From IMG/VR virus record IMGVR_UViG_3300009856_000010, positions 64,001-83,155 of that record: DNA of 19,155 bases; one strand, given 5' to 3'. Below, one piece after another: positions 1 through 19,155 of the stretch. Both the position numbers and the translations under genes were made by a program. The notes below the pieces were generated by a model, which did not search any database, was not told where the DNA came from, and saw nothing but the letters and a program-made list of their open reading frames with translations. Positions within the stretch are counted from its first letter, which is position 1. The number at the start of each line of letters is the position of its first letter. This stretch comes from a virus (lineage: Duplodnaviria > Heunggongvirae > Uroviricota > Caudoviricetes).

Positions 1-222
1 TTTTACATCAGAATCTTTTTCTATGCAAAACGGACAATGAGCATTACATTTATCTGTAATCTTTAGGTGAATATGTTTCATCCAATAGTCGTCCTGAATA
101 AGATATTCTTTCCCAAATAAGATTATAGGCGTATTGTAGCTACTCTCGTTTGTTTCAAGAATAGGTCTGTATTGATATTCTTCGATGTTAGTTATGGTTT
201 TTATCATAATGTAATTCTTCAT
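1..222 (-). CDS. Radical SAM protein, N-terminal part (runs off the left edge; absent from the ORF track)
   Basis: Manual translation from ATG 222 (or 207): MKNYIMIKTITNIEEYQYRPILETNESSYNTPIILFGKEYLIQDDYWMKHIHLKITDKCNAHCPFCIEKDSDVK..., open to position 1. Contains the CxxxCxxC motif (CNAHCPFC) after a beta-strand-like HIHLKIT. Starts 6 bp after the stop of 229..414. Confidence 0.8.
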   Translation of the reverse strand, partial: MKNYIMIKTITNIEEYQYRPILETNESSYNTPIILFGKEYLIQDDYWMKHIHLKITDKCNAHCPFCIEKDSDVK

Positions 223-228
223 TTTGAG

Positions 229-414
229 TTATTCTTTGGCATTGCAATCACACGTAGTAGATAGATTAAAACCATCATCAGAGAAAGCTATTCCATACTT
301 TTCTTCCATATAAAACTGTAAGTGCATAGGGTCTAAATTATTCTCCATAATGAACTTATCAATGAGTTCATTGCTTTCCTTGAAAGGGGTATCCTTAAAT
401 TCTGTAGTTTCCAT
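229..414 (-). CDS. Hypothetical protein (61 aa)
   Basis: Fits the tightly packed minus-strand run; no recognisable motif. Confidence 0.6.
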   Translation of the reverse strand: METTEFKDTPFKESNELIDKFIMENNLDPMHLQFYMEEKYGIAFSDDGFNLSTTCDCNAKE

Positions 415-429
415 AATCTGTTATCTAAT

Positions 430-738
430 TTATGGGTTATTACTTAGTTTCTTATTATCATACTCATTTACTAACTCTCTATAAACTTCAATACCTTCCC
501 GATCAATAAATGATTTAACAGTATCTCCATGCGCTCTAATCCAAGAATTAACAGTCATATTAGATAATTCTCGTTCTCGATAACATTCAGGTGAATCAGG
601 ATCATAAGAACAGTATTTTTGGTTTGGACTATTTGGTAGAAATTTTTCGCCACAGAATTTGCATACTGGATAATTAAGCGGCCCTATTTTAGAAGCAAAC
701 CAATCTGCATAACTATCATAATAATCTCTCCAACTCAT
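430..738 (-). CDS. Hypothetical protein with a putative zinc-binding knuckle
   Basis: CKFCGEKFLPNSPNQKYCS...C pattern, typical of small phage Zn-finger proteins. Confidence 0.65.
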   Translation of the reverse strand: MSWRDYYDSYADWFASKIGPLNYPVCKFCGEKFLPNSPNQKYCSYDPDSPECYRERELSNMTVNSWIRAHGDTVKSFIDREGIEVYRELVNEYDNKKLSNNP

Positions 739-770
739 TTATATCTTTAGCTCCTTTCCATACCGGCTAC

Positions 771-1145
771 TTATTGCTGCTTCCAAACCCTTATAGCCGC
801 TTTCATTCGCTCTTCCCATTTGTCCTTTTTATAGCGAATTTCAGACGGATAACTTTCATAAGGAATTTTCTCACCAAACCGCCATGAATTTCCGTTTTTT
901 TCTTCACTCGAATAGGTTTGAACGAAAAACCCAGCTTCGCGATTAAGAAACATTTTCTTATCTCGTTCAATCTCATATATATCGTAGATATTTCCGCGTC
1001 TGAATCTCACACCTTCGATTATTATTATCTCATCTTCAGGGGATTGTTCTTCCCAGAGCACTGTGCCAGTATCAGAGTTTACCAATTGCCAATGGGAGTG
1101 CTCTCCATTGTCGGTATATTTTTCAACGATTGTAGGCTTATTCAT
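771..1145 (-). CDS. Hypothetical phage protein (124 aa)
   Basis: Co-directional operon position, AT-rich start context; no motif recognised. Confidence 0.6.
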   Translation of the reverse strand: MNKPTIVEKYTDNGEHSHWQLVNSDTGTVLWEEQSPEDEIIIIEGVRFRRGNIYDIYEIERDKKMFLNREAGFFVQTYSSEEKNGNSWRFGEKIPYESYPSEIRYKKDKWEERMKAAIRVWKQQ

Positions 1146-1226
1146 AATTTATTTTGTTTATTAACCCAATTGATAAAGGCAATTACAGCCTTAAATGTAG
1201 ATTCTATCTTATTCTTATTTCTACAG

Positions 1227-1613
1227 TCATAATTCCAAACGAGCGATGACGGAAGAGTGAGGAATACTATAATTATCCAACACTTGTTTCATGGCGTAGT
1301 ACAATTTATCAATATGCGGAGTTACATGCTCGGAGAAAATATCATTACCTTCGGCAAAGTAATCGGACCTCTCCCTTAGAATCTCTTTATTTAGTAGGTC
1401 CTCATACCGGTGTCGTTCGGCTTTGCACTTGTTTAACACCTGTTTGGTTTTGTGCCGGCATAAAGGGGATTTCTCCAACAGCGAGGTTGCATCTATGAGT
1501 AATCCACAAACGATATCGTTGGTAAACAGTATGCTATACGTACACACCAGTACCAGGTTCTCGTACTTAGTCACAAGTTCCATCTGTTTGGCATGTTCTT
1601 TATCTATATTCAT
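1227..1613 (-). CDS. Hypothetical protein (128 aa)
   Basis: Co-directional operon position; no motif recognised. Confidence 0.6.
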   Translation of the reverse strand: MNIDKEHAKQMELVTKYENLVLVCTYSILFTNDIVCGLLIDATSLLEKSPLCRHKTKQVLNKCKAERHRYEDLLNKEILRERSDYFAEGNDIFSEHVTPHIDKLYYAMKQVLDNYSIPHSSVIARLEL

Positions 1614-1625
1614 GGTTGGTCAATT

Positions 1626-2144
1626 TTATGGTTTTACAGAACGTACAATATCTTCGTAGGGCATCATAGCAAATTCGCCTTTGGCGTAAGTACCCACCAC
1701 TATCACTTCACTCTTTGGGGTTATTACGGTTCCGGAAGCTATAAAAAACTCAAAGGATCCAATTTCAGGGGCGGAAATATCATCAACGTTTACCGAAGAA
1801 CGAGCGTTGTCTCGTATCTCGCGAATTTCTTCTTTGGTAAGAACAGCATATTTCTTTCGGGCATTACGTACGGCTTTAGCTTCTACATCCTTGAAGTATC
1901 TGTTCCGTAATTCCTCTCTCACTTTATACTCAAACCAAGGGCGTACTATATTCAGAAAACCAGTCCATTTTTTTTCTTTTGCCATGTAGAGAGATGCCAA
2001 TGTTGCACTGAAAAAAACACGGGAAGAACTGATATTAATACTTATCATCCCGCTTTTTGCCATCTGGTCTAAACTTGCATATTTGCTCGCTAAAGATTCT
2101 AACCCTTTTTGCCTTTTCTTCTTTTTTCTGTTGAATATGTCCAT
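1626..2144 (-). CDS. Hypothetical protein (172 aa)
   Basis: Short gaps to neighbours (10-12 bp); basic N-terminus; no motif recognised. Confidence 0.65.
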   Translation of the reverse strand: MDIFNRKKKKRQKGLESLASKYASLDQMAKSGMISINISSSRVFFSATLASLYMAKEKKWTGFLNIVRPWFEYKVREELRNRYFKDVEAKAVRNARKKYAVLTKEEIREIRDNARSSVNVDDISAPEIGSFEFFIASGTVITPKSEVIVVGTYAKGEFAMMPYEDIVRSVKP

Positions 2145-2154
2145 ATTGCCATGT

Positions 2155-2688
2155 TTATAGTTGGTGATAGTCTTCGGGATTTACACAAAAATCTTTAGCT
2201 ATAAGGTGTTCTATTATCAATTCGGTAAACCACCACCCGTTAAACTTTTGCGGTACAGTTATAATGGCGACAGAACCCATATTCAAAGCTTTTAGGTCCT
2301 TGTTTCCATTCTTAACCTTATCGTTTTTCATGTAAGCCAATAATGACTGTGCTAGTTCCTGGCCTTCTGCTTTCGCATCTGCCGCCGCCACTTCGTTGAT
2401 GATTCCTTGACTTAAATCAGCCGCCTCTTGGCGAACAGCAAAGAAAATACGATGTGTATAAACCATCTTTCCCCCGGTATCATTTGATGCGCTTCCATCC
2501 ATTTGAGTAACCACGCATAAACTGGGTGATTTAGCCCTAGTTAAGTTTACTGCAAACTCTTCCAACCGATGGATACTATCCATACGGTAGAACGATTTAT
2601 TTTTACTGCCTTGCGCAGGATCATGGCTTAGGGGCTTAAATATCTGTGCCCATCTTTCGAGATAATTGTCTATTCTGAAAATGCTCAT
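2155..2688 (-). CDS. Hypothetical phage protein, possibly tail-completion/terminator-like
   Basis: The ORF is well supported by operon packing. The functional guess rests only on size and a strand-strand-helix-strand pattern recalling Bacteroides prophage virion proteins; unverified. Confidence 0.4.
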   Translation of the reverse strand: MSIFRIDNYLERWAQIFKPLSHDPAQGSKNKSFYRMDSIHRLEEFAVNLTRAKSPSLCVVTQMDGSASNDTGGKMVYTHRIFFAVRQEAADLSQGIINEVAAADAKAEGQELAQSLLAYMKNDKVKNGNKDLKALNMGSVAIITVPQKFNGWWFTELIIEHLIAKDFCVNPEDYHQL

Positions 2689-2704
2689 AATAGTTATATT
2701 ATAA

Positions 2705-3055
2705 TTAAACCTTATTATTCAACTCCAATTTACATACGACCTCCAACTCACGCATTTTCTTTTCCAATGCGACTTTATGCTCATCCATAACGGATATAGC
2801 CAGTTCAGGGGAAATTGAGAAGATACGCACAGAAGAAGAAATTCCATCGGGAACACCGAGCTGCATTCCTTTACCGTATTTCCCAAATGTGTTCTCTTTC
2901 TCTGGTATCGGATGCTCTTTTTCTCTATTTTTTTCTCGCTCACGTACTTTATTAACTTCATCTACCATCTCCGATTTCAGTTTTTCTATTTCTTCCAACT
3001 GCTGGTAAGTGTTGTAGACGTCTCTTGCTGTTTCTTTTGATATCATATTATGCAA
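2705..3055 (-). CDS. Hypothetical protein, coiled-coil rich (116 aa)
   Basis: Start directly abuts the stop of 3056..3514; E/K-rich helical segments. Confidence 0.65.
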   Translation of the reverse strand: MHNMISKETARDVYNTYQQLEEIEKLKSEMVDEVNKVREREKNREKEHPIPEKENTFGKYGKGMQLGVPDGISSSVRIFSISPELAISVMDEHKVALEKKMRELEVVCKLELNNKV

Positions 3056-3514
3056 TTAAAAGTTAATACCCTGCTCCTTACGTGCCTTATCTGTCTCTAT
3101 TTTGAACATTTCTTTATCTTTCTCCCTGATTCTATCCAGTAACTCTTCCATATTTTCTGCGTAAGTATAGAAAATATAAGAAGAGCAACTATTTGAACAT
3201 GATCGGAAACGGCCATCTTCAGCGAAAGAAAACTTTTGTGGAATATTGAAATAGCACTCAGCTATAAATCCAAACTTATCGTGGTCATGTAGCAAACACC
3301 CAAAATCGCCTTCATACGATTGATATGTCTTTTCAGATAAAGAAGGAATCAACTTCTGAAAATCAATATACTCCATATCATCTAACATATCTGCCAATTC
3401 GCTATGTTCGGACATAGAAGCAATATGAAATAACTTATTTATACTTGTCATACATTCGCTTTGTAAAGCATGACCTTTTTTAGTTAATGTATCCATGATT
3501 ATTGAGTTGTTCAT
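3056..3514 (-). CDS. Hypothetical protein (152 aa)
   Basis: Operon packing; no motif recognised. Confidence 0.6.
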   Translation of the reverse strand: MNNSIIMDTLTKKGHALQSECMTSINKLFHIASMSEHSELADMLDDMEYIDFQKLIPSLSEKTYQSYEGDFGCLLHDHDKFGFIAECYFNIPQKFSFAEDGRFRSCSNSCSSYIFYTYAENMEELLDRIREKDKEMFKIETDKARKEQGINF

Positions 3515-3541
3515 TAATTATTTCATATCTTATTAACTTTA

Positions 3542-4420
3542 TTACCCCCTTGCATAAGTAATCCCATACTGCTGGCAGAGATAAAAGAAAGTACCAATAT
3601 TCACCATCGAGGTATTCTTTAAACACTCAGTAAATTTTTCATCCGTCTCTTCGACCGAGTAAGCCGGATTCATACTGCTACAAAGGTGAAACCAGTACCG
3701 CCCATCTTCGCCCAGACTGGATAATGCACTACCCACCGTAAACCAATCAGCATAACTGCCTGTAATATCTATTCGATGCGCGCGGATCATCTCACAACAA
3801 CGGATTACTTTTTTCAAATCCCAACTGTCATTCTGGTAAGTCGGTTTATAGCTATCCGGCATCTTTTCCACGTGCAAACCTTCATACAGGGTTGCATCTA
3901 CATTTATATAAGGTGTTTCCTCGAATGAGACGCAGCGCAACCGGCAAACGTCTCCGCAGGCTTTGTCAAGGTTGATGCCAATAGCTGAGTAATCTGCCAA
4001 TAGCTGGCGAAAATGCTGTTTATGATATTCCGGATGTGCTAACCGTATTAGGGCGAAATAGCCGGTACCACTAACCGAATGTGCCAGGTAAGCAATCTCC
4101 GGACGGCTTTCGAGAATAGGGCGAACCTGTTCTATATCCGAAAAATGTTTGTTGTCTTTACTGTCAATATCAATACAGATGAATCCCGAATGCTGGGCCA
4201 GATTAATCGCACTTCGTGTAGGTTGAAATACCCCGCTTATGGTAGCCAAAGGGAGCTTTACCTTTTCGGCATCGCGTTCCTTTTTGGTAGGCAAAGAACG
4301 GATATACCCTACCCTATCCTTATGCTTTTGGCTATTCAGGAAGCTGGTAAGCAGGGTTACACTCCCCTCTGTGTCCATGGCGTTGCGGTAAATACTGATA
4401 TATTGATTAAATATCTCCAT
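3542..4420 (-). CDS. BT4734/VirE N-terminal-like domain plus PriCT-2 (primase C-terminal 2) domain protein
   Basis: KxKLPxATISG..HSGFICIDID..SVSGTG..DKACGDVCRLRCVS matches the Bacteroidetes VirE-N/BT4734-like primase-related domain. DITGSYADWFTVGSALSSLGEDGRYWFHLCS..Y..ETDEKF..IGTFFYLC matches PriCT-2. Confidence 0.8.
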   Translation of the reverse strand: MEIFNQYISIYRNAMDTEGSVTLLTSFLNSQKHKDRVGYIRSLPTKKERDAEKVKLPLATISGVFQPTRSAINLAQHSGFICIDIDSKDNKHFSDIEQVRPILESRPEIAYLAHSVSGTGYFALIRLAHPEYHKQHFRQLLADYSAIGINLDKACGDVCRLRCVSFEETPYINVDATLYEGLHVEKMPDSYKPTYQNDSWDLKKVIRCCEMIRAHRIDITGSYADWFTVGSALSSLGEDGRYWFHLCSSMNPAYSVEETDEKFTECLKNTSMVNIGTFFYLCQQYGITYARG

Positions 4421-4427
4421 ACACCGG

Positions 4428-4655
4428 TTATTTATAGTTTCTCATTTTCCGGTCTGAGGAAACCAATGCGCTATAGTACAATTGTATTTCTTCCTCTGTT
4501 TCAAGAAAATCAACGGCGGCAGTAGCGCGGGCAGCCCAGTCGGAAGAGAGTTTCATTACCGACTTTCGGTTTTTTAGTGTGGCAGCCTTGTTTCGTTTTA
4601 GTTCTGCTATTTTGGCTACATGTTGATGCGTAATTTCTTTCGCGGTTGTTTTCAT
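4428..4655 (-). CDS. Hypothetical protein (75 aa)
   Basis: 1-7 bp gaps to neighbours. Confidence 0.6.
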   Translation of the reverse strand: MKTTAKEITHQHVAKIAELKRNKAATLKNRKSVMKLSSDWAARATAAVDFLETEEEIQLYYSALVSSDRKMRNYK

Positions 4656-4656
4656 A

Positions 4657-5274
4657 TTATTTCTGTTTTTTCATTTTAGTAACCGCTTTCCGAAATTCAC
4701 TTTTATCTATGGGTTCTATCCCATCTTTCAAAACTTCGTGTTTCGTCTGTACATATACATACCCGCCATGCTCCAACATGCCCGGGCGCGTATCGCTATC
4801 CTTTATGCCCAACACATGCGAAACGGTGCCCAGTGGAACAATCGGCAAGGCCTGTATACGTTTATACAGTTGTACCGCTTTTCGGGATCCGGAGATGGAC
4901 ATCACTGCCAGACATTTACCCTTACCCGGCAAAACAACTTCTTGCCTGGAAACTATTTTCCCATAAGATCCTCGCAAGGTTTCGGCCTGTTTCACAGGCA
5001 GGTACTCCGGCTTGAGTTCGACTTTAGGAGCATACGAGCGCAGTCCCTCTTCGTTATGAATAAGTTCCCAAAGTTTGGCGCTTGGCTGGTAGTCGCCATC
5101 AAACTCTACAACATCAATTCCACCAAAATCGGCTTCGGGGGATATGAGATAAGACACCGCTTGAAGACTTTGCGCCAATTTATTGGCTTCGTCATCACAC
5201 CGCCGACCTTCAGCGAATAAATCGCTTAACTTTTTCCCTATGGGGACATTGATTGATACTTTATAATAATTCAT
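4657..5274 (-). CDS. Hypothetical protein (205 aa), first gene of the left operon
   Basis: Follows a TAnnTTTG promoter and leader hairpin; A-rich start context. Confidence 0.7.
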   Translation of the reverse strand: MNYYKVSINVPIGKKLSDLFAEGRRCDDEANKLAQSLQAVSYLISPEADFGGIDVVEFDGDYQPSAKLWELIHNEEGLRSYAPKVELKPEYLPVKQAETLRGSYGKIVSRQEVVLPGKGKCLAVMSISGSRKAVQLYKRIQALPIVPLGTVSHVLGIKDSDTRPGMLEHGGYVYVQTKHEVLKDGIEPIDKSEFRKAVTKMKKQK

Positions 5275-5362
5275 TCTTTTTGTTTTTAACTAAATAGGGG
5301 ATCACCACGCCAGGCTACTCCCCTATCCCACTACTCTACTTGTCACATTAAAATTAATACTG

Positions 5363-5370
5363 CAAAAATA
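5363..5370 (-). promoter_or_regulatory. Bacteroidetes sigma-A -7 element for the left operon
   Basis: TATTTTTG on the minus strand matches TAnnTTTG, about 90 bp before ATG 5274. No clear -33 TTTG. Confidence 0.55.
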
Positions 5371-5456
5371 CGTATAATGATATATTAAAGTAACTATAAT
5401 AATATGCTAAATAACATATTTAATCTATTCTATAACATTTATTATGTATTATAGCT

Positions 5457-5464
5457 TATTTTTG
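5457..5464 (+). promoter_or_regulatory. Bacteroidetes sigma-A -7 element for 5485..5799 (divergent)
   Basis: TATTTTTG 20 bp before ATG 5485, in a very AT-rich divergent intergenic region. Confidence 0.55.
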
Positions 5465-5484
5465 TACGTATAATAGATTTTGTT

Positions 5485-5799
5485 ATGCCCGATAAAAAAG
5501 AAGAAAGTAAGGGAGTAGACATTTTAGATTTTGTCATCCCGCAGAAAGTAGAAGCGTTTTGCAATAGTTATGTTCCGGAAAATGATGAGACTTTGGCCGG
5601 TGAAGTGTTTACAGACACCAAACTCCGAAAGTATTTCCAGGCATACCCGCGAAACGTGGGAGATCCGCTGGTTTGGTATATAAATGAATTGGGAAACAAG
5701 GGTTTTACAATGCAGACAAGCATCATGGGAGAACCGGCGATATTTGTCCGGTTGATGGAAAGTGTGTCAAACGGATTGTTGGATGAAGCATTTGGATAA
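5485..5799 (+). CDS. Hypothetical protein (104 aa)
   Basis: Only plus-strand gene in this region; has its own promoter element and a downstream hairpin. Confidence 0.7.
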   Translation: MPDKKEESKGVDILDFVIPQKVEAFCNSYVPENDETLAGEVFTDTKLRKYFQAYPRNVGDPLVWYINELGNKGFTMQTSIMGEPAIFVRLMESVSNGLLDEAFG

Positions 5800-5829
5800 A
5801 AAAAGTTCCGCTTTTTTGGCGGAACCTTT
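5798..5829. terminator. Hairpin between convergent genes, also an iteron copy
   Basis: GTTCCGC (5805-5811) / GCGGAAC (5819-5825) stem with a 7-nt loop. The A7 tract on the left gives a U tract for the minus-strand rep transcript. Confidence 0.6.
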
Positions 5830-5836
5830 ACTTTGA

Positions 5837-7285
5837 TTATTTGGTAATATTATACATCAGCTTCACCCCTACCCCATATACATCATAAAGAACTGTCTTT
5901 ATAGTGTCTAAGTGGTACATTTCAAGGTATTCATAAAAGAACTGACTGGGAACACCAATCGTCACCGTGTTATCTTTATATCCCCGATGAATTAAAGGTT
6001 CAAACCAAACCTTATAGATAGACTCTTCAATCTTTTCTTTAATAGTTCCTAAGAATCGTTCCCACTTTTCATTTTCTTCGGTCGAATACACTTCTATATG
6101 TTCCGCTTTTATGGCACTTTTGGGTTTTGCCTTTTCAGATACATCGGCGGATTGCACAATTTTAATTTGTTCTTCCACTTTGGCCTGTTGTTCGGCATCC
6201 AAATCGTCCAACTTCCGTATGCAGCAAGTATATGCCCATGCGCGAAGGTCTTTTACTTTATCGCCTTGCTGAGAAACTTTTGTGTTCAATTCGGTAAGGA
6301 AAGTATCAAAATCATCAATAACATTCTCGTCCAACCGCTTTATGATGGCATTAATATTCGACGCAGTTTGCGCAAAGTTACTTTTCAGAAACTCCTGCAT
6401 CTTAATCTTCCGGGAAACAAAGCCCTGAATATTGGCCGCCTCTTTGCCGGCTTTCGATTGGATGATGATAAACTTCAAGGCTTCGGGTTCTCCCCGCTTT
6501 TTACCGTTCTTGTATACACGCTCAACCTCAAAATAGCAATCGGTTTCGCCGGTTTCGGCTTTAGTGCAAAGCTCTACCCGGGCATCTTCTATCACATTAG
6601 AGTAAAAAGCGCGCCAACGGGTATAAGCATCTTCCAAACGAAGCATTTTGCGCAATTCGGTAATTTTAATAGGCGGCGTGGCTCCTTGCGATTTCCATGC
6701 CGATATAAAAATATAGAGTCGCTGTACATATTTGTTTCGGGTGGAGAATACAACGTCTTTCAAGTATCGGTGTATCCCCATTGATTTAACATCCAGCAAC
6801 CGTAAAGCAATATCTTTTTTTATCTTGATATTTACAGAATTGGCATATCTTTCTTCAGGTATATACACCTCACAAAGTCCGGTATAGCGTTTGTAATCCC
6901 GCCCGTTCTTGTCTTTAACCGGTACTTCAATGCCAACAGTATGCAGCATACTCAACGATTCTTTGAGTTCCTTATATCGCCGTGGATCCGCTCCAAATTC
7001 TTTTAATGGAATTTTGAGCATAATTTCATTCTTCGAGACCTCTTCTTCTCCAAAATCCTGATTGGTAAAAAGCGGCAGCTGCTCCGGCGAACATACATTG
7101 TTTACCACCTGCATGAGCGAATCTTGCAGTTTCTCTATGATAAGCGAGAAAGTACGCCCCTGCGAGGTATTGAAATCGTATCTGGCGTATGCTACAGCTA
7201 CTGGCTGCGACAACCACGTTTGTTCGTTTATCGGGATGATATCCTTAGATATGGCTTTCTTTAGTATTTTCTTAGTCCTTACCAT
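5837..7285 (-). CDS. Rep_3-family plasmid replication initiator with a C-terminal DnaA N-terminal (domain I)-like module
   Basis: Rep_3-type segments (LSQPVAVAYARYDFN, LFEVYIPE-like beta region, KYVQRLYIFISAWK, ITELRKMLRLEDAYTRWRAFYSNVIEDARVEL). The last ~75 aa (WERFLGTIKEKIEESIYKVWFEPL..TVTIGVPSQFFYEYLEMYHLDTIKTVL) match the DnaA domain I pattern. Adjacent to an iteron cluster. Confidence 0.85.
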   Translation of the reverse strand: MVRTKKILKKAISKDIIPINEQTWLSQPVAVAYARYDFNTSQGRTFSLIIEKLQDSLMQVVNNVCSPEQLPLFTNQDFGEEEVSKNEIMLKIPLKEFGADPRRYKELKESLSMLHTVGIEVPVKDKNGRDYKRYTGLCEVYIPEERYANSVNIKIKKDIALRLLDVKSMGIHRYLKDVVFSTRNKYVQRLYIFISAWKSQGATPPIKITELRKMLRLEDAYTRWRAFYSNVIEDARVELCTKAETGETDCYFEVERVYKNGKKRGEPEALKFIIIQSKAGKEAANIQGFVSRKIKMQEFLKSNFAQTASNINAIIKRLDENVIDDFDTFLTELNTKVSQQGDKVKDLRAWAYTCCIRKLDDLDAEQQAKVEEQIKIVQSADVSEKAKPKSAIKAEHIEVYSTEENEKWERFLGTIKEKIEESIYKVWFEPLIHRGYKDNTVTIGVPSQFFYEYLEMYHLDTIKTVLYDVYGVGVKLMYNITK

Positions 7286-7367
7286 AGACTTGTTTTATTG
7301 CAAAATAATAGTTTCTTTTTCTTAAAAACAACTCACTTTGTATACTTTAATATTTACCCCCCACTTT

Positions 7368-7969
7368 CGCCACCTAATAGGAACTTTTCTAAGATTAATG
7401 ATTATAGGAAGAAGAATTGTTCCGTTTTAATGGCACTTCATTTTGAATATGTTCCGCTTTTGTGGCGCTTTGAAGTATCGATCCTTATAGATCTTCCTGT
7501 TTATTGGCGAAAGTGTTCCTATTATCTGGCGGGAATCTTCCTGTTTACTGGCGAAAGAGTTCCTGTTTACTGGCGGAAATCTTCCTGTTAGGTGGCGGAA
7601 ATACGCTGTAAATGACTGTAAATAAAACATTTACATACTCCTTATATATTATATATTTCTTATAAGCCTTATAATTAAGAATAAAGATCGACCTCTTTCT
7701 TTTCTTCTCACTAATCAATACATACATGTATAAGAGATAAAACGCACCCAAACAGGAACCCTAACTAAGAACATTATATATTTAATATCGATTCGAGTAA
7801 AAAGAGTTCCGATTTTATGGCGCTTTTCATTCAAAATGGCTAAAAATGTTCCGCTTCTTTGGCGTTTCTCCTATATACGCCTTAAAAATGTTCCTGTTTG
7901 TTGGCGGAAATGTTCCGCTTTTGTGGCGCATTGAGTTTTTCTCTCGTAGAGTGTTCCAACAATTTGGCG
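7368..7969. repeat. Iteron cluster, consensus (G/C)TTCC-N7-TGGC(G/A), 13 copies
   Basis: Starts at 7368 (inverted), 7419, 7451, 7493, 7515, 7537, 7559, 7581, 7806, 7848, 7890, 7912, 7953. Five copies at exact 22-bp spacing (7493-7597); most others 41-42 bp apart (in helical phase). Confidence 0.9.
7598..7805. other. AT-rich unwinding element of the replication origin
   Basis: Very AT-rich stretch (e.g. CTTATATATTATATATTTCTTATAAGCCTTATAATTAAG) directly next to the five phased iterons and bracketed by the second iteron group. Confidence 0.7.
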
Positions 7970-7971
7970 GA

Positions 7972-8391
7972 TTAATAACCCTTCTTTTTCAGAAACTGCT
8001 CAATAGCAGTTAGCCCAAGTGACTTCAAACTCTCCCCGTCCATATCCAGTTTCATGTTCGAAAGCCGTTTGTACATCGACTTCGGCATGGCAAGATTCAA
8101 TCCGATTGTTTTCTCCACTTCGGGTTCCGCCACTTTACCGGAACTCTTCCGGGTTGTTTTTTTAGGCTTCTCCTCCCCTACTCTGCTTTCTTCCGGTTCC
8201 TTTGCTGTGTTGGTTTCTACAGCTGGCGAAAGTTCCGCTTTTGTGGCGGTTGGGGTTTCCTCTTCGACAGGTGCTGCGGGTACGGGTTGCACTACGTGTG
8301 ATACAGGCGCAGTTTCTTCCAATGCCTTTGTTATGGTTTCATCCATATAAGTTGTGGAGTTCAATGCTCTTTCTCCAAATTTCTTTGCCAT
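7972..8391 (-). CDS. Ribbon-helix-helix centromere-binding protein (type Ib ParG/ParB-like adaptor)
   Basis: Directly downstream of parA. Long P/A/E/T-rich disordered N-terminus plus a C-terminal strand-helix-helix (KTIGLNLAMPKSMYKRLSNMK..ESLKSLGLTAIEQFLKK). Confidence 0.75.
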   Translation of the reverse strand: MAKKFGERALNSTTYMDETITKALEETAPVSHVVQPVPAAPVEEETPTATKAELSPAVETNTAKEPEESRVGEEKPKKTTRKSSGKVAEPEVEKTIGLNLAMPKSMYKRLSNMKLDMDGESLKSLGLTAIEQFLKKKGY

Positions 8392-8395
8392 GGTA

Positions 8396-9199
8396 TTATG
8401 AATTTAATGGTTCTGGTGATGTTGCTAAAAACTCTTCGACAAAAGCCATGTAGTCTTTGGCTCCGTTGGATGTAGGCGCGTATGAGAGTATATTTCCATC
8501 GTATTCTTGCGACTCAACAATTTTATTATTCCTACGTATACGCGTATTAAATATATCAAAACTCTCATTTAGATCTTTAGAGTATACTTTAGCAGTACTC
8601 AATCGTTCGTCTACCATTACGAGAAGAAAACCACGAATGGTTAACTCTTTGTTAATGGTCTTTTTTACCTCAAGGAACTTAGCGGTTACATTAGCTAATC
8701 CGCGAACGGCAAATGATTCGAGTTGAATAGGTATGAGCAGGCCGGATGCTACACTCATTGCGTTGAGTGTAATAGACCCCATGCTTGGAGGGCAGTCTAT
8801 AATGATGTAATCGAAGTCATGAACGGTGTTCAGCGGTTCATCATAATGCTTATCTATTGGTTCATCGAATACAAAACAAAGTACCTGATTGGGCGACATT
8901 TGTTGACTAAGATAAGGTTCAATTCCGTTTATTTGTTCCGAACTTGGTGTGTAATAAATGCCTGTCTCGGATTTGTAAACTGGTAGTCCTTTTACGTCTT
9001 TCAACGCATCGAATAGCGTGCGACCTTTGTTTTCCAGTTGATGCCACCCGTTGCAAAACGAAGCGTAACGCTGCGAGTCAGCATCAATAATCAATACTTT
9101 AAATCCTTTGATTGTTAAGCCCATGGCAAGGTTTTGGGCTGTGGTGGTTTTGCCTACACCACCTTTATCGTTGGTTACGGCAATGATTTCTTTCAACAT
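8396..9199 (-). CDS. parA: ParA family partition ATPase (type Ib, no N-terminal HTH)
   Basis: Deviant Walker A (NDKGGVGKTTT), VLIIDADSQ, Walker B (DYIIIDCPPS), IPIQLESFAVRGL, TRIRRNNKIVESQ. Confidence 0.95.
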   Translation of the reverse strand: MLKEIIAVTNDKGGVGKTTTAQNLAMGLTIKGFKVLIIDADSQRYASFCNGWHQLENKGRTLFDALKDVKGLPVYKSETGIYYTPSSEQINGIEPYLSQQMSPNQVLCFVFDEPIDKHYDEPLNTVHDFDYIIIDCPPSMGSITLNAMSVASGLLIPIQLESFAVRGLANVTAKFLEVKKTINKELTIRGFLLVMVDERLSTAKVYSKDLNESFDIFNTRIRRNNKIVESQEYDGNILSYAPTSNGAKDYMAFVEEFLATSPEPLNS

Positions 9200-9229
9200 A
9201 CTTTAATGATTTTAGTCCTTTTACGGAGG

Positions 9230-9259
9230 CAAAGATATACAATAGTGTGAAACTACAAA
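9230..9259 (-). promoter_or_regulatory. parA operon promoter
   Basis: TATCTTTG (-7; 9237-9230) and TTTG (-33; 9259-9256) with an 18-bp spacer, 30 bp before the ATG. Confidence 0.7.
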
Positions 9260-9536
9260 AGAATTTTAGTTTAAAAGTATAATTAAACGAATGTGTTTTT
9301 AAACATAAGTATGTTTGTATTTTAGTTTGAATGTATTAAAGTGTATATACACCTTAGTTCAATTATACTTATGTTTATATGTGACTATGTGTAAAAGTAT
9401 GAAAGTGTATTAGTGCAAATAAACTAAAGTGTATAAGGTTAAATGTGTATTTGTATTGAAGTAGTAATGTGCAAACGTTTGAAAGTTGTTTAGTCCAAAT
9501 GTATAAACGTACATAAGTATTAAAATACAGTAGTAT
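9233..9536. repeat. 8-bp-periodic array, candidate type Ib centromere/operator
   Basis: In a fixed 8-bp register, 36 of 38 consecutive units are a 4-bp AT-rich spacer plus a GTnn box (mostly GTAT/GTGT/GTTT) or the inverted nnAC box. Overlaps the parA promoter. Confidence 0.8.
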
Positions 9537-9575
9537 AAAAAAACTCCTATCGGAACGCTATCCGGCAGGAGTTTT
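9537..9575 (-). terminator. Intrinsic terminator
   Basis: AAAACTCCT / AGGAGTTTT stem with inner CGGA/TCCG pairing, followed by U7 on the minus strand. Confidence 0.8.
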
Positions 9576-9622
9576 CTGTTTCCTAATTGAAGCATGTCAA
9601 GTGTAAAAGGACTATGCAGAAA
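9537..9622 (-). ncRNA. Candidate ~85-nt small RNA
   Basis: Lies between a perfect sigma-A promoter (9628-9658) and an intrinsic terminator (9537-9575). The 5' UUUCUG can pair with CAGAAA. The 5' end is estimated, not observed. Confidence 0.55.
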
Positions 9623-9627
9623 CATAG

Positions 9628-9658
9628 CAAAGATAACACTTTTCGGAAGACTACCAAA
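9628..9658 (-). promoter_or_regulatory. Bacteroidetes sigma-A promoter
   Basis: TTTG (9658-9655), 19-bp spacer, TATCTTTG (9635-9628): exact consensus. Confidence 0.8.
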
Positions 9659-9664
9659 ATAGTA

Positions 9665-9782
9665 AAAAAAACGGCACGGTGCGGTACAGAAAAATGCCAC
9701 CGTGAGGTTTAGGAAAATGGCACGGTGCGAGATTTGAAAGCCTCACGGTGAGGTTTTTCGATGTCGCACCGTGCCATTTTTT
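9665..9782. repeat. Five pseudo-palindromic CAC(C/G)GTG sites at exact 23-bp spacing
   Basis: Centres at 9678, 9701, 9724, 9747, 9770. AAAATGGCACGGTGCGA (9714-9730) and TCGCACCGTGCCATTTT (9764-9780) are a perfect 17-bp inverted pair around site 4. Confidence 0.85.
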
Positions 9783-9878
9783 CACCCCGTTTCTGGGCGT
9801 TCTGGCGGGGGTAAAAGTAGGGTGGGGGAGTGGAAAATCTGTGATTTTATAGAAGTTTTATAGAGAAAAACTTACAAA

Positions 9879-10187
9879 TCACCATTCGTCGTCATCTTCT
9901 TCAATTTTCTCCATATCTTCTTCAAGTATTCGCTCTTCAATGGCAAGGAAATTCCATCCTTCAGTGAGAATTTTCTCTTGTTCCTTGGAACTTGGTTTTT
10001 CTCCGTCTATCCATTGTATTTCGGCGATGGTAGATATCCATTGATCGTAAGATACAAAATAACTGTCACCTACATCGTAGAATATCGCTACGCGTGGATA
10101 AGATAATTTTATCAGAACTTCACGGCCTGTATAGTGTTGGCGATTCTCGCCTAACCACCAATGTTTATGTGTTTCAATTGGAATCAT
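9879..10187 (-). CDS. Hypothetical protein with acidic tail (102 aa)
   Basis: Flanked by 26-bp motifs; C-terminus EEDMEKIEEDDDEW. Confidence 0.7.
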   Translation of the reverse strand: MIPIETHKHWWLGENRQHYTGREVLIKLSYPRVAIFYDVGDSYFVSYDQWISTIAEIQWIDGEKPSSKEQEKILTEGWNFLAIEERILEEDMEKIEEDDDEW

Positions 10188-10281
10188 TCAATATAAATAT
10201 ATTAGTTATTGCAAAACAGTGATCTTTGAAATTCGCCATAGGCTGTGATTTTTCAGAATCCCCATAGGGCAGGGTAGGGGG

Positions 10282-10644
10282 TTAGTCCTTATCGGCATAT
10301 CGATTGCGATCTCCTTCGGACATGGTGCTTACCCGGAACTCTGCCATTTCCTGAAGCGTGGTGCGTAGTAGTTCCTCCCAATTATCTATGCGTTGCTCAT
10401 AAATATTTTTGAGTCCGCACATAGGCACTACATACACACGATACCCGTTTGCCTTGGCAAAGTATCTGTCGGACTGGCTGTATTTGGATAGGAATTCACG
10501 GCGATCCTGCTCGCGGCTTGCGTTCGGTCCGAAAATGAATACAACGCCGACTATTTGCGGTCCACGGGTTTGAACGATGAGCTGGGCACCGTTGGCGACA
10601 TCGGGATGATTGGCGAAAATATAATCTGGAGCAATGGCTTTCAT
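10282..10644 (-). CDS. Hypothetical protein (120 aa; start revised from 10746)
   Basis: The ORF-track start overlaps the upstream gene and crosses the repeat. ATG 10644 (MKAIAPDY) has an A-rich Bacteroidetes start context. Confidence 0.7.
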   Translation of the reverse strand: MKAIAPDYIFANHPDVANGAQLIVQTRGPQIVGVVFIFGPNASREQDRREFLSKYSQSDRYFAKANGYRVYVVPMCGLKNIYEQRIDNWEELLRTTLQEMAEFRVSTMSEGDRNRYADKD

Positions 10645-10723
10645 TGTTTTTCTGATTTTAAAACGGGTTAAAGATAATGCTATTTTTTCAAAATCTGTGA
10701 TATTTGAGAATCTCCATAGGAGG

Positions 10724-12187
10724 TTATTTCCTCTTTTTATTGACATTCTCCGGTATTCGCCATCCTTTGATGCGGGCTACCTGCTGATTAAACAATGCCC
10801 AAAGATCTTCGTCCCGAAACTCAAAGTGCATGGTACCTTTCTTGTATCCGCGAATACGGAAAAATTCCCAGTCATACCATTTTCCCCACTCCATCGGAAT
10901 GCCTTTAAATTTGAATTGGCCATTATCTTCCTTTTCGCCTAACGTATTGTAAGTAAATGAATTCAGGTTTTGCAGTGAATTATAGTCTTTACCTGTAAGA
11001 TTACAGAGTGCTTTAATAATATCTTCTACATCTTTTGCGTTCCGTGAATCGGTTGATATCCTTACCGTTTCTCTTTTTGTGCCATAAAAATCGCTTTCGC
11101 AAATCCAGGGAATAATAAACCGGCGGTTTACCATATAATCAGAATTTGTTTTCCAATATTCCCCACCGGTACAATTATCTTTCCATGCAAATCCGCAAAT
11201 CAAATCAAAGGCTTCTAACAAAACTTTTCCCATGCGTTCGGAATGTGTGCCTACTATGGTTTTAATCATTATATGTATGTTCTTTACGGTAAATGGTACA
11301 TGTGTTTGTTTCTCTACAAATTCATTTATCTTCTCTTTAACGCCGCGAGTAATGTACTTATCCATTTTCATATCTGAAAAAACTTTCATCCAGGCACTTT
11401 TTTGAAGTTCCTTTTTGAATTCATCCCGGGAAATCTCGGTTTGATACATGCGGTCACCTGTGCGAAATGCACCAAACTTAATCCCATATTTGGAAATGGG
11501 ATCGATTAACGCGTTTAGTTCATTGGAGAGTGGTACAACCTTATCCCACATCTTTACGGCACCCACGTAACGGCTTACAATATCGCGAACGTAATTGTAG
11601 CGAACAATGCTCTCCTGTTCGTAGGCGATTTCTTCATCGTAAGAAAAGTAGTCGGCAAATTCTTCATCGTTGGCCGTGGGTTTGTTCAGGTAGATACAGG
11701 AAACTTCTACAGAGGTTCTGCGTTCTGCATCTTCAAAGCACGGACCAAAATCTAAAGCCCGTCCATATTGGCCAATGAGTGCGCCTATTTCTTGCTGTTT
11801 TTTGGTAGATGCATTCAGTATAATAGATGAATTGCATAAGGATATGATTTGACAACCTGCCGGAGCAATCGCCCAGGCGTGTAGTATATGCGTTTCGTCG
11901 GCCGAGAATGGCGGGTTCATTACAATCATATCGATATGCGATACTTCTACGGATGTCAATGTAAGGAAGTCGTTTGCAATGAGCCGGCATTTGCCGGACA
12001 GGATGCGCGAGAGGTCTTCGTTAATCTCGCAGGCAATAACTTGTTTTGCTCCATTGGCGTTTAGATAGTCTACTATATTGCCTTTGCCGGCAGATGGTTC
12101 GAGTATGGTTTTTCCTGTAATGTCGATGCCTAAAAGCATTTCGGAAATTACATCAGATGGGGTAGGGTAGAAGTCTTTGTTAAACAT
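10724..12187 (-). CDS. Class I SAM-dependent DNA methyltransferase with DUF4942-type C-terminus (start revised from 12232)
   Basis: FYPTP, motif I ILEPSAGKGNI, motif IV MNPPF (amino-methyltransferase) and C-terminal GYKKGTMHFEF. No restriction nuclease nearby, so orphan. Confidence 0.85.
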   Translation of the reverse strand: MFNKDFYPTPSDVISEMLLGIDITGKTILEPSAGKGNIVDYLNANGAKQVIACEINEDLSRILSGKCRLIANDFLTLTSVEVSHIDMIVMNPPFSADETHILHAWAIAPAGCQIISLCNSSIILNASTKKQQEIGALIGQYGRALDFGPCFEDAERRTSVEVSCIYLNKPTANDEEFADYFSYDEEIAYEQESIVRYNYVRDIVSRYVGAVKMWDKVVPLSNELNALIDPISKYGIKFGAFRTGDRMYQTEISRDEFKKELQKSAWMKVFSDMKMDKYITRGVKEKINEFVEKQTHVPFTVKNIHIMIKTIVGTHSERMGKVLLEAFDLICGFAWKDNCTGGEYWKTNSDYMVNRRFIIPWICESDFYGTKRETVRISTDSRNAKDVEDIIKALCNLTGKDYNSLQNLNSFTYNTLGEKEDNGQFKFKGIPMEWGKWYDWEFFRIRGYKKGTMHFEFRDEDLWALFNQQVARIKGWRIPENVNKKRK

Positions 12188-12241
12188 AATAGGATGGGGT
12201 TTTAAAAAACTGTGATATTTGAGAATCTCCATAGGGAAGAG

Positions 12242-12874
12242 TTAAGCCATAACGCTATGAACGCCTGCCATTTGCAAAAAGTCTGTTTCGGTTATAACCT
12301 GTGTACCCATATCCCGAGCGCGTTGCAGCTTTGCTGTTCCGATAACGTCCGACCCGGCAATTAAAAATTGTACGGTGCTGCTAACATCGCGTATAAACTT
12401 GCCGCCGTTCTTCTTTATAAAGAACTCAAATTGTTTGCGCCCCTTGCTCAGTGTACCAGTGATACAGAATGTTTTTCCATTCAGCGGATTACCCGCCGTA
12501 GAAATATGCGCGGGGATTTCTGCCGGAGCTTCCGGCTTTTTCTTTTCCTGGCGTAGTGGGGTAGGGGTTGCATCCTGAATAAGTGTTATGCGTGTTTCGG
12601 TGATCTGCAAAAAATATTCCTCGCTAATAATAGGTATATTGAGCTCTTCTGCCTTACATACCTTTGCGGTTCCGGCGCCTTGTACGGCATCTTCGCCGGC
12701 TATCAGGCAATCTACAGAATCATTGATACGGTTGATTACTTCGCCGCCCAAGGCGGTAATGTATTCGGCAAAGTATTTGCGTTCGTGGCTAAGGGTTCCG
12801 GTGATACAGAATACGCGGTCTTTTATAATTTCGGTTGCGTGAGTTTGGTTTGAAGGGGTAAATATAGGTTTCAT
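12242..12874 (-). CDS. Stand-alone tandem BRCT protein (LigA-type BRCT x2)
   Basis: Two repeats: FCITGTLS..RK......GG......DCLIAG..AK..KA..LNIPIISEEYF and GKTFCITGTLS..RK..IKKNGGK....SSTVQFLIAG..AKLQRA...GTQVITETDF, joined by a P/E/K linker. No ligase catalytic domain. Confidence 0.85.
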   Translation of the reverse strand: MKPIFTPSNQTHATEIIKDRVFCITGTLSHERKYFAEYITALGGEVINRINDSVDCLIAGEDAVQGAGTAKVCKAEELNIPIISEEYFLQITETRITLIQDATPTPLRQEKKKPEAPAEIPAHISTAGNPLNGKTFCITGTLSKGRKQFEFFIKKNGGKFIRDVSSTVQFLIAGSDVIGTAKLQRARDMGTQVITETDFLQMAGVHSVMA

Positions 12875-12977
12875 AAGGATGTAGTTTTAATTGCTGGGGA
12901 TCCGCACGGCCGGGTTCGTAAAAGCTGTGATTTTTGAGAGTTGGCATAGGGACTATGTAGCCCCGAATGGATGTTTG

Positions 12978-13349
12978 TTAATACTCTATATAATAGATTT
13001 CTTTACCATTTGACAAATCTATTGTATAATTGCGGGTATTTGGATAAAATTTCAAACCTGATGGCTCGTGTGCGAAAATATCAGGAAAAGAATAGACTTG
13101 TACCCAATCAGTCCAAAGGCCGTTTTCTTGTTTGGTTCTTTTGTATATTTTCTTAACATCTTCATATCTGCAATCATAGATACGGTTATCTATGCAATAC
13201 TCGTCTAATTTGAATATGTTACCCCTAAATACGATTTGACTATCTTTTAATAAATCATATTTACCTGATGTTATTTGAATCTGATAAGCAGTAGCTTTTA
13301 TGTGAGATTCAACTTCTTTCACTTTATTATAAATATCTTGCTTTTTCAT
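12978..13349 (-). CDS. Hypothetical protein (123 aa; start revised from 13394)
   Basis: The upstream ATG lies inside the 26-bp repeat; ATG 13349 (MKKQDIY) has the better start context. Confidence 0.65.
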   Translation of the reverse strand: MKKQDIYNKVKEVESHIKATAYQIQITSGKYDLLKDSQIVFRGNIFKLDEYCIDNRIYDCRYEDVKKIYKRTKQENGLWTDWVQVYSFPDIFAHEPSGLKFYPNTRNYTIDLSNGKEIYYIEY

Positions 13350-13405
13350 AATTCTATTCTTTATCAAATTTCCGTGATTTTTGAGAACTCCCATAGGCAG
13401 CGGTA

Positions 13406-14686
13406 TTACACCGCTACGCTATTCAATAGATTAATTAACTCGCTTTCTTTTCGCTTGGAGAATATCCAGCCGGCGCGTTTGCTTCCTCCATCATTCAACC
13501 CGGGATTGAACCGGCCGCCTAACTCCTTTAATCTGTCTTTAATAGCTCGGGTATTTCCAAACAGGGCTACGGCCTTTTCTGAATAATCCACCAAAGAAAA
13601 GGAAGAAGGAACCGCCGGGGTTTCCGGATCCTGTGATTTTTCAGAATCTCCATAGGCGGGAGCTTCTTCAGGGGTTTCGCTGGCGGGTTGCTGCTTGCGT
13701 TCCCATTCCTTTTGCGCTGCATCAGCGGCGCGGTCCTCTTCTACTAATGCCTTTTCGATTTCGGGAGTGTAACCAACAAATTCTATACTATAATATTTGT
13801 TTCCGATAATACGGGTAATGATTCCGGCTTCGGTCAATTTATTTGCGCGCTTGTTAGCTTGTGCGTAACTGGAGTAATCAAGCGTATAGAATGTTTTTTC
13901 GCTGTAATATTTATCAACCCCAAGAAGTACACGCATGCCGTTCTTTCGTTCTATTGGTGCAAAATATGCGGTACCTAATGCTTTTCTTATTGCTTTATGT
14001 GCTGGGCCTTCCGGACGTTTAAATTCTGGAGAAACTTTCCCGCCTGTACGTCTGGATTTTGGTACCTCTATGCGATAAGGATGATCACCGTTTCCGGCTT
14101 CCAGGCTGAAATAAAAGTTTGTATCAAAATAATCTGTCATAGCATCACTATTATCATATCTATATGAATTAACATAATCAGCAATATTGTTGAATACTTC
14201 TTTGGCCCTATCAGTCAGATTTTTATTTTTGTCTATGTGATAAACATTGATGCAGTCACTTGTTGCATCTGGTTTGAACATCTCAAAATCAGCAATTAAT
14301 ATGGATACATAGATAGAACTATAATGATGCAACCGTACAGAAAACTTATAATCTGGATATGTTTCTTTTAACCATTTACGAATATTAGCGGTTATTTCCT
14401 TATTGTCTTGTCCATTATAGCGGCTACCTTTCCAGCGGTACTCATTGTAAACGTGTTCAGTATATTCCTGGGCGGTGGCTTCGTTGTAGTCGTTTTCATA
14501 ACCGGTGTACATTGTTTCAGTTGCCGCCGGTTTGGACTTCCAAACGTTATACAACTTTTCAAACTCAGCATTAATACGCTGCATGCTTTCGGTGTTTCCG
14601 CCTCTGTCAGGATGATTAGCAAGAGTTAACGCTCTATATTGTTTCTTTAAATCTGAAAGGCTGGTGATGTGATTAAAATAATTCAT
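13406..14686 (-). CDS. J-domain / LPD29-like multidomain protein
   Basis: N-terminal DLKKQYRALTLANHPDRGGNTESMQRINAEF (DnaJ HPD motif). Central IRKWLKETYPDYKFSV...YVNSYRYDNSDAMTDYFDTNFY (large polyvalent protein domain LPD29-like). C-terminal YSEKAVALFGNTRAIKDRLKELGGRFN..GWIF module. Confidence 0.8.
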   Translation of the reverse strand: MNYFNHITSLSDLKKQYRALTLANHPDRGGNTESMQRINAEFEKLYNVWKSKPAATETMYTGYENDYNEATAQEYTEHVYNEYRWKGSRYNGQDNKEITANIRKWLKETYPDYKFSVRLHHYSSIYVSILIADFEMFKPDATSDCINVYHIDKNKNLTDRAKEVFNNIADYVNSYRYDNSDAMTDYFDTNFYFSLEAGNGDHPYRIEVPKSRRTGGKVSPEFKRPEGPAHKAIRKALGTAYFAPIERKNGMRVLLGVDKYYSEKTFYTLDYSSYAQANKRANKLTEAGIITRIIGNKYYSIEFVGYTPEIEKALVEEDRAADAAQKEWERKQQPASETPEEAPAYGDSEKSQDPETPAVPSSFSLVDYSEKAVALFGNTRAIKDRLKELGGRFNPGLNDGGSKRAGWIFSKRKESELINLLNSVAV

Positions 14687-14768
14687 GATGTATTTTGTTT
14701 GAGTTGCCGGGGATCCGCCCGGCCGGGTTCGTTATATTATAATCTGAAATAAATGATAGAAATTTATA

Positions 14769-15098
14769 CTATGCCGTCTTTGCTTTATAGTATTCATCTT
14801 CCAGGATATCACCGGCTATTATCCAAACAAATCGTACTAAGTTTGTGTAATGATCCGAGCAATCCCAATCGCAATAATCAGATAAGCAACTGGCTAAGCT
14901 TTCCGGGCTAATGTGTTCTAATTGACTGGCTACTTCAGGAAGTTCCATTACTCGGCGGCAATCTTCTTCACAATCACCGGCATGACTACATAATAGTATT
15001 TGCTCGCCCGTTAATGTCAAATCTAACTGATAATCTAAAGACCAAGAATAATTTTGTTCCGGATTTATCGCACTTGATAATATCAATGCAGTTTTCAT
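14769..15098 (-). CDS. Hypothetical acidic, Cys-containing phage protein (109 aa)
   Basis: Operon position; CSHAGDCEEDC and DHYTNLVRFVWIIAGDI segments; function unknown. Confidence 0.65.
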   Translation of the reverse strand: MKTALILSSAINPEQNYSWSLDYQLDLTLTGEQILLCSHAGDCEEDCRRVMELPEVASQLEHISPESLASCLSDYCDWDCSDHYTNLVRFVWIIAGDILEDEYYKAKTA

Positions 15099-15129
15099 AA
15101 TGATAAGTTTTAGAATGATTAAGACTTTA

Positions 15130-15237
15130 TTAAAATTCGCTATCCTGATGGTTATTGATGAAATCTTTTAGTTTATCAGGATCCACACCGGTGGCAATAA
15201 TTACCACCGTGAGAATAATTATTAATAAGATAAACAT
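15130..15237 (-). CDS. Small single-pass membrane protein (35 aa; below the ORF-track cutoff)
   Basis: MFILLIIILTVVIIATGVDPDKLKDFINNHQDSEF*; starts 2 nt after the stop of 15240..15467 and fills the intergenic gap. Confidence 0.6.
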   Translation of the reverse strand: MFILLIIILTVVIIATGVDPDKLKDFINNHQDSEF

Positions 15238-15239
15238 AA

Positions 15240-15467
15240 TTACTTCAATTTGCCAAAGCCGGTATACCATCCGCTTGTACCTCTATCACAATTTTCTATG
15301 CGTACTTCATGTACACGCTTCAACCAACCGGCTCCTTTTCGTTTTAATGTGGTTATTACTTGATTGATACAATGAAAATTAGAATCATACACCATAGCAA
15401 TTATATTGCCATTACTGTCATAGCTGGTAGCCTTAATTGTGTCGCTTTCGTAAATTCGATTAGCCAT
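15240..15467 (-). CDS. Hypothetical protein (75 aa), first gene of the early/accessory operon
   Basis: Follows a consensus promoter and the 22-bp leader motif. Confidence 0.7.
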   Translation of the reverse strand: MANRIYESDTIKATSYDSNGNIIAMVYDSNFHCINQVITTLKRKGAGWLKRVHEVRIENCDRGTSGWYTGFGKLK

Positions 15468-15525
15468 AATGGTAAGTTTTGAGTTATCGGGGATCCGCCC
15501 GACCGGGTTCTCATTAACTGATATA

Positions 15526-15556
15526 CAAATGTACGGTATAAATTTGAATTACCAAA
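15526..15556 (-). promoter_or_regulatory. Bacteroidetes sigma-A promoter of the accessory operon
   Basis: TTTG (15556-15553), 19-bp spacer, TACATTTG (15533-15526): exact consensus. Confidence 0.8.
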
Positions 15557-15997
15557 ATATTTGCACGGAAAAATTAATTAATTCGTTATTATTTATTGTA
15601 TTAATATGTTTTTATTCGATTGTTCCATTTTAATAATGAAATTATCGGGTTAAATATTCTTTTTCCCTATGTAGATTCAATTTTATTTTCTCTCAATTTC
15701 TTAGAGGTTAATAATCTAAATACTGCGTTATAGATACTTTAAACAACCTATGCATATATCAACCGTCTAAAAACAGGCGTGCGAGATAGCCGCCCGTAGC
15801 GTGGCGGTTGATTTTCGTCGAGAAGGGAGTAGTTTAAAAAGTTTCTATTCTTGAAAATCAGTTAGTTACGATAATATTTGGAAAGCGTTATAAGTGTATT
15901 ATGTAAAATATAATATAAATAATTGTAATAATATAGTGTCTAAAATTAATTATTATCAAAACGAAAACAGCTATTATATGTTATTAAGTTTTTGACA

Positions 15998-16047
15998 CAA
16001 AATAAGCCCCTCAATCAAAGCTCTGTGCACTATGACGAGGGGCTATT
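15998..16047 (-). terminator. Terminator of the lysis operon
   Basis: AGCCCCTC (16005-16012) / GAGGGGCT (16037-16044) stem followed by UUAUUUUG on the minus strand, just after the stop at 16069. Confidence 0.6.
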
Positions 16048-16068
16048 AAACAAAATGGATATGAATGT

Positions 16069-16728
16069 TTATCGTCTTATAATCATTTTCCAAAGTCCTG
16101 ACCAGCCTACAGACTTAACTATACTGATAATCTTCAGTATAATAAAAAGCAATACAGCAATGGTGGCAATACATAATGAAATTTGCAAGATGAAGGAACT
16201 CTCCTTTTTTTCTTTGATGATTTCCTCCTTTTCATTGGTTTTTGAACTTCCGGAAAGCTCTTCTTTGATATTTAATTGAGAACTATCTTTCTTCTCATTA
16301 TCTAAACTATCAATTTTATTAGCTTGAGATTGTTTCTTAGACGACTCCTTAACCTGATCTGTTTTATTTAGATTAACGAAGGTTTCCTCAGATACAGAAC
16401 CGTCATTTCTATACTTTATGTTGTGGATATTCACGTTCATATCGGAAGAGTTCTCTTTCTCAATTTGCTCAGCAATAGAAGTTGATTCACTGGATGTCTG
16501 CTTCGTTTTTTCCTCGATATCCAATTGAGACTTATCTTGTTTCTTCTTCTCAACATTCTGTTCAGTTTTTATCTGAGATTTAACACTATCTTTGGTACTT
16601 CGACAGCTTGTCATTAATGCCGACATAAGAATGGTTATTAACAGAATGAGGAAGACAGAAACAACAACAGGCAAGCAACCTTTTTCATTCCGAACAGGTT
16701 CATATTCGTTATTATCTTGATAAATCAT
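16069..16728 (-). CDS. Spanin-like membrane lipoprotein (possible unimolecular spanin)
   Basis: Hydrophobic segment ending in a lipobox-like LMTS-C, a polar K/S/E/Q-rich middle, and a C-terminal TM helix. Directly downstream of the endolysin. Confidence 0.6.
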   Translation of the reverse strand: MIYQDNNEYEPVRNEKGCLPVVVSVFLILLITILMSALMTSCRSTKDSVKSQIKTEQNVEKKKQDKSQLDIEEKTKQTSSESTSIAEQIEKENSSDMNVNIHNIKYRNDGSVSEETFVNLNKTDQVKESSKKQSQANKIDSLDNEKKDSSQLNIKEELSGSSKTNEKEEIIKEKKESSFILQISLCIATIAVLLFIILKIISIVKSVGWSGLWKMIIRR

Positions 16729-16740
16729 ACCTATTCAATT

Positions 16741-17265
16741 TTAAATATTACCATATTCCAAAATAGCATCAAAGCATGGGCATTCTTTTATCCATTCTTG
16801 CTTTTCAATAATTCCGTTGCCATTCAAATCCGGCGAATAGTCGCGATGACCTTTTATTGTAGCTGCGGGGAATAATACCACAAGTTGGGTGAGCAGCCAC
16901 AATAAAGATTCTTTTTGTTCGGGTGTACGGGTGTCTTTCCCTTTTCCTTTTTCGTCTAATCCGCCTTCATAGACAATGCCTATCGATTTGGAGTTGGAAC
17001 CTGATACATGCGCGCCGACTTCATTTAGATAGCGACCTATCTGTATCGTGCCGTCGGTAAGGACAACAAAATGATAACCACAGGTTCTTCCACTTTCCGG
17101 TTGTTTTTTGAACCCTCGCTGTGCGTGTAGCTTATCAATAACATCAACGTCGCATTTTACACCGGGCTTAGACGCGGTACAATGCAATACAATATCCGTA
17201 ATACTACGGGTTGAATTATACTTCTTCAAGTATAAGAGGATTTCATTCTTATTCATACAATTCAT
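16741..17265 (-). CDS. N-acetylmuramoyl-L-alanine amidase endolysin (Amidase_2, T7 lysozyme-like)
   Basis: IVLHCTA, GYHFVV..DGTIQIGR....GAHVSGSNSKSIGIVYEGG, DTRTPEQKESL, GHRD, KECPCFD (Zn ligands H, H, C). Confidence 0.95.
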   Translation of the reverse strand: MNCMNKNEILLYLKKYNSTRSITDIVLHCTASKPGVKCDVDVIDKLHAQRGFKKQPESGRTCGYHFVVLTDGTIQIGRYLNEVGAHVSGSNSKSIGIVYEGGLDEKGKGKDTRTPEQKESLLWLLTQLVVLFPAATIKGHRDYSPDLNGNGIIEKQEWIKECPCFDAILEYGNI

Positions 17266-17930
17266 TAATTTACAGGTTTATATTCAGGTAAAATATCTGC
17301 GATTAGATTTGCTTTTTCGCACATTCTTCCTTTAATTTGATCTAAGCTTTCCGGTTGGCTATGTGTGTATTCAACACAAAGAGTGCCCTCCCAATATCCT
17401 TGTTCATCAATCAGCTTGCGGAAAATCAGAGTTTTCACCCCTCGCCGGTGTGCTTCGGAGAATATTTTTACGTCTTTTATATCTTTCACATTGCGATAGA
17501 TCATCCAATCATCGGTACTGAGCTTTGAAACGAGACCAGCCCATTCACTCATTCGCTTTTTCTGGAAATTCTGTTTGTGGGCAACGACATCGCGGTCGGG
17601 GTGCGTAATTTCAAGTGAAACCGAAATAAATTGCTTGTCAGTAAGCGGGTGTGGTTGTATAATGAATACTCTATCGGCATCTGTGGAAAGCAACAATTTC
17701 CACATGTAACCATATAAACGAGCATAGACTTCAGATAAGACGGCTTTTTCTTTGTCGTGCTTTTGCTTATCCTCTTTTTCTATTTTATCAAAACGTCTTT
17801 CGTTTTCAATTTCCCGTTGTTTTAATTCAAACTCAAGTTCTTTTTCTTTTCGTTTGCCAACAATTTGTGCAATACCGAGAATAATGGTGCCAATGGCACC
17901 TACCAGGCCTGCTAATCCTATCCAATCCAT
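17265..17930 (-). CDS. Holin-like protein: single N-terminal TM helix, coiled coil, soluble C-terminal domain
   Basis: TM MDWIGLAGLVGAIGTIILGIAQIV. Its stop overlaps the amidase ATG (TAATG), the usual holin position. Confidence 0.6.
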   Translation of the reverse strand: MDWIGLAGLVGAIGTIILGIAQIVGKRKEKELEFELKQREIENERRFDKIEKEDKQKHDKEKAVLSEVYARLYGYMWKLLLSTDADRVFIIQPHPLTDKQFISVSLEITHPDRDVVAHKQNFQKKRMSEWAGLVSKLSTDDWMIYRNVKDIKDVKIFSEAHRRGVKTLIFRKLIDEQGYWEGTLCVEYTHSQPESLDQIKGRMCEKANLIADILPEYKPVN

Positions 17931-17963
17931 TTTCGTTTATTTTTATTTTAATGAATAATAAAG

Positions 17964-17971
17964 CAAATGTA
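17964..17971 (-). promoter_or_regulatory. Possible -7 element for the lysis operon
   Basis: TACATTTG 33 bp before ATG 17930; no -33 TTTG at consensus spacing. Confidence 0.45.
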
Positions 17972-18131
17972 GTGTGCAGAGTTCTTATGGTAGGGACAGA
18001 CCTGTCAAAACAAAAATGAGGTTGCATTTATATACGAATGCTTTTATGTTCAACCAATAGGATATCATACTACTTAATTATAGCTTTTCTCAAACGTAAC
18101 GTAAGTTATCATAAGTCAATGGCGGTTCATT

Positions 18132-18165
18132 TTTGTTGCTTTATTATTTATTATTACTACTTTTG
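18132..18165 (+). promoter_or_regulatory. Sigma-A promoter upstream of the long hairpin
   Basis: TTTG (18132-18135) and TACTTTTG (18158-18165), 22-bp spacer (slightly long). Confidence 0.6.
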
Positions 18166-18169
18166 TATC

Positions 18170-18361
18170 ACCACTCATGTATACGCAAAAGATGCGATAT
18201 GATGCGGCAGAAGGCATTGAGCCCTCGGCCATGCGTCATATCGCATCTTTTGTGTTAATACGTGAGTGGTATCCTATTAACAGGTCGGGGGCTTTTTAAT
18301 TATTAGATATAGAAAAAGAGAGATAGTTTTCATTCGGGCATGGAACTATCTCTCTTTTTTT
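18170..18361 (+). ncRNA. Candidate structured RNA or attenuator leader
   Basis: 36-bp stem (18170-18205 with 18233-18270) whose three non-Watson-Crick pairs are all G-U on the plus strand. Begins right after a promoter and ends at a strong terminator. Confidence 0.6.
18313..18361. terminator. Intrinsic, probably bidirectional terminator
   Basis: AAAAAGAGAGATAGTT / AACTATCTCTCTTTTT perfect 16-bp arms with a T7 tail. Confidence 0.8.
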
Positions 18362-18452
18362 ATGTACAGACAAGTATGTATCGTGGCATATTAAAGGTAT
18401 TCCTTCTGCACACTAATAGAATAAATACTAATTTCAAAAACATTTTAATATT

Positions 18453-19055
18453 ATGATTTATGGCTATATTCGTGTGTCAACTGACAAACAGACTGTGGAG
18501 AACCAACGTTATGAGATAAAGCGTTATTGTGAATCACGTGGATGGCAAATAGATAAATGGATATCGGAAACGATTTCGGGAACAAAAGAAGTTAAAAAGC
18601 GAAAACTTGGAGGACTAATCAAAAAGTTACAGGAAGGAGATATACTTGTTTGCTCAGAAATCAGTAGGCTTGGTCGATCAATGTTTATGATACTTGATAT
18701 ACTTAAAATATGCCTTGAGAAGGGTATAATGGTCCAAACAATCAAAGATAACTATACACTTGGTTCTGATCCGATGAGTAAGTTAATCGCTTCTGTTTAT
18801 GGTTTTATTGCAGAGATGGAGAGGAATCTTATTTCACAACGTACAAAAGAAGGTTTGAAAAGAAGGCAGGCTGAGGGAGTACAACTTGGGAGACAGCATG
18901 GATCCACAAATAGCAGTTATAAACTAACAGGTAAAGAGAAAGAAATAAGAAAGATGCTCAGTGCAGGTGTTTCAAAGACCTCTATGTGTCGATTATATAA
19001 AGTTTATCCATCTACCTTAAATAGTTTTATTGAACGCTATAATTTGACAGAATAA
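18453..19055 (+). CDS. Small serine recombinase (resolvase/invertase; resembles the Bacteroides Mpi family)
   Basis: MIYGYIRVSTDKQ (catalytic Ser), ETISGTK, GDILVCSEISRLGRS, ERNLISQRTKEGL..GVQLGR, C-terminal HTH. Confidence 0.92.
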   Translation: MIYGYIRVSTDKQTVENQRYEIKRYCESRGWQIDKWISETISGTKEVKKRKLGGLIKKLQEGDILVCSEISRLGRSMFMILDILKICLEKGIMVQTIKDNYTLGSDPMSKLIASVYGFIAEMERNLISQRTKEGLKRRQAEGVQLGRQHGSTNSSYKLTGKEKEIRKMLSAGVSKTSMCRLYKVYPSTLNSFIERYNLTE

Positions 19056-19155
19056 TTTTCCTGATTTTTGCATATAAATGTGACTTAGATTTGAAGGTGT
19101 CATTTTCACATTAATTAGTGTGAATAATCCTTGTGTATTTATCGTCCCTTAAAAA

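Follow-up and report, generated by a model that had tools for sequence, protein, structure and literature searches.

Partition operons of plasmids and prophages are textbook cases of protein autoregulation, exerted by ParA or by the centromere-binding protein. The locus described here raises the question of whether an RNA takes part as well. It lies in a 19,155-nt stretch of DNA (positions 64,001 to 83,155 of the IMG/VR record IMGVR_UViG_3300009856_000010; hereafter, the window), which belongs to an 83,155-bp genome, and the source element is a gut Bacteroidales phage-plasmid. The partition cassette of this element has the order sRNA, 8-bp-periodic centromere, parA, RHH-type parB, iteron origin, and rep. 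An earlier note had claimed that the first of these is a candidate small RNA with a 12-nt seed complementary to two sites in the parA mRNA, and the positions it gave for the promoter, terminator, seed, targets, and rep match all held when rechecked. From the sequence comparisons presented below, we consider it likely that the segment from 9623 to 9537 on the minus strand encodes a new antisense sRNA that acts in trans to control parA, probably as a repressor.

The parA gene (8396-9199, minus strand, ATG at 9199) encodes a partition ATPase of the Walker type with 267 aa (AAA_31, E = 5e-39; PHROG 164 ParA-like, E = 1e-48) that has no DNA-binding domain at its N terminus; the AAA_31 and CbiA domains span residues 4-233 of 267, and no N-terminal HTH domain was found. 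The ParB-like centromere-binding protein (7972-8391, minus strand) has 139 aa, with a conserved N terminus (MAKKFG..LN), a disordered linker, and a putative C-terminal RHH-like domain. A profile of 13 homologues hit the RHH proteins 2k9i/3ft7 (E = 0.007) and 9kkd (E = 0.22) only weakly, and searches of the protein against Pfam, with this profile too, returned nothing. The sRNA terminator is separated from the parA promoter by a centromere-like array of about 35 units (9263-9536) with 8-bp periodicity, and the phasing can be followed over 9263-9545. The spacings between its copies (24, 32, 40, 48, and 80) are each a multiple of 8, and analogous 8-bp-phased arrays occupy the equivalent place upstream of parA in the relatives. 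TP228 ParF/ParG and pSM19035 delta/omega, which are type Ib partition cassettes with an RHH centromere-binding protein, share with this cassette the small Walker ParA and the short-repeat array upstream of parA, and perhaps also a small protein with a C-terminal RHH domain. In those systems the repeat array doubles as the operator and regulation is described as protein autorepression only, whereas an RNA layer is predicted to be added here. A 67-aa ORF (7427-7630) considered as a regulator gene was rejected; it traverses the iterons.

Under the definition of the sigma-ABfr promoter motif taken from the literature (TTTG, 17-21 nt, TAnnTTTG; PMC7366714), the window contains four matches to the TTTG-N17-21-TAnnTTTG pattern versus 0.79 expected, and the promoters of the sRNA unit and of parA are two of these four full Bacteroidota consensus promoters. 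That of the sRNA (9628-9658, minus strand) consists of a -33 TTTG (9658-9655), a 19-nt spacer, and the -7 box TATCTTTG (9635-9628), and that of parA (9230-9259, minus strand) of TTTG (9259-9256), an 18-nt spacer, and again TATCTTTG (9237-9230). The candidate sRNA itself (9537-9623, minus strand) is about 85 nt long, with its predicted 5' end at 9623 ± 2 nt. It is predicted to form a weak 5' hairpin, SL1 (9623-9578, minus strand), and a terminator hairpin, SL2 (9577-9537, minus strand), which is bulged and G+C-rich and is followed by U7; a simple terminator scan overlooks this terminator because its stem has a bulge. The whole 87-nt unit reached an RNAfold minimum free energy of -29.2 kcal/mol (z = -4.8), and none of 200 shuffles was as stable. 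A mechanical 96-aa ORF (9410-9700) crosses the unit, but the homologous units described below preserve no ORF, and the 5' parts of the five units have no reading frame in common. Because no conserved ORF exists, readings of the unit as a type I toxin-antitoxin system or as a small-peptide gene were dropped. A cmscan search against Rfam at E values up to 1 found nothing at 9537-9623 or at the homologous units of lineages L008, L012, L181, and L206.

Near the 5' end of the unit lies the seed UAGUCCUUUUAC (9614-9603, minus strand), the exact complement of GTAAAAGGACTA. The latter occurs in exactly three copies in the 83,155-bp genome, all within 630 bp: one inverted in the sRNA unit, one at the predicted 5' end of the parA mRNA, and one within the gene. 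Copies with one mismatch were searched for in the window and none was found. Shuffling excludes a chance repeat, as a non-overlapping 12-mer triple within 700 bp arose in none of 60 dinucleotide-shuffled versions of the genome and a perfect 12-nt helix between the 5' part of the sRNA and the parA leader in none of 5000 shuffles. The first target, GUAAAAGGACUA (9213-9224, minus strand), a copy of GTAAAAGGACTA, stops 13 nt short of the parA ATG and spans -25 to -14 relative to the AUG. It begins 5 nt past the parA -7 box, where the mRNA is predicted to start, and folding predicts an unstructured leader. On the side of the sRNA, the seven 3' bases of the seed (CUUUUAC) are predicted to be unpaired in the SL1 loop with a probability of 0.98-1.00. 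The unit shares its strand with parA, lies 378 nt upstream, and does not overlap the gene.

The second target (8984-8995, minus strand) is another exact copy of GTAAAAGGACTA, in parA codons V69-K-G-L72. It sits in the most variable stretch of that part of ParA, and VKG is unique among 37 clade members. The pair of parA targets proposed earlier is thus present as two exact copies, but the in-gene target is specific to this genome, and that part of the earlier reading is unsupported. Less survives of the proposal that the RNA acts on rep too, which had been built on a partial 8-nt match, AAGGACTA (AAGGACUA; 7273-7280, minus strand), that begins with the third base of codon 2 and ends with the first of codon 5. 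This 8-mer pairs with UAGUCCUU, mostly on the stem side of the seed, and is one of about 16 such partial 8-mers genome-wide (others lie, e.g., at window positions 829 and 10290); a counterpart was looked for at the rep genes of L008 and L181 and none was found. We regard rep as a doubtful target. No further copy of the target occurs in the 83 kb, and the sRNA appears, as far as sequence can tell, to be dedicated to one neighbouring gene. RNAduplex scans for more targets yielded long, loop-rich artefacts, with antisense-strand controls scoring equally, and were uninformative.

Our comparison sample consisted of five homologous lineages, including the window, and one analogous lineage. The homologous units were found in L008-011, L012, L181/182, and L206-208, mostly in plasmid-like rather than phage contexts, next to ParA proteins 59-65% identical to that of the window. 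In these four lineages the unit lies upstream of the centromere array and parA, and its layout is conserved: a seed follows the -7 box after 13-22 nt, and the terminator has a loop of the GAUAG type. The promoter boxes of L181 and L012 are comparable to those of the window, and the L206 promoter is non-consensus. The terminators have 12-15 pairs followed by U5-U8; 10 of 19 stem pairs have changed on both sides with pairing kept, i.e., in a compensatory manner, and the whole units fold with z scores of -3.9 to -6.0.

The seed and its target were found to change together across these lineages, as the earlier note had suggested looking for. The five seeds are UAGUCCUUUUAC, CGUUCUUUAAC, UGUUCUUUAAC, AAUUCUUAAC, and UUUGGUUCUUUAACA, and in every lineage the seed perfectly complements the bases that start 4-5 nt past the lineage's own parA -7 box. 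The helices comprise 10-15 nt and vary by lineage in sequence, length, and register, with internal mismatches in none. The seed and target sides change jointly at two core positions, at one indel, and in the flanks; at position 11, for example, the pair is U:A, C:G, or G:C in the other lineages and again U:A in the window. A core, GUUAAAGAAC, is common to three lineages. Helices of the observed length were obtained in 0, 0, 42, 21, and 0 of 5000 shuffles for the five lineages, respectively, and the helix gains 4 more bp through two G.U pairs in L012 and resumes past a 1-nt bulge in L181. Energies of the duplexes compared with those of shuffled leaders are moderate outliers only (z = -1.9 to -5.6). 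Throughout, the leaders are unstructured and the 3' 7-10 nt of every seed have an unpaired probability of at least 0.8. The 5' hairpin alone is no stabler than shuffles in four of the five lineages (z = -0.1 to -1.4), and since it is thermodynamically weak, the placement of the seed in a loop draws on weak folds and a few compensatory pairs. Covariation in SL1 was read from individual folds rather than from the alignment because MAFFT gave no structural alignment of L181 and L206. Two further complementarities were examined and rejected: in L206, one over the parA AUG is built on a palindrome, ATCGAT, and its topology does not allow a continuous helix, and in L008, an 11-nt inverted pair (-638, +254) lies outside the sRNA and within chance expectation.

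The analogous lineage, L177/L178, provides an independent case. Here parB is closely followed, on its own strand, by a different small unit that cannot be aligned with the others; its promoter reads TTTG-N20-TATTTTTG, and it contains a hairpin and a terminator. The loop region of this hairpin, AUUCGAUAAAG, is an exact complement of the lineage's own parA leader from -21 to -11, a helix length matched in 4 of 5000 shuffles. Taken with the conserved unit in five lineages and the covariation, this analogue strongly supports the claim that a small noncoding RNA carries a seed for the parA leader. Conversely, the sRNA-less loci of the clade (L015, L176, L179, L210, L213, and L215) are also without the target motif. 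Several clade members thus do without such an RNA, and the sRNA is therefore dispensable.

Inverted copies that change in step would also be expected for the sites of a co-evolving protein. In this main rival reading, named as the alternative in the earlier note, the 12-mers would be DNA operators bound by ParB-RHH, another protein of the element, or a host factor, and the ~85-nt transcript would be incidental. Both main copies indeed follow closely on -7 boxes, a position from which a protein bound to them could obstruct RNA polymerase, and the core GTTAAAGAAC in three lineages could equally mean a common binding factor. The two parA copies moreover have a 13th base in common (CGTAAAAGGACTA), which is unpaired with the sRNA and unneeded for pairing. 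The 3' part of the window seed, CTTTTACAC, resembles a centromere unit (families D3 and D6), but no such resemblance exists in L181 and L206, and the 12-mer is asymmetric rather than palindromic, present in a single copy per promoter with neither a dyad nor tandem half-sites. The distance of the site to the sRNA -7 box (13-22 nt) and its length (10-15 nt) differ among lineages, and L181 has a bulge; since helix length and register vary, RNA helices fit better than a protein site of fixed length. Neither does a cognate DNA-binding gene travel with the sites: the sRNA-bearing loci have only ParA and ParB in common, both are also present in the sRNA-less loci, and a search across the loci for a DNA-binding protein co-occurring with the unit found none. 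Operators would, in addition, leave a conserved promoter-terminator unit with compensatory stem changes without a role, and L177/L178 has its complementary copy in another unit, one that follows parB. We hold this explanation to be decidedly unlikely.

The position of the unit, co-oriented with and upstream of parA in five lineages, is compatible with pairing in cis, in which the seed at the 5' end of a read-through transcript would pair with that transcript's own parA leader and act as a long-range attenuator or a riboswitch-like lock. However, strong terminators separate the partners, as does the consensus promoter of parA, right past whose -7 box the target begins; the spacing between seed and target varies from about 270 to 545 nt across lineages, and the L177/L178 unit lies downstream of the operon. 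Pairing in cis seems to us very improbable. Almost no credence can be given to the inverted copies being recombination or inversion sites flanking the centromere, or else the functionless chance repeat that the shuffles exclude. Inverted 10-15-bp repeats do bracket the centromere array in five lineages, but these loci have no recombinase gene in common, the nine independent contigs of L008-011, L181/182, and L206-208 all show one orientation (9/9), and the L177/L178 copies do not bracket the centromere.

Further relatives of the locus were sought in several collections. A nucleotide search with positions 5800-10300 in PLSDB and INPHARED returned nothing, and the best tblastn match to ParA, in Bacteroides and Segatella plasmids, was 41% identical. 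IMG/VR scans with the window ParA, P0006, P0004, and the clade alignment retrieved ParA proteins of at most 42% identity only, and no seed-target pair was found at these loci. ParA identity reached at most 39% in GTDB contigs, and 802 Bacteroidales genomes contained no close ParA. Pattern scans with the sRNA and leader in IMG/VR and the metagenome collection gave random matches, with no par locus among the matches listed, and a scan with the ~100-aa upstream protein gave nothing. A covariance model built from three units (R1) recovers its own members only, not L181, and is therefore too weak for discovery.

In Bacteroides, mRNAs have no Shine-Dalgarno sequences and rely on A-rich leaders, and trans-acting sRNAs place long single-stranded seeds on translation initiation regions (PMC7366714). 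In the mechanism that we propose, the sRNA would be driven by its own sigma-ABfr promoter and ended by its intrinsic terminator, and its seed would act in trans by binding the opening 10-12 nt of the parA mRNA (-25 to -14 relative to the AUG); the predicted parA start could be 2 nt into the target, leaving a helix of 10 nt. In the window genome, the seed may additionally pair with the second site, in parA codons 69-72. The duplex would lower ParA synthesis by blocking ribosome loading on the short, A-rich, Shine-Dalgarno-less leader, by exposing the mRNA to decay, or both. The dose of the sRNA would track plasmid copy number and so limit ParA, besides the protein autoregulation at the centromere. 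What the sequences show is the features themselves with their conservation and covariation; that the sRNA is made, pairs in vivo, and acts in this direction is inferred.

As to direction, the sRNA could be real and pair as described and yet activate, if it protected the 5' end of the parA mRNA from 5'-end-dependent decay, as FasX protects the ska mRNA in Streptococcus. Such activation, which we judge to be unlikely, would agree with the five lineages in which the target is at the extreme 5' end of the mRNA and positions -13 to +1 are left free. In L177/L178, by contrast, the duplex (-21 to -11) overlaps the A-rich zone from -11 to -15 that is tied to translation efficiency in Bacteroidetes (PMC7366714), and the second site in the coding region of the window parA would have no obvious role in protection. 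We retain repression as the probable outcome.

The earlier note had likened the RNA to P1 C4 and P4 CI. P1/P7 C4, N15 CB, and P4 CI, which form the Rfam C4 family, are short structured antisense RNAs of extrachromosomal prophages; they have two seed boxes, are processed from an operon leader, and target an antirepressor or immunity operon. The likeness stands for the mode of action: the window sRNA is upstream of and co-oriented with its target operon, uses short complementary boxes, and has two target sites. It does not extend further, as the window sRNA has no Rfam match, one seed instead of two, a promoter and terminator of its own, and a partition ATPase as its target. Another resemblance is to the plasmid antisense counter-transcripts ColE1 RNAI, R1 CopA, and the repABC ctRNA (located between repB and repC), which are made constitutively and can act as copy-number sensors. 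Like these, the window sRNA is plasmid-borne, would rely on exposed loop bases for recognition, and would control a maintenance gene; by analogy, it may be made constitutively and is a potential sensor of copy number. The counter-transcripts, however, are encoded on the opposite strand with full complementarity and control replication, whereas the window sRNA lies on the same strand, 378 nt upstream, has 10-15 nt of complementarity in its family, and targets partition. In its architecture, the RNA resembles GibS (PMC7366714), with a sigma-ABfr promoter, an intrinsic terminator, low G+C content, and an extended single-stranded 5' seed pairing with the 5' regions of Shine-Dalgarno-less mRNAs; GibS, in contrast, is chromosomal and has metabolic targets, whereas the window sRNA belongs to mobile elements and is directed at one neighbouring gene.

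A literature search did not find sRNA control of a plasmid parA described. The exposed stretch of the RNA matches the start of the parA mRNA, and the two change in step, which suggests that segregation is tuned by an antisense RNA and not by proteins alone. If this is true, an antisense RNA dedicated to parA would constitute an extra post-transcriptional layer of partition control that could sense copy number. It would also add a new compact sRNA-target pair for Bacteroides; to our knowledge, this phylum does without Hfq and Shine-Dalgarno sequences, and few sRNA mechanisms are known in it. The covarying natural seed-target pairs would serve as a ready-made set of compensatory mutants. A link to the lysis/plasmid decision, raised earlier, is unsupported, its only basis being the adjacent operator-like palindrome array. 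More broadly, and tentatively, riboregulation may be a recurrent, modular form of partition control in Bacteroidales mobile elements, with unrelated sRNAs, located before the centromere or after parB, recruited to the parA leader. The drifting seed-target pairs might then be lineage identity codes that set how much ParA is made per plasmid copy and contribute to partition incompatibility. As part of the same tentative view, the sRNA promoter lies directly beside a phage-wide operator-like array, parA holds a second target, and a phage regulator could therefore switch partition off on leaving the plasmid state. Elements of this type are common in human gut metagenomes, so that control of this kind would bear on the persistence of large plasmids and phage-plasmids there.

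With its 19,155 bases, the window makes up the end of an 83,155-bp IMG/VR virus record, and all genes surrounding the candidate sRNA unit lie on the minus strand. Along this strand, an operator-like palindrome array is followed by the sRNA unit (9658-9537) and by an AT-rich array whose units are strictly phased at 8 bp (9536-9263). Next come parA (9199-8396) and the gene for a 139-aa protein (8391-7972), in which a disordered linker joins a conserved peptide at the N terminus to an RHH-like domain at the C terminus. Downstream, an iteron origin occupies the parB-rep interval (7950-7400), with about eleven copies of the ~22-bp CGCCAnnAAAnnGGAAC forming two clusters that surround an AT-rich core. 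It precedes rep (7285-5837), which encodes an initiator of the Rep_3 type that has a DnaA_N-like tail. One additional iteron copy each lies within rep (about 6098) and parB (about 8232), and a listed 67-aa ORF (7427-7630), which spans iterons, is unlikely to be a gene. The promoters of the locus are of the Bacteroidota type, with TTTG at −33 and TAnnTTTG at −7 (PMC7366714), and the closest ParA proteins among named records, about 41% identical, belong to Bacteroides and Segatella plasmids.

The palindrome array (window 9665-9782) stops approximately 7 nt short of the sRNA promoter's −33 box. Such arrays of two to six CAC(C/G)GTG units with an exact 23-bp pitch occupy five intergenic sites of the phage genome, the others being at genome positions 12172-12264, 24644-24765, 38500-38598 and 62674-62772, and are absent from the plasmid relatives. 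On both strands, each can be folded into a long hairpin with T runs behind it; the arrays could therefore serve as operators, as bidirectional terminators, or as both. A 14-nt minus-strand repeat, CCTATGGAGATTCT, was also found at three gene junctions (window 10707, 12222 and 13643).

The earlier note had proposed that the small unit encodes an antisense RNA acting on parA, and its coordinates all proved correct when rechecked. The 12-mer GTAAAAGGACTA occurs in exactly three copies in the whole genome, all exact: the seed (9603-9614, plus strand), the parA leader (9213-9224, minus) and the parA coding region (8984-8995, minus). A nonoverlapping 12-mer triple inside 700 bp was obtained in none of 60 genome shuffles. 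The full promoter pattern has four occurrences in the window, where 0.79 would be expected, and two of these promoters are those of the small unit and parA. Because the leader copy starts 5 nt past the parA −7 box, it lies at, or at most 2 nt from, the mRNA 5′ end. The copy within the coding region specifies VKGL, at the point where that part of ParA varies most, and the residues VKG were found in no other of the 37 ParA clade members, suggesting that the nucleotides rather than the protein are under selection. Rep, put forward as a possible further target, is not counted here: the match comprises 8 nt and, beyond a bulge, 2 nt more, chiefly on the stem side of the seed, belongs to a set of ~16 partial 8-mers genome-wide and has no counterpart in the relatives.

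A ParA search yielded a clade at 48-68% identity restricted to Logan, ENA and NCBI metagenome assemblies, and twelve of its proteins were compared together with their flanking DNA. Four more lineages of contigs (L008-011, L012, L181/182 and L206-208) carry a homologous unit upstream of their own 8-bp-phased array, with 13-22 nt between the sRNA −7 box and the seed. In each, the seed shows perfect reverse complementarity to the bases beginning 4-5 nt past the parA −7 box, and a terminator hairpin with a GAUAG-like loop motif comes next. The helices measure 12 bp in the window (UAGUCCUUUUAC), 11 in L008 (CGUUCUUUAAC), 11 in L012 (UGUUCUUUAAC; 15 counting two G·U pairs), 10 in L181 (AAUUCUUAAC; resuming past a 1-nt bulge) and 15 in L206 (UUUGGUUCUUUAACA); equally long helices arose in 0, 0, 42, 21 and 0 of 5000 shuffles per lineage. 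Two core substitutions, one indel and every flank position are mirrored on the partner side, and no internal mismatch was found in the five lineages. Covariation of seed and target in relatives, a check named in the earlier note, was thereby borne out.

Compared with shuffles, whole units fold much more stably (z = −3.9 to −6.0), and the terminator stems keep their pairing via double changes between lineages. The 5′ hairpin by itself is thermodynamically unremarkable in four of the five lineages, and its support consists of a few compensatory closing pairs (GUUUCU/GGAAAC, UCCCU/GGGGA, GGUU/AACC and CUGUGGCA/UGCCACAG). The 3′ 7-10 nt of the seed are predicted to be unpaired in every lineage and the parA leaders to be unstructured; the sRNA-leader duplex energies are only moderate outliers.

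Several neighboring features were also observed. Three of the five lineages with the sRNA (window 9879-10187, minus; L206:991-1308; L181:305-604), and no others, encode a ~100-aa protein of no known family directly upstream of the unit. The motifs W, PR, NW(L/I)D and WNF are conserved in this protein, and its acidic tail, which terminates with DDEW or EDEPF, recalls SSB-like tips. Besides its 15-nt helix, the L206 sRNA (1457-1583) can pair through CAUAUCGAUAU with GUAUCGAUAUG over the parA start codon (1995-2005), a pairing of doubtful significance given its palindromic core and a topology that is not nested. L008 contains an 11-nt inverted pair, AGCTTGGAGTA, at 2863-2873 (47 nt ahead of the sRNA −7 box) and 3755-3765 (parA, +254), which is kept in four near-identical contigs and is no more than chance would give for the locus size. 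Upstream of parA, L176, L179 and L180 carry DUF4134 genes (Bacteroides conjugation Tra-type) and a second, VirC1-like ParA; the partition module is therefore common to conjugative plasmid-like elements and the window phage-plasmid.

Within the fetched flanking DNA, neither a unit nor the target motif was found in L015, L176, L179, L210, L213 and L215. L177 and L178, whose downstream genes differ, carry a different small unit directly downstream of parB on the same strand (L177:3985-4107; L178:1550-1672), which cannot be aligned with those of the other lineages. It comprises a consensus promoter (TTTG-N20-TATTTTTG), a CUGCAAA/UUUGCAG hairpin and a strong terminator at its end. The hairpin's loop region, AUUCGAUAAAG, is exactly complementary to the lineage's own parA leader from −21 to −11, a helix length matched in 4 of 5000 shuffles. 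This unit may be a 3′-end-derived feedback RNA of the par operon.

The recurrence of a unit at another gene position speaks against three other explanations. The complementary copies could be binding sites for a protein, and coevolving DNA sites would covary too; however, the 12-mer site is asymmetric and single, no DNA-binding gene travels with it, and a promoter-terminator unit devoid of a conserved ORF is itself conserved while the complementarity varies in length and register, which together with the position in L177/L178 makes DNA operators improbable. That the seed pairs in cis with the parA leader on one read-through transcript is very unlikely, and inverted copies serving as centromere-flanking repeats are likewise hard to reconcile with a unit downstream of parB. 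An RNA acting by pairing is consistent with the strand relation of seed and target, which is in every case as pairing requires.

The sRNA pairing would cover positions −25 to −14 of the ~25-nt parA leader (−21 to −11 in L177). Bacteroidetes mRNAs have no Shine-Dalgarno sequence, and their translation efficiency is tied to adenines at −3, −6 and −11 to −15 (PMC7366714). We therefore favor repression of ParA synthesis, which the second site in the coding region would aid in the window genome; activation by shielding of the mRNA 5′ end is possible. A constitutive sRNA gene adjoining the centromere would make the sRNA level scale with plasmid copy number. ParA excess disturbs partition. The C4/CI/CB RNAs, of which the earlier note had cited P1 C4 and P4 CI, resemble the candidate in mode of action, but their defining features (Rfam models, gene geometry) are not shared; plasmid counter-transcripts likewise work similarly but differ in their defining gene geometry. 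In general terms, the candidate can be placed among the Bacteroides trans sRNAs; our searches of the literature revealed no case in which an sRNA controls the parA of a plasmid or prophage. The candidate would represent a new family of sRNAs, with a class of target new to antisense control.

Follow-up and report, generated by a model that had tools for sequence, protein, structure and literature searches.

A strand-specific repeat at gene and domain ends in an accessory operon of gut Bacteroidales phages: a candidate cis-acting signal and recombination joint

Why does one short, co-oriented sequence follow gene after gene in a phage operon, and what does it do there? The question arises from a window of 19,155 nt (the whole stretch of DNA that was analysed, part of an 83,155-bp IMG/VR record), in which the original prediction described nine copies of a 26-bp motif punctuating six consecutive genes and read them either as recombination sites for gene cassettes or as regulatory sites for a phage factor. 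The answer that we favour, to which we give about an even chance, is that the motif is a strand-specific cis-acting nucleic-acid signal of ~32 nt and at the same time a joint at which gene and domain cassettes recombine.

Read on the minus strand, the motif is CCTATGG-N3-TTC-N-GAAAWATCAC-N-G with a T-run behind it; eight co-oriented copies lie between 9839 and 13656 (Table 1). A pattern search allowing ≤3 mismatches returned seven copies, on the minus strand only (shuffle expectation: 0.01; shuffles reaching seven copies: 0 of 200), and repeat finding recovered the same eight-member family independently. No further copy turned up on either strand of the whole record, whether scored by Hamming distance or with a low-threshold position weight matrix (PWM). 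The observation is thus confirmed. Six copies trail the stop codons of six consecutive genes by 3-27 nt; the predicted stop-to-motif gaps (8, 27, 6, 3, 13 and 14 nt) were all correct, and the motif-to-ATG distances of 22, 50, 22, 50 and 29 nt were reproduced. We counted eight copies where nine had been claimed; the ninth may be a half-copy (20 of 26 positions) at ~10402-10427 inside ORF 10282..10644. The copy at 13631-13656 does not lie between genes; it is in frame within a continuous ORF. 26 bp stands as the core and not as the full length, since an A/T-TTTTT run comes after the conserved 26 nt. No TAnnTTTG promoter lies beside any copy in the window, as had been noted. The motif's novelty also stands, with no match in the literature and none to Rfam covariance models at any copy (cmscan, E ≤ 1).

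Table 1. Motif copies, operon modules and flanking signals in the window.
Feature	Position	Strand	Description
Motif copy 1	13631..13656	-	In frame within the DnaJ/LPD29 ORF, read as AYGDSEKSQ, before the C-terminal 64-aa DYSEK domain
Motif copy 2	13372..13397	-	8 nt past the stop of ORF 13406..14686; 22 nt to the ATG at 13349
Motif copy 3	12925..12950	-	27 nt past the stop of the 123-aa ORF; 50 nt to the BRCT gene ATG
Motif copy 4	12210..12235	-	6 nt past the BRCT stop; 22 nt to the methyltransferase ATG
Motif copy 5	10695..10720	-	Identical to copy 4 over 26 nt; 3 nt past the methyltransferase stop; 50 nt to the next ATG
Motif copy 6	10243..10268	-	13 nt past the stop of the 120-aa ORF; first member of an abutting tandem pair
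Motif copy 7	10217..10242	-	3 mismatches; second member of the tandem pair; 29 nt to the ATG at 10187
Motif copy 8 (degenerate)	9839..9864	-	PWM 25 bits; 14 nt past the stop of the last gene; array end
Module 1	13406..14686	-	426-aa protein: DnaJ domain, LPD29 (polyvalent-protein domain), 64-aa DYSEK domain
Module 2	12978..13349	-	123-aa protein, no family match
Module 3	12242..12874	-	210-aa protein, two BRCT domains
Module 4	10724..12187	-	487-aa N6-adenine-type DNA methyltransferase with DUF4942 (phrog_32703)
Module 5	10282..10644	-	120-aa protein, no family match; contains the motif half-copy
Module 6	9879..10187	-	102-aa acidic protein, no family match
Consensus Bacteroides-type promoter	15526..15556	-	TTTG, 19 nt, TACATTTG; the only one upstream of the array
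Palindrome	9714..9780		33-nt arms, with a T-run on the minus strand; operon end

Judged by its signals, the array belongs to a single operon: the promoter is predicted to drive orf75, orf109 and the six modules together, and the palindrome is the likely terminator. Within module 1, the first motif copy separates the LPD29 part from the DYSEK domain. The cargo belongs to the repertoire of polyvalent proteins, whose domains occur both fused and solo and have been proposed to assemble from solo versions (Iyer et al. 2017, PMC5512222); that account names no DNA-level mechanism, and the words "linker" and "shuffling" are absent from its text. Array modules (LPD29, the adenine methyltransferase) show the same fused and solo states: besides the window protein, LPD29 occurs in proteins of 652, 681 and 586 aa in relatives, phage proteins of 1,400-3,900 aa contain internal domains that match the methyltransferase, and the DYSEK domain is also found alone as a viral protein of 66-67 aa. 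The membership of the module genes in this repertoire had been overlooked in the original prediction.

Ten or more further contigs of gut phages carry co-oriented motif clusters (>70 copies, none inverted), among them G001-G005, L053, L054, L152 and one Tannerellaceae MAG contig, with 6-13 copies per operon. The motif is shared by phages that have no other detectable DNA similarity. Across ~2 Mb of control loci, the PWM found no copy in 80 DYSEK-domain loci and none in 54 of 55 methyltransferase loci. The exact degenerate pattern occurred in one contig only among 185,579 species genomes. A CRISPR-repeat mimic (an RNA anti-CRISPR) was rejected, the copies on that single contig forming a gene-spaced array and not a CRISPR array. 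The carriers are a small clade of gut Bacteroidales siphophages, this Rep3/ParA phage-plasmid among them, and their hosts are probably Tannerellaceae. The array operon of G004 and of group D (G001, G003, G005) runs divergently from a Cro/C1-type repressor gene, which marks it as an early operon.

Where it closes a gene, the motif either follows the stop codon by 3-50 nt or overlaps the ORF end, and the distance from motif to next start is far more variable than the stop-to-motif gap. About a quarter of the copies sit deep within ORFs with no downstream start codon, in interdomain linkers rich in P, T, S and E. There they are read in one stop-free phase, and the resulting peptide, [SAT]-Y-G-x-S-E-[IK]-S-x, links domains of polyvalent-type proteins. 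In the first six arrays this phase is common to all 15 copies that lie within an ORF or at its end, and the corresponding copies of L053, L054 and L152 have it too. This translation in a single phase within multidomain ORFs had also escaped the original prediction; it could reflect the common descent of a few linker copies and not selection for fusion-competence. Read in the in-ORF frame, the motif varies at first and second codon positions and hardly or not at all at wobble positions 2, 5, 20 and 23; in that frame stop codons lie just upstream of intergenic copies, and the intergenic copies score higher than the coding ones (PWM: 42-49 versus ~36). Constraint on the motif therefore acts on nucleotides and not on the peptide.

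Structure prediction with RNAfold and RNAalifold gave no common structure among the copies, and no inverted repeat is associated with any copy in the window. A candidate 4-bp stem is thermodynamically negligible and unpaired in 26% of cells; its pair 14/25 takes all four Watson-Crick types, at a value that none of 500 shuffles reached, and this covariation may reflect lineage founders instead of selection. A short imperfect dyad (12-15/24-27) flanks an AT-rich centre, with symmetry at 6 of 8 positions in a 16-nt core, and the motif is asymmetric overall. Three relatives' copies have an inverted copy close by, with which their 3' half pairs into a long terminator-like hairpin; this is not a general feature.

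The gene-content comparison bears directly on the predicted cassettes. Gene order and content are not identical among relatives, and 29 of 126 homology block ends fall ≤10 nt from a motif copy where 8.7 are expected (3.3-fold; permutation maximum: 21, n = 2000); the other 97 breakpoints lie away from the motif. Junctions in G001 join the left flank of one copy in a relative to the right flank of another, and the copy at L152:6781 combines the left flank of L053:1847 (97%) with the right flank of L053:2177 (95%). Between the closely related L152 and L053, a 330-nt (110-codon) domain module that lies between two L053 copies is precisely absent, in frame, from L152; the L053 repeats flanking it are identical over ~40 nt, which is enough for homologous exchange. 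The crossover position inside the motif varies, and other repeats bound insertions too, e.g. a promoter repeat of ~128 nt. As for the enzyme, Pfam searches of 20 of the larger window ORFs identified only a resolvase-type serine recombinase (18453-19055), which had been named as a possible binder to test: it lies 4.8 kb away, was not found by homology comparison in the incomplete records of five relatives, and has no motif-like sequence upstream of its gene. The same kind of comparison between records found no dedicated recombinase conserved beside the arrays. The cassette model is thus borne out as regards differing content, enriched breakpoints and clean module gain and loss between copies, and not as a dedicated site-specific system; at the level of sequence, the motif looks like a joint for module recombination.

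In the mechanism that we favour, each accessory module of one operon, be it a whole gene or a single domain, would have its 3' end marked by the signal, and recombination between motif copies would delete, insert and swap modules. Such recombination is suggested by the copies being direct repeats of 26-40 nt; it would most likely be homology-driven, through phage or host functions, during replication or co-infection, and in favour of this are the varying crossover, the insertion bounded by another repeat and the failure to find a shared recombinase. The single phase would let one joint yield either separate genes or in-frame domain fusions. Since modules are gained and lost exactly at the signal, it resembles a built-in joint for shuffling host-takeover modules. 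Homology alone would be insufficient to explain near-identity across phages whose core proteins are 25-50% identical, and we infer that a conserved factor also recognises the motif, most likely as a cis signal on the polycistronic transcript composed of a linear CCUAUGG box, the 4-bp stem with loop AAAUAUCA, and a U-run. The putative binder might act in processing, decay, pausing or translational control; homology comparisons between records yielded no candidate factor common to all lineages. Simple direct-repeat recombination does not predict the abutting tandem copies, of which the window has one pair (10268/10242) and L053 and L152 have two pairs each.

Several of these features would also follow from a dedicated site-specific cassette system, in effect a domain-level integron with a putative recombinase, which either the phage encodes or the host supplies with very few natural targets of its own, and which would cut modules out and insert them again as circles; we consider this unlikely. 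Enzyme recognition would account for the position-specific conservation, and the need for in-ORF insertions to stay in frame for the fixed phase. The layout is attC-like: promoterless genes stand behind one promoter, each with a site of the same orientation at its 3' end, and cassette content varies between relatives at the sites. Positions 8-10, 14 and 25 are free in all lineages, the motif is kept between otherwise dissimilar phages, the base at position 25 depends on the lineage (the window has A, L053, L152 and L054 have T, G004 has G) as co-evolution with a recogniser would give, and the dyad surrounds an AT-rich centre. Such a system would nonetheless have to operate with no recombinase conserved adjoining the arrays in the records compared, the window's resolvase being distant, unshared among those records and devoid of a motif-like upstream site, and on an asymmetric site that has neither tyrosine- or serine-recombinase core arms nor an attC-type hairpin. 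The inferred crossovers do not coincide within the motif, one module insertion is bounded by another repeat, and the ~40-nt L053 repeats suffice for homologous exchange. Equally unlikely in our estimate is a phase-locked, translatable recombination site at which dedicated machinery would move genes and domains, building and dismantling polyvalent counter-defence proteins, which may be likened to exon shuffling with symmetric intron phases.

A purely regulatory site, co-regulating an early counter-defence operon with no role in genome plasticity, would make the breakpoints a by-product of repetition; it could be an operator or an RNA-binding or processing site (RegB-like shut-off, nut- or RAT-like antitermination, translational control). 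Confinement to one operon, strict co-orientation with transcription and conserved primary sequence speak for it, as do the divergent Cro/C1-type repressor genes and the terminator-like hairpins of three relatives, which a bound factor could oppose. We consider it unlikely, because it does not predict the placement at module and domain boundaries, the single in-ORF phase, or the clean in-frame gain and loss of a domain in near-identical phages; moreover, a search of one host-side genome found the motif nowhere else in it, so that it is no general host regulatory word there. As to the regulatory model originally proposed, a bound factor is suggested by the constraint on particular nucleotide positions, which holds between very divergent phages; the promoter reading is unsupported. 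That reading, in which a phage-modified RNA polymerase would use each copy as a promoter or upstream activator box and so transcribe every module separately, is in our view very improbable: many copies do lie 15-60 nt ahead of start codons, a few relatives carry a TAnnTTTG box after the motif that places the TTCNG/T-run at -33 (L053 3401, L152 7517), and group-D copies have a box 24 nt downstream, but the -7 box follows no copy in the window and is absent after most relatives' copies, start-codon spacing is loose where the tie to the upstream stop codon is tight, and about a quarter of the copies have no downstream start. Nor was a phage RNA polymerase or sigma factor identified, most ORFs outside the window being covered by homology comparisons between records. 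Most improbable of all, and largely refuted by the codon-position pattern, is a peptide-level element, in which YGDSEISQ would have served an ancestral polyprotein as linker or protease-cleavage site, the intergenic copies being relics of its break-up into separate genes. The shared phase, the P/T/S/E-rich linkers and the known processing of polyvalent proteins (PMC5512222) fit this idea; it is contradicted by invariant synonymous third positions beside varying amino-acid-changing ones, by intergenic copies with stops directly upstream that are conserved at least as well as the coding ones, and by a flanking T-run that is part of the conserved unit.

The combined signal and joint would matter for how phage polyvalent proteins and anti-defence islands evolve. 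Both are extremely mosaic, and the joining, splitting and exchange of their domains lack a known mechanism; the motif, standing at each array gene end and at variable domain junctions and readable there as a linker in one phase, would offer a concrete DNA-level route between solo genes and multidomain effectors, and among natural variants one domain module is precisely present or absent at it, in frame. In one clade, it would thereby supply the DNA-level mechanism absent from the polyvalent-protein account. It could also serve as a simple sequence tag for accessory (counter-defence) cargo of uncultured gut Bacteroidales phages and, if bound by a specific factor, would point to a new early-operon regulator in a phylum with non-textbook expression signals.

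Known systems resemble the motif in part. P1 C1 operators are asymmetric and multi-copy, lie across promoters and face either way at their places in the genome; lambda nut sites combine boxA with a boxB hairpin, once per operon and near the promoter. The motif is likewise an asymmetric, bipartite, multi-copy element, tied in a temperate phage or phage-plasmid to early or immunity functions, and its linear box plus small stem-loop recalls boxA/boxB; it differs in recurring at module ends throughout its operon and at no promoter of the window. Compared with the attC arrays and CALINs also reported in phages (Qi et al. 2023, PMC9892861), it shares the arrangement described above and a cargo of defence or counter-defence type. 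It lacks the imperfect-palindrome hairpin of 57-141 nt (R''-L''...L'-R'), a 4-bp stem alone being arguable; the GTTRRRY core is absent from an alignment of 61 motif copies; no adjacent integron integrase (IntI, a tyrosine recombinase) with attI and Pc was found, Pfam showing only the resolvase-type enzyme among the ORFs searched; and the motif is 26-32 nt, asymmetric, with a crossover that is not fixed, and can sit inside ORFs. It also differs from serine-recombinase sites (res, hix, gix) in lacking two inverted 12-bp half-sites around a central dinucleotide. In the T-even tail-fibre adhesin gp38, glycine-rich motifs delimit variable segments and recombination in or near them gives chimeric adhesins (Trojet et al. 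2011, PMC3157838, citing Tetart et al. 1998). There too, conserved intra-ORF blocks bound exchangeable segments, but in that account the gp38 motifs are kept as a structural core of the protein, whereas the present motif is constrained as nucleotides and also occurs outside ORFs.

The closest parallel in function is with PeSLs (promoter-early/stem-loop elements) of T4-type phages, short transcription-oriented repeats between non-essential accessory genes of a hyperplastic region, in which endpoints of indels and replacements fall and which are modelled as a functional cis-element that is also a substrate for homologous recombination (Arbiol et al. 2010, PMC2839356; Comeau et al. 2014, PMC4122927). 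A PeSL comprises a recognisable sigma-70 promoter and a terminator hairpin, is intergenic only, and has been shown to form mini-circles (PMC2839356; PMC4122927). The present motif also repeats between dispensable genes of a plastic region, with indel and replacement endpoints in the repeats. It differs in having no host-type early promoter (the TAnnTTTG/TTTG pair accompanies no window copy and few in relatives) and no stable stem-loop terminator, although in three relatives' copies the motif serves as one arm of a longer hairpin. Because it is also translated in fixed phase inside multidomain ORFs it would, unlike a PeSL, join protein domains as well as genes, and by analogy it may function as a PeSL-like cassette element extended into coding sequence.

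Seven minus-strand copies of the motif were recovered in the window at ≤3 mismatches (0.01 expected), in agreement with the original observation of a repeated unit, and an eighth, degenerate copy lies at 9839-9864 (minus strand). Hamming-distance and PWM scans of both strands of the whole 83,155-bp IMG/VR record (estimated completeness 86%; the window is its last 19,155 bases) returned no further copy, with the PWM threshold set well under the score of the weakest true copy. The spacings reported earlier also held: the motif begins 8, 27, 6, 3, 13 and 14 nt after the stop codons of six genes, and 22, 50, 22, 50 and 29 nt separate it from the next ATG. Two details had to be revised. The copy at 13631-13656 is in frame within the 426-aa ORF 13406..14686, and the proposed 26-bp unit is too short, since conservation runs on into a T-run (consensus: CCTATGG at positions 1-7, NNN, TTC at 11-13, N, GAAAWATCAC at 15-24, N, G at 26 and ATTTTT at 27-32). 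Parts of the motif may resemble a Tn3 res half-site, an IHF site, the geminivirus nonanucleotide, a lambda operator half-site, the RNase E RN/WUU element and a slippery U-run; none of these fits the whole unit. Four of the eight window copies are followed 9-13 nt downstream on the minus strand by an (A/T)CCC element (GGGTT or GGGAG on the plus strand), giving a repeat unit of ~41 nt in those four. A half-copy at 10402-10427 (minus) in the coding part of ORF 10282..10644 (CCTATG, N5, ACTCAAAAAT, then divergent; 20 of 26 positions) is read in CCT-ATG phase, unlike the usual linker phase of the motif; it may be a relic or a chance match, and is perhaps the ninth copy counted originally.

The Rep3-type initiator, ParA, lysis block and small resolvase-type serine recombinase encoded in the window mark the element as a phage-plasmid type of Bacteroidota phage. 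ORF 13406..14686 combines DnaJ, LPD29 ('large polyvalent protein-associated domain 29') and, at its C terminus, a domain of 64 aa that we name DYSEK; a 210-aa array protein has two BRCT domains, and a 487-aa one is an adenine-type methyltransferase with DUF4942, the catalytic part of which matches internal domains of phage proteins 1,400-3,900 aa long. Three small array proteins gave no family match. This gene content is the repertoire of polyvalent proteins (Iyer et al. 2017, PMC5512222). Only one consensus Bacteroides promoter lies upstream of the array genes in the window, the next being near 9635 and 9237; none of the window's motif copies is followed by a TAnnTTTG box, which leaves a reading of the motif as a promoter weak, and a palindrome (33-nt arms, then a T-run) stands at the end of the array block. 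The single upstream promoter, the copies without a box and the closing palindrome together suggest that the six modules (whole genes or single protein domains bounded by the motif) and two upstream small genes form one operon. One reading frame runs across 12187-12244, from the BRCT gene through a single TAA stop and an ATG within copy 4 into the methyltransferase gene, and the ATG within copy 2 is in frame with a 123-aa gene. The motif's own ATG is the start of the downstream ORF in several relatives; in L053 and L054 it starts a conserved mini-ORF of 8 codons that ends CAC-TGA.

Coordinates of features in the window and in related contigs
Feature	Sequence	Coordinates	Strand	Remarks
Rep3-type initiator	window	5837-7285		
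ParA	window	8396-9199		
Small resolvase-type serine recombinase	window	18453-19055	plus	
Consensus Bacteroides promoter	window	15526-15556		TTTG, 19 nt, TACATTTG; sole one upstream of array genes
(A/T)CCC elements	window	9826-9838, 12197-12209, 12912-12924, 13618-13630	minus	
Promoter repeat	L053	about 3757-3885		reverse-complement coordinates
Promoter repeat	L152	7872-8000, 9456-9584		
DGR-neighbour homologue	L152	16967-17365		
DGR-neighbour homologue	L051	6345-7154		
DGR-neighbour homologue	L056	3039-3799		
DGR-neighbour homologue	L054	1676-2023		

Exact-pattern and PWM scans placed the motif in relatives as co-oriented clusters of 3-13 copies per 1-11 kb. Such arrays occur in five more viral records (G001-G005), in human-gut metagenome contigs (L053, L054, L056, L059 and others), in the viral contig L152 and on one contig of a Tannerellaceae MAG, the rest of whose 5-Mb genome gives chance-level matches only. 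More than 70 distinct copies were collected, with none in the opposite orientation. Virion proteins of the motif-bearing phages are only 25-47% identical, and the window's nearest relatives, L053 and L152, share a DnaJ/LPD29 protein 44-50% identical to that of the window and no DNA similarity to it detectable by blastn; nearly every base of the motif is nonetheless retained. Array cargo varies widely (e.g. DUF6908, pyrimidine-dimer glycosylase, HTH proteins, YbjQ-like and HA-domain proteins). PWM scans found no copy in 80 viral loci encoding DYSEK (1.3 Mb) or in 54 of 55 loci encoding the methyltransferase (0.8 Mb); all but one of these control loci with the same cargo thus lack the motif, which makes it a property of one phage clade's arrays rather than of any cargo gene. 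Two candidate associations were thereby rejected: DYSEK as the motif's partner, the 80 other loci carrying neither the motif nor any other punctuating repeat, and travel of the motif with the methyltransferase gene. Among the cargo of L152 is a 316-aa protein (14675-15625) with tandem N-terminal resolvase/transposase-type HTH domains (HTH_7, HTH_Tnp_ISL3); it lacks a catalytic domain, and the window's phage encodes no homologue of it.

Across arrays the motif begins 3-50 nt past the stop codon of the upstream ORF, or overlaps the end of that ORF, and lies 6 to several hundred nt from the next start codon; this tight upstream and loose downstream spacing ties it to the 3' end of the module before it. 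Tandem pairs that abut, or nearly so, recur in the window (10268/10242), in L053 (two) and in L152 (two), and pairs 49-57 nt apart in G001, G003, G005 and L054. Some relatives carry the motif deep within ORFs of 458-681 aa (≤3 copies per ORF), and in other ORFs it spans the last 11-14 codons. All in-ORF and ORF-end copies share one phase, read as [SAT]-Y-G-x-S-E-[IK]-S-x in a P/T/S/E-rich linker. Conservation of this peptide for its own sake is largely excluded by the codon-position pattern: in 25 such copies codons 0, 1 and 6 have an invariant third base and codon 7 an almost invariant one, while variation that alters the amino acid occurs at the first base of codon 0 and the second base of codons 6 and 8. 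All three positions are unconstrained in the flanking codons. Intergenic copies, which have stops a few codons upstream in the linker frame, are conserved at least as well as coding ones. Wobble-position constraint and intergenic conservation together argue that the motif is a nucleic-acid signal, tolerated or used as a linker translatable in one phase.

Pairwise blastn showed that many homology blocks between arrays begin or end at a motif copy: 29 of 126 block ends inside arrays fall ≤10 nt from one, against 8.7 under random placement and a maximum of 21 in 2000 trials. Large indels likewise start and stop at the motif peptide in an alignment of six motif-containing proteins. Three junctions can be read directly. 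Copy 5069 of G001 (L034 coordinates) unites the left flank of G003 copy 2289 with the right flank of G003 copy 2673, and G001 lacks an in-ORF module of 384 nt; G001 copy 7991 unites the left flank of G005 copy 4473 with the right flank of G005 copy 5020, with absence of a 547-nt module containing a 126-aa ORF. The cleanest case separates L053 and L152, ~96% identical phages: the left flank of L152 copy 6781 is that of L053 copy 1847 (97%, 90 nt) and its right flank that of L053 copy 2177 (95%, 60 nt). L053 holds a 330-nt (110-codon) DYSEK domain between direct repeats identical over ~40 nt; L152 has a single repeat, with the domain absent and the frame kept; and the window represents a third state, in which the DYSEK domain is followed by a stop and then the next motif copy.

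We favour general homologous exchange at whatever repeats exist as the probable source of these junctions, as has been proposed for the promoter-early/stem-loop (PeSL) cassettes of T4-type phages (PMC2839356, PMC4122927). A dedicated, domain-level cassette system behind the motif appears rather unlikely: the unit is asymmetric and lacks an attC-like hairpin, protein comparisons between the records showed no recombinase conserved next to the arrays, and the inferred crossover lies to the left of position 12 in one instance but around positions 24-26 in a second. Moreover, L152 differs from L053 by a methyltransferase insertion, and what bounds this insertion is a ~128-nt repeated promoter region instead of the motif. 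The window's resolvase is distant from the array and was not found in the incomplete records of the five relatives compared, and the region upstream of it holds no motif-like sequence; we find no support for it as the motif's enzyme. The 420-nt gap upstream of its gene contains two strong hairpins (18183-18255 and 18309-18363; arms of 23 and 20 nt, 91-95% complementary), and TGTACAGAC / GACCTGTC words near them could be res-type sites of the resolvase. The promoter region forms a second repeat class in the relatives' arrays, comprising a consensus Bacteroides promoter (TTTG, 19 nt, TATCTTTG) and conserved flanks. Between L060 and L061, G003-type contigs 99.7% identical, a segment has been replaced (4490-4709, 219 nt, versus 4536-5252, 716 nt) without motif boundaries, and part of the array plasticity therefore bypasses the motif.

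Lineages share at most ~10 contiguous identical bases, yet the 20 specified motif positions are constant and the free ones (8-10, 14 and 25) are the same in all lineages. Homology alone can neither fix 20 positions nor free the same ones, and we infer a sequence-specific recogniser. Each lineage has one base throughout at position 25, and this base changes from lineage to lineage, as either gene conversion or co-evolution with a recogniser encoded by the phage would explain. BLASTP and phmmer gave no candidate factor common to all lineages, the matches being virion genes, the LPD29 protein and DGR-type proteins, the last of which only neighbour some arrays.

As to the primary function, a signal acting at the transcript level is the reading we favour. 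The array operon of group D (G001, G003, G005) and of G004 diverges from a Cro/C1-type HTH gene and includes small Cro-like genes, which makes it an early operon in these phages. The motif would be read on the early transcript as a linear box, a mini stem-loop and a U-run, with processing, decay, pausing or translational control as candidate effects. RNAfold of 38 copies and alifold gave no conserved RNA fold, and a hairpin around CCUAUGG showed no covariation. A candidate 4-bp stem would join positions 12-15 to 24-27 around the loop AAAUAUCA; 74% of its cells are paired versus 67% in shuffles, and its middle pair occurs as UA, AU, CG, GC and also GU and UG, a score reached by 0 of 500 shuffles. 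This is no more than suggestive of a real stem, since lineage founders could give the same pattern. In three relatives' copies, the 3' half of the motif and an inverted copy close by make up a long hairpin, with the T-run after it. Trans-acting antisense was rejected, the core occurring in antisense right beside two relatives' copies and nowhere else in six phage records, and genome scans excluded both CRISPR-repeat mimicry and a host regulatory word.

The known system that the motif most resembles in how it works is the PeSL, and in the strict sense L152 is PeSL-like in the two promoter-repeat copies that bracket its methyltransferase insertion. Integron attC arrays, which have been reported in phages (PMC9892861), have the layout in common with the motif but neither the site anatomy nor the enzyme, and in-ORF use recalls the adhesin shuffling motifs of T-even phages (PMC3157838). 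The motif belongs to none of these three families. It is new in itself, with no Rfam match at the motif copies (E ≤ 1) and only unrelated primers in a literature word search with motif strings; new, too, are its occurrence both as a signal between genes and as a phase-locked linker within ORFs and its direct link to domain gain and loss in polyvalent-type proteins. Two small proteins of the window's phage sit outside the window in its DGR (diversity-generating retroelement) region (38616-39603 of the record), and in four other lineages their homologues lie, convergent, directly past the final motif copy, so that the arrays of those phages abut a DGR-type module.

Follow-up and report, generated by a model that had tools for sequence, protein, structure and literature searches.

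The window analyzed here, the whole 19,155-nt stretch covering positions 64,001 to 83,155 of a virus record of the Caudoviricetes (IMG/VR IMGVR_UViG_3300009856_000010), contains the head of a leftward early operon. Three exact matches to the degenerate 22-mer GAACCCGGYCGKGCGGATCCCC were found in it, all on the minus strand (Table 1). The initial annotation stated that this sequence precedes three genes at a constant distance, and the gaps to the ATGs were indeed 21, 22, and 21 nt. No fourth match was found in the window even when up to three mismatches were allowed, none of 200 dinucleotide shuffles produced any match, and the full 83,155-bp record contained the identical three copies and no others. 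Conservation of the 22-mer extends 12 nt further in the 3′ direction (RRYAAYTMAAAC), giving a total of about 34 nt. The copies are spaced 0.8-1.8 kb apart: copy 3 (c3) is located in the 5′ UTR of the first gene, copy 2 (c2) is intercistronic, beginning 38 nt past the stop codon of a 109-aa ORF, and copy 1 (c1) precedes the twin-BRCT gene. When the G+C content of the richest 22-nt window in the 60-nt upstream region was compared among 109 ORFs, the three element-bearing genes occupied ranks 1 to 3, with 20, 18, and 17 G+C of 22 (ORF median, 11). Positions -19 to -1 of the same genes are AT-rich, with a G+C content of 0.26 vs an ORF mean of 0.27. The closeness of the element to the ATG may partly reflect compaction, because intergenic gaps are short in this phage.

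Upstream of c3, pattern scans identified a perfect match to what we take, from the Bacteroidota consensus, to be a host-type promoter, and this promoter is predicted to drive leftward transcription of the early operon. Between its end and c3 there are 15 nt, in agreement with the earlier description of this copy as lying just downstream of a consensus promoter. A 26-bp motif belonging to another repeat family ends 7 nt before c1, the same spacing as had been described.

Table 1. Features of the early-operon head on the minus strand of the window (hairpin loops in square brackets)
Feature	Position	Strand	Remarks
Promoter TTTG-N19-TAcaTTTG, presumed host type (Bacteroidota)	15526..15556	-	Pattern scans, perfect match
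Copy 3 (c3)	15477..15510	-	22-mer 15489-15510; conserved 3′ extension to 15477
c3 hairpin GUCGGG[CGGAUC]CCCGAU	15486-15503	-	
Start codon, 75-aa first early gene	15465..15467	-	
Copy 2 (c2)	14697..14730	-	22-mer 14709-14730
c2 hairpin GCCGGG[CGGAUC]CCCGGC	14706-14723	-	-12.4 kcal/mol
Start codon, DnaJ/LPD29 gene (426 aa)	14684..14686	-	N-terminus M-x-Y-F kept in homologues
26-bp motif CCTATG..AAAATCACAG, copy of other repeat family	12925..12950	-	
Copy 1 (c1)	12884..12917	-	22-mer 12896-12917
c1 degenerate hairpin, two mismatches	12893-12910	-	
Start codon, twin-BRCT gene (210 aa)	12872..12874	-	

The element is the core of a longer leader cassette, about 45 nt in length, that lies close to the start codon. 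Eight further copies, in three sequence subtypes, were found in two related IMG/VR phages (G001 and G002), where they head the first genes of the same early operon as in this record (G000). The cassette consists, in order, of an AT-rich run, an invariant G-A-(A/C)-C-C-C-G box, a 4-6-bp G+C hairpin with a loop that begins with CGG, an A-rich initiation region, and the ATG. All 11 copies are intergenic and on the coding strand, at the head of the early operon within its first ~2.6 kb. The G-A-n-C-C-C-G sequence is invariant in 11/11 copies; G000 and G001 share only 44-48% identity in their homologous proteins. The pairing of the 26-bp motif with the GC element recurs ahead of g4 and h4 in G001 and G002. 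The genes downstream of the cassettes belong to unrelated families, all non-structural, and many of them carry polyvalent-protein domains (DnaJ+LPD29, LPD5+LPD1+MutS_I, and BRCT). When a profile of the 11 copies was searched against 1.44 Mb (four related genomes and 152 related loci), nothing else was detected at E≤0.01, with the next match at E=1.3, and the related phage G003 carries no copy. The carriers are, as far as these sequences tell, a small clade of gut Bacteroidales-type tailed phages consisting of this record, G001, and G002.

Pattern scans of IMG/VR added no members to the family. The only extra match to the 22-mer pattern there was one chance match in G+C-rich coding DNA, a stem-free pattern gave no matches, the B-type pattern of G001 matched G001 only, and the A/C-type pattern matched G001 and G002 only. 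A pattern scan of metagenomes gave at least 122 matches. The 122 matches listed were all in unrelated, mostly G+C-rich DNA, and the AT-rich tail was absent from the 25 of them that were examined. Two pattern scans of genome contigs and searches of GenBank phages by DNA returned no match, and four GenBank contigs that were examined all lacked the element. Among loci with homologues of the downstream genes, the element was present in 1/67 DnaJ/LPD29 loci (G001) and, among 44 loci of DUF4942 methyltransferase homologues, in G001 only. Because a single DnaJ/LPD29 locus of 67 carries the element and G003 has none, those genes can dispense with it.

We next compared the position of the copies relative to promoters and start codons. 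A perfect TAnnTTTG -7 box is located within 80 nt upstream in 3/11 copies only (c3, g1, and h1), which are the first copies of each phage. One-mismatch -7 boxes lie upstream of c2 and g3, and six copies have none. Since no copy other than the first of each phage follows a perfect host -7 box, the remaining eight copies are probably transcribed as internal parts of the operon. The distance from promoter to element varies, from 15 nt for c3 to about 37-38 nt for g1 and h1, whereas the distance from element to ATG is constant within each subtype (43-44 nt for D, 30-31 nt for A and C, and 34 nt for B). These results indicate that the element is anchored to the start codon and not to the promoter.

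The initial annotation also proposed a covarying hairpin. Within this genome, one compensatory change (GCCGGG/CCCGGC vs GUCGGG/CCCGAU) supports the proposal, and the lone G.U pair, in c3, is compatible with the sense strand only. However, c1, the copy ahead of the ATG at 12874, breaks two pairs, as had been noticed, and does not fold into the CGGAUC-loop hairpin. The predicted minimum free energies were also no better than those of shuffles (p = 0.065-0.75 for all 11 cores against 2000 shuffles; z-scores of -1.2 to +0.9 in one set and -0.4 to -1.6 in another). Across the three phages, the hairpin is present in 10/11 copies, and its arms differ by subtype at the homologous place (GCCGGG/CCCGGC, CGGC/GCCG, GCGGC/GCCGC, and GCCGG/CCGGC). 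In a model-fitted alignment, which is biased toward the proposed structure and contains only about four independent sequence types, 89.3% of cells pair compared with 72.9% in shuffles, and 0/500 shuffles reached 89.3%. Slid controls of this alignment paired at 15-48%, and two pairs are altered on both sides (CG/GC/UA and CG/GC). A covariance model built from subtypes D and A alone retrieved subtype C at E~0.005. By contrast, in a neutral MAFFT alignment, 61% of cells pair, with a shuffle mean of 58% and 68/500 shuffles reaching 61%, and RNAalifold proposed only a 3-bp invariant CCG/CGG pairing without covariation. Clear pairing and the two both-sided changes come only from the structure-fitted alignment, and covariation in the neutral one is weak; the evidence is mixed, and we consider the support for a covarying hairpin to be no more than moderate. 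In c1, the two stem changes are uncompensated, yet 20/22 letters are kept, a pattern that would fit selection for the sequence better than selection for the structure, and the invariant GAnCCCG box lies outside the stem. As for known RNA families, Rfam gave no match at gathering score in the whole window. At E≤10, five matches were obtained in 12800-15650, of which four miss the elements; snoZ169, on the plus strand at 14661-14710, overlaps 2 nt of c2 with 21.1 bits vs a gathering score of 55.

Translation in the host phylum does not use Shine-Dalgarno sequences. The initial annotation called GC-rich leaders unexpected given the unstructured, AT-rich initiation regions of Bacteroidetes. In Flavobacterium johnsoniae, as described in PMC6847099, a low-structure zone spans -20 to +20, and A at -3, -6, -12, and -13 favors initiation. 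The hairpin in this phage ends at -19/-20, just outside such a zone, and the conserved 3′ extension places A at -12/-13, so that in this genome the leader is less surprising than it first seemed. In G001 and G002, however, the hairpin ends about 6-9 nt before the ATG, inside the low-structure zone.

We also examined where homology between G001 and G002 ends. In the early region, it is mostly confined to intergenic stretches of 46-123 bp. Four HSPs of 63-123 bp at cassettes stop no more than about 10 nt from the ATG, one 399-bp HSP links a shared gene to a B cassette and reaches 6 nt beyond the ATG, and one extends 36 nt into a shared small gene. Apart from the shared ones, the cargo genes behind the cassettes differ between the two phages. 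The cassette thus appears to be a homology stretch at which relatives exchange gene modules.

Several other identities were considered for the element and rejected. It could be read in a coding frame (EPGRADP), with both variable letters at third codon positions, but in-frame stops are located just upstream of c2, c3, and all G001 and G002 copies. A 52-aa ORF that starts at an ATG within the 26-bp motif was rejected as spurious, the motif being located between genes in G001-G003. Rep3-type iterons are tandem 17-22-bp direct repeats beside the rep gene, and an iteron-like array of a different sequence (22 bp x 5.1) is found elsewhere, at 7491-7602, next to rep (5837-7285). For parS sites, ParA is far from the elements in G001, and for an ECF-type two-block promoter, no consistent -10 block was seen by eye at 16-17 nt. 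A 115-aa protein (P0001) co-occurs with the element in 3/3 genomes and is missing from G003; it was dropped as a trans-acting partner since its conservation across many Bacteroidota genomes (64-82% identity) indicates that it is not specific to the element.

As a tentative explanation, with somewhat less than an even chance of being correct, we propose that the element is a transcribed cis-acting leader that doubles as a recombination linker. The cassette would form part of the early mRNA, with the first copy of each phage in the 5′ UTR behind the host-type promoter and the others between cistrons, and would act as RNA, in cis, on the cistron that follows it. Because the hairpin borders the ribosome landing zone on its upstream side here and lies within that zone in the two relatives, it would set translation initiation and/or shield a processed 5′ end, possibly together with a factor that reads the single-stranded GAnCCCG box. 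The same cassette would provide a stretch of homology for the exchange of gene modules between relatives. The suggestion in the initial annotation of a cis-acting element that marks sub-modules of the early operon is strengthened by the homologous family in two phages and by the breaks at or near start codons; its active form may be either RNA or DNA bound by a protein. A more specific version, in which the GAnCCCG box and the CGG-loop hairpin constitute an RNA operator read by a putative phage or host factor, we consider unlikely.

If DNA is the active form, the element could be an asymmetric site for a phage repressor or silencer, with a monomer on T(W)TA(R)GAnCCCG blocking initiation or elongation in the early operon, for example while the phage persists as a plasmid-like prophage. 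We consider this unlikely. It would fit the position of the invariant part, an asymmetric box some 12 nt long, beyond the hairpin, the orientation of 11/11 copies along transcription, the retention in c1 of the sequence and not the stem, and the presence in the record of a Rep3-type initiator with iterons and of ParA. The stoperators of cluster A mycobacteriophages are, as described in PMC9283540, likewise asymmetric sites (13-mers) in short intergenic spaces with an orientation that follows transcription, but they are bound by a known immunity repressor and number more than twenty across the genome in L5. Here, there are 3-4 copies per genome at a single operon head, with a hairpin alongside, and neither a repressor nor another candidate binding protein was found. 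Position is also fixed relative to the ATG and not to promoters, and the G+C part varies among subtypes within one phage yet remains self-complementary, which a sequence-reading protein leaves unexplained. Insulation of each gene by a strict PeSL cassette, whose stem-loop attenuates or terminates incoming transcription and whose promoter restarts it, seems improbable. The PeSLs of T4-type phages (PMC2839356) share with the cassette an AT-rich part and a G+C stem-loop, and their descriptions include subclasses with stem-loops downstream of the -10 box. In both systems, homology between relatives is confined to the cassette and the flanked genes differ, which suggests that modular shuffling uses the cassette as a linker; here the cassette is also found in the variable early region, homology ends at start codons or close to them, and c2 scored as terminator-like on the plus strand. 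However, each PeSL has a Shine-Dalgarno sequence as well as a strong sigma-70-type promoter, and PeSL stem-loops were shown to terminate transcription (PMC2839356). Unlike PeSLs, 8/11 copies lack a perfect host -7 box, the coding-strand hairpin is not followed by a U-tract, the terminator scan flagged 0/3 copies on the minus strand, the best-conserved part is the non-paired GAnCCCG box, and the host phylum is not SD-using.

The breakpoints at the cassettes would also fit an element with no regulatory role, a recombination linker or small selfish repeat tolerated at gene boundaries, and the absence of the element from close functional equivalents (G003 and 66/67 DnaJ/LPD29 loci) and a hairpin energy at chance level point the same way. 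We nevertheless find this quite unlikely, as the box and architecture are kept between phages with shared proteins only 44-48% identical, and the family is limited to one strand and one operon head in 3/3 phages. Two further possibilities, a folded recombination site of integron-like cassettes and a hairpin promoter for a phage RNA polymerase as in N4, are very unlikely. The differing genes behind the cassettes in G001 and G002 might suggest the former, and N4 early promoters are likewise short G+C hairpins in three copies. Integron attC sites, however, are imperfect inverted repeats of 57-141 nt with RYYYAAC/GTTRRRY ends and a cognate tyrosine recombinase, whereas the stem here is 4-6 bp in an element of at most 34 nt, and such ends were not seen by eye. 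Tyrosine recombinase (PF00589) matches were obtained in G001 and G002, and none in G000 or G003; no homologue of the G000 serine recombinase was present in G001-G003, which also led us to reject invertase sites. With respect to a phage polymerase promoter, no RNA polymerase was found, the 2056-aa protein being a tape measure, and the first copy is already behind a perfect host promoter.

The cis-acting leader that we tentatively favor can be compared with two other systems. Lambda-type nut sites consist of boxA and a boxB hairpin just past the early promoter, once per operon, and are not linked to start codons. The cassette resembles them in its single-stranded conserved box and small hairpin with a conserved loop downstream of an early promoter, but it differs from them in features of the loop and stem, and an N-like protein was not found here. 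The SAS/ESAS repeats of cluster K mycobacteriophages, as described in PMC3203893, are also short, asymmetric, and G+C-rich, share a single orientation, and are restricted to the half of the genome with non-structural genes, where they precede the start codons of unrelated genes by a short and nearly constant distance, often with an inverted repeat; a role in translation initiation or in binding a factor was suggested for SAS. The conserved 13 bp of SAS include an SD-like AGGAG, are separated from the start codon by 3-7 bp, and occur dozens of times per genome (PMC3203893). Unlike SAS, the element here, present in 3-4 copies, leaves 6-19 nt between its end and the ATG, lacks an SD or AGGAG, and is unrelated in sequence.

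Early gene control in Bacteroidota phages is little understood, and their hosts initiate translation without Shine-Dalgarno pairing. A compact, portable early leader would offer a handle on this control and would show how new early genes join the operon. If the cassette proved to be an RNA operator, a factor would co-ordinate the translation, or the processing and stability, of immediate-early genes through start-codon-proximal control of a kind new for Bacteroidota phages, in hosts of a phylum with ribosomes that disregard Shine-Dalgarno sequences, and the cassettes would be movable in front of any newly gained gene. If the cassette sets expression, it would be a usable genetic part in the engineering of Bacteroides; were it a recombination linker only, PeSL-like modular shuffling would be documented outside T4-type phages.

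The GAACCCGGYCGKGCGGATCCCC pattern matched three times in the window, all on the minus strand, and the whole 83,155-bp record (G000) contained the same three matches and none besides. No matches occurred in 200 shuffles, and a window scan allowing ≤3 mismatches gave no extra sites. The gap from element to next ATG was 21, 22, and 21 nt, confirming the initial annotation that a GC-rich 22-mer precedes three genes at constant distance. The conserved stretch extends 12 nt beyond the 22-mer (RRYAAYTMAAAC). Among 109 ORFs, precisely these three genes had the most G+C-rich upstream 22-nt windows, and their positions -19 to -1 were AT-rich to the same degree as those of other genes. Copy c3 had also been placed just downstream of a consensus promoter; indeed, it lies 15 nt from the end of a perfect TTTG-N19-TAnnTTTG promoter, which has the host-type (Bacteroidota) consensus.

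The window forms the final 19,155 bases of G000, an IMG/VR virus record with 41.6% G+C and a CheckV completeness of 86%, and the minus strand carries nearly all genes of the window. The gene content of G000 includes a tape measure protein, a tail fibre, a diversity-generating retroelement, several DNA methyltransferases, a Rep3-type initiator with iterons, and ParA. Homologues of the initiator were found on Prevotella, Bacteroides, and Phocaeicola plasmids. Iteron array, initiator, and ParA together suggest a plasmid-like replication/partition module in a tailed phage.

Outside G000, no copy of the 22-mer was found in IMG/VR, in GenBank phages, or in prokaryotes (one representative genome per species); among the metagenome matches listed, all were in unrelated, mostly G+C-rich DNA. 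At loci L096, L098, L105, L125, L167, L175, and L178, on G+C-rich metagenomic contigs, the chance match was embedded in a common sequence, ..TTGGTGCA-GAACCCGGCCGAGCGGATCC.., which looks like a separate conserved sequence in unrelated bacteria. Relatives were reached through neighbouring genes and the 26-bp motif CCTATGG-N10-AAATCAC, which is the window's other repeat family. One of the 44 loci with a DUF4942 methyltransferase homologue, the 95-kb record G001, carried this motif plus G+C-rich elements before start codons, and a motif scan retrieved G002 (53 kb), G003 (65 kb), and G004 (31 kb). G001 and G002 have four elements each, all on the coding strand, preceding the first genes that follow a long AT-rich stretch with a host-type promoter. 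These eight elements divide into three subtypes (A, B, and C), and the three window copies make up a fourth (D). In G001, a repeat of ~57 nt (GACGACGAAGGCCGGCGGCC...) occurs in three tandem copies immediately before the early promoter region. When all 11 copies were aligned, G-A-n-C-C-C-G was invariant, with T(W)TA(R) before it. Searching four genomes and 152 related loci (1.44 Mb) with the 11-copy profile gave nothing further at E<=0.01 (next match E=1.3). G003 was without the G+C element, though it shares the operon layout and carries the 26-bp motif, and among 67 DnaJ/LPD29 homologue loci the element preceded that gene only in G001. The initial observation was confirmed and its scope widened to three phages, with 11 family members in all.

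The distance from element start to ATG was constant within each subtype (D, 43-44 nt; A and C, 30-31 nt; B, 34 nt), whereas that from promoter to element varied (15 nt for c3; 37-38 nt for g1 and h1, the first copies in G001 and G002), and a perfect -7 box lay upstream of only 3 of the 11 copies, the first in each phage. These results indicate that the element is part of the initiation region of the downstream gene and not of the promoter, and that eight copies lie inside the operon. In G000, the hairpin ends at -19/-20, the conserved tail places an A at -12/-13, and two of the three copies have an A at -3; in G001 and G002, its end is ~6-9 nt upstream of the ATG. For Flavobacterium johnsoniae, one study describes lowered structure over -20 to +20 and initiation favoured by A at -3, -6, -12, and -13 (PMC6847099).

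The covarying hairpin that had been proposed was only partly borne out: c2 and c3 fold as claimed and c1 does not, covariation was weak on a neutral alignment, and pairing was clear only on a structure-fitted one. Several results count against a selected structure. Fold stability did not exceed that of shuffled sequences (for G000, z = -1.2 to +0.9; for G001, z = -0.4 to -1.6; 29-nt cores of all 11 copies against 2000 shuffles, p = 0.065-0.75). On the neutral MAFFT alignment, the proposed stem paired in 61.3% of cells versus 58.1% in shuffles (reached by 68/500), the covariation score was 0.091 versus 0.048 (17/500), and RNAalifold offered no more than an invariant 3-bp CCG/CGG pairing. In favour of a conserved hairpin, a covariance model trained on subtypes D and A alone recovered both C copies (E about 0.005) and, weakly, the B copies (E 0.07-1.4). 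On the model-fitted alignment, which is biased towards structure, 89.3% of cells paired versus 72.9% in shuffles (0/500) and 14.8-48.2% in slid controls, with both-sided changes at two pairs (CG x6/GC x2/UA x1 and CG x6/GC x3). Given this bias, an alphabet of nearly all G and C, and about four independent sequence types, we consider a conserved hairpin plausible but not demonstrated.

No Rfam family matched the element. In-frame stops just upstream of two of the three window copies and of every G001 and G002 copy exclude coding sequence, and the Rep iteron array is located elsewhere. A recombinase-linked site was rejected since PF00589 matches were confined to G001 and G002 and none of the relatives has a homologue of the G000 serine recombinase. 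No phage RNA polymerase was found, nor does the element form a canonical intrinsic terminator on the coding strand. P0001, a 115-aa protein of no known family, co-occurs with the element, and its homologue is the first early gene in G001 and G002, directly behind the A-type element; however, many Bacteroidota genomes (Parabacteroides, Flavobacterium, Chryseobacterium, and others) encode proteins 64-82% identical to it, and it therefore does not qualify as a partner specific to the element. Elsewhere in G000, the leader of an Abi-like gene contains a hairpin, GACCTCCC...GGGGAGGTC (-19.2 kcal/mol, p 0.02), lying 10 nt beyond a second promoter (TTTGGTAATTCAAA...) that is near-identical to the early promoter.

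The 26-bp motif, CCTATGG-N10-AAATCAC(A/T)G in full, has 8 minus-strand copies in the window (9839-13656). In G001-G004, it is followed by a T-run and sits 20-30 nt ahead of true start codons, so its internal ATG is probably not a start codon; the 138-aa ORF would then begin at 13349 instead of 13394, with similar shifts for the ORFs whose listed starts are 12232 and 10746. Within the 426-aa DnaJ/LPD29 gene, one copy falls precisely where the conserved N-terminal part (residues 1-332) meets a C-terminal extension, and its in-frame reading is YGDSEKS in G000 and YGDGEKS in G001. Other relatives have a protein that terminates immediately ahead of this position, with a separate ORF after it.

Table. 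Elements, associated genes, and shared segments
Feature	Location	Strand	Detail
Element c1 (subtype D)	window 12896-12917	minus	
Element c2 (subtype D)	window 14709-14730	minus	
Element c3 (subtype D)	window 15489-15510	minus	
Subtype A	G001/G002	coding	GAMCCCGCCGGCCGGATAGCCGC
Subtype B	G001/G002	coding	GAMCCCGGCGCCGGMCCGGTWAACCGGC
Subtype C	G001/G002	coding	GACCCCGCGCGGCCGGTWGCCGC
Gene behind a window copy			75 aa, no known family
Gene behind a window copy			DnaJ+LPD29, 426 aa
Gene behind a window copy			twin-BRCT, 210 aa
Polyvalent-domain early genes	window 13406-14686, 12242-12874, 10724-12232		
Polyvalent-domain early genes	G002 L289:10522-12900	minus	
Rep3-type initiator gene	window 5837-7285		
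Iteron-like array	window 7491-7602		22-bp period, 5.1 copies; adjoins initiator gene
ParA	window 8396-9199		
26-bp motif, examples	window 12925-12950, 13372-13397, 13631-13656, 12210-12235, 10695-10720, 10243-10268	minus	
26-bp motif in DnaJ/LPD29 gene	window 13631-13656; G001 L025:4781-4806		
~57-nt tandem repeat	G001 L025:1727-1900		
P0001	G000 genome 12405-12752	plus	115 aa
Second promoter and hairpin leader	G000 genome 14724-14835 (L013)		outside window
A cassette HSP	G001-G002		123 bp; ends 4 nt past ATG
C cassette + 26-bp motif HSP	G001-G002		92 bp; ends 3 nt past ATG
Two B cassette HSPs	G001-G002		63 and 66 bp; end 6 and 10 nt past ATG
Shared gene + B cassette HSP	G001-G002		399 bp; ends 6 nt past ATG
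HSP at cassette	G001-G002		93 bp; extends 36 nt into shared small gene

In a blastn comparison of the early regions of G001 and G002, most HSPs were short and intergenic (46-123 bp); three shared stretches were longer. The cargo behind the cassettes differs: the C type stands before DnaJ+LPD29 in G001 and before LPD5+LPD1+MutS_I in G002, and the BRCT gene has the element upstream in G000 and a host-type promoter with a different leader in G001-G003. The genes behind the cassettes, and their neighbours, carry domains (LPD29, LPD5, LPD1, MutS_I, DnaJ, BRCT, and DUF4942 methyltransferase) that characterise the polyvalent proteins found in phages and conjugative elements, here spread over separate early genes. 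The same behaviour, homology at the cassettes with different genes behind, is described for the promoter-early stem-loop (PeSL) cassettes of T4-type phages (PMC2839356). That the element is a true PeSL-type attenuator is quite unlikely in our estimation. A linker without function would share these boundaries too, but we regard it as distinctly improbable: proteins common to G000 and G001 are only 44-48% identical, yet the G-A-n-C-C-C-G box is invariant. A stoperator-like DNA site is an unlikely, if somewhat better, candidate. Subtypes A, B, and C, with different self-complementary arms, stand side by side in G001, which speaks against recognition of an inverted repeat by a dimeric protein; the differing arms fit RNA and single-stranded DNA alike and do not tell these apart.

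Our tentative preference is for a leader cassette that would be transcribed and anchored to the start codon, would act in cis upon the cistron behind it, and may double as a linker in gene exchange. A limited literature search on Bacteroides phages returned no description of such a leader element. The element belongs to a known sort of phage element, of which it is a previously undescribed variant.
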